This document shows, one piece after another, positions 1 to 64,000 of a stretch of 64,000 nucleotides of DNA (position 1 is the first letter of the stretch; each line of letters starts with the position of its first letter). The notes below the pieces were generated by a model. It was not told where the DNA came from and ran no database searches. It worked only from the letters and a program-made list of their open reading frames with translations. Location: NCBI GenBank assembly GCA_964016885.1, contig OZ024741.1:348130001-348194000 (forward strand), given 5' to 3'. Origin of the DNA: Eledone cirrhosa (taxonomy: Eukaryota). A program made the position numbers and the translations under genes.

Positions 1-438
1 GGCAGATTTTCTGATGGCTTGGTCCTTAATTACGAATCCCTGAGAGTATATTATAACACCACATCGTTATGCATCGTGATCGTATATGGTAGAGGCATTG
101 TTACGGGTGAAAGTGATATAACTCACTACGAGAAGTCATTAACAGATGCCCGTAGAATGTTACTGCATTATTTTTGACCAATACCATATACGTGTAAAAG
201 ATATATAAAGATATGTTTTAACGGCTTGTAACTCTTTCATTCACTGATTCATTTGCTTATTCCAGCTTTGCTTAATCCTTACGCTAAATATTAACATTCT
301 CTAATGTTTAACCCTGATAACCCAAGCATCGAGCATACTACGCTTCGGCTTTTGGCATTTACTATTCTGTATCGCATCTCTTTGTATCTCTCCGGTCCAT
401 CCTCTCTTACGATAATTTAACCCTATTATATATACATA

Positions 439-525
<87 letters not shown>

Positions 526-1569
526 ATAATAATAAATTTGAAGTCTAAAGTCCATATATATATATGGACTGTTCCGGGAGTAGGTATGTCGTAGGTATGC
601 ATATATATGTATTAACATCCATGATATCTTGTGAAATTTATGAACATCATTAACATCATTAATTGATACCAAATCATTAGACAGAATGGTTCCAGCATTT
701 TCAATTAGGAAGAATAGATTAATACTGAGCTACATAGAAACATTTCAATCCAAATGGGTCTTGCTAATCAAACACTATCTATGACAAAATTAATAACACC
801 AATATATTTATGTATTATTATTCATATTTGAATATATAAATGAAACGAAACATGACATTTACACTTTTAAATCTCAAAAAGAATTGAATATAGATGAGAT
901 ATATCTATTTGCACTTGCTAAAGAACATATGGCGAATTCTTTACTATATTTCAATTCACTTTTTCGAAAGACAAGGTTATACATATCATGTTATATTTTT
1001 CTCTATTATAATGATGTACAGCGTTCTAATCACTAAGGAATCTTAAATATAATAAAGTAAGGAGTGTGGGACTGCGTACGGTTTATTTCATTTAATCCAG
1101 TTATTAAATTAAGTTGGATTACTTTGAATAAATAAGGAATGAATATTACATAATTTACGTACCAAATTTCGTATATTTTTTTTTATTATTATTTTTATTA
1201 TTAAATTTAACATAAATAAATGTATTGCTTAATTAAAATCGAATTCTTTTCAAAGTTTCAAATGTATACACTTCCGGTATAACGTCTCCACCACGACTTC
1301 AACTACCATATATATAGAAAGAGAGAGTGTGTGATGAGAGAGATACAGAGAGATAGAGTGATTATGATTTTCAACACGCTGACGCGTATCTCTGTCTATG
1401 TGCACATACATGCATCTATATGTATGAGTATATAACTATAATCGCACAAACACAAACTTATAAAAATACACGCTCACGGACATATATTCACACAAATACA
1501 CATGCTTTCACACATATACATTTACACAAACACACATTCACATATGTAAATTTAGGCAAACGCACACAT

Positions 1570-2350
1570 ACAGTCACGATAGCAGCGTTCGGTGAATTGG
1601 AAATAGGTTGGGCGGTAAAACAAGTATAACGTTTTATTTATTTATTAACAACACAATTTAACTCTCTTTTTTAAAGACTCACTTGTATAAAAAATGTATA
1701 TAATTGTTACAGAACGAAAACACAAACAAAAATAATATATAAAAAAGAAAGGGATAGGAAAAAAGAAAGAGAAAAAATAAACAAGAACGTAATACATACA
1801 TACTAGACCACATAGAACAAAATGCTGGTGAAACAGTGGGAAAAAGAGACGCTACCAGAGCAAAAGATAGCAATATAGCGAGGAGCACTGGGAAACCTCT
1901 TTAATAATTTTGGATCAAGCCAGCACGCTCGTAGCCTTACCTGGGGTGATGGCGAGGCTGAGGTGCTGGAACAACCAAGTGCCCTCACGAGTATCACCAG
2001 GTACCTCTGTTTGGTGAGCCGCCAGTGAAGATCTCACTGTCAGTAGCCCGATTCCCCCAAATGTCTCGAACGCCACAGGCTGGATAATGTTGTTAGGTGA
2101 CAGAAAAAGGTATTCAACGATTTTGTTCCGGTTAGCTGCGGATGTTGTAGCTCTCGCCCTTATTGCTGCATCCAGGATGTGGGAAGAAGCAAAGAGTCAC
2201 TAACTGTGACGTCCCAGGTAAGGCGCCTGTCTCTTGACCATGAGCACAGAGTAAGACCGTCAAGTATTTTCCCATCAATTCTGGACAACCCAGACGGTTC
2301 CAAATTTGAGGGGATGTTTGCTCGGGCCGAAGTTCTTAAGTGGTAATAGG
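1570..2350 (-). mobile_element. Decayed CRE-like non-LTR retrotransposon 3' fragment (restriction-like endonuclease region)
   Basis: Minus-strand translation near 2200-2340 reads ANIPSNLEPSGLSRIDGKILDGLTLCSWSRDRRLTWDVTVSD, matching the EPxGL.R.DG.RPDG...W...L.WDVT motif of CRE-type RLE elements; frameshifted. Confidence 0.6.
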
Positions 2351-2524
2351 AGAGTGTGTGTATGCGCGCGCGTGATTTTGTCGGCGTTCTTAAATTAGAG
2401 ACATGTGTGTGTGTGTGTGTGTCACTGTTTTAAGGTTAGTGACATATATGTGCGTATCCCTTTCCTTCCTTTTACACACACATACATTCACACAAACACA
2501 CATACATGTTGTGTGATGGACGGT

Positions 2525-3190
2525 TGGACAGAAGTCCCTCAAATTTATATACATGTGAATGGAATTCTACTGAAGCGGTTAGAAAAGTTCAAGTATCTTG
2601 GAGCCGTGTTCATGAGTGGTGGAATGCAGGAGGCTGAATTAAGTGCAAGAATTGCAAAAACTGATGCAGTAATGCGCCAGTCTCAACATTCAGCAATCAG
2701 AAGGGCGTAGGTGTAAAAGCCAAACTTGCTGTCTTTCTGGAATTCCTGCCAACCCTTACCGAGGGTCATGAATCTTGAGTAATGACCAAACGAATACAAT
2801 TGCAAATAAAAGCGGCAGAAATGGGATTCCTCCAAAGAGTCTTTGGAGTAACGTTACTCGATAAAGTGCATAACTCAGAGACCAGATACTCCCTCCTGGT
2901 ATAGCCGCTGCTTCTCCGAATTGAGAGATCACAACTCCGATATTATGAACATGTGGTTAGAATGTCTCAGTAAAGAATCACTGGACACATTTTACAGGCA
3001 AAACCAACCGGCAAGAGACCCAGAGGTAGAACCTGGGCAAGATAGTTGGATAACATCCATGAGCTTGGTTGGTCACGCTTTGGGATCCAGCTGCATTAGT
3101 TAGAGACCTTTGCTTCTGACAAACTCGCTGGAGGGAGTGCTTGAGAAGAACACGACTGTCTCAGAAATAAGTGGGGGTAGAAGAAGAATA
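2525..3190 (+). mobile_element. RTE-clade LINE, 5'-truncated RT C-terminus
   Basis: VNGILLKRLEKFKYLG...ELSARIAK, AAEMGFLQRVFGVTLLDKV and KPTGKRPRGR in decayed frames; ends in an (AGA)n-like tail. Confidence 0.85.
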
Positions 3191-3339
3191 TATTGTCAAT
3201 TTACTTTTCATTTTACATATATATATTTGCGTATAATACCAATATGCACACTACATATGCTAACAGAAAAACGCTCGCGGGCGGTTTTTCTGCCATTAAT
3301 GATAATAAAGGTTTCCGATTTAGGCAAAAGGCCAACGAT

Positions 3340-3735
3340 TTTGAGAGAGAGGAAAGTCGATTAAATCGACTCCTGTGTGTTACTGGTACTTTATTGTATC
3401 GACCACGTAAGGATGAAAGGTAAAGTTAACCTCGGTGGAATTTGAACTGAGAAGAACCTAAATGGATGTAACTATATGTAGCAATCCATGTTCTCCGACA
3501 CTGCACTGGAAGAATAATTAAAATAATAATTGTTTCAACCTTAGGCATAAGGCCAGCAATTTCTAGGGGATGGGAAAGGCGATTTAATCGACCCAAGTGC
3601 GTGACATACTTTATCTTATCGACCCCGTAAGGATGAAAGGTAAAGCTAATCTCGACAGGATTTGAATTGAGAACGTAAACTACCATAACACTGTGCCACA
3701 AAGCATAGTGTCTGAAGTTCTAATGATACTGCCAA
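3340..3735 (-). mobile_element. Two adjacent tRNA-derived SINE copies (family A)
   Basis: Reverse complement of the recurrent core GAGTTCAAAT..CCGAGGTTAACTTT.CCTTTCATCCTTACG.GGTCGATA, shared with about 10 other copies in the window. Confidence 0.8.
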
Positions 3736-3884
3736 AAATAATAAAAATTGCTTTATGGGGTTCAACAGCCGTCATGTAGGGGACAATATAATAGACAAGG
3801 ACAGTGAGTTTACATTAAAATGGAGTATAAACAAATCAAGAAATAAACATAAACAAACGAATTACAATAATGAATAATAAATAA

Positions 3885-5460
3885 TGAATAGCGAGAGTAC
3901 CACCCTTGGACGTCTCAGGAAATCCACCATTCCTGAACCACTTGATTCTCCAAGATCATCCGAAGAGGGCGCACTACTCTCCTTTCAAAAAGCCAGTCCG
4001 CAAGCTCATAATAAGCGTAGGTTCATTTACATGGGCCATTCTCACAATATTCACCCTCGTTTTAATAAATATACTGGGAGCAGCACTTACTTCCTCACCC
4101 TCACCATCTTTTGCAAATGGAACTTGAAAACGTTGATGAAAGAATGGCCGTAGAGAAAAGTGTATTTCTTCAGTCCTTCCAGTCACGTATACCACACAAT
4201 TTATTTTGCTATCGCCACCAAGCAGAGGAAACAGCCTGCACTTCCCGATCAAAAGAAGACGGTGGAGCGATTTTCATGATAACTCGGTCGATAGCCGTAT
4301 CAGTCCTACACGTGATAACACCTGTTCGCATGTATGTAATGCACGGAAACTTGATGAGTGCGTACAGAATTCTTTAGTCTCTAAGCGCGCATCTCACAAA
4401 GGTCCATCTGCTCGCACTTCCGTGCCTGTAGAGTTTAACTCACTGTGGCAGTGCCTCCAGGTAGCACTGACATGCGATTCATTTCTGGGATTTATCCATA
4501 GTTCCCGGATCGAAAAGCTTCCGAAAAGGACTGCTCAGTCCGATTGTGTCGATGACGAGAGCCTCTCTGTGAGCATCATCACACTTGCCCACTTCTAATC
4601 TTCTATTAGAGGAATTTCTAGACGGAAATTTCCACTGGCCTCATTGCCCAGCTTTTAGAGGGCAGTCAGGACCTGGTAATACTCCAGATATCAGAAACGA
4701 GTTGCGGAAAGGGCTGTCTCACGAACTGTGCCACAACTAGTCCCCATTTAAGAATATCTGAAGAGCCCATAATCCACAGCGCATATTGGGCATCATCAGC
4801 TAAAGCATGCTGATCCCTCCACGTAGCGAGTGCTTGTACTAGGTTTAGTGCCTCACCAAAGAACCTTGTCTATTCCGCGAGAATTTGAAAAGTAAGCGTT
4901 CTAATTTCATGAGGGACAAGTCACAGCGGTTAGGCGATAATAGTGGATAGAATCGATGTACTCGTTCATCACCTCCACCTGGCCTTTTAGGTATAGCTTC
5001 TTCGCAGACCATTTGTTGGTGGAGTGGCTACCCGTCTCTTTAGCTCCTCCCATTTCTTATCCAACTGGCGGTCTGGTCTGTACCAGAATCCGAACAATTT
5101 CAGCAGTCAGTCCATCAAGCATCCGTCGACATTGCTGAACGACATGGATTTGCCCTTCCAGTTGCCGAGCTTTATACCTGCCTTCTTTTCCGGGTTCAGT
5201 CGTGATCTGGTCAACATTGCATATACCTCTAAGTAGGCCCAAACCGCCTCGATCTGTCTGGTGTCCGACAATGTGTTAAATATCTGTAAGCATTAATGTT
5301 TGACCCTATCGACAGCTTTCGATTGATCTGAATTTATCATAGCCACTTCAAAGTCAGGTTTACTCCCGACCCTCTCTATATTGTATCGCATTAGGTTATC
5401 TTGTATGCACCTCGTCAGGAGTGCACACGTGTGCGCCTCTCCTACCAAAACATTGACGAG
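3885..5460 (-). mobile_element. Decayed Tx1/L1-group LINE fragment (RT and 3' region)
   Basis: Minus strand near 5300-5430 reads CIQDNLMRYNIE...AMINSDQSKAVDRV (RT motif LDQxKAFDRV); downstream frames are broken by stops; GC content is higher than in the flanks. Confidence 0.6.
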
Positions 5461-5554
5461 AAGCGGCAAACTTGTCGCTTACAATAGAAATAGCAGGGAC
5501 ATGTGTGATTTACACAAATCGTGTAAAAACAGATAATAGTTAACAACAAATTAA

Positions 5555-5690
5555 TAATTGTTTCTACGTTAGGCACAAGGCCACCAATTACCCAGTGTAT
5601 TACTGGTACTTTATTTTATCGACCCTGTAAGGATGAAAGGCAAAGTTAACCTCGGCGGGATTTGAACTCAGACCATAAAGGGCTGTAACA
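5555..5690 (-). mobile_element. SINE family A copy
   Basis: Same core and 3' end (GGCCTTGTGCCTAA..TAGAAACAATT) as the copies at 58825 and 61422. Confidence 0.85.
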
Positions 5691-6335
5691 ACAAATTAAT
5701 AATGATAAGTTCCTCCAAGTTAAAAGATGTTTTTGTTTCTCGGACATACCATATGTACCACCAATCATGACATGCTTCCGGGCTAGATAACGAAGAGAGT
5801 GTTGATGACGCTACAAAATCGTTTTAATATAAAAGGCCTTAACACAATATTTATGTTTTCTTAGCGAAGATTGCATTTATTTACAAGGTGTTTTTCACAG
5901 AATTTCCCGTCTTTCAACCATTGAGGCAGCCGGTAGCGACCGAAAATATAACTACAAAATAAGCATACCATAGAACGGATTCAATGTAAAATTACGTTAA
6001 CCCTCCACTGAATAAAAAACACAGTAGGCGCTGCCGCGCCATAAAAACCATATCTCTGTTATTCCACCCACATAGTTCTAAGCACATGTTTCCTATTAAA
6101 CATATTCTCATACGCAATATTTTTGGCACCACTACTCCTTCTATATTACTTCCGAATTCCTCATTTGCTTTCTCTATCCTCAACTCTGAAAACATTTATT
6201 TTTGCAAACGAGAAGGAAAATTTTCCAACTGTTGGGCTTCTTCATTTCTCACAACAAATTGATTCAAATAGATTTTATCAACAAACACGCGCTCGCATAT
6301 AGGTATATATGTATATTCGTGTATGTATATTCATG

Positions 6336-6366
<31 letters not shown>

Positions 6367-6759
6367 ATATATATATATATAAAGTACAGAACAATCAAAT
6401 TTATGTTTAATACATGTTATTGCTGACAATCTTCCAAACAGCCGTTAGGAATCATCGGAGCATTGGCAAAGTTAAACACATAATCAAATTCCTATTCTAC
6501 AGAACAATCATATAGATACGTTGATATTATTGTTGCTGTTCCTAACGGTTTAAATCCAAAGAAGTGATTGGAGATCTTCCCTAAAGGGAGCTAATTGGAA
6601 TGGGGAGGTAATTGAAGATTTATTTATGTATAACAGAAAAATATATAATCTCGCGTTAGGTGTTTATATATTTTATCAATTAAATTCTATGTGTTAATAT
6701 ACATTATATTATATTATAAGTGAATCCTTATATGGTGCTATTTATTTTTATATTTATTT

Positions 6760-7355
6760 TATATATAATCTGTTTTTTATATAATATTTAATATTTAAAG
6801 GTCCCAATTGTCTACTACTTACTTATGTATTAATTAAATGAGTAAAATAATAGTAAGGACTATATTATAGTTAAATTAAGTGGTGGTAAATGTATGTTTA
6901 TTCTCTATAGTTATTATTGAGTATAGGATCTGAGATAAATAGGAGATACATGAAGGAGTAAGTTGATACAAAAATGTGATGATGTGGGGATATTTTATTA
7001 ATGCCTTGTTTTAATAGAATAGGGGAAATAGAGGTGTAGTACGAATTAATATCAAATTGGATACATTTTATATTTTTATTCTCAATAATTGTTTCCACAT
7101 TTGGTACAAGGCCATCAATTACCCAGTACATTACTGCTACTTTATTTTATCGACCCCGTAAGGATGAAAGGCAAAGTTAACCTCGGCGGGATTTGAACTC
7201 AGACCGTGTAAAGGGACGTGACTATGCTGAAAAGTATGGCGTCCGACTCTCTACCGATACTGCCATAATATTATTGAAATATTCAATAATTTCCCCCGTA
7301 TTTCCCCCATAGGTTAAGATAGATTTTTTGCCTAAATTATAGGATGATTCTGTCT
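6760..7355 (-). mobile_element. Naiad-type PLE RT relic interrupted by a family A SINE (7086-7268)
   Basis: ORF 6898-7131 contains IENKNIKCIQFDINSYYTSIS (Naiad RT motif A, FIQFDI..FYPSI); the SINE core is inserted upstream of it. Confidence 0.65.
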
Positions 7356-7368
7356 AATATATAGACAC

Positions 7369-7457
<89 letters not shown>

Positions 7458-7771
7458 TATGTATATATGTATGTGTGTGTATGTATGTACGTGTGCACAT
7501 ATATATATATATATATGAATATATATATATGTATGTATGCACCTATATGCATACCTACCTAATACTTACATTCCATGTGTTATGTTTTCCCTTATTCTTA
7601 CAATCTGCTGCACTTTTGAATTCTATTTTAAATTATTAATTTCTTGCAGTAAATGGACAATATAGAAATAGAAATCCGGAAATAGATATTTGAAGAAAAT
7701 CTCTCTCTCTCACTCTCTCTCTCTCTCTCTCTCTCTCGTTTCCCCTCCCCCTCTCTCTCTCGCTCTCCCCC

Positions 7772-7829
<58 letters not shown>

Positions 7830-8071
7830 ATAGCAATTTAATATGGTAACCTCATGATTTTTGTATATATTAATTTTCGGATTAGCTGACATTTTATAGA
7901 CGTTCACTGTACCTATATATAATCGTTCGTTTTACATGTAACTATTTCAGAGAGGGTATGAAAATATCTTTTCGTTATAATTTGCCACCAGGCACCAGCT
8001 TACGATTTAAACATCAAAGCCAAAGTTTACACCACATTATTGAGTTCTTTGTCGCAATCGCTTTGATCCCT

Positions 8072-8135
<64 letters not shown>

Positions 8136-8171
8136 CAATTACACACACACGCACACACGCACACGCACACG

Positions 8172-8267
<96 letters not shown>

Positions 8268-8703
8268 TATCTCCATGATCATATCTCTGATATGGAACTT
8301 TAGATATACTAAATGCTATAAATTGTACAAATATAAAATCTTTACGATGACATTTAAGAATATGTATGTCCTACCCCCATTCATATGTATCCGTATACAA
8401 TAGGTGCATATAGATGAATCGAAAGTATACTGATAAGTACGTTCAATATTTCAATGTTAGTCTTGTCACAATTTTCGCCTTCTTTCTTCCACAATGGCAC
8501 TTAAATGCCATTAAACGACTCTTACATATGTATATAGAAAGCATAATATGGTTGTGTTCAGTGATATGTGAAGAAAAACCACTTCAAATATTTTTTTTTT
8601 GTTTGTTACATCTTTGTTTCATCGCATATTTTTTTTGTCAGGAAAGTTAATGTATGTAGAGAATTCCTTCTTTTCTTCTTTAGCTGAACACACAAACATA
8701 GAC

Positions 8704-8749
<46 letters not shown>

Positions 8750-8852
8750 TCACACACACACGCACACACCCATGCACATACACACACACACACACACGCA
8801 CACACACACACACACATGTATATATATATATGCATATGCATGTATATGTGTA

Positions 8853-8889
<37 letters not shown>

Positions 8890-8891
<2 letters not shown>

Positions 8892-9300
8892 AAATAAAAT
8901 GAAAACGAAATTTCATTTCTCACTCTTAGTACGGCACTTACTTAAATGTAAGTATGTGTGTATACGTACATACATATTTCAACTTATCGTTTTCGGTATG
9001 CCTGACCGACTTGACTCACTCGATATGCAAATTAGGCTGCTCAGCCGTTAATTTTCATAAGGAAAGTATATACTTTCGAACGTTCAACTATCTGGCAGAA
9101 GGGTATACGGTGCTGATAATAGCTAACAAGCTTGAAACTAGTACATGGTTCCTGTGTCAGTGTTGAACAAAAAGGTGACGTGGTTGCCTTAACACCGTAC
9201 GGCATAAAAATCCAGGCTGTTCAGTTTGTTTACAAACGAACAAAGCGGCGTTATAATAAGCGTCCGCTAAACTGATACGTGCATATATGTATGTGTACCA
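8890..9300 (+). mobile_element. Non-coding HHR-bearing repeat (same family as 55975-56660) with a short 5' inversion
   Basis: Aligns with 56160-56500. HHR-like motif at 9110-9146: GTG CTGATAA T AGCT AACA AGCT T GAAA CTAG TA CAT. Confidence 0.65.
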
Positions 9301-9307
9301 GTATGTA

Positions 9308-9365
<58 letters not shown>

Positions 9366-10300
9366 CATGCTACTGTACGTCTGTATACATATATGTATGT
9401 ACGTATACACACATACTTACATATATATATATGAATGTGTGTGTGTATGGAGAGAGGGATATAGTGAGAGAAGAGAGATAACAAGCTACAGGGACCGAAA
9501 GAAAGGGGGATAGATAGAGAGCAGATTAAATACCTATGAATACACACTATAAATTTGAAAATTCTACACTTTTCAAATTAAATTGCTTTCACTTAATAAC
9601 ATGACAGCAACTCGCACATCGAAAGACATTATTCCACAATTACTCAAATGAATATTCTATACATATCCTTCTATAAATAGATGAGGTGATGTTCCTGATT
9701 AGAGTGGAAAAAATCTTGCCTAGCTTTTATTCATAATTGATATTACATAATTAAACACGTTTGTTCTGTATTCAGTATAAAATAAATGCCACACACGGAT
9801 AGAATTTAATAATACAAAAAATGTGATATTTTATGAAAATAAATAAAAATGCGTGATACAGGAATTATATTACATAATCATATTCTTTTTGCCATGCTAT
9901 TGCGTTTAAAAGTGTAACATTTAATACTCCTGATTACAGATTGCTGCACTTAACAACCAGAATATTTCATTAAATAACAACGAATACACGTGTTTACCTT
10001 TGGATGTCACTACAATATAGTACCTCGCTGAAATGATAGTAGGTTTGTATATATAGGTATGTATATATATGATGGTGGTCGACTCTATACGAACGTGTCC
10101 CCTCCCCATTTTTTGCCTTATTTTACCCCGGATTTTTCTTCTTATCCCCTTTTACTTTCTATCTATCTTCTATTTCTAACTCTATATTCTGATGAAGAGC
10201 CAATGTCGGAAGCGTTATGTCGTGCTATGTCATGCGTTAAACTAACATATTTCTTCCATGCACTGTGCCATTTATTTTGTAATTTCTAATTACATTTTAC

Positions 10301-10336
<36 letters not shown>

Positions 10337-10342
<6 letters not shown>

Positions 10343-10540
10343 GTGGAACACTGGAAGGTAATATCCGTAGTGGTAGAGCACTCAGTCCAAGGGACAAGTT
10401 AGGTAGAAGTGGTTACACAACAGTTAGTTCACCATACCGAGAACAATTGTTTCACATTCGCGGATCTTCAGCTGAAGATCCGCGAAAGTGAAACAATTGC
10501 TCTCGGTATGGAGAACTAACTGTTGTGTAACCACTTCTAT
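10337..10540. mobile_element. Short PLE-end fold-back centred on an HHR core
   Basis: Palindrome ~10405-10540 centred at CTTCAG|CTGAAG (10470); each arm reads CTGAAGA..GAAA CAATTG; flanked by (TA)n; the tail recurs at 35168-35275. Confidence 0.7.
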
Positions 10541-10545
10541 ATATG

Positions 10546-10667
<122 letters not shown>

Positions 10668-10765
10668 TATTGAAATTTCAGTTGGAAACAGAAAAGGTCA
10701 TAGAAATGAGAGTGCTCTATGTAAGTATCAGAGCAAAATTTAATGTATAAAATCAATACAATATA

Positions 10766-10843
10766 ATTACCTCATTACCAGAGGTTTCCCGAATGAGGCG
10801 AATACGAAATAAACGACTTCATTCGTTCGTCAGACGAGGCAAT
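10766..10843 (-). ncRNA. Type I hammerhead ribozyme (mirror of 16811-16888)
   Basis: Reverse complement of the + strand motif at 16811-16888. Confidence 0.75.
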
Positions 10844-11632
10844 ATAAAACATGGGCAAATACTTAGAAAAACACATCAAGAAAATCAAAAAAATATATAG
10901 ATAAATGAAATAGAAATTGAAATATATAAAAATCTATCAAGAAAAATAGTTAGGTGTGTGTATGTGTATGTATATACGCTCACAGATGTGCATATATGTA
11001 TATGTGCACATGTAAAAGTATAGTTAGAAAGTGTGCGTAATTATAAAAATGTAGGGCAAATGTATCTATATGTCTGTATTATACAGACAGAAATGGTTAC
11101 ATCGTAAATATAAGAATATAAAGTCGTGCGCATAAAAACGCCTGGACACTCGTACACTTAGATGCGGAAAGAAAGGAGGTAAAGAGGGTATAATAATTAA
11201 AAGAGAAGTATCTGTCTCGATATATTTATAAAAATATAGTAACGATAAATTAGAAAGACAAGATAGAAAGAAAAAATTAAAGAAAACAAAAAGGGGGGGG
11301 GGTACATACATACCCATACACGCGTGTCTCACAAAAGAAATGTAAAAATAATTATCCTTATATACACACGCGCACTTACACTTCCATACGTTCGATACGT
11401 ACATACACACACACACACACGCATACTTATACTCGCGCATATAAACCTGTTTGCATGCCCACGTATGAAACTGAGTAAGTAACAAAAGAGGGAAGGGGAG
11501 GGGGAGAAGAAAAAAGGAACAAAAACATAAAACCGAAATGTCAAAAACACGGATATAGAGACACTTACACATACGCATAATATATACATACACACACACA
11601 CAAACACCTGTACACACACACATACATACACG

Positions 11633-11702
<70 letters not shown>

Positions 11703-11706
<4 letters not shown>

Positions 11707-12639
11707 TTTAAATAAATGGAAACTATATTTATAAAACCATATTTATTTCGTTATATATATTTCAGGGATATCATATTAACAATATGTTATGCCGTCTTCA
11801 GACAAAATACAATATAAACAGTCTTATAAATAAATAGATACGACATACCTTTCAATCACCTTGCATTTGGGAGGTTGATTTGGTAGTAAAGAATATTGTG
11901 GACAGTTGTAAAAAGAAAGAGATAAAGAGAGAAAGAAAGAGAAACGAAGAAAAAGAAGAAATGCATGTGACTAAATAGAGGGATATAGAAAGATAGATAA
12001 AGAGAAGAACTTCATGTAAAGAAACAGAGAGAAATATATATAGAGAGAGGAAAGAAGAAAAAAGAAAGAGATAGATAGAGATAGATAGAGAAATTAGGAA
12101 GTTGAGTATCGGTTGATACATTTATTTATTTATTTATTTAGCTCTAGTATAAATGTAAAGAGAGATGTATGTAGTTAAGAGAGAAAATAGCCGTTATATA
12201 GAGAGAAAAAAGAGAAAATGAAACACAACCAGACATACACGATGCAGAATTTAAAACCGCTATGTTTTATCCGTAGAAAATATTAGTTCGTATAAAACAG
12301 GCATTATAATGTAAGTACCAGTATTCATGAATGAGACATGTATCTATAATGTGTGAAAAGTAATGATCTTATGTCTAGTTTTTAAAAATTCATATGTTTA
12401 TATCATAATTATAAACAAACTCCCAATTCACACGAAAACATTCTCATTGTGCTATAAAAATTCAAGTATATATTGTTAATATGATATCCCTGAAATATAT
12501 ATAACGAAATAAATATGGTTTTATAAATATAGTTTCCATTTATTTAATATCATAAATATACTCCAAATACTTGTTGAGTGCTTTTATATCAGTTATAAAT
12601 ATTTAATCGTTGTTAACCCAACAATTTAAATATAACGTT

Positions 12640-12642
<3 letters not shown>
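11703..12642. mobile_element. Nested PLE-derived fold-back inserted in the (TA)n tract of the left Naiad arm
   Basis: Absent from the right arm (~15960-16010). Minus-strand HHR at 11744-11809 (TATTTTGT CTGAAGA..GAAA TATATA TA ACGAAATA); inverted 3' half plus tail at 12469-12642; same family as 52040-52530. Confidence 0.8.
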
Positions 12643-12692
<50 letters not shown>

Positions 12693-14364
12693 CATACACG
12701 CACGCGCGCGCACATACATAGTCACTCATATACATATATAAAAAGTATACACACATTAAGGCGTTCAGCCATATTGAAACGTGGATAAATAAATACAAAT
12801 ATAAAATTATAGGATAGGCTGCGCAAAAATAAAATTAAAATAAAAATGAAAAATATATCTGGATTGAAAAACACAAAAGACAAGTATAATCAGTTAGTGG
12901 AGGAAAAAGGGAAGTAAAAGAAGGGGAAGTGAAAAATAGAAAATAGGAAGTGGATCGGAGAATAAGGGGGGGGGGGGTGAAGTAAAAATAAATAAAAGTG
13001 AAAATAAATGAAATTATTGACAAGGATAAGAATGAAAGTAAGTCAGAAAGGGTAATTAAAAAGAGAATAATAAGAGTTTATGGAGGATAAGTATCTGAAA
13101 GTGTGTTAAGTTTATATGAGCTGGAAAGCAGGTGTGATTTCATGTGTGGGCAACTGGTAAAAATTTCCGTCTTTGTGTTCAGGCAGGTCTTTGGTGATTT
13201 AAGATTTTGCAATATCCAAAATTTTTCATTTATGCAGAGCGTGCATTTTCTGGTTCCTCTAGCATATTTTTTAGATTGGTTCAAAATTGACCAATCTAGT
13301 TTATATTGGATGCCTTGGTCTTTCAAATCCCAGATTCTGCTAGCCAGAGCTGTTGTAAATCTTTTTTCTGGATGTCGAAAGGATGCGACATGTGAGTAAT
13401 AACGCGTTTTGAATCTGTCTTGCGTCATACCCACATATCGTTCACTGGTGACTGGATGGTTGTTGCTGATGGTTGTCCCATTAGCCGCATATACAATGGC
13501 TTTGGTGTTGCATTTACCTTGTAATGGGCATTCACTTTTGATTCTACAGGAGCAAGTTTGATTTTCTCTAGGTGATGTTTTGTTGAGGATATAGGACTTA
13601 ATAGGGGGACCGCAAGAATAGCTAATTTTAACACAGTTTCTGTTAAAGATCTTATAGTATCTATGTGTTCTAGGGAAATGTTTATCTAGGAGTTCTAGGA
13701 ATGTTTTGCCTACATTAGTTTTAACTGCTAGAGAGTAGGGGGTGTGAACCAGATTATTTTTATTTTCCTATTTTTATGTTTAATAGAGTTAGTGTAGTTA
13801 GGTATGTATTTAATCGGTTCGCTAAAGCCGCTATTTTGGAGGGCTTTATTATAGTAGGGGGATGCCTTATTGAAAATAGCTTCTGATGAAGGGAGGGTGG
13901 AGATCCTACGGCTAATATTAGGGATAAGGTTTTTAAAAACTATAGGTGGATGGCAAGATCCTTTATTTATATGTTTTAAGTTTTCATTAGGTTTATGGTA
14001 TGGTTTATAAGAAACAGTAGGCAAATCTAAGTTTATATCTAGGAAATCTACGTTGGAAAGGTTAGTATCAATAGTAATTTTAAGATTAAAACTAGCAAAG
14101 GTTTTTATTAAGTCTTTCCTTAATCTATCTAAGTTATGGCCTATGGTAGTATGGGAAAGTATTAGACCATCATCGCGATAAAGCCCAAAAATATGGTTAG
14201 GAAATTTTTCTTTAAGTGTATGTAAGAGGAATAGGCCGACCAGATCACAAACCTCGGCACAGTCATAAGAGCCCATTGAGACATCGAATGGGTTCTCTGG
14301 GTTAGATATTTTTAATGACACTTGGGTAAAAATATCTAACCCAGAGAACCCATTCGGTGTCTCA

Positions 14365-15564
14365 ATGGGCTCTTATGACAGTGCCGAGGTTTGTGATCTG
14401 GTCGGCCTATTCCTCTTACATACACTTAAAGAAAAATTTCCTAACCATATTTTTGGGCTTTATCGCGATGATGGTCTAATACTTTCCCATACTACCATAG
14501 GCCATAACTTAGATAGATTAAGGAAAGACTTAATAAAAACCTTTGTTAGTTTTAATCTTAAAATTACTATTGATACTAACCTTTCCAACGTAGATTTCCT
14601 AGATATAAACTTAGATTTGCCTACTGCTTCTTATAAACCATACCATAAACCTAATGAAAACTTAAAATATATAAATAAAGGATCTTGCCATCCACCTATA
14701 GTTTTTAAAAACCTTATCCCTAATATTAGCCGTAGGATCTCCACCCTCTCTTCATCAGAAGCTATTTTCAATAAGGCATCCCCCTACTATAATAAAGCCC
14801 TCCAAAATAACGGCTTTAGCGAACCGATTAAATACATACCTAACTACACTAACTCTATTAAACATAAACATAGGAAAAGAAAAATAATCTGGTTCACACC
14901 CCCCTACTCTCTAGCAGTTAAAACTAATGTAGGCAAAAAATTCCTAGAACTCCTAGATAAACATTTCCCTAGAACACATAGATACTATAAGATCTTTAAC
15001 AGAAACTGTGTTAAAATTAGCTATTCTTGCGGTCCCCCTATTAAGTCCTATATCCTCAACAAAACATCACCTAGAGAAAATCAAACTTGCTCCTATAGAA
15101 TCAAAAGTGAATGCCCATTACAAGGTAAATGCAACACCAAAGCCATTGTATATGCGGCTAATGTGACAACCATCAGCAACAACCAACCAGTCACCAGTGA
15201 ACGATATGTGGGTATGACGCAAGACAGATTCAAAACGCGTTATTACTCACATGTCGCATCCTTTCGACATCCAGAAAAAAGATTTACAACAGCTCTGGCT
15301 AGCAGAATCTGGGATTTGAAAGACCAAGGCATCCAATATAAACTAGATTGGTCAATTTTGAACCAATCTAAAAAATATGCTAGAGGAACCAGAAAATGCA
15401 CGCTCTGCATGAATGAAAAATTTTGGATATTGCAAAATCTTAAATCACCAAAGACCTGCCTGAACACAAAGACGGACATTTTTACCAGTTGCCCACACAT
15501 GAAATCACACCTGCTTTCCAGCTCATATAAACTTAACACACTTTCAGATACTTATCCTCCATAA
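14365..15564 (+). CDS. Truncated PLE (Naiad-type) reverse transcriptase C-half plus GIY-YIG endonuclease
   Basis: MGSYDSAEVCDLVG, GLYRDDGL, VDFLDINLDL, RKRKIIWFTPPYS, CPLQGKC..IVY..YVGMT..FKTRY..H, CTLCMNEK..LN..SCPH. Confidence 0.9.
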   Translation: MGSYDSAEVCDLVGLFLLHTLKEKFPNHIFGLYRDDGLILSHTTIGHNLDRLRKDLIKTFVSFNLKITIDTNLSNVDFLDINLDLPTASYKPYHKPNENLKYINKGSCHPPIVFKNLIPNISRRISTLSSSEAIFNKASPYYNKALQNNGFSEPIKYIPNYTNSIKHKHRKRKIIWFTPPYSLAVKTNVGKKFLELLDKHFPRTHRYYKIFNRNCVKISYSCGPPIKSYILNKTSPRENQTCSYRIKSECPLQGKCNTKAIVYAANVTTISNNQPVTSERYVGMTQDRFKTRYYSHVASFRHPEKRFTTALASRIWDLKDQGIQYKLDWSILNQSKKYARGTRKCTLCMNEKFWILQNLKSPKTCLNTKTDIFTSCPHMKSHLLSSSYKLNTLSDTYPP

Positions 15565-15954
15565 ACTCTTAGTATTCTCTTTTTAATTACCCTTTCTGAC
15601 TTACTTTCATTCTTATCCTTGTCAATAATTTCATTTATTTTCACTTTTATTTATTTTTACTTCAACCCCCCCCCCCCTTATTCTCCGATCCACTTCCTAT
15701 TTTCTATTTTTCACTTCCCCTTCTTTTACTTCCCTTTTTCCTCCACTAACTGATTATACTTGTCTTTTGTGTTTTTCAATCCAGATATACTTTTCATTTT
15801 TATTTTTATTTTATTTTTGCGCAGCCTATCTTACAATTTTATATTTGTATTTATTTATCCACGTTTCAATATGGCTGAACGCCTTAATGTGTGTATACTA
15901 TTTATATATGTATATGAGTGACTACGTATGTGCGCGCGCGCGCGTGCGTGTATG

Positions 15955-16018
<64 letters not shown>

Positions 16019-16810
16019 CGTGTATGTATGTGTGTGTGTACAGGTGTTTGTGTGTGTGTGTATGTATATATTATGCGTATGTGTAAGTGTCTCTATATCC
16101 GTGTTTTTGACATTTCGGTTTTATGTTTTTGTTCCTTTTTTTCTTCCCCCCCCCCCCCCTTCCCTCTTTTGTTACTTACTCAGTTTCATACGTGGGCATG
16201 CAAACAGGTTTATATGCGCGAGTATAAGTATGTGTGTGTGTGTGTGTGTATGTACGTATCGAACGTATGGAAGTGTAAGTGCGCGTGTGTATATAAGCAT
16301 AATTATTTTTACATTTCTTTTGTGAGACACGCGTGTATGTGTATGTATGTACCCGCCCCCCCTTTTGTTTTCTTTAATTTTTTCTTTCTATCTTGTCTTT
16401 CTAATTTATCGTTACTATATTTTTATAAATATATCAAGACAGATAATTCTCTTTTAATTATTATACCCTCTTTACCTTCTTTCTTTCCGCATCTAAGTGT
16501 ACGAGTGTCCAGGCGTTTTTATGCGCACGACTTTATATTCTTATATTTACGATGTAACCATTTCTGTCTGTATAATACAGACATATAGATACATTTGCCC
16601 TAAATTTTTATAATTACGCACACTTTCTAACTATACATTTACATGTGCACATATACATATATGCACATCTGTGAGCGTATATACATACACATACACACAC
16701 CTAACTATTTCTCTTGATAGATTTTTATATATTTCAATTTCTATTTCATTTATCTATATATTTTTTTGATTTTCTTGATGTGTTTTTCTAAGTATTTGCC
16801 CATGTTTTAT

Positions 16811-16888
16811 ATTGCCTCGTCTGACGAACGAATGAAGTCGTTTATTTCGTATTCGCCTCATTCGGGAAACCTCTGGTAATGAGGTAAT
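16811..16888 (+). ncRNA. Type I hammerhead ribozyme in the Naiad pseudo-LTR
   Basis: Stem I ATTGCCTCGT/ATGAGGTAAT, core CTGACGA, stem II CGAATGA/TCATTCG, GAAA, stem III CC-TCT-GG, GUA cleavage site. Confidence 0.8.
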
Positions 16889-16909
16889 TATATTGTATTG
16901 ATTTTATAC

Positions 16910-16944
<35 letters not shown>

Positions 16945-16952
<8 letters not shown>

Positions 16953-19900
16953 ATACTTGGGGAGGGTCATATTTGTGTAATATTGCCAGAATTAATAACA
17001 GAACACACTCACTGTTTGGTTGGTTTTCGCTTCTCGCTGACTTTTGTATCTGCGATCTAACTTACTCGGTCCTCAATGTTGCCATTGACTGACCGACGGT
17101 CAAAAATAATACAGATACAATATAGACAGAAATACATATATATATAGTTTACATAATTTACATAAATCTTTCGTTGCACATCTGCAACATCGTCAGTGGT
17201 GTTATATTTTTCCTCCTGTTGTGTTGTATGTCTACGCCATTTTTTATTCAGTCTGTCTATATTTTTATTTATTTATTTGCTTGCTTGTTTATTTTATTTT
17301 GTCTTCTTTGCGCATGCGTTTGCGTGTGTGTATAGTGTTATGTTTGCTGTGTGACTAGTGTGTATAGTGTTGTGTCTGCTGGGTGACTAGTGTGTGTTTA
17401 TGTACTTGTTGTTATTGTGCTTGTGTATGTATTTATTTATCTTATTTTATTTTATTTTATTTTATTTACTTATTTATACTTCTCTTTGGTCAGTGTTGTT
17501 TGTTTGGGTGTTGTTGTTGTTCCACTCATTCTTTCTGTTTAGCTTTGGTCTTCTAATTTCTATTTCACTGGCCTCTCTTATTTGCCTATCTGCTGGGTCA
17601 TTCCTATGTTTAGATATTCTAATTTCTATGATGTCTATGTTACCGTCGTGTTGTTGTCTAGCATGTTCGTATAGTACTGACCCGTTTTTTTGTCCTTTTA
17701 GTTCCCCCCAGTGTTGGTCTATCCTTTCACCTATGCTACGAGCTGTCTCACCTATGTATGTTGTTGTCATGTTTCTGCAAGTACCCTCTGTACATCTTAT
17801 GCTATAGACTACGTTTCTAGTTTTACAGTTTATCCGGGGGTTCACCTTACATATGATACATTTCCGATTGGTACAGTGGGTTTTCTTAAAAGGGTAGGTT
17901 TTGCTGATCAGGGATTTTATGGTGGTTCCTGGCTTTTCTACCACCTTTATTTTTAAGTGGGTCTTTCTCATGGCCTTTCTACACTGGTTAGCTAATTTCC
18001 CTCCAGGGGTGGCGTCCACAAACATGACACTCTGATATCTCTGGTTGTCGTACCATGATGTGGCCTTCCCTATCTTATGTCTAGCCCTATCTAAGCTATT
18101 CCATGATTTGCTCCTGTATAATGGGCAAATTCCTTTCATGTCCAGTTCTATGAGGGTCTTATACTTTTCTATGTCTCCTTCGTATACTCTGACTCTGTCT
18201 CTTTGGTTGTAGCCAGAGAACTGCATGCGGTTGATGAAGTATTGGATGTGTATTTCCATTTCTGTTGGGTCGCACATGCTGGACACATTCTTCATCACTC
18301 GTACCAAATCTGCGATCAGAATATTAAACTTAGCACTACTGGACATTGCTGAGTTTTTGAGTATCAGGTATTTGTAGGCCATGGGTTTAGCATAGTGTGA
18401 GTGGAGAATTTGGGCTCTCTCGTCTATAGTGTTAATCCAGAGTTCTGTGTCTAATACAGGTAGTCTATTGTTAGGGTGTTTGGAAAGGAAGTCGATAGTT
18501 ACAGTTATACTCTGGTGTATGGAATTAGCTATCTGCTGGATGCTTTCCATCGTGCTACGTTCTAAATCAAACTTGTTAGTGCTATCTAGTGGGGGTGTTC
18601 TTATAACTATATTGATATCGTCTACATAACGAGAGTACATGATGAGGTCTATGGAGGTTTCATTAAGGAGATCTTTAAGTCTCCTTTCCCACCATACCAT
18701 GAAAAGGTTGGCAACATCACCAGCTATGCTGACGCAGATGGCTGCTCCCTCATTTTGGGTGTAGATTTTCTCATTGAACTTAAATATGTGGCCCTTTAGG
18801 GTAGTTTTGATACTAGCCCTTATTGCATGTGCGACCATTTTTCTTACCTGATCATTGTTTTGGGGGGTCCGTATAGCTTTGGTCCATCCAATCCACCTTC
18901 CCATGGGAGTCTTTTTTGCCATCGAGGTTATGGTGGGGGATCTACCTCTTATAGGTATACTAGGGCAGAAACATCTAAGGTCATGGCTATCTAGGTAGTC
19001 AGTGTCGTAGGTAAGTCTAAGTAGGAGGCCCAGTTCGTCTGTGTCGACGTCGCAGAACTCCACCTCACTCTCAATGATCATCTCCACACATCTTTTCACA
19101 GCAAAATCAATGTTAATGGATGGGTACAGTGACACCACATTCATGCTGCCTATTATGCAGTTGGATAGGCTCCTGTTTTTGCTGCACTCACTAATTCTTC
19201 TGAGGAGGTCCTCTGTACTTTCACATACATCTTGAGACATCTTGATTATGGGGCGTATAACCATTGAGAGGAAGTAGGAGATCCTGTAGTTGCTAGCTAT
19301 ATTAGCTTCGCATACGGGTCTTGTTGGTGGTCCTGTTGTCGGGTCGTCGACTGCCTTGTGGTCTTTGCGGAGCCCATACAAGGGTGGTATGCCATTGTTA
19401 GACGCCTGGAAGTTGTTGGCAGTGCGTCTGCTTGGCTTTAGGATGTCAGTCCACATCATCATGTGAGCGTTGAGGATTTTTTCTCTCCCATCGTGTGTTT
19501 GTTGTGCAAGTTCGCTCGTGTTGGTGATGTGGGTTTGCATAGCCTCGATGTAGTTCGGCATGCTATCTATTGACATCCTACCAGACTTATCTGTGGGTAG
19601 ACACACTACCTCACCATCCCTTGTGCGCTGCTTGAGGCTAACCAAGCCTTCTATAGGTTCCCTCCCAAGTTGTTGGGCCTCTGGTCTGCTCTGTCTCTTA
19701 GTATACCTGTCTACTACTTGTCTAATCTTATTTCTAGCTATGGTGAACTGTGCCTCTGTCTCGTCATCTATTTGCTCTGGTATGCAAACTCTTTTATTAA
19801 AGGGTAACCTCGTAGGATAGATATTACCCATCTTATATGTTTTGTCAGCTGGGTTGAAAAATAGTTTCTCTAAGGGGTTGTCATTATATCTATCGTCATA

Positions 19901-21655
19901 GTTGTGTGTGTTGCTATTGTTGTTATCAGGGTGGTTGTTGTTGTTTCTATCATTAGCATTATTATTATTGTTATGATTGCTAGACGTATTGTTGTTTACT
20001 TCACCGTTATTGTTGTTGTTACTGTTATTTCTACCATTGTGGTTGTTACTATTATTATGTTTCTTGTTTTTGTTGATGTTGCTACATGTACTATTTCCAT
20101 TATTACCACTGTGGTTATTGTTGTTGTTGTTCGTATTGTTACCGTTATTACTACTGTGGTCGCTGTTGTTGTGTCTGTGGTTAATGTTTCTATTATTATT
20201 ATTATTGTGGTTGTTGTTGTTCTGTCTATCGCTAGTATTATTACCATTATCACTATTTCTCACTTTCCTGCCATTGTTATGGTTATGGCTGTTATTTCTA
20301 TACCCAGAGTTATTGTTTATATTACTACTACCGTTATTATTGTTGTTGTTGTTTACCTTTGCATTCCAACGTATTTTTGTGAAACACTTTTCCAGCTCCG
20401 TTTTGCACTCCATAGGGTTAATCTTTATGTAGATGGCAAATTTTGGTGGTAAACGTAGGATTTGTTGTTCTTGTTCACTGATTAAAGTGTTCCCATAGAT
20501 ATTTACTGTGTGGTCATTGGTAAATTCTTCCGGTAGTTTTACATCAGTCATACGGATATTGTCGATGTTATCTGGGTATTTTTGAGAATATTCGATTTTC
20601 CTTTCTTGTATTTTTTTCTTATTCATCCATTCTAATTTCTTCTTGAAATGCCTATTGCATTCGTTTCGAGCGTATTTCGTTTCACGTCGGATGACGCTCA
20701 TGAAGTTATCTCTCTCGTTTGCTGTGATGAGATTTCGGATTTCCTTACCGTTAATGCGTTTCTGTCTGTAGAGTGCGTTGACTTTTGTGTATGTTGTTCT
20801 TTTCATATTAACTGTTATTGTGTGTTTTAGTCGTTCGGCTTGTGTTTAGTTCAATAATAAATTACTTACTTGTTTTGATATGTTTGTTGTGTATGTTTTG
20901 GAGGAAACACAGTGTTTTAAGAAGCGGATTTGTTCTGTTGTTATTGTAGTTTTTATATAACAGAAAACAGTGTCTTTCAATAACCTTTCAACTTGGCACA
21001 AGCTAATGCCGTAGCGGCGATTAATTAGTTTAGCGAGGTTTTTTATATGAAATCGTGTGTCGAAACAAATATTTTTATACTTGGGGAGGGTCATATTTGT
21101 GTAATATTGCCAGAATTAATAACAGAACACACTCACTGTTTGTTTGGTTTTCGCTTCTCGCTGTCTTTTATATCTGCGATCTAACTTACTCGGTCCTCAA
21201 TGTTGCCATTGACTGACCGACGGTCAAAAATAATACAGATACAATATAGACAGAAACACATATATATAGTTTACATAATTTACATAAAATTTACACTGCA
21301 ACATCGTCAGTGGTGTTATATTTTTTCCTCCTGTTGTGTTGTATGTCTACGCCATTTTTTATTCAGTCTGTCTATATATTTATTTATTTATTTGCTTTTT
21401 GTTTATTTTATTTTGTCTTCTTTGCGCATGCGTTTGCGTGTGTGTATAGTGTTATGTTTGCTGTGTGACTAGTGTGTATAGTGTTGTGTCTGCTGGGTGA
21501 CTAGTGTGTGTTTATGTGCTTGTTGTTATTGTGCTTGTGTATGTATTTATTTATCTTATTTTATTTTATTTTATTTTATTTACTTATTTATACTTCTCTT
21601 AGGTCAGTGTTGTTTGTTTGGGTGTTGTTGTTGATCCACTCATTCTTTCTGTTTA
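16945..21655 (-). mobile_element. Near full-length Neptune-type PLE with direct pseudo-LTRs (16945-17540 and 21075-21655)
   Basis: Two ~590-bp direct repeats, each spanning ORF end, 3' UTR and ORF start, flank the RT-EN ORF. A weak HHR-like motif at ~17155-17202 is partly deleted in the upstream copy. Confidence 0.9.
17474..21094 (-). pseudogene. PLE RT plus GIY-YIG endonuclease ORF (~1206 codons) with one in-frame TAA at 20846
   Basis: The 82-aa and 1110-aa ORFs are in frame, 13 codons apart. Motifs: LYGLRKDHK, PTRPV, GSMNVVSLYPSI (catalytic D to N), YVDD, VMFVDATPGG, Cys-rich linker, VVY..YIGETAR..ER..QH, LNRKNEW. Confidence 0.9.
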
Positions 21656-22044
21656 TTTTAAATAAGAAGTATTTATCTGTTTAATAAAATAGAGAATGTA
21701 TGAAACTGGAAGTAGGCAAGGAATTATAGCAAGGGGCAATGCTATCATGTATTGTTTTCTCTCACATTTATTTTCTATATTAATGATCTGCTCTTACAAT
21801 GTTATGCTTCATCTTATTTCTCTTGCTTACACTGTTCGCTTGTCTGGTATCTAATGCGCTTTGAGCATATTGTCCCCTTCACTTCTGGCCTATGTATATA
21901 TATATGGAAAATGCAACTGGAGTCTTACTTTTTAAAAAATATATATATTTATTTGGTTCCTTTACCAGTTTTGCAGTTCTTCTGCTTTTCAAAAGTAGAG
22001 TTGAGATGGAGGGTCTGTGGTTTTTCTCACATCTCTGTCTCTCC

Positions 22045-22475
<431 letters not shown>

Positions 22476-22494
22476 GTATGTATATATATATATA

Positions 22495-22897
22495 TAAATT
22501 AATAAAAACAATAAAATAAAAACAAAGAACAAGTTCTTTATATTAAAGAATTCATAATTTTACGGTCGTTTCTGGAATGTATATGTGTGTTGGTATGTTC
22601 TGAGGACGGCATGTATATGTGAAGGTATTTATATTTCCTCTGATAATTTGTAATATTTTTATATAGATCTATATGATATACATACCAACACACATATACA
22701 TCCCAGAAACGATCGTAAAATGATGAATTTTGTAATATAAGGAACATGTTCTTTGTTTTTATTTCATTGTTTTTATTAATTCATCTTGACTCTGTTTTCC
22801 TATGATTTTTATCGAAAGTCTTTGAATGAAATTTGGATTACATTGAGTTCTTCATACGGATTGGACACTACCGTATATTTTGGTAGATTTATCTACA
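22495..22897. mobile_element. PLE-end fold-back (same family as 43665-44212)
   Basis: Inverted arms 22495-22597 and 22681-22780; + strand CTGAGGA...GAAA CGATCG TA; tail matches the reverse complement of 43665-43725. Confidence 0.75.
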
Positions 22898-22913
22898 TAT
22901 ATATATATATATA

Positions 22914-24086
22914 TAACGAAGGAAATGTGGTAAGGAACCAGGTGGACCATAACGCACCAAAGTACTCAATACTTGAGGTAGTAGAGTGGGTAATAGGAAC
23001 CAGTAAGACCCCGACAGCTGAGCTCAAGCCGTTTCGACGGCTAATTCTGGACTAAATGAAAATGTATCCTGGTATTTACCCGCACCACCCCCTCCCCTAG
23101 TCTATGATAGATTTGGCGGACTCCGCCCTTTATAGCAGTTGGCTTAGACCCCGGATACTCGCCCCCTTTTTCCGACCGCTCCCACTATTCTCTGTGCCCT
23201 CTATATTTCTTAGTGGCACTTATGCCTTATTTTTTCGTTTCAGTATTTCTTGCTTCGCTTTTCTTCTAGGCGGGGTGGATTCTGAATTTATTTCTCCGTT
23301 TTCTACCTTTATTTCGTACGAACTTTCATGTAGCTTGTTTTAGATCTTTTAGAGTTAGCATTAGTACTTATTTTTCTCGGGACTCAGAATTATCCTCTCG
23401 TACAAGTTCACTTTGCTGCACTGGGTCGTTGCTGGCCCGGGATGGATACCTTTATTGTTTATTTCGTGGTAGTCTCTTTAGTATTTGGGCCCCTTTTGTT
23501 GACCCGTCACCGTATCATTTACGTACTTATACCTCTTAAAAGGGTCCTTGCCTATTTCGTCCCACCTAGTTCTTTTACTTATTTCGTTATTTCTTTATTT
23601 ATTTATTTCTTTACTTCTTTCTTTCTTTATTTATTTTTTTCTAGCCTAACAATAGCCTGAGACCTAGGTCGTAGAATTTAATTTACTTTACTTTTTTCTT
23701 TACACTTATTTGCTTTTCTTCACTCTCAGTATTTTTTCTTTCCTATATATTTCTACCCCCCATTGTTCTACCTACCGTTCCGACTTCCTCCCCCTCCCCC
23801 TCCCCTGTATCTTCTTTGACCTCATGCCCAGCTGTAGCTGGCACTACCAACGCTTGATTGGATCTACTCCACCCCCTCCCCTCTTTCTCCTACTGGCAGG
23901 TTTAGCCACCATCTCCACTACTAATTTGCAACCACAGAATTACTACTGATTTTTGACAATCACTTTCACCATATATGGAATTACCCCTTGAGAAGATCGG
24001 CTATTTAAATACCAGGATAAATTTTCATTTAGTCCAGAATTAGCCGTCGAAACGGCTTGAGCTCAGCTGTCGGGGTCTTACTGGTT

Positions 24087-24090
<4 letters not shown>
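22914..24090. mobile_element. PLE-derived insertion: inverted pseudo-LTR/tail (22914-23078) plus 3' UTR and HHR on +
   Basis: 22993-23078 is the reverse complement of ~24006-24090; flanked by (TA)n; family fragments also at 33912-34032, 34815-34985 and 58665-58795. Confidence 0.8.
23983..24076 (+). ncRNA. Type I hammerhead ribozyme with U3-A8 core variant
   Basis: ACCCC TTGAGAA GATCGGCTA...TAGCCGTC GAAA CGGCTTGAGCTCAGCTG TC GGGGT. Confidence 0.8.
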
Positions 24091-24125
<35 letters not shown>

Positions 24126-24619
24126 TTATGCGTGGACACGCATGACCATGAATGTGCAAACAAGTGACTAGAATCCAAAATATGAAATTCGGATCTATAT
24201 ACATTCGTGCATGTGATAGAGAGATGCCGAAAGTAAGAAAGAAAAAAGAAAGAAAGAATCGATTAAATCCATGACATCGTCAAAGATGAAGACAGCTCAA
24301 AAAGCTGCATTACAAAATATATCTAGATCAATTTGCGCATACACACACACAGCCATACTTACATACAATCGTACATAAATAAATTCATAAATACATACGC
24401 GCATAAAAACATATATATATATGTATGCGTGTGTGTGTCTGAATGTATGTATGATTGGGTGTCTGTGCAAATAGTTCTTGGTATATTTTTTCATGCAGCC
24501 TTTTACATGAATCTGGAATTAGGTGTTGAAACTGTGTAAGAGCGCAGCTATAGGGCCCCGACTCTTTCTAATACACACAGACAAACGCACACACACACAC
24601 ACACACACACATACACACA

Positions 24620-24707
<88 letters not shown>

Positions 24708-25991
24708 CATACATATATATACACACACATATATATATGTGTATATATACATTAGTAAACCACAGTAAATATGCAGAAAAACTTGACAAAACATATTACG
24801 AAGCGGAAATAATAAATGAGAAACACAAAATATGAAACGAAATTTTCGATTTCGCCTCATATAGAGATTTATTTTTTCGCATTTCAAATTTCCGTTTCTA
24901 AATTTCCATATTCCTTATAATGTACTTACTTTTCTAGAAAATATTCCTGCTGTTTGAAAAAATAGAATTCCTCCTTATATATATTTAGACATGAACGAAG
25001 TGAAGAAAGTTGTGCATTAAAATCCTAATACAGACTCACATATATATATATATTAGGTTGAATATGTGTACAGACAGACACAGACGCGCGCGCGCACACA
25101 CACACGTACATATATATATATATATATATAATATCTGGTTGCACTCAGCGCTACTGAGAAAATGTCGCCCAATACAATGTGTGTATGGTCGGGTCGTCGG
25201 TGAATAAACCGGCAATCCCTCCAAGCTTGCTTGGTGAGGAGGGTGAAAAACAAAACCGGTCAAAGGGCGGAAGAACGCAGGAGAGCCAATTGCCACCCAA
25301 TAACTTTTTTTGTTGAGCAAGAGACTCTTATCTTCATTAAGGTATTTCTCTAGGAGAAGATCACCCTGATATAAAACCTACAATTGTGTTAGCATCCAAT
25401 GATGTAGACCAGTACTTCTTTTGGGGCAAATGTATTCGTTGTTCAGAGAGTGGCGTTGGCCGCGTGTAAAGCGTTTCCTTACTTAAAAAAAGCTTCAAGC
25501 AGAGGCCTTGCTTGATATGTAACATTATATGCGATGAATGTTATTTCTGGCCATAGGCAAGCCCCTAGTAGGTAAAGTGCCACGTCCGTCGTACACTTGC
25601 TTAAGGAACAAGCTATGACATTACTCGGAATTGAATTGCACCCGCCATATGTATACATATATATATATATATACAGTGCAAATGATAATGAAATAGTGTT
25701 TAATTTTTCAAACTTTTAATAAGTGACGATCGATTCATCCCAGCACAGGTCCGGGATCATCGGATTAAACAACAAAATGTATACACAAATATACGATTAA
25801 AACTTTGTCTCAAGAACATTAGGAGGATACATAATATGGGAGGTTAGATAAACGCAAGTATTAAAATTTGTATGAGCTAACTCAGGTGGGAAAACTTATG
25901 GAAAAAAAGGAGCAGATAAATACAAAAAACCTGCGGTTAGAGATGAAAAACTCTAGTGAAAATCATATATCATAGATAGTTAAGAAATTTA

Positions 25992-26182
25992 ATAATTGTT
26001 TCTACTTTAGGCACAAGGCCAGCAATTACACAGTGCATTACTGGTACTTTATTTTATCGACCCCGTACGGATGAAAGGCAAAGTCAACCTCGGCGGGATT
26101 TGTACTCAGATCGTAAAGGGACGTAACTATGCTGGAAAGCATGGCGTCCGACCCTCCACCGATACTGCCAATCTACCGCCCT
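25992..26182 (-). mobile_element. Full-length SINE family A
   Basis: Reverse complement carries an A-box-like TGGCAGTATCGG, a degenerate B box, the core and the 3' end. Confidence 0.85.
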
Positions 26183-26329
26183 TAAGAAATGTAATAATAC
26201 GAGACAGAGGTAAAACATGCATTTTGAATAGATATTTTTAAAACATACTATTTTTAAAATGGTTAGATGCACGTGTAGCATAGCAAGGGATTACAGACAG
26301 ATACAAGAGTATAAGTTCGATCACATGAT

Positions 26330-27150
26330 TATGTCATAATAACATTTTTTAACCCTTATTTAATTAATAAAAAACATTAAAATATTTTATTCGACCGCAC
26401 CTAACATTGCTAATCACATAACGCGTACTAATAGATGGAAAGTTAAATAATTTACTTCTTGTAACTTAAATAACAATTCACAACCAATAGATACGCTTAA
26501 CAAGATTGTACCTAATAATACTAATAACCACTCTCATAATACATTAACATCTAGGAATATTAATAACAATTACAGCACTCGCATATCAAATTCTATTAAC
26601 ACTTCACATCTTTATACACACAACTACTTAATCAATAAACATAACTGTAATTGTAGACTAAATAATGCATGCCCTCTTAATGGGACTTGCCCCGTTAAGA
26701 ATATGTTTTTCCTGTACTGTCACGAATTCTATCAGCTCCCAAACCTATTTTGGATCCACTTCGAATAATTTAATGACAAGATATAATTCCCATCTTCATA
26801 CTTTCAAAAATTCTAAGCTTAACCATGCGACCTCATTGTCTAATTTTATATCATATTTCAAGAACGATAATACACCTTGCACCCTGATCTGGATGGTGAT
26901 TGCAAACATTTGTATTCTTTGTCTTCTTGAATCTCATATCATTATTTACTATCCCGCCGAGGTTAATTTTGCCTTTCATCCTTACGGGGTCGATAAAATA
27001 AAGTACCAGTAATGTACTGGGTAATTGCTGGCCTTGTGCCAATAGTAGAAACAATTATTTACTGTAAACTAAATTTATTAAATAGAAAATCTGAAATCTT
27101 TTCCATTTGTCCTCATATAAATCATCATTCTTTTCACTATTTTAAAACCT
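26330..27150 (+). mobile_element. Naiad-type GIY-YIG relic interrupted by a family A SINE fragment (26952-27056)
   Basis: NCNCRLNNACPLNGTC, YFGSTSNNLMTRYNSHLHTF..TSLSNFI, CILCLLES, then LLNRKSEIFSICPH after the SINE. Confidence 0.8.
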
Positions 27151-28179
27151 ATTAACTCCTTTATATCAATGCAGATTTGTATACCTTATCTTTTTCATTA
27201 CCACTTTTATCACTGTATATTAATTATTTAAATGCACTTTTAAACCTAAAAGTTTATAATATGTTTAACTACTATGTATTGTCTACCAATCTTCACATGT
27301 TCCCTCATAGATCCCTTTTATAACCACTACATTTTATTATAACCACCACATCACATTTAGGCAACTTAATAATACATTGTTTCCACACCTTATTTCACAA
27401 GCCTCACTTATATTTAATTTTGGCCAATAATTTTATAACAACCATTCCCCACCCACTATATCTATATCAATATTAACTATTCAATACACGTAAAATTAAT
27501 TAATGTATTAATTTATCATTTAATGTTGCTTAAACTTTTAAGTATACCTAATTAGTTTTTTAACAAGGCATAGCATTTTTTGTATACATAGATAATTTTT
27601 TCTCTGCAAATTTTCTTAATCTTTTAAAGTTCATTTAGTTTTGCAATCAATAGCCCTGAAAAATTCGATCCTCATACATCTTTACATATTAATATTTTCT
27701 ATTTTTCCTTACTAAATTTATATTAACTCTCTAATATATAGAAACTCTGACATGAATTATCTCCCCTTTATTTTGATTAAACCATATTTTTTAAGGATTG
27801 ATTTTTAAATTCCATGCTATGTTGGATGATTTGTACACTTGACGGCGTGTGACTTTATATCCTCTACTGAACTATGTGGTGCTTTGAATGATGTGTCTTG
27901 AGTGCCTCACTGATAATAATTCCATCTGTATTGGATTTGTTTTAATTTGTTTAGCTTTGAAGGCTCAGAATTACTCGCCTATCGTCTAACTCTGAGATTT
28001 TCAGTGAGCATGCTGAAAACTATAATAATGCATTAAGGATGCAGACCACCGAGATAAAATTGAATACATTGATAATAATCTCCATAACACACATAGCTAC
28101 ACACAAAATCAAAGAATATGTAACCGGGATACAGAAATACAAGCGCACACACGCAGAACCACCAGACATACTAATAATA

Positions 28180-29425
28180 AAAATCATCAACAAACTCAAA
28201 TAAATTACGTTGTAGAAAGTATATCTGGTATAATCCCATTTTTAATGCTTCGATTAGTACAAAACTATCTCTTTCATTCTTTAAGTTAATTAACAAGCAT
28301 GTCCCTAGTTCCCATAAATACAGTAAAATTCTAAACTCTAAGACTATTAAGCTATCATACTCCACTGCACCAAACCTTGAAGCATACATAAAAAAAACTT
28401 AACTTAAAGCAATTATTAAACAACAAAACAAAATATTTTAGTAACATGAGCATAACGTAATATCGGCCTCCCAACCACCAAATGGGAGACGGGTAATACA
28501 CAACCCATCTGAACTGCTATCCCAACCTATCCATGGTATACCTGCTACCTACAACAAAACCTGTAACTGCCACCTACCCAAAAGATGCCAATTGAAGAAT
28601 AAATGCCTAGAGTCCAACATTGTTTATCAATGCACTGTCGAATCGAACGACCAGAAATGGTATTACATCGAGTATACCACTACCTCCTTTAAATCTCGCT
28701 GGTATCGTCATCGATTTTTGATTAAACATCCTAAACACCGTCTTATGACTACGCTCGCCAATAAAACCTGGCAACTTCGTGAATGCAACCGGCAGGTCAC
28801 CTTGAAATGGGATAAATTATTCAGCATATCTAAGTGGATTGAAGTACTGCAGATTATGCAACCTTGAACTCTTTATATCTGAAAATTCAAAAACAAATTA
28901 ATAAATGACAGAATCGAACGATCGTTATACTGCAACTACAAACTGAAGGCTAAATTCTCTCACTATAAAATAACTTAACATTCGAACCCGAGACTACAGC
29001 CTCACATTCTTGCTAATTTATCTCAATAACTACTTCCTAACTATATCTCCCACCCCCCAAACTGCAAGCCAATACCCTGCTTATCATTATAAATGGATAC
29101 TTGAGTGCGATTTGCAGACTACAACTATGAACTCGATGTATCCCCTTCTCGTAGCTTTCCTCTGTCTCCTCTCTCTATCTCTATTTCTTTCTCTCTCTCC
29201 CTTCCTCTCTCCATCTATCTCTCTCTCGCCCTCGGTCTACCTCCCTCCCTCTCCACATCTATGAACCTGCTCTCTGTGGGAATAAATAATTGCAAACTTG
29301 AATATATCAACACAATGCCTAAGTTGTCACTTTGAGAGTAAACAGTATAATAAAACCCCTACCACAACATTCTGATTAAGCTATTTGTATTCTTCAAACC
29401 ACTCTCTCCGATTTCTCCAACCCCT

Positions 29426-29492
<67 letters not shown>

Positions 29493-29790
29493 TCCCCCCC
29501 TCTCTCTCTCGCTGTCTCTCCCTCTCCCCTTCTTTCTCACTTCCTTTTTCTACTCTATCTTCCCCAATAACTACCTTTAAGATATACAAGGGTATTTATA
29601 TTTTAACTATTCTGCTCTGACGAAACGGTAGAAGCAGCATTTGAAAATTGAGTTTCTGCAAACAAATAATTACCAATTTGCACATAGCATGACTAGGCTG
29701 TATAACTACTGTTGAAACATTTGTAAGTACTCGGAATAAATTACCTTTTTATGATATCTACCTGTTATTATTCATTCTTTATCTACACTC
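28180..29790 (+). mobile_element. 5'-truncated decayed Naiad-type PLE with 3' UTR and HHR
   Basis: CNCHLPKRCQLKNKCLESNIVYQC..YYIEYTTTSFKSRWYRH..TTLANKTWQL; HHR at 29608-29739. Confidence 0.8.
29608..29739 (+). ncRNA. Type I HHR with long loop II
   Basis: TGCT CTGACGA AACGGTAG...CTACTGTT GAAA CATTTG TA AGTA, with distal stem I TATTCT/GGAATA. Confidence 0.7.
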
Positions 29791-29794
29791 CGGA

Positions 29795-29966
29795 ATGCAC
29801 GAGGCCAGAAAATTACCCAGTTCATTACTGGCACTTTATTCTATCGACCCCGTAAGGATGAAAGGCAAAGTAAACATCGGCGGGATTTGAACTCAGATCG
29901 TAAAGGGACGTAACTATGCTAAAAAGCATGGCGTCCGACCCTATTCCGATACTGCCAATCCACGCC
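29795..29966 (-). mobile_element. SINE family A
   Basis: Core plus tRNA-like head, as in the other copies. Confidence 0.85.
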
Positions 29967-30132
29967 ACACTGTTCCGTGTTTAATGTGGGGTGGTATTGA
30001 GACCTATTGATACTCACAATCTCCCAACCCCACTGGCTTTCAGCGGACTGCCACTGACGTGGTGGCTAGCAGTAAGCTATATATTACAGGTCATTGTTTG
30101 GTTGAGAGAAGGAACTGCCTAGGTGAATTTCT

Positions 30133-31302
30133 TTGAACTCTGCGGTAGCTAATGGTCAACTTCCTTTGAACCTGCGCCTGCGCAGACCGGTGGGGATGAA
30201 TTGGTACTCACAAGGGAACGGATGAAGAACCCAAGAGCACCGACTTCGTCCGTTCCCATGTCGATTCAATTTGGATTGCCTCGACACCATAACCTTATTA
30301 TGTAATAAGCTATCTGACGATATCGCGGCACTGGCGCATGGAACAGTGTGGCCACTGTCGCCATTGAAATATATATCACAGCATTATTATTAAAGGACTT
30401 GAACATATGAAACTACTTCGCTTTTCCTTATTTACTCCGTCACTCCTATGTGGAATAAGTACGTTGAGTGCTTGAATTGAATTGCATCAATATTTACCTT
30501 AAGAATTTAGCTCCAATTAGTTGAGCACTGAATGATGTACCGATATAGTGGATAAGAGAGGAACCAGCCACCAGGTACACCCGGAAATCCCCTCTCCCTT
30601 GGGATGAAAATCCTTGATACTGGACGGACCTAAAAATAACTTTCGGCAGGATAAATACGCGGAAATAAAATCAACGATAAAACTCCATTTTCCTGCACCA
30701 AATTGCATTTGAACAGAAACCCCCTCAATTCAATCTTTATATGGACACATTGACAATCATATTAATCATGTATCTCCTATCTCATTTTGCATATCTACTG
30801 TATATATTTTTTTGCATTTATTGGATATGTTTGTGTGTTTTTTTTCTTTTGTGTATTTTATATCTGTGTTTTTGTTTTGTTTTGTTCCATGTGATGAACA
30901 TTCTAACTATGTACCCGACTAACTACTACCTTTCATACTTGAACTCTGAGGTAGCTAATGGTCAACTTCCTTCGAACCTGCGCCTGCGCAGACCGGTGGG
31001 GTGAATTGGTACTCACAAGGGAACAGATGAAGAAACAAGAGCACACACTTCGTCCGTTCCCATGTCGATTCAATTTGGATTGCCTCTGAAACATAACCTT
31101 ATTTTGTAACAAACTGTCTGACGATGTCGCAGCACTGGCACACGGAATAGTGTGGCCACTGTCGCCATTGAAATATGTATCACAGCATTATTATTAAAGG
31201 ACTTGAACATCTGAAACTACTTCGCTTTTCCATATTCGATATTTACTCCGTCACTCCTATGTGGAATAAGTATGTTGAGTGCTTGAATTGAATTGCATCA
31301 AT
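30133..31302 (+). mobile_element. Non-autonomous PLE-like element with two ~360-bp direct repeats (806-bp period), each carrying an HHR
   Basis: 30133-30492 matches 30939-31302; HHRs at 30309-30382 and 31114-31185 (CTGACGA...GAAA TATATA TC ACAGC). Confidence 0.8.
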
Positions 31303-31335
31303 ATATATATATATATATATGGGGGGGGGGTGTAG

Positions 31336-31552
31336 TGAAGGCGCGTGTATAAGTGGTAAGAAAATTGAACTCTCAATGGTGAGGTTGTGAGTTCGATTCC
31401 TGGACCGGGCGATGCGTTATGTCCTTGAGCAAGACATTTTATTTCAGGATGCTCCTTCTACCTGGAGTTGCGACCGATAGATAGTATTAGCAATTGGAAA
31501 GACCAATGGAAACGTTGTTTCCTCGGTCCGATTTCACGAAAGTCAATCGACT
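31336..31552 (+). mobile_element. tRNA-derived SINE family B (CORE-like)
   Basis: B box GAGTTCGATTCC followed by TGTCCTTGAGCAAGACA; second copy at 49833-50050. Confidence 0.8.
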
Positions 31553-32292
31553 GTCATGTGTGTGTGTATGTGTGTGTTTGTGTGTGTGTTTGTATCTATC
31601 TATTTACTTATTTGTCATGTATCTATCAATATATATATATATATATATATTTGCCACAAAAAGGCCGTATATAATCGTGGTGGGATGCTTCCGTCTGAGG
31701 TGTAATCTGTAGATTTATAACAGATAAAATGATTGATCTCTCTAACTCGAATGCTACCCTCTGATACTTAGCATTAACTACATAATTCATAGTTGATTAC
31801 TCCCAGTTAATTGTACATGTGATTTTATAACGGGGTGTCCTATAGACACATGTGGATTAGAGTGAAATGAAATATCAGTAAATATGTCTTCTATACTGAT
31901 TACATTGTGCCCGTACACCTAGAAAAGCCACTTTGGTTTGCAGCTATATATTATTTCACTATTAAAATATAGTCGTTCGATGACTGATGTATATTGTAAA
32001 ATAATCTAGAGATAATGTGGTATAATGCACTGAATGTATTACAATAAAACAAATAATCACTTTCCTGACCATTTTTATGGCATGTAGTAAAATGAGACAT
32101 GAAAGCATTCGTTTATGTATGGTCTGAAAAAATTGGAATTATATACATCAAAGAACAAATGAAGAGTGAAGGAGGAAACACCACAATTCCTGGGCTGAAG
32201 CTCACATTGTTACTTCCAATCATAAAAGTAATGAACCACTACTGACTATAAACTAAATGGTGATATGAAGTATGAATTAAAAAATATATATA

Positions 32293-32346
<54 letters not shown>

Positions 32347-33800
32347 TAGATAGATAGATATATAGATATTTAGTTATATAACAAGCATCTAAAATGATAT
32401 TTGAATTTGTAAAAGAGATTACTAGTAAAGATGAAAATATATTTTTACAGATTCGTTTACTTATAAATTGGATGTATCGATTTTTTATGTGTCAAATTCA
32501 TTTTGATTTATTTTTGCATTTTTCTATTTGAAAGTGATGCCCGTTTGAAAACGAATTTAAGATACGTATTAAACATAAATTCTAGTTTTATCTAAACTTC
32601 GAAACACTTTTAAACGTTTGTGTCAAAAACGCCGCGGAACAACGATATAAAATATACTTTCACATTAACAAATTTGATATGAGAAACGTCATCAATTAAT
32701 ATATTCTTTTACACATTAAAATACACAACACTTATTACTTATATTATATATTTTGTTCGGTCAACGGTTTAGTTAAATAATGTAAGTCTTCGCCACTTAA
32801 ATAATTTCCCTTGTGCTGTGGAATTGTGTCGGTCTAATTTTCTTTTTCTTAAAAGCTCATTATTTTAAAAACAAATTCGCTGGGGAATATTAACCTGATA
32901 TGATCGGTTAAAAATGTGATTCTTACATTGACGCGACATCAGATAAACTTTCAAAATGAAACCAATTAATTATATTGCTTTTCAAGTGTCATTCTTTTTC
33001 CCCAGAGAAAGTGAAGCACGCTACCAGAAGAAAGCTCATAATATGTTGGGGTTTGTTGGGTTAACACAACATGCAACACCATATTTAAAATGCTGAAGAA
33101 TATATTTGAAAATAATGTAATTTTATATAGGGGTCTGGCATGCTTATTATTCCCATGATTTAGGCGGATATAACCGAACTGCTTTATGCAGGTTTTTATT
33201 ATGAAAATTAATATGGCTTAAAATGTGAGCACTTACGACCCGAACATATATTTGGCAAATAACTGTGAATAAAATGCAATTCATGAAATATAATTTACCA
33301 ATAAATTAAGAGGCAACAGTAAAAAAATATTACAATGGCACATGTTGTAAACTAGCCTCTCTGCGACAGTGTCATTTCAATTTAATTTACGTTGGGATAA
33401 TACAAAATATTTCAATTCGCATATTACAATAAACCATTCGACTAACTTACTCATACATATTAACACATACCATTGCACAACTGGGTTGCAAAAACGTATT
33501 TACTGTCAGAAGAAATTAACAAATAAAGCAGTATAGATTATATGAAGCAATGTGTGGGATTTGATTAAGATTGATTCAGGAAGCCTGTTTCAATGCAAAT
33601 AAGAAATCCAACAAAGAATATATGAGATGTCCACTTCATGTTTCATTATATTTCCACAACACATCTATTTTACTTGATAACTCATGGTATGGTGAAGGAT
33701 AGACAGTATCTCCCAAATATCATGCAAAATATCAACGGACAATTTCTTGCACATCATTGGTGATATGCCTATACTTTAAATAGTGTGTATATTTAGGGTC

Positions 33801-33853
<53 letters not shown>

Positions 33854-33863
33854 TATGTGTGTA

Positions 33864-33914
<51 letters not shown>

Positions 33915-34100
33915 AACCAGGTGGACCATGACACACCAAAGTACTCAATACTTAGGGTAGTAGAGTGGGTAATAGGAACGAATAGGACCCCGACGGCTCA
34001 GCTCAAGCCGTTTCAACGGCTAATTCTGGACCAATATATATGTATTTATATATAATTATATATATATATATATATTTATATATATTTATATATTTATATA

Positions 34101-34138
<38 letters not shown>

Positions 34139-34554
34139 TATATATATAAAAACAAGTTTTCCTACTTAGACAGGGGAAAATATTGAGCATTGCAATTAAA
34201 ATACTTTTTCAAAAAATGATATTCAAATTACATACATAATTGCAAAATTATTGATATTACCAACAATTGCATTATGCTAATTAAATTTGTCATGTTGCAA
34301 TTTCATCAATAAAAGGTGAAACCATTTTATTTTGATTCTTATAAATTTTGAATAGGAAGCAGAGCAGACGGAGAAATGACTGTCAATAGAATGTCAGATA
34401 GATTGTTTTGCGTTATTCAAAGTGTCTCCCCACGGTATGTGTTCAAATCGCAACGAGATCAACAATGTCTTTCATCATTTCTCAATCGATAGCGAAAATA
34501 CCTGTTGAGTCATTAGATCGATATTATGCTCGTAGTATTGTCAATTTCACTCAA

Positions 34555-34656
<102 letters not shown>

Positions 34657-34774
34657 CCCCCTCTCTTTCTTTATCTCTCTCTCTTTTTCAGAAATCAACC
34701 TTCGCAACTAGAAGATACATAAAACACGTTGTATGGCATGACAATTCCCCCTGGCACTCCATTATTAATCACCT

Positions 34775-34819
<45 letters not shown>

Positions 34820-34979
34820 AACGAGTAGAACCCCGACGGCTGAGCTCAAGCCGTTTCGACGGCTAATCTGGAGCTCAGCCGTCGGGGTCCTACTCGTTCC
34901 TATTACCCACTCTACTACCCTAAGTATTGAGTATTTTGGTGCGTTATGGTCCACCTGGTTCCTTACCACATTTCCTTCG

Positions 34980-35040
<61 letters not shown>

Positions 35041-35044
35041 TATG

Positions 35045-35269
35045 CAGGGTTCAATCGGGGGTAACCACAGTTAATAAGGTCTCAGTACTTAGCACAGTAT
35101 AAATATTTAATATAGAAATGGCTTTTACAGAACTAGAAATGTTTCATTCATATATGTATATATATATAGCTCACCATACCGGTATGTTGAACTATCTGTT
35201 GTGTACTACCTAACTCGTCCCATGGACTGAGTGCTCTACCACTACGGATATTACCTTCCAATGTTCTAC

Positions 35270-35306
<37 letters not shown>

Positions 35307-35457
35307 TATTTTTATTTAATATAGAAATGCCTTCTACGGGACTAGGAATCTTTCATTCGGAGGAAATCATCAGGGCTTTTCTGATAAATTCCTTCGAATG
35401 AAACAGTTCTACTTCCGTAAAAGCCATTTCTATATTAAATATTTATACTGTGCTTAG

Positions 35458-35460
<3 letters not shown>
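35045..35460. mobile_element. Composite of short inverted PLE tails between (TA)n tracts
   Basis: 35087-35150 and 35315-35380 are reverse complements of 35385-35460; 35168-35275 matches the 10337 family. Confidence 0.6.
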
Positions 35461-35499
<39 letters not shown>

Positions 35500-35861
35500 T
35501 ATATATATATACACACACGTATATATATATATATATATACATTTTTTTCCATTTATTTTATTTCTCGTTTTCATTGTTAAATTTAACGTTTATTATTTTT
35601 GTCAAAGTTTTTTGCTATCATTTTCACCCCCTTCAAATCTAAGAATAAATGTATATAAACAAATCCCAGGACCTCTGTCAAGAATTTAGATATGTATTTG
35701 CACGTATAAGCTCCCATACCAGACGAAATGACAAAAAAGATTCTGGCCCCGTTACCTTGATTGTACCTTTCGCTGTCCATATAAATTGCAATATACAAAT
35801 TAAGTTGATACATATGCTGCAACACTGGCTTCGTTTCTTTTAAATCTCTCTCTCTCTCTCG

Positions 35862-35912
<51 letters not shown>

Positions 35913-35916
35913 AATG

Positions 35917-35991
<75 letters not shown>

Positions 35992-36280
35992 AATGGTACA
36001 TATATATGTGTGTTTGTGTGTGAATATATTCTTTTGCAGACGAAAGAAATTCAGCATATCGTGAGGGAGTAAATATTAGTCGAAAATATGTTATTAATTA
36101 ATTTGAGCGTGTTTACTGTGCCAAAATTCCCGATAACATGAAAAATATCGCTCGAGTTAATCTATTCTTTTTTATACGTTCACTAGACACAATAACATAC
36201 TTATAAAGGAATGTCTAGTCCTGTATATTTTCTATGCATATATTACAAATCCCATTCTCTTTTTCCACTCTATCTCTATA

Positions 36281-36548
36281 TAATTGTTTCTACTTTTTGG
36301 CACAAGGCCTCCAATAACCCAGTGTATTACTGGTACTTTATTTTATCGACCCCGTAAGGATGAAAGGCAAAGTTAACCTCGTTGGGATTTGAACTCAGAT
36401 GATATAGGGCTGTAACTCTATGCGTCAAAGCATGGAGTCTGGCCCTCTACTGATACTGCCAATCCATCTATCCCTATATAATTGTTTCTACTTTAGGCAC
36501 AAGGCCAGCAATTACCCAGTACATTACTGGTACTTTATTTTATCGATA
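36281..36548 (-). mobile_element. SINE family A, one full and one partial copy in tandem
   Basis: The 3' end AATTGTTTCTAC..GGCACAAGGCC occurs twice, with the core. Confidence 0.8.
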
Positions 36549-36596
36549 TAATATAGATAGATATATGTACACACACACACACACACATGTATATTG

Positions 36597-36664
<68 letters not shown>

Positions 36665-36729
36665 CATATATATATTTGTGTCTGTGTGTGTATATATATA
36701 TTTGTGTGTGTATATATATATATATATAT

Positions 36730-37960
36730 GCAAATGATATCAACTTCATCTAGTATCAACAACAAAACCAAATTATACACAGCCCTATCAACTGCAACTG
36801 GAAGATCAAAAGTAAATGTGATTATAGAAATGGTTCATTTCCCTAATCATTATCAATGCGAAGAAACATATTTGACGAATTAACTACTGATACCACAAAA
36901 GTCCATCAAGATACTAGGCATTTCGCTACAATCTGACTTGAAATGGGAAGATCGTCTGAAACACGCACTGAAAAAAAATGAAAAAATGACTTCAACATGG
37001 TATGCAATTAAAATTATTTCAACGAATTCCCGCTGCCTAACATACAGCCTCTGGATACTGTATTATAAGCGAGTCATCAACGCTCAATTGTTATATGGCA
37101 GCTGGGTTGAGGACACAAAGTACTGCTATCTTCAAGCTATTAATAGATTCCGTATACGAATTGGCAAAATCGTACGGGGATGTCTACGATCTACTAAAAA
37201 GATAGTGATTTTCATGGAGGGTTATCCCCAACACACTTGGTCTTAGAAGAATCCAGGAAATGCAAATGTAAATTGAAACAGCATGATACTTTGATTCCTT
37301 CATGGATAGGACTAATAAATGCGTTTAAAATAATGATTAAAAACCCCCAAAATGAAACAAAATTACTATACAAAATTACTAACACACAGTCAATGTATTT
37401 GAACGGGTAGGTCGGCTATACAGACGGGCATATTCAGAAAAGGGGGTGTGTTGTGGAGCTACTGGGCCTTTTGAAAATAATTATAGAGATATGAAAATTA
37501 GATTACATCGGGATTACACTATATTTGCTGCAGAATGGCGAGGAATTACATTATCCAAAATTCGTTAAATGATTGCCCTGGAAAAAAGTTTTTTTTTTAT
37601 TTAGTGATAGTCTATTGAACCTAAAGAAAGGGGTGGGATTAGAGATATTAAGAACCCTCTGCTAAAATAGATACCTACCTCTCAGTGAAAAAAAAGAAAT
37701 AACAGTGATTTGGATACCGAGCCATAGCGATATTAGAGAAAATAGGAAAGCAGACAAATTTGCAAACGATGAAGTACAAAATGAAATAATAGATATAGAC
37801 TACATCTCAAATCCTTCGAAGGTAAAATTATTTGACACATATATAATTAGTCAAGGCTGGGAAACATTTTGTGAAGAATCCAGTGATAAGCTCACAGATT
37901 TCAATCTGCCAATTTCTCAACCAGATTTGACAACATTCAAAACTCATCGATCATTGAGTA
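36730..37960 (+). mobile_element. I-group LINE relic (RT C-terminus plus RNase H)
   Basis: KILGISLQSDLKW, LLYGSW, GCLRST, YTDG, TIFAAE, SDSL, WIPSHSDIRENRKADKFA. Confidence 0.8.
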
Positions 37961-38307
37961 ATGCAAACAAAAAAGATTCAACAGAAACTTCTAGCTGTTT
38001 TACAGCTTCCCTTGTTTCTTCTTTTCCTTATCTTTTTCGATTTCTTATGCATAATCTGCCTCCCATTGCCTTCAGTATTTCAAATGTTATTGTTATTTTA
38101 TTTTTTCTCTTCTTTAATGATACTTTTTTTTAATTAGTTGTCTTCCTATCTCTGTATGATTACCAACTGTAAGGAGTACTCGATACTTCCCCTAGTCTGT
38201 CATGGCTATGCAGACGTGTTTAAACTTAATAAATATATATACACCCACACGCACATACACACGCTTATGCATACACAAACATACATACGTTTATATATAT
38301 ATATTTA

Positions 38308-39308
38308 TATTGTTATATTTTGGGAGGGTCATGTTGCCAATAAGAAACACACGCACCATTTGTGTAACTTCAATTTATTATAATAAATTTATAAATTTAG
38401 GAATTTATAAATTTCTGGTTGGTTGGTTGGTTCCACAACCAGATAGTTGTTTATATATATTGTCAAAGTTCTTTCGTCACACATTATGTGACCTCTTCAG
38501 TGACTTGGGATTATTTTCTTTGTTTTTGTGCCTCTCCTTTTTTCTGTTCTACGCCATTTTGTTTCTGTGTGTGTGTGTTGTGTGCTCAGTCTGCGCATGC
38601 GCCACATCCGGGTGTCTGTGTGTGTTTATATTTGTTTATTTACATGTTACCGGTTGGTTGTTTGTTCTATGTGTGTGCTAAAATAGAACATAAGGGTAAA
38701 TTAGAGAACATAGAAATAAAATAGAATCTACACACAGAAAAGACGCAATGTTTAGACAAATCACAGAGGCAATAAACATAAAAGAATTACAACCAAAATT
38801 AAATAGAAAATATGAGTGGAACAGCAACATCACAACTTACAATTAAGGACAAAATGAAAACACACACACACATAGAACAAACAACCAACCGGTAACTGTA
38901 AATGTAAATAAACAAATAAATAAACAAATATAAACACACACAGACACCCGGATGTGACGCATGCGCAGACTGAGCACACAACACACACAGAGAAACAAAA
39001 TGACGTAGGACAGAACAAAGGAGAGGCACAAAAACAAAGAAAAGAATCCCTAGTCACCGAAGAGGTCACAGAATGTGTGACGAAAGAACTTTGACAATAT
39101 ATATAAACAACTATCTGGTTGTGGAACCAACCAACCAACCAGAAATTTATAAATTCCTAAATTTATAAATTTATTATAATAAATTGAAGTGAAGCATCTG
39201 GTGCGTGTGTTTCTTATTGGCAACATGACCCTCCCAAAGTATAACAATATCGGTTTCAACACACGGTTTCAGATAAAGAATCTTGCTAAACAAATTCAAA
39301 AACGAAAT
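38308..39308. mobile_element. 5'-truncated Neptune-related PLE with inverted pseudo-LTR
   Basis: 38308-38678 is inverted relative to 38860-39250. The spacer encodes an EN C-terminus (HRKDAMFRQITEAINIKELQPKLNRKYEW). HHR-like motifs at 38462-38504 (-) and 39053-39095 (+, mutated to CCGAAGA). Confidence 0.88.
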
Positions 39309-39311
39309 ATA

Positions 39312-39353
<42 letters not shown>

Positions 39354-42300
39354 TTTAATCCAATTTTGGGTTTTTTTTTAATCTCATTTGATCATCTGAC
39401 GTCCATCATACTAAAGGAGTCATGCTAAAACTCAAGAGACACTTACATGCGTATTGCCAAACAAATGAAATGTACCAAGATTTGACATATGTATTAAAAG
39501 AAATAAGACTTTTTACATGGTACACACGCACTTACCAAATACCATATTACTGACGGCTTTGAATCAGTATTTTATAGATATGATCCAATCATTATATTGA
39601 TATCTTCATTAGAAAAAAGATCTACATTTATGAAATATAAATGAAAAAATATATTTATCGTTCAGCATTTGATTGTCACAATTATCTCTACATAGTTGCA
39701 CTTATATTACTCAGTATAATGATACAAAATGCAAAGGTTTAACATCAAATATAATTGCCACACAAATGTGAAACTTTGAAGTAGATTGGGTAAATTCTTG
39801 CTTGCCTATATGCATATCGTTACGATTTCAATGTCTCCCGACAATGCTAAAGGTATTTCCTCTCATTGAAAAACTCTGGAATATTAATCAATTATTAAAG
39901 TGTATGTAATACACAAGTTTATCGACCGCCAGTTGGTGCTATATTGAAATATTTCCACACTGTCATTATTAGAATTCCATGAAGATCTGAAACGCTTATG
40001 TATGAGAAAAATATTTGAAATATTTTAATATTATTTCCGTCTTTCATTCAAGATATAAAAACAGTCGAGTCGGGAGATTTGATAATATCGAATATGCATC
40101 CTCCTGTATAATTGTGGCAATATTTAAAAGAATGACCATTATTCAGGAGAGCAACACGAAAACATTTCCTATTTCTATTAACCACAGCACGTGCTTACTC
40201 TATGATTCCAATCAGATATCTTCGAAATGTTTACAGGTTTGTAGGATTGTTTGAAAGGTGTGTGAGAATTTTAATACCTACCGGGAGGGCCAATATGTCT
40301 GAAAAACAGATAACAGCAGTTATAAAACAAGAAACCAACTATGCCTGACGAAACATGGTGGGACTCAACGGTGGAACCTACCAGCTGTATATCGTCTCTT
40401 TATAACTACATCATATCTATGTATCTATTTGGATTTGGCTACTACTACACAGACGGTGACGATGTAGCGCACCATTACATTGTGCTGGTTGTGTATTCCG
40501 TATTTGACAGTTGGATACGTTTTGATTGTCCTGGTTTTTATGTTTGTATGCTTTGAGACATTGTCATACGGCTACGAGAATCAGTCCTTCCTTTTCTGCT
40601 TTTTGTCTGGAAATTTTGAGCCATACTTTACTTTTCGCATGACACTTGTCTATTGAGCATTACAGCGTATTCGTCATGGATTGTATTTAAATCAATTTCT
40701 GGGTTATATTATTTAATCATTGTCATTGTTTGGGAATTTATCCATAGTCCCCGATCTTAGCGTCATCCAGCAGACTGTTTTCGTCGACAACCTGAGTTTG
40801 CCATATATTATCGGTTATACATTCCATATATTGTCAGTTATACATTTAGAAAAAAAACGTTTTTTCTTTATTTTCTATTCGCCCATATCATAGATCATCA
40901 CCAGTCTAAAAATATCATGTGAATGCCTATCTCCGTTCCGTGTATAATTCACGCAGACTCAAGCCTTTAATGAGGAAGGGAACGTCGATTATATCGATCA
41001 AAGTACTCGATAGGTACATCCATTTTATCGACCCACGAGGATGAGTGGGGAGGTTGATCTAATCGGGATTTGAAATCAAAATATCTGAGCAGGATATGAA
41101 ATAAAAAATGTAAAACTTTCCAAAAAATCGCGAAAATAGTTATCTGATTCTTTGACGATCTCCACAATCCAATACTTTTGCACTTACATTTTAAGATTGA
41201 ATTCAGTTAACGAAATATTTTCTTTAGAATGGTCCAATTTGTTAAATACGTTCAAGATGTCGTTTGAAGTAACTTCGTTCTAAATCAAGACATTGATCAT
41301 ATTCCCCCACCCCGCTTGACACATAATTTCAAAATCGTATAGGATAGATACTTTTATAAGGATTATCAATTGACTATTGATTATTAACTTTAGTTAAAAC
41401 ATTTATATCCGAATCTATTAAAAAAACCAACACCAAATGGTATGTTGTTCTGTGATGAAATTCTACAGAAGAAAATAAAAGTAAAAAAATGAAAGCAATA
41501 TAAAATATTCCACTCCAAATTATAAATACCCGATAATCTTATTTTAAAGCTCGGATATTGAATTCCATTGAATAAAATAAAAATAAAAATCTTTACGAAA
41601 CGAAATATATATCACAAGATTTGCGTTTAAACAGCAGTAAAATCAAATAAAATGTAATTTATTTATCTATAGAGCTGATTTATAAGAAATAATCAATGTT
41701 TTCTTCTTAACGTACCATCTGTCACTCGTTTGAATGCATCGAAGTGATTCTGCTATTGTGTACATAGCGAAAACCAGATGGACGCTTTGAATTGAGTTAG
41801 TGGAGCCGGACAAGCCTAGAATTGAAAGATCTGGGAAGCTTCGATATTTACATTCTGCGAAGAATATATAAATACATTGTGAACATTCTTTCTTTCTTTT
41901 TTTTCGCGTTTTCTCTTCTTTTAACATTCTTGTTTTTGATACTATTACCACGCACGTTTATTTGCGTCTTGTTTCTCGGATTTTATTTTCTCACCATCGA
42001 ATATTTACTCATCCTAAAGTAATATTTGTTTCTTTCCCAGACATGACAAATGCTAAAAAAATTGTTTAGTTCAGAGCAAATGGACAAAAATATATTCAAA
42101 TGTATAAGTATATTAAGAAATGTATTATTAGAAAACTCGTGTCACTGAACACTGGTTCTTTCGAATCATTTGTACTACATTCCTTTCAAGAGAATTTGTT
42201 AATCTCTCCTATGGGTTTCCTTAAGTATAGCTCGGTTTGGTCTTGTGTAAACAGAAAGATTTTTGAAAGAAGCAATGTTAAGCAACGTCATCTAAGCAAC

Positions 42301-43387
42301 AAGGTACAAGAAGTTTAATAGTTTTAGCGGAGAATATACCATTACAGTCACATGGGTCACGGATAAATTCTCATCTTCTTCGCTCGTTGTGAGTTAAGAG
42401 TAATGCATTATCATAGATATCAAACAAATGCAGAGCCTGAAAATTTTGAGCTGACCGCGGCTTATAAAACCTGTTCCTATTCAGCTAAACCCCCATCAAC
42501 CATTTCAAGTTCCACTTGGAAAGAAGAGTGAGGGAGGAGAAGTAAGAGCTGCCTCGCGCCTGGACATTTGTTAAATGATGGGGGAATGTAGTGAGTGTGA
42601 CCCGTGTGAATGTGCCCCTATGCCCATGCGCTGAATAGTTTGGAAAGGAGGTGGTCACATTCCTAGCTTGCTTGGTGGAGTGTAGTGTGGTTTACACCTG
42701 GGTGGCCATCCACTATGTTGAGGAATTTTCATTGTTATATATTTCATTGCTTATTGTTATTATTTACCTTATATCATGCGACATTTTTGTAACTCCCACT
42801 CTTTCTCTATTTTGTATTGTCCTACATGCTTAGCCCATTGAATGCAAGAAAGAAATTATCTCTTTTTTTTAAAACTTCCTTTGTATTCCCACCAAGTCAT
42901 GCAATATATCAACCTAACACCTGAGGCGGAATTTGATAATATACACATATTAAAATCAATTGTCATACAAATGATGCTATATGGACACAAACAACAGTAA
43001 ATGTTTTTGCAAGGTTTTTAAACGGATAATGCCCATCAACACTATTTTCTAGTGCAGTGACTATGGAATTCCTAGAGGCGTAGTGCGAAGTGAAGGTAGA
43101 AACAGGACACCGGGAGATACGTGACATACGCTGACAACGTCAAAATATTGAAATGGAAGGTACTGTTTTAGTACTGTCTGAGCTTAATTTATGTGGGAAG
43201 TCTCTAGTTATGCACTATCAAATGCTAATTAATGGTTTGTTACTTTATTTTATTTAATTATACACATCAATTGCAATTGCACTTCATTTATGTACATCAC
43301 ATCCCAGCAACTGTCAATATTTGTTTTATTGTGGAATGCAGACACGACAAGCAAATTAGGTTTCTATAATTGAACAGGTCATTAGAT

Positions 43388-43461
<74 letters not shown>

Positions 43462-43541
43462 ATATATATATATATATTATATATATATATTATATATATA
43501 TATATATTATATATATATATATATATTATATATATATATAT

Positions 43542-43573
<32 letters not shown>

Positions 43574-43664
43574 ATATATTTTATATATATATATATATAT
43601 TATATATATATATATTATAGATATATATATATATATTATATATATAAATATATATATATTATAT

Positions 43665-44212
43665 ATGTAGATAAATCTACCAAGAGTTTACGGTAGTGTC
43701 CAATCCGTATGAAGAACTCAATGTATTCCGGATATCATGGAAAGAAGAGATGTAATGAAAATCCAATTTCGGTGAAAGATAAACGGTATACAGAGTCAAG
43801 ATAAAATATTAAACAAATAATGAACAAACAATTCCTTATATTAAACAAAAAAAGTTCACTATTTAACGATCGTTTCTAGGGTATATATGTGTTATAATTG
43901 GTATGCATATTTAACAGATCTATGTACAAAATTATACAAAATTATACAAATTATCAAGATTAAATATACATACCTAACTCATATATACGCCGTCTTCAGA
44001 AATAATTTATTTCTGAAGACGGCGTATATATGAGTTAGGTATGTATATTTAATCTTGATAATTTGTATAATTTTGTATAATTTTGTACATAGATCTGTTA
44101 AATATGCATACCAATTATAACACATATATACCCTAGAAACGATCGTTAAATAGTGAACTTTTTTTGTTTAATATAAGGAATTGTTTGTTCATTATTTGTT
44201 TAATATTTTATA
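43665..44212. mobile_element. Perfect ~200-bp-arm fold-back of a PLE end with an HHR in each arm
   Basis: Centre at 44006. + strand HHR 44008-44152: TATTT CTGAAGA..GTATATATG...CATATATAC..GAAA CGATCG TT AAATA. Confidence 0.85.
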
Positions 44213-44247
44213 TATTATATATATATATATATATTATATATATATAT

Positions 44248-44279
<32 letters not shown>

Positions 44280-44312
44280 ATATATTATATATATATATAT
44301 ATTATATATATA

Positions 44313-44350
<38 letters not shown>

Positions 44351-44410
44351 TATATATATTATATATATATATATATTATATATATATATATATTATATAT
44401 ATATATATAT

Positions 44411-44444
<34 letters not shown>

Positions 44445-44477
44445 ATATATTATATATATATATATATTATATATATA

Positions 44478-44515
<38 letters not shown>

Positions 44516-44563
44516 TATATTTATATATATATATATATAATATATATATATTATATATATATA

Positions 44564-44601
<38 letters not shown>

Positions 44602-44732
44602 TATATTATATATATATATATTATATATATATATATATAATATATATATATATTATATATATATATATTATATATATATATATAATATATATATATTATA
44701 TATATATATATATAATATATATATATAATATT

Positions 44733-44763
<31 letters not shown>

Positions 44764-44790
44764 TATAATATATATATAATATATATATTT
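44212..44790. repeat. Long interrupted (TA)n array with periodic TT/AA phase shifts
   Basis: Read directly from the sequence; similar arrays at 43410-43665 and ~62390-62630. Confidence 0.95.
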
Positions 44791-44866
44791 ATTAAATAAC
44801 AGATTAAAGTTTAAGCAAAGAATCGAGCCCTCTTTGGATTTTAGTCTTCAAATTTATTATTATTAC

Positions 44867-44948
<82 letters not shown>

Positions 44949-45094
44949 GCGAATTAATACTGGATTCCCCGTTATCATCCGATAGGTTGTTGAATATGAC
45001 CTGCATTTCAATTCCTTGAATGAGTATGTATGTTTGCATGTGTGCGTTGATATTCTCTTTCTTTCACACACTGACTCCGTCCCTCTCCCCATCT

Positions 45095-45909
45095 CTCAGT
45101 ATTATATACAAATGGAAGCCTACGCGCTGAGCGCATCGTGGTCCCGGGGGATAGAATAGAAAAGGAGCTTCCCCAGAGTATGGTGAGGGAGACGTGTTGG
45201 AAGAGGCAATCCAACACACTAAGTTCACACATGTGGGTAGCCATCTCCGTGCTGATGGTGGTGAGTAGGGAGATGGCGTTAGGTCAAAAAACACCAAAAG
45301 TCTCCGCTACTACTGACTCAAGCGCAAACTCGTCGGAGAGCGACCGATATTTGGATAGTGTACCCTCCTCGGCCCGAAGTACATCGTCGCCTTGATTAGT
45401 CGCAGACTGCATTAGGTGGCCGCTGGAGGAAAGGTTTGCTGCATGTGATATCGCAATTGAGGGGTTTATCGCTTCAGAATGGTAAAGTGTTGATGCTATC
45501 TAGCTGGCTCTTCCTGGGAGGGGAAGCCTGCAGCATCCAACCCATACTTTATGATCTCCTTCACGCTAGCATGGCGTGGAAGACAGCCGGAAATGCAGCG
45601 AGATGACAGAGAGTGGAGACAAAATGTGTCTACAGTGGGTCCGCAGCGACATTTGTGTGGCACGCAGATCTGGATGCTGAGCCTCTGGAAAACCCCGATT
45701 CGCAGGCTATCAATATGTAGCTGCGTGTCCGTCGAACAATTGGGTAAGGCATTGAGCCAGGCAGAGCTGTGTGTTTCACGGGCCGCACAACCTGCAATCA
45801 TCCAGAAACCAAACATCGAAATGTACCTTGGTGTTACAAGCAATGTGTGGTATATCAGAAAAGCAAAGAGAAATGAAGCCAAAGGGTCAACCTGTTGTAT
45901 CGCAGTGGA

Positions 45910-45910
<1 letters not shown>
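45095..45910 (-). mobile_element. CRE-like non-LTR retrotransposon relic
   Basis: ORF 45496-45882: HSSAWLNALP..LRIG...CRCG..VD...HSLS....RHASVKEII...AGFPS.EEP. Confidence 0.75.
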
Positions 45911-45944
<34 letters not shown>

Positions 45945-45949
<5 letters not shown>

Positions 45950-46205
45950 CTTTGGGAGGGTCATGTTGCCAATAAGAAACACACGCACCAGTTGCTTTCA
46001 CTTCAATTTATTATAATAAATTTATAAATTTAGGAATTTATAAATTTCCGGTTGGTTGGTTGTTTCCACAACCAGATGGTTGTTTATATATTGTCAAAGT
46101 TCTTTCGTCACACATTCTGTGACCTCTTCAGTGACTGGGGGTTCTTTTCATTGTTTTTTGTGCCTCTCCTGATAAAGAATCTTGTTAACCAAATTCAGAA
46201 ACGAA
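45945..46205. mobile_element. Neptune-related pseudo-LTR fragment with short inverted tail
   Basis: Same family as 38308; HHR-like motif at 46093-46135 (-). Confidence 0.8.
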
Positions 46206-47594
46206 ATATGTATCTATACATAGTGACGAAACATAAGTCACTTGCATGAACTCTTAATTTTTTACTCACTGCTATATATATATTTTGATGATATCCATTG
46301 AATAGCTATGACCTCATCAGGCAGTTAGTCAGTTCTTAGATATGCCAGCTCTGTGTTTATGGCGTTGATGGTATCAGAGCCTTGGGACATATGAGCTTGT
46401 TAGGAATAATTTAATGTTGTCAGCAGGAATAGTCTTAATTCTCATGGGTCAGTTTGTAGATGCTTGTAGGGTTGGTATTTGACCTCAAACTGCCAGATGT
46501 TGTTGTAAAGTTCAAACCGACAGGCATGATGACAATAGTTCCATATGACTGATTTTCACAAAAAGCTTTCCTGGTCAGATATATATTCGATTAAGGTTAA
46601 TAGTATGAAATAGATACTACAGGTCATTCTTAAATTGAGGATTTTATGTGGAGTGGTTCTACTGAAAATTATAGTTAGAGTGGAATACTAGAAAATTTAC
46701 ATATAAAAAGACTTATGCTGGTTGACTTGGACATACACTCACACCCACCCCCACAGACACACACACACGCCCACACATACACATTGTGGAATCAATGTGA
46801 GGTGGTAATACTGAAAATTATGGTTAGAGTCAAATACTTAGAAAGTTCAGAAATTTTAGAAATAAAACACTTATGTTGGTTGACTTGTACATACACTCAC
46901 ACCTACCCCCTCAGACACACACACACATCTACACCCACAAATCCATACAGGTGTATATGTATATATATATGTACGCACAAGTGCATATATATATATACAA
47001 CAGAGGCCCCCAAATCCAAGTATAAGGCAGACATAAAACTAGGTAGGTGTTATTTTTAAAGAAAAGTAAAGTGGGTGTTTGGAAAGACATTGTTTAGACT
47101 AGACAAAAGTAGAGTGTGATATATATATTCACAGCAATAGCTTGGGGGCTTTGGAGCTTAGGCGAACCCTTAGTACAAACATATATACCCACCCACACCT
47201 TTACACCTATGGATGCGCGTGTATGTCTATATACGCATATGCACTCATACAAGAGAGCATATACAAATATACTCTTAAGCATACTCGAACATTTTTCAAA
47301 CACAATCTGGGGTATTAGTATTTCGTTGCGTTCCCATGAGTGTGTACATTCACGTAATCCCAGTATACACACACAATCTACGGTTACGGGCATTCATGCG
47401 GCGTATAGGGTTAGTACCTTGGGATAATTGTTCTTCCTGTGTAGGCCACTCCCGGTGTGGGGGGGGGGGGGGATCCTAAAGTTCAATAAACGTGGTTTTG
47501 TTGACTCCTAACCAGTAGAGGATCCGGTGGACAATCCACCGTAGGGACCAGAAACTTTGGGTGGTTATTGTCCATTGGTCATTGGTATATATAT

Positions 47595-48495
47595 AAAATC
47601 AAGTCAATGATTCATTTGAATATAAGAACTTGCGAATATTGACGAGAAGACCAAGACACATCGTAACTGTGCAAAAGTGAGCGATTATGTTCAAATGAGT
47701 CATTGACTTGATTTTCTCATTTTTTCCTCTCTTTACGTTGCCTCACCATTCATGTTTGTTTACCTGCCTCTCTTTCACCACCCAATTCGTTTTAACCCAA
47801 TAACTTATTTTAGTTATTATATCGTGCTAGCCTGAGGTATCTGGTCTTTAATTCGAAGAAATACCTATGATGGCTAGTAGACCACTGATAATGGATAGTC
47901 CTGGCTTCTATTTCTAATTCTTCATTTTATTTATATATCACATATGCAACAACACAGCACGCCATTTTTCATTATATGCTTTCCCCTTCGCTGTGATCTG
48001 TCTTTTTCTTCCCTTACTGCTATCCTCTTTCTCTCTGCCCCTTCTCTCTCCTTCTCCCTCTTACTTTCATTCACCCCCTCTACTAGTCACCCTCTCTCGG
48101 CTAGCCTCTTCCTCACAGATTCCCTCACTCACTCTCTGCTACACACCCTCTCTCTCACTTCCTCCATCGTCCCACACCGTACGAAATACTTTTCCTCGCT
48201 CACTTTTGCACGGTTAAGATGTGTCTTGGTCTTCTCGTCAATATTCGCAAGCTCTTATGTTCAAATGAATCATTGACTTGATTTTCTCATTTTTTCCTCT
48301 CCTTACGTTGCCTCACCATTCATGTTTGTTTACCTGTCTCTCTTTCTCCACCCAATTATTTTTATCCCAATAACTTATTTTAGTTAATGTATCGCGCTAG
48401 CCTGAGGTATCTGGTCTTTAATGCAAAGAAATACCTATGATGGCTAGTAGATCACTGATGATGGATAGTCCTGGCTTCTATTTCTAATTCTTCAT

Positions 48496-48505
<10 letters not shown>
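47595..48505 (+). mobile_element. Non-coding element with ~250-bp direct repeats (570-bp period) and a 5' inversion
   Basis: 47686-47940 matches 48256-48505; 47595-47685 is the reverse complement of 48196-48285; flanked by TA repeats. Confidence 0.7.
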
Positions 48506-48539
<34 letters not shown>

Positions 48540-48542
<3 letters not shown>

Positions 48543-49621
48543 TATGAAGAGAGAGGAAACATTTAGATATAATTAGTAATAAAATGTATCATACCCAAAC
48601 TGCTCCTAGATTCCTCGACTACGTAGTTTCGTGGCATAAACAAAAACAATACATCATAAAGATATAGAGTCCCTGCGAGGTCTGCCGACTTATCAAGAGG
48701 ATACCTCATTTTACTAGTCTCAAGAACGCGTCTACACGACGTGAGAAAGAATCCCAAAATTGTTTTTGTTTATGCCACGAAACTACGTAGTCTAGGAATC
48801 TAGGAGCAGTTTGGGTATAATACATTTTATTACTAATTATATCTAAATGTTTCTTCTCTCTTCATAATGTATTTTTAACTCTGATACTGGTTCAGTCTGG
48901 TTCAACCGAATTGGTCTGTCCCAGTCATTCATTGAGCAACATCGGTGAGGTTGGCACCCTTAACTCACGGTTGGGTGTGGATGCATTCATGTATATGTGT
49001 GTGTCCGCATGTATCTGTGTGTTTCTAAATATATTGTTGATAACTCCCTCTGGTTGAGTAATCTTTGAAGTGTGGTGACTGCTGGAAAGCTGCCATTACT
49101 CATACTTCTCTCCCCCTTCACCACCTCTTCTACGGCTTCGATATAAATACCCCCTCCGCCTCTGTGGTATTTTCTTCGGGGTTATAAGAGGCTTAGCTCT
49201 GTTTCTCGACCGTTATATCGCGTGACTATCTCCCCCTCCGCCTTTTGGGATTCTTTCTCACGTCGTGTAGACGCGTTCTTGAGACTAGTAAAATAAGGTA
49301 TCCTCTTGATAAGTCGGCAGACCTCGCAGCGACTCTATATCTTTATGATGTATTGTTTTTGTTTATGCCACGAAACTACGTAGTCGAGGAATCTAGGAGA
49401 AGTTTGGGTATGATACATTTTATTACTAATTATATCTAAATGTTTCTTCTCTCTTCATAATGTATTTTTAACTCTGATACTGGTTCAGTCTGGTTCAACA
49501 AAATTGGTCTGTCCCAGTCATTCATTGAGCAACATAGGTGAGGTTGGCACCCTTAACTCACGGTTGGGTGTGGATGCATTCATGTATATGTGTGTGTCCG
49601 CATGTATCTGTGTGTTTCTAA

Positions 49622-49625
<4 letters not shown>
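48540..49625. mobile_element. Non-autonomous PLE-like element: inverted plus partial-tandem pseudo-LTRs
   Basis: 48540-48758 (-), 48759-49032 (+, partial) and 49243-49625 (+) are copies of one unit. Confidence 0.85.
49301..49390 (+). ncRNA. Type I HHR with U3-A8 core variant (mirror copy at 48612-48701, -)
   Basis: TCCTC TTGATAA GTCGGCA...TGCCAC GAAA CTACGTAG TC GAGGA. Confidence 0.82.
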
Positions 49626-49659
<34 letters not shown>

Positions 49660-49832
49660 AAATGTGTATATATATATGTGTATATATGTATATATGTATA
49701 TATATATATCTGTGAAGGTATATATATATATATATGTGTGTGTGAAGGTATATATATATATGTGTGTGTGTGTGTAAATGTGTATATATATATATGTGTA
49801 TAAATATGTATATATGTATATATATATATATC

Positions 49833-50050
49833 TGTGAAGGCGTGTGGCAGAGTGGTTAGAGAATTGGATTCACAATAGTAAGGTTGCGAGTTCGATTCCT
49901 GGACCAGGCGATCGGTTATGTCCTTGAGAAAGACACTTTCTTTCACGTTGCTCCTTCTACCTGGAGTTGCGACCGATAGATAGCACTACCATTTGGAAAG
50001 ACCAACGGAAACATTGTTCTCTCGGTCCGATTTGACGAAAGTCGATCGTT
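49833..50050 (+). mobile_element. tRNA-derived SINE family B
   Basis: A box TGGCAGAGTGG, B box GAGTTCGATTCC and CORE-like TGTCCTTGAG.AAGACACTT. Confidence 0.82.
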
Positions 50051-50075
50051 TCTAAAATATATATATATATATAAA

Positions 50076-50114
<39 letters not shown>

Positions 50115-50120
<6 letters not shown>

Positions 50121-50532
50121 TGGTAAACGGAATAGAAAATGCTGACAAATTGTTCACAGTTGAAAAATGGTTTAATTAGGAATAAAAGAGTATTAGTAAT
50201 TGTATGGGTTAGTATTCAGTTGTGGTTTTAAGTTTTTAAGTATTTACCGGTTGCGCGTTTCTAAATGCTTTTCAAAAATAATTTTGAGATAGAGTGTCCG
50301 TGTTGTTTGCACTGATCTGTTTGCTCGAGATCAGAGCAAACAACACGGACACTCTATCACCAAACTTATTTTTGAAAAGCATTTAGAAATGCGCAACCGG
50401 TAAAAACTTAAATACTTAAAACCACAACTGAATACTAACCCATACAATTACTAATACTCTTTTATTCCTAATTAAACCATTTTTCAACTGTGAACAATTT
50501 GTCAGCATTTTCTATTCCGTTTACCAATATAT
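50115..50532. repeat. Near-perfect ~205-bp-arm palindrome (probable PLE-end fold-back)
   Basis: Arms 50115-50318 and 50328-50532; loop GTTTGCTCG is a re-inverted piece of the arm; flanked by TA repeats. Confidence 0.85.
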
Positions 50533-50562
50533 AATAACTTGTGTATTACACCTCTATTCTTT

Positions 50563-50670
<108 letters not shown>

Positions 50671-50788
50671 AATGTATATATATATATGTATATATGTATA
50701 TGTATATATATGTATGTACGTGTACATACTTATATTTAAATAACAGTCGTTCTAAGAGTGGGAAATGAAATTTCGTTTCATTTTTTCC

Positions 50789-50837
<49 letters not shown>

Positions 50838-50839
50838 TA

Positions 50840-51178
50840 TGTAGGAGGTGAGTTTTATTGTAGTACAATAAAGCAATGCAGATATCGGATAAGAAGCACT
50901 CTACAGTTTGTAGGACTGGAGTATACATAATATAAGATCAAACGATGGTTAAAGGAGTACCATGTATTTTATTATGCGCATTTCAAAAACAGACATCATC
51001 ATGCAATAATATTTGTGTTTTCATCAGATAAAACAGGAGAACATGATATGAAGCCTTCATATCATGCTCTCCTGTTTTATCTGATGAAAACACAAATATT
51101 ATTGCATGATGATGTTTGTTTTTGAAATGCGCATAATAAAATACATGGAACTCCTTTAACCATCTTTTGATCTTATAT

Positions 51179-51187
<9 letters not shown>
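50840..51187. mobile_element. PLE-end fold-back with HHRs at 50965-51035 (-) and 51073-51143 (+)
   Basis: GTTTTAT CTGATGA AAACACAAATATTATT GCAT GATGATGTTTGTTTTT GAAA TGCGCA TA ATAAAAT; centre at ~51054. Confidence 0.85.
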
Positions 51188-51248
<61 letters not shown>

Positions 51249-51277
51249 TATACATATATATCATATATATATATACA

Positions 51278-51800
51278 TATAGAATTCACAAGAATCAAAA
51301 CTATGTTCACACCATTTATTCACTTACAATTGTTTCATCCAAACCTAGGCTTGGTGTATTCGGAGCATTTTTCAATTTGTCTACACATAATTGACCTCCT
51401 TTTAAACGCAAGAGACATACAGATACATATATATATATTGATGTACAGTGGAGTGACATATATCATACTATATTATTGCTATACAGAAATAATATAGTAT
51501 AATATATGTCACTCCACTGTACATCAATATATATATATGTATCTGGATGTCTCTTGCGTTTAAAAGGAGGTCAATCATGTGTACAAAAATTGAAAAATGC
51601 TCCGAAGACACCAAGCCTAGGTTTGGATGAAACAATTGTAAGTGAATAAATGCTTTGAACATGGCTTTGATTCTTGTGAATTCTATATAACTTCTCTGTA
51701 AACAACTGATGTTATTACATTGAGCTATTTATCTTACTGGTAATAAGGTAGTAATAAGTTACTGACCCTCACTGTTTAGGGTTTAAAATATAGGGTTTAA
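51278..51800. mobile_element. PLE-end fold-back with HHR-like motifs (CCGA core)
   Basis: Arms 51278-51477 and 51488-51688; at 51598-51643: GCT CCGAAGA CA CCAAGCC TA GGTTTGG AT GAAA CAATTG TA AGT. Confidence 0.8.
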
Positions 51801-51850
51801 ACTATAAAAAGTTTTAGTATATACATAACCATAAATAGTATCCTTAATAT

Positions 51851-51885
<35 letters not shown>

Positions 51886-51913
51886 GCATATATATATACA
51901 TATATACATATAA

Positions 51914-52020
<107 letters not shown>

Positions 52021-52039
52021 TTTATATATATATATATAT

Positions 52040-52656
<617 letters not shown>

Positions 52657-52659
52657 ATA

Positions 52660-55627
52660 TATGAAGGCGAGTATCAAATTTCGGAAGAGGAGCAATTCCT
52701 TCCAGCAGGACCTGAAGAATAGAATTCATTCTATTAAGGATTCTAATGCCGTGCACGTCCACTCCGACAAAAATGGAAATCTTTATCAAGTGCAGCGCAG
52801 TACTTACCATCAACTGTTACATAATGTTGTAACTAAGGATTACCGTAAAACTAATCGGAGTGTCATTAATGACATCAATGAAGATGGGTTTAAAATCACC
52901 TCTGATCTCAATATCCTCAACCGGACTGAACCTCTGGACCCTATTTCTCCCCACTTTACCCTGAAAGATCACAAATCCAATTTCCCGAACAACCCCTCTA
53001 TTCGGCTTATTAACCCTACGAAATCCGATTTAGGTAGACTTAGTAAAAGGATTTTATACCTAAAATTAGAATCTTGGCCCCTCTTGCACTGTGGAACAAT
53101 TCTTTCACGGTGATTGATTGGTTCAACGGCATATGCAACAAGGAACATTGCCGTTTTATCCAATACTGTATCAATAATTACTACTCCTGCATCACTTTAC
53201 CATTTGTTCTTACAGCTATCAATTTCGCTAAAACGCTCACGGTGGTTAAGGATTTTGAAGGTGATGTCATCCTCAATGCCCATAAGTCGGTGATTATTTT
53301 CGACGACTCTATTTGGATAAAAAAATCGAATAGTACCCCATTCGACGTGAGTATGGGCGCCAGCGATTCTGTGGAGTTTACTGATCTTATCGGCCTTTCC
53401 CTTCGTTTCTCTATCAAGGAAGAATTCCCCAACGAGGGCGTTGGTTTGTACCGTGATGACGGTCTTTTGACCATGACAAAGTGCGGCCCACACGCTTGCG
53501 ACATGTTCAGAAAAGAACTCACTGGCTTCTTTAAAGGTTTCAACTTCTCCATACAGGTCGAGGTAAACCTTTCGTACGTCAATTACAACGATGTCACCGT
53601 CAATCTGTCGAATGACTTGCACTAACCATATAGAAAGGCGAATGATACGCTTAATTACATAAGTAAGCATTCTAACCATCCTGCCAGTATAACCAAGAAC
53701 CTGGTAAGAAAAGTTTCTTTGAGGCATTCCCGTCTATCTACAAATAAGCATATTTTCACCTACCATTCCCCGTGTTACAATGAAGCTCTTGCTCTTAGTG
53801 GATTTTTCGATGAGGTAGCATATACCGAGTATGAGGATAGACCTAAAAAAATAGATCCCAACGCATTATATGGTATAACCCACCATATAATATGGAGGTA
53901 GCCACACCATTAGCTAAGATCTTTCTCTCCCTTATGATGAAGCATTTCCCCCCAGCACATAAATATAATAAAATGTTTAATAGAAATACCATTAAAATGT
54001 CTTACTCTACGACGCCTAACCTTGCACATAACATCACTGCTTCAAATTTAGCTAAAGTACCTAGTCGTATGAACATGTGCAACCATGTAGCTATTACTAT
54101 CTGCAATTGTAGGAATCGAGTTGATTGCCCCCTATCCGGGGAATGCCTCTCTAGTAACATTGTCTGCAAATGTAAAGTTGAAACAGCCACGTATCGTAGG
54201 GCCTACATTGGGTTAACCGCCTGTATATTCAAGCAGCGTCTTTACATGCATACCCATTCTTTTCTTAACCCTTTAAGAAGGAATATGACGTCACTTTCAG
54301 CTATATCTGGAGTCTAAAAGACAACCACACTGAATATAGGTTACACTGGGAGATACTAGCTGAGGCTAGATCGTATAACGGAAATGAAAGACCATGTGCT
54401 CTCTGCGCCGCTGAAGCCCTGGACATACTCTACGCCAAAGACCACATCTTAAACAAAACATATGAGGCAATTTCGGCTTGTAAACATAAATTGTACAAAA
54501 CCTTCCTGTATTACAGCCCCACATTATACCCTAACGGATAGTACGAACTATATGCGGATATTTTATGTCTTTATGTGGTAGCTAAGTATATGTTATGTTT
54601 ATAACATTACATATTTGTATAGTTAAGTATATATTACCTGTATGTTTTGTGAAGGTACGTATACTTTCTCGTACGTATATTAGCTTGTATTGGTTATAGG
54701 CGTAGATATTATATCATATATACTGGTACATGTATGGTTATGTGTATACCTGAGTTTTGCATTTATCTGTGTATGCGGGTTTGCACGTATGTGGCTGTGT
54801 GCATATGTGTACATTGTGTTTTGGTTGACGTAGTTTAGCGAACATATGTGTATTTACATGTAGGTATGTGTATGCGCTTGTTATATATGTGTGTATATTT
54901 ATATACGTTTATATACTTATATGTATACACGCGCACACACTCACATATATATATATATTTTATATGTATTTTTATGTGTATTTGGTGTATACGTTCGTAT
55001 GTGTACGGGTACAGGCGTTGCTCGTGTTTTTGTCTACGTGTTTGTATTTGGATACCCATGGCGGGTGTTTTCGGGTATGCATGTGTATATACGTATATGG
55101 ATGCGTGCATGTATATATTTAATTATTGTTGATTTTAATAACCTCAGCAATTTATTTACATTATTTTTAACTCTGAAGCCGAGAATCATTTGATTTCCTA
55201 AATAGAATTTTAGTCTACGACTTCATTTATACCATAAAAGTAGTTTTGTCTTTGCGTGTAATTGTTCTCAACGCTCCACATAATGGCATAGTATATTCGT
55301 TTTTTTCGTTCATTGCCAGGGAACGTCTCCACGAACAACCTAATTAGAATATTAGTCTACGACTTCATTTATACCATAAACGTGGTTTTCTCTTTGCGTG
55401 TACTTGTTCTCGCCGCTCCAAATAATGACGTATTATCTTCGTTTCTTTCCGTTCTTTGCCAGGGAACGTCTCCACGAACCAAAGTATCGTCTTCCTGTCT
55501 ACCTTCGGTTGCAATGTTTTTCGAAATATCTAGTTCTGCGTTCACAGATTAATTTTTTTAGTTTCAGAAGATCCGGTTAAGTGGGAATGCAGCGATTATT
55601 TGCTTAAAATTTAATCTGTTGTTTTAA

Positions 55628-55630
<3 letters not shown>
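52660..55630 (+). mobile_element. Decayed near full-length Naiad-type PLE
   Basis: Consecutive frameshifted ORFs 52660-54540: [63 protein letters not shown]; followed by a long 3' UTR and tail. Confidence 0.88.
55203..55480 (+). repeat. Two tandem 142-bp units in the Naiad 3' region
   Basis: TAGAAT.TTAGTCTACGACTTCATTTATACCATAAA starts at 55203 and 55345. Confidence 0.85.
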
Positions 55631-55693
<63 letters not shown>

Positions 55694-55853
55694 AATAATA
55701 GTAAATTTGAAGACTAAAATCCAAAGAGGGCTCGATAAGGATAAATATATATCAAAAATATAAGAACGTAGGGCTAATATTTAGTTAGTTTCAGAAGATC
55801 CCGTTAAGGGTGAAAGCACCGATTCTTTGCTTAAACTTTAATCTGTTATTTTA

Positions 55854-55885
<32 letters not shown>

Positions 55886-55974
55886 CTGCGCATGCCCTAA
55901 ATATTTAAATATTTAAATAAATAAATAAATATATACACAAGTACAATAACAACAAATACATATAAACACACACG

Positions 55975-56660
55975 CCGTACAGTGTCTAGCAACCATCTAA
56001 CAACCCTTAATTCGGGATGTTTGTTTACAAACACGCCGAGCATTATAATAAATGTTCGGTGAATCCATACGTACATATATATATATATGTGTGCATGTAT
56101 GTATATATATATACATACTACTGTACGTCTGTATACATATATGTATGCACGTATACATACTTATATTTAAGTAACAGCCGTACTAAGAGTGAGAAATTAA
56201 ATATCGTTTCATTTTTTCCGTTTATCGTTTTCGGTGCGCCCGGCCGATTAACTCACTCGATATGCAAATGAGGCTGCTCAGCCGTTAATATGCATAAGGA
56301 AAGTATATACTTTCAGACGTTCAATCATCTGACAGGAAGGTATATATTGCTGACGATAGCTAATAAACTTGAAACTAGTAAAGCGTTCCTTTGTCAGTGT
56401 TGAACAAATGAGCAACGATGGTTGCTAGACACTGTAAGGCTTAATTTGGGATGTTTGTTTACAAACACGCCGAGCATTATAATAAATGTTCGGTGAATCC
56501 ATACGTACATATATATATATGTGTGCATCTATGTATATATATATATATATACATACTACTGTACGTCTGTATACATATATGTATGTACGTATACATACTT
56601 ATATTTAAGTAACAGCCGTACTAAGAGTGAGAAATGAAATTTCGTTTCATTTTTTTCCGT
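55975..56660 (+). mobile_element. HHR-bearing non-coding tandem unit (434-bp period) with a short 5' inversion
   Basis: The unit starting at 56006 repeats at 56440; 55975-55996 is inverted against 56418-56440; CTGACGA..GAAA CTAG TA at 56350-56380. Confidence 0.7.
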
Positions 56661-56859
56661 ATATATATATATATATATATTTATATCTGTATTTTTAACC
56701 GTTGGTCAATGAATGATAAACATTGATTGCCAAATAAATTACCTATGGAGATATAAAAGATATAGAAGCGAAAACCAACAAAACAGTGTGTTCTGTTATT
56801 ATTTCTGGCAATATTATTACAACAATATGACATTCCCCAAGTATAACAATATATATATG

Positions 56860-58655
<1,796 letters not shown>

Positions 58656-58824
58656 TATATATATAACAAAAGAGGGAGTGGTAAGATAACAGGTGGACCC
58701 TAACGAACACGAGTACTCAATGCTGGTGTCTTAGTTCGGATCTAGTTGTCGAAACGGCCGGAATTCAGCCGTCGGGGGCTTCACACTTTTCCTATATATA
58801 TATTATTATGTAATAAACAACAAA

Positions 58825-58996
58825 GGGCGGTGGATTGGCAGTATCGGTAGAGGGTCGGACGTCATGCTTTACAGCATAGTTACGTCCCTTTACGATCTGA
58901 GTTCAAATCCCGCCGAGGTTGACTTTGCCTTTCATTCTTACGGGGTCGATAAAATAAAGTACCAGTAATACACTGAGTGATTGCTGGCCTTGTGCC
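58825..58996 (+). mobile_element. Full-length SINE family A
   Basis: A-box-like TGGCAGTATCGG, B box GAGTTCAAATCC, conserved core CCGAGGTTGACTTTGCCTTTCAT..TTACGGGGTCGATAAAATAAAGTACCAG. Confidence 0.88.
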
Positions 58997-58999
58997 ATA

Positions 59000-59569
59000 A
59001 ACAACATAAGATAATTATTTCATTTACCAGTGGTTTCGTGAAGGCAGATATTATGTCTGTCTTCAGTCGTCAGAATGAATAAATAACATGGTGTGTGTTT
59101 TTATTAAATATGCTTTTGAAAACAAAATTTAGGAAATATGAAAGTGAGGCTGAAAAAACGGGGCAAAAACGAATTAGGGGAAAAATATATAAATAGATAT
59201 CCAGAACATAAACATACACACACTCAACCACGCGCATATACGTAATTGAGAAAGTATACGTCTACGTACTAATACATATATGCGCGTGCTAGAGTGTGTA
59301 TATTTATGTTCTGGATATTTTTTAATATAGTTTTTCCCCTAATTCCTTTTTGCCCGTTTTTTCAGCCTAAATTTTGTTTTCAAATCCATATTTAATAAAA
59401 ACACCATGTTATTTATTCATTCTGACGACTGAAGACAGACATAACATCTGCCTTCAAGAAACCACTGGGAAATGAAATAATGATCTTATATTGTTTATTA
59501 CATAACTATTAAACTCTGTAGCCTACATAGAGCACTCTTTTTCACTGTATCTTTCCGACGGAGTACTTC

Positions 59570-59575
<6 letters not shown>
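59000..59575. mobile_element. PLE-end fold-back with HHRs at 59015-59079 (-) and 59416-59476 (+, cleavage triplet mutated)
   Basis: TTCATT CTGACGA CTGAAGACAGA..TCTGCCTTCA. GAAA CCACTGG TA AATGAA; arms ~59000-59220 and ~59292-59497. Confidence 0.82.
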
Positions 59576-59653
<78 letters not shown>

Positions 59654-60732
59654 TGTTGTTGCTGGTCTTTCTGTTATCGTTTGTATTTTCACTGTTGCTG
59701 TTTTTGCCTTTCGCCATTTTTGAATACGTTGACATTCTAATGAATTCCGTTATTTTTTATGGGGTGGGGATAGGCGTTTTATCCCGTACCACGGTGGTTT
59801 CGAGGAGTAAATTCCCCAACGGATAGCTCGTCCCCTTATATAAGTGTTGCTTTGAAAATCATTTGACAATGCTCACATAAATCTATGAAAATCTTTGAAA
59901 AACTCCCCAGCGATAAAAACAGTGTCTTCCCTAAGTATTGTCTGGGTATTTTCGTGTTGCTAGCATTTCTTAATGCTTTAGTTATTTCTTACTACTTTGT
60001 GCTGGTCTGTACATGCAATGCTATTATAATTAATTACAGATTTCATTCAATTCATTCGGGTTTTCCTTCTTGAATATTCATGTTCTGCAATGCCCCTCCA
60101 CGAATATCTTTTAATATCCATTGATTTAATGTTTTATTTTAATTAACTGAAAGTTATGTTGTGGATGCAAATGCGTGTTTCGTAGTGTCTTATTCTACCA
60201 TCTTTAGAGTGATGTTATTTATTTAACTTTTTAACCTTGACTCCAGCTTCCCTCAATTTGAGTGACATCGAACACGTTAGTGTTTTGGACATTTTATTTT
60301 CAGTTTGGATACCGTCCTCTGTTTTCATTTCCCTAAGTAAGAAAAGCCTTTATTTTATTCAATTTTATGAAATGTATTTTGTTTTGCTGTCTAAGGTATG
60401 AATGGTGGTATTCTAAATTGATTTCATTCTTTTCTAGCAGTACTACTGAATATATTATATCATTCTGCCTGTTCATATTTCGGTAGATTTTTTGTGTAGA
60501 CTTAATGTATTGCAATACCTCCTTATATCTGTTCATTCTTTCGTGTGCTGCTTTCTTGGTCCATGTTTACCGATTTCGGTTTTCAATTCGATTTTTTTTA
60601 TTGGTTCTGTCAAGTCATATTAAAAGTTATTGCTGACTCATGCATTATATTGCGCTTTCCTTTAAATTCTGTTTGTTGTCTAACATTGTTTTGGAACTAT
60701 AAATTTGTTTTAATTGCAAACTGCCAGAGAGC

Positions 60733-60805
<73 letters not shown>

Positions 60806-61421
60806 CGTACTTGCTTTCTTCTTAATTTTAAGCCTACCTTAATTAGCAACTAGACAGCCTTCTTATTCTCCATTTATTTAATCATGTTTCGCTGTAACCC
60901 GTCTTCGCTCTCCTTCTACCTACTTATTTCGTTGCTCTACTCTTCCCTCTCTTTCTTCCTCTCCCTTTCTCCCTCTCATTTTCACTCACCCTCTCTCTGT
61001 CAACCACTTCATTGCTTCCTTCGCCTGACCCTCAAGCAGTCCTTTTGTCACAACACTCTCTGGGATTAGACAGGTTTATATTTCGCCCACAAGCTTTAGA
61101 ACTTACGTTCAGCACCGTTGTGAACATTTTCTTGAAGTTGATCGCACATTCTCCGGTTTGTTATTTTTTTTCGCTGTTTTTCTCTGTTCTTCCCATTTTT
61201 TAAATTCTCCTTTCTATTTTTCTTCCCTCTCTCCTCCGTTTTCCCAATAAATTACCTAGTTATTGAACGCTCTGGGGGTAGATATATTGTCTTTAAAGCG
61301 TTGAAATATCCGAGACCCCAGTAGACAACAGATGAGGAAAACTCCCCCTGCCCCCGTTCTTGCTTTCTTCTTAATTTTAAGCCTACCTTAACTAGCAACT
61401 ACACAGCCTTCCTATTATCCA

Positions 61422-61603
61422 TGGATTGGCAGTATCGGTAGAGGGTCGGACGCCATGCTTTCCAGTATAGTTACGTCCCTTTACGATCTGAGTTCAAATC
61501 CCGCCGAGGTTGACTTTGCCTTTCATCCTTACGGGGTCGATAAAATAAAGTACCAGTAATGCACTGGCTAATTGCCGGCCTTGTGCCTAAAGTAGAAACA
61601 ATT
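61422..61603 (+). mobile_element. Full-length SINE family A
   Basis: Same A/B boxes, core and 3' end as the copy at 58825. Confidence 0.88.
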
Positions 61604-62128
61604 ATATATATATATATAGTTAGGGAAGCAGAAAATTGCTTATTGTGATCCAGTTCGTGGTTAAGAAAGCCAGTTTCATGGACGGTTAGGGGTAACTCCT
61701 CAAGTTTGTAAGAATTCCGTTCAATCTTGGAGTATAAAGTATAGACGAGAAAACACAGGTAAGCATTAAGAGAAGGATTTTATCCAGGTATTTACGACCG
61801 TTTCATTGGTAAGTGCAACCTTATATTGCTATACTGCAAATAGCAGCCACTCAATTATAATTGTTGTTCACGTCCAAATTTTCAAAATAGTCATTTTGAA
61901 AATTTGGACGTGAAGAACAATTAAGAAACTTCGCAAAACAAATTCAAAAACAAATTATATATATATATCGAAGGTATATATTGAGTTAGGAACTCGAATT
62001 AACCTGGCTGCTACTTTTAGTGCTCTAAGTTTGTGAGAGGCTCTAGGATGCCATGTGCGCTAAAATGTTTATATATAGCACACTATTCAGTTTCTTAATA
62101 TACTTAGAAGTCTCTAGGATGCTAATTC

Positions 62129-62206
62129 ATCACCCACTGATGAGCTTGAATTGGTAATTCTCTTCACAATTAACATTGCGAAACAACAACAAGTTGTCTG
62201 GGCGAT
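62129..62206 (+). ncRNA. Canonical type I hammerhead ribozyme
   Basis: CCCA CTGATGA GC...GC GAAA CAAC AACAA GTTG TC TGGG. Confidence 0.8.
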
Positions 62207-62387
62207 CGGTAGTTACCACAATTCCGGTTTGTATTTATTTTCTTGACTTTTTCTTAAATTGAGACAAGCAACAAACCCGATTATCTATAGTTAGTATACT
62301 TTTCACCTTAGCGAATCTGGTCGCTTACGATTTGAACACATATATGTATATATCTGTGTTCGTTTTTCTTTTATATTCTATTATAAT

Positions 62388-62520
<133 letters not shown>

Positions 62521-62591
62521 TATTATATATATATATATATTATATATATATATATATTATATATATATATATATTATATATATATATATAT

Positions 62592-62623
<32 letters not shown>

Positions 62624-62694
62624 ATATATTAAAATAACAGATTAAAGTTTTGAGCAAAGAATCAATGCTTTCATCCTTAACGGGATCTTCTGAA

Positions 62695-62758
<64 letters not shown>

Positions 62759-64000
62759 AGGGGAGTTTAAAGAGTTTGTTCAAGCTAAAACCAAATGCTA
62801 GAGTGCCTAGTATATTAATATTCTAGAGAGGCAGTTGAGGGTAAGAGCAGACAAATTCTCATCTAGAATCTAGGAGTTAACCAGAATTTCAGCCGATCAA
62901 CTACGAATAATTGCTTAAGGTATGACTTATCAAACTACCGGTGTAGTTGCACACTAAAAGCATAGAAATGACACCACTTAGGATTTTCCGCGATACTCAC
63001 AAAATTGCGAAAGAATTCTGCCCACACATGTCCAGTGTCCAAACATTGTTAAGGCACATAGCAAATATTTCGATTTGGTTTTACAGTTCACCATTTCGGG
63101 GTCAATACAATAAAATTCGCAGTCAAATACTGGAGTAATTTAATCGAATGTTTACGGCAATTGCAGTTCTTGTGTCTAAATTGTAATCAATTATTAGTTG
63201 ATTGAAAAAATTCTGAGATGTATTATAGATTAGCATGTGTATTGATTAAGTGCCAGTATATTTAATAACTCATTTCTGATTTAGCATTATATCTTTTCTT
63301 AATCTACGAACTTTAGGGCCTTGGCTCAAATACTTTCTTTATGTAAGTATGCATTTTCTTCTATTTCTCCTCATTGTGATAGATATTCGACACTGTCGTA
63401 ATATAATAAAGTCTATCATATTATATAACTCCACATTACATCCGTTATGATTGTATCAGTTCATCCTTCCTGTATATTATGCATTGCTTTGTCTGTAAAA
63501 CCTCTAAGGCATCATACTATTCAGTATTTTCGTTCATCCTGCGTACGTAGATATCGATATTATATAAGACTACTAGAGATATTTTGATGTGTATATATAT
63601 ATCTATAAAAATAGTTATCTATCTGTGTATATTAGGATTTTTTATATGTTTATACAAACACACACATACACATACACTCATACGCACGCACACACATACA
63701 CACGAATCGTGCTGAATGATTCCGTAATGCAGATAAAGAAAACAAAATGATCTATGCAAACTATAGAGCCAGAATATTATAGTATAGTTATCGTCAACAT
63801 GTTTGTATTGTAACTATTGGTCTCCAATCCCACAGATGGTTTATATTGTGAGTTTGTACTCAGCGATCTTTGTTTAAAGGAATCCGTTAAACAAAGATCG
63901 CTGACAGTATTTACATGAGATCTCGTTCATTGCAAGGAGGATGACACTATGTCTTAATTACTTTTCTGCAAGATGCTACATTCTATCTTGTAAGGTATGT

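Follow-up and report, generated by a model that had tools for sequence, protein, structure and literature searches.

Positions 22916–24088 of the window (the whole stretch of 64,000 nucleotides that was analysed) hold two 5'-truncated arms of a Hydra-clade Penelope-like retrotransposon, inserted head-to-head in a (TA)n repeat, and twin target-primed reverse transcription on one RNA is the likely origin of the insertion. The locus is one ordinary copy among thousands of a young, very abundant Penelope-type element, and its value rests on the statistics of this family rather than on the locus itself. What we observe directly across the family is the inverted structure, two fixed 3' ends (S and L), the pairing of one S with one L end, and the statistics of the 5' breakpoints. 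Positions within the element are given on a family ruler on which the L end is 0 and the S end is −80.

The inverted insertion and its family

At this locus a short arm on the minus strand and a long arm on the plus strand are flanked by TA arrays on both outer sides. The insertion has the following parts:

22897–22915, no strand: left (TA)n target repeat, from the sequence
22916–23078, minus strand: short inverted arm, which is the L arm, ruler 0 to −162; 99.4% match to the family ruler
22916–22995, minus strand: 80-nucleotide tail between start sites S and L, in the short arm only
23077–23078, no strand: head-to-head junction with a two-nucleotide overlap, TA
23077–24088, plus strand: long arm, which is the S arm, the final 1,012 nucleotides of the 3' UTR/pLTR, ruler −1091 to −80; 98.1% match to the ruler
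23984–24076, plus strand: predicted type I hammerhead ribozyme with a UUGAGAA core, GAAA, and a GUC cut between 24071 and 24072, from the MFE fold
24002–24036, plus strand: predicted pLTR promoter, from the pile-up of 5' breakpoints and the extra G
24089–24124, no strand: right (TA)n target repeat, whose first TAT matches the template after S

The arms match each other over 86 nucleotides (22993–23078 and 24006–24091) at 99% identity, and the junction shows one substitution, four nucleotides into the long arm. A sequence-only reading of this DNA had described a tail of about 75 nucleotides missing from the long arm, about 900 nucleotides of upstream sequence missing from the short arm, and outer ends that merge into TATA. 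All three descriptions hold: the tail has 80 nucleotides (77 without the TAT that it has in common with the target), the upstream sequence has 929, and both outer ends run into the (TA)n repeats listed above. Since the L and S arms, which stop at −162 and −1091, both reach above the predicted start, both would have been copied from a long transcript, within its downstream pLTR, with an early stop in each case; the L arm may also have been trimmed later. Mirror-image coding in the long arm (complement-only or reversed) was considered and rejected, as the translations were unconvincing and the arm is 3' UTR. An unrelated repeat at 22180–22896 uses the same left TA array; it includes a 105-nucleotide inverted pair (22494–22598 and 22680–22784) and has relatives at 38281–39350, 43648–44197 and 45912–46170.

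A search of the element's own genome (3.0 Gb) returned 2,535 candidates, and all 40 that were scored match the long arm at 97–100% identity, so chance is not an explanation. The ORF of one full copy (L032) encodes 719 amino acids with YRDD, in the reverse transcriptase (RT), and VIY...YIG, in the GIY-YIG endonuclease; the window copy lacks this ORF. Compared by eye, the L032 protein is collinear with Hydra-1_Obim and with the published Hydra proteins in the supplement of PMC8557442. It carries SDKTG, a CNCPDRSIC linker, and a single cysteine between VIY and YIG (no CCHH). Judged from the predicted protein, the DKT, the CxCX5C and the absence of the CCHH cysteine pair agree with the definition of the Hydra clade in the cited passages of PMC8557442. 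Pfam gave no match for the six window ORFs or the family ORF, and PDB gave none for the family ORF. The family inserts into (TA)n, as the Hydra clade does. In full tandems the 80-nucleotide tail runs on into the 5' UTR and ORF, and four loci (L032, L134, L140 and L145) combine partial tandems of the pLTR with an inverted, 5'-truncated copy. A tail variant in the internal pLTR (L005/L032, 5230–5245) leaves the frame open about 70 codons upstream of the ATG.

Older copies of the family are present in the window at 34818–34980, 33904–34034 and 58633–58803, and include a reciprocal mini (a short S+L insertion; S to −135, L to −112) as well as solo or decayed arms. A second Penelope-like family is arranged head-to-head at 10666–16916, with arms at 10738–11700 and 15951–16916 (98%) and ORF pieces at 13078–15564. 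Its left end has about 70 nucleotides of extra tail and its right end has none, which is the one-tail pattern again. Next to it, at 16945–21655, lies a Penelope-like element with flanking direct repeats of 598 nucleotides and a frame of 1,123 amino acids on the minus strand (17474–20845), whose asparagine-rich insert recalls the N-rich inserts of Adineta Penelopes.

Two fixed 3' ends and the head-to-head junctions

Among 72 loci ascertained by body sequence, with duplicates kept, all 61 TA-joined 3' ends are at S (30, one of them two nucleotides off) or at L (31). Exact-pattern counts across the genome gave 7,065 S ends and 20,982 L ends; this 3:1 excess of L is explained in part by older variants, which break the S pattern, and by solo L arms. 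In the template, TAT comes next after both S and L, in keeping with the expectation of the sequence-only reading that tabulated endpoints would fall on TA or ATA in the consensus. The match at both ends is suggestive and rests on two sites, in a neighbourhood where 12 of 298 positions begin a TAT or an ATA. A further TAT at −55, inside the tail between S and L, is used only 25 times, so the TA match is compatible with priming but is not what picks the site. The same reading had placed priming at UA-rich sites of the tail, and this did not hold; the sites are two fixed positions in the family, and the tail is 56% AT. When the S–L region was folded, no clear structure emerged (z −1.98, weak centroid). 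The sequence CTGGTTCCT(A)TTACC forms an imperfect direct repeat, with one copy at S and the other just before L, 64 nucleotides apart (ruler −88 to −71 and −24 to −10); its copies in the window, at 24080–24088 and 22926–22940, are candidate binding sites for two subunits.

The pairing of the ends is highly uneven. In 3,315 short head-to-head insertions, with total gaps matched for each type, S is paired with L in 3,256, S with S in 22, and L with L in 37, and the tail is accordingly on one end only in 3,256 of the 3,315. Independent choice of ends would give at most 50% mixed pairs, so the 98% found for S+L implies that the two primings are coupled, and the coupling points to a single RNA in one complex. 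The S pattern misses older variants, and any bias from this would be toward L+L. An earlier pairing of ends by distance alone (31 of 32 S+L) was discarded because several of its long-range pairs are separate insertions. At L140, L145 and L065 we found short tandems of the pLTR with the first 116–820 nucleotides after L, and an L arm folded at −67; these forms show priming farther downstream or re-copying of the 5' region.

Junctions were parsed from HSPs of at least 18 nucleotides and at least 88% with TA-rich outer flanks, and the rest were dropped. A greedy parser failed on older variants, and its list of solo arms serves for named examples only. The 5' breakpoints of the two arms are within 10 nucleotides of each other in 64 of the 88 junctions found via an S or L end on one contig (C1), and the arms are reciprocal in 20 and nested in 4, a ratio that is inflated among minis because S arms shorter than about 17 nucleotides are missed. 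This supplies the frequency of reciprocal arms that the sequence-only reading had wished to see counted, and reciprocity in the sense of that reading is common. When the 19 long insertions are taken separately, the S arm has the longer reach in 10 and the L arm in 9. All 19 of these long junctions are distinct, so the inversions arise anew at insertion. In 9 of the 88 junctions the L arm stops short of S, which is the geometry of L1 twin priming, and elsewhere the arms overlap by up to 2.1 kb. There are also S arms without an L arm (L158, L162, L170 and L179) or with an L arm of six nucleotides (L154).

Snap-back geometry, with an overlap and a loop of at least 3, fits 8 of 149 junctions when it starts from the L (tailed) arm and 16 of 149 when it starts from the S arm; an S-first cDNA is unable to supply the tail. 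A small snap-back class is likely real, as in the six-nucleotide overlaps of L135 and L177. The argument that cDNA snap-back alone cannot give the observed pattern therefore stands for most junctions but not for this small class. Joining by microhomology, the other part of the same proposal, fares similarly. Where an arm stopped early, 20 of 31 junctions have an overlap of at least two nucleotides (null mean 4.9, maximum 13 in 3,000), but in 68 insertion-free minis with run-off ends, overlaps of 0, 1 and 2 nucleotides make up 50, 38 and 12%, matching a null of 47, 38 and 9%. Inserted bases, often local snippets, occur in 58 of 149 junctions, and insertions are present in 24 of 55 early-stop junctions. 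Microhomology is enriched only at truncated junctions, and full-length and truncated L1 insertions show the same split (PMC11702581).

5' breakpoints and the template RNA

The 5' breakpoints of both S and L arms cluster at −131 to −141, 30 nucleotides below TATTTAAA. We take TATTTAAA at 24002–24009 and the initiator-like TTAGTC (A at 24031, ruler −137) to be promoter motifs. Arms that start at −137 or −132 are preceded by an untemplated G in 28 of 38 cases, compared with 12 of 62 elsewhere (p = 9e-8); at these positions 14 of 21 S arms and 14 of 17 L arms carry the G, and 6 of 8 eligible junctions have it on both arms. Genome-wide there are 163 junctions with the G on both arms, against 63 with a swapped-letter control. 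Counted by eye, linkers of 0–2 nucleotides are present in 33 of the first 50 both-G junctions listed and in 2 of the first 50 controls, and a single A or T separates C and G in 23 of the first 50 both-G junctions listed. In L1 and SVA, an extra G of this kind is a mark of the cap (PMC11702581, PMC4859970). The extra G in this family is cap-like, and both arms look like run-off cDNAs.

The stretch from −184 to −92, in the MFE fold of the L007 copy, has the three-stem layout of a type I hammerhead, with no unusual stability (z −0.09). The UUGAGAA core is presumably a U3–A8 hammerhead variant. Rfam returned no hammerhead match and five weak unrelated matches. In 115 loci the predicted ribozyme cut (−96) is the end of both arms, against 0 loci for a control site 15 nucleotides away, and these counts suggest in vivo cutting by the pLTR ribozyme and that the cut RNA can be integrated. 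The putative start site, cap and ribozyme cut are all read from DNA.

The two arms of an insertion also agree with each other. The predicted ribozyme cut ends both arms in 4 of the 88 junctions, one arm only in 1, and neither in 83 (p = 2e-6); identical breakpoints are found in 33 of 143 junctions, against 11.6 when permuted; and the long or short length class is the same for both arms in 86 of 88. In seven junctions with an arm that starts at −132 with the G, none of the partners reaches −134 or beyond, against a background of 50%. Minor alleles are common to both arms 32 times in 114 minis, against 5.1 when permuted, and L033 has 9 shared minor alleles against at most 2. For five long reciprocal insertions, a shared haplotype is clear in two (L168 and L038), and L014, L041 and L191 are uninformative. 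If the first cDNA served as template for the second arm, this would equally explain why alleles are shared, why 5' ends match and why some palindromes are perfect, and gene conversion that homogenises the arms could be a source of allele sharing. The reciprocal, non-overlapping and solo-S cases speak against copying from the first cDNA as the main route.

Self-priming followed by EN-mediated resolution has been proposed in PMC3846280 and PMC8557442, and a form of it can be fitted to this family: after one priming, a nuclease would cut the stem of a hairpin or snap-back DNA intermediate with an 80-nucleotide stagger, and later trimming would give reciprocal arms. Such a course accounts for the pairing of S with L, for alleles common to both arms and for their matched 5' ends; there are perfect palindromes, and the junctions noted above (8 of 149 starting from the L arm and 16 starting from the S arm) fit snap-back. 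However, it predicts an always-nested arm, an overlap and a loop of at least 3, whereas 20 of 88 junctions are reciprocal, 9 do not overlap, and the long insertions divide 10 to 9. The single A or T in 23 of the first 50 both-G junctions listed is too short for a loop, and the overlap in minis equals the null. We regard this course as unlikely. Two independent primings on two separate RNAs, joined by microhomology, would be the loosest form of the double priming put forward in the sequence-only reading, and would explain reciprocal arms, a G on both arms, and arm overlap without strand displacement. Independence alone does not yield 98% S+L, both arms at a rare ribozyme cut, a length-class match in 86 of 88, or shared alleles, and we find it very unlikely; a possible two-RNA form is a dimer that holds two transcripts of one source locus asymmetrically. 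Family-wide, the idea of double target-primed reverse transcription is supported in its two primings and amended in that they are coupled, which points to one RNA, and the interpretation offered by that reading is, as a whole, partly supported.

Inverted repeats in TA arrays are unstable, and longer symmetrical palindromes might have been inserted and lost their central DNA later. Microhomology at truncated junctions fits deletion too, and some long reciprocal cases, the window locus included, may be explained in this manner. Sharp breakpoints (−141 to −131, and −96), the untemplated G and the S+L pairing of outer ends cannot be produced by palindrome loss, which we rate as highly improbable. 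It is scarcely credible that a few master loci, already inverted, were the templates from which whole inverted units were copied, or that these units are an assembly artefact. Some short junction types do recur, but these sit at modal run-off sites, the 19 long junctions all differ, and many different joints are also present in short-read contigs of one sample (possibly the assembly's own source). Junction diversity largely refutes both versions. The window's own junction is not bridged in the short-read contigs, which is evidence neither way.

Twin priming on one RNA and its relation to known systems

In the reading that we prefer, twin priming on one RNA, the GIY-YIG nuclease of the element would cut both strands of the TA repeat. 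One target 3' end would prime at L and the other at S, 80 nucleotides upstream, each with a three-nucleotide TAT match. Both cDNAs would then extend to the 5' end of the RNA, which may be a capped start near −137/−132, the presumed origin of the G, or the ribozyme cut at −96, or they would stop early, as at −162 and −1091 in the window. The cDNA 3' ends would be joined blunt or with added bases after run-off, and through microhomology of 2–4 nucleotides after early stops; a template jump between cDNA ends could take the place of end-joining. Arms that overlap by as much as 2.1 kb would require strand displacement, or else that one RNA serves the two arms in turn. The palindromic (TA)n is compatible with this model.

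We give roughly even chances to a wider form of the model, in which Hydra-type Penelopes, and perhaps all EN+ ones, normally integrate by coupled double priming. A dimer on the tail of one RNA would offer each target end its own start site, both RTs would run to the 5' end, and one would jump onto the displaced cDNA of the other. If this is true, a single cause underlies the inversion of the pLTRs, the presence of a tail on one side only and the 190-bp palindromes in their thousands, and the junctions record the start site, the cap and the in vivo ribozyme cut. The origin of Penelope tandem and inverted repeats and of their tails is a question named as open in the cited passages of PMC8557442. 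The counts yield sharp predictions for an existing in vitro system, namely that each insertion has one S and one L end, that a single RNA is used, and that the G on both arms depends on the cap. The layout, the tail, the TA bias and the two start sites are already published; a search of the openly accessible literature found no paper linking Penelope inversions to twin priming, coupled or otherwise.

The Hydra-clade elements described in PMC8557442 have a tail of 30–40 nucleotides and a unit of less than 3 kb, whereas the family here has 80 nucleotides and about 3.55 kb, and the L032 ORF has RWR where the clade has RWK. In the cited passages of that work the tail is ascribed to EN-mediated resolution, and the origin of the inverted repeats is left open. 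Adineta Penelopes (PMC3846280) resemble the family in their head-to-head inverted pLTRs, an optional tail on one of these, and palindromic junctions. However, the self-priming model described for them predicts nested arms, and most junctions here do not fit that geometry.

PAc, a Poseidon element of Anolis (PMC11167929), is like the family in its AT-rich target and in starting reverse transcription at two internal sites, between which the tail lies. In vitro, PAc nicks and extends both target strands, and it is predicted to be dimeric. Its start sites lack homology to the cut DNA and show no strand preference, in contrast to the TAT after both sites and the one site per end found here. The cited part of that study reports no reads ending at the ribozyme cut, and does not explain inverted copies by double priming.

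In L1 twin priming (PMC11702581, PMC4859970), as in the route proposed here, both target ends prime on one RNA and the inverted halves are end-joined. Full-length 5' ends of L1 carry an extra G from the cap, as those of this family appear to do. In L1, however, the second site is variable, the arms abut without long overlap, and inversion is a minority outcome, whereas in this family the second site is fixed, the overlap is long, and both arms can reach the 5' end. The family works like L1 twin priming but is not that case.
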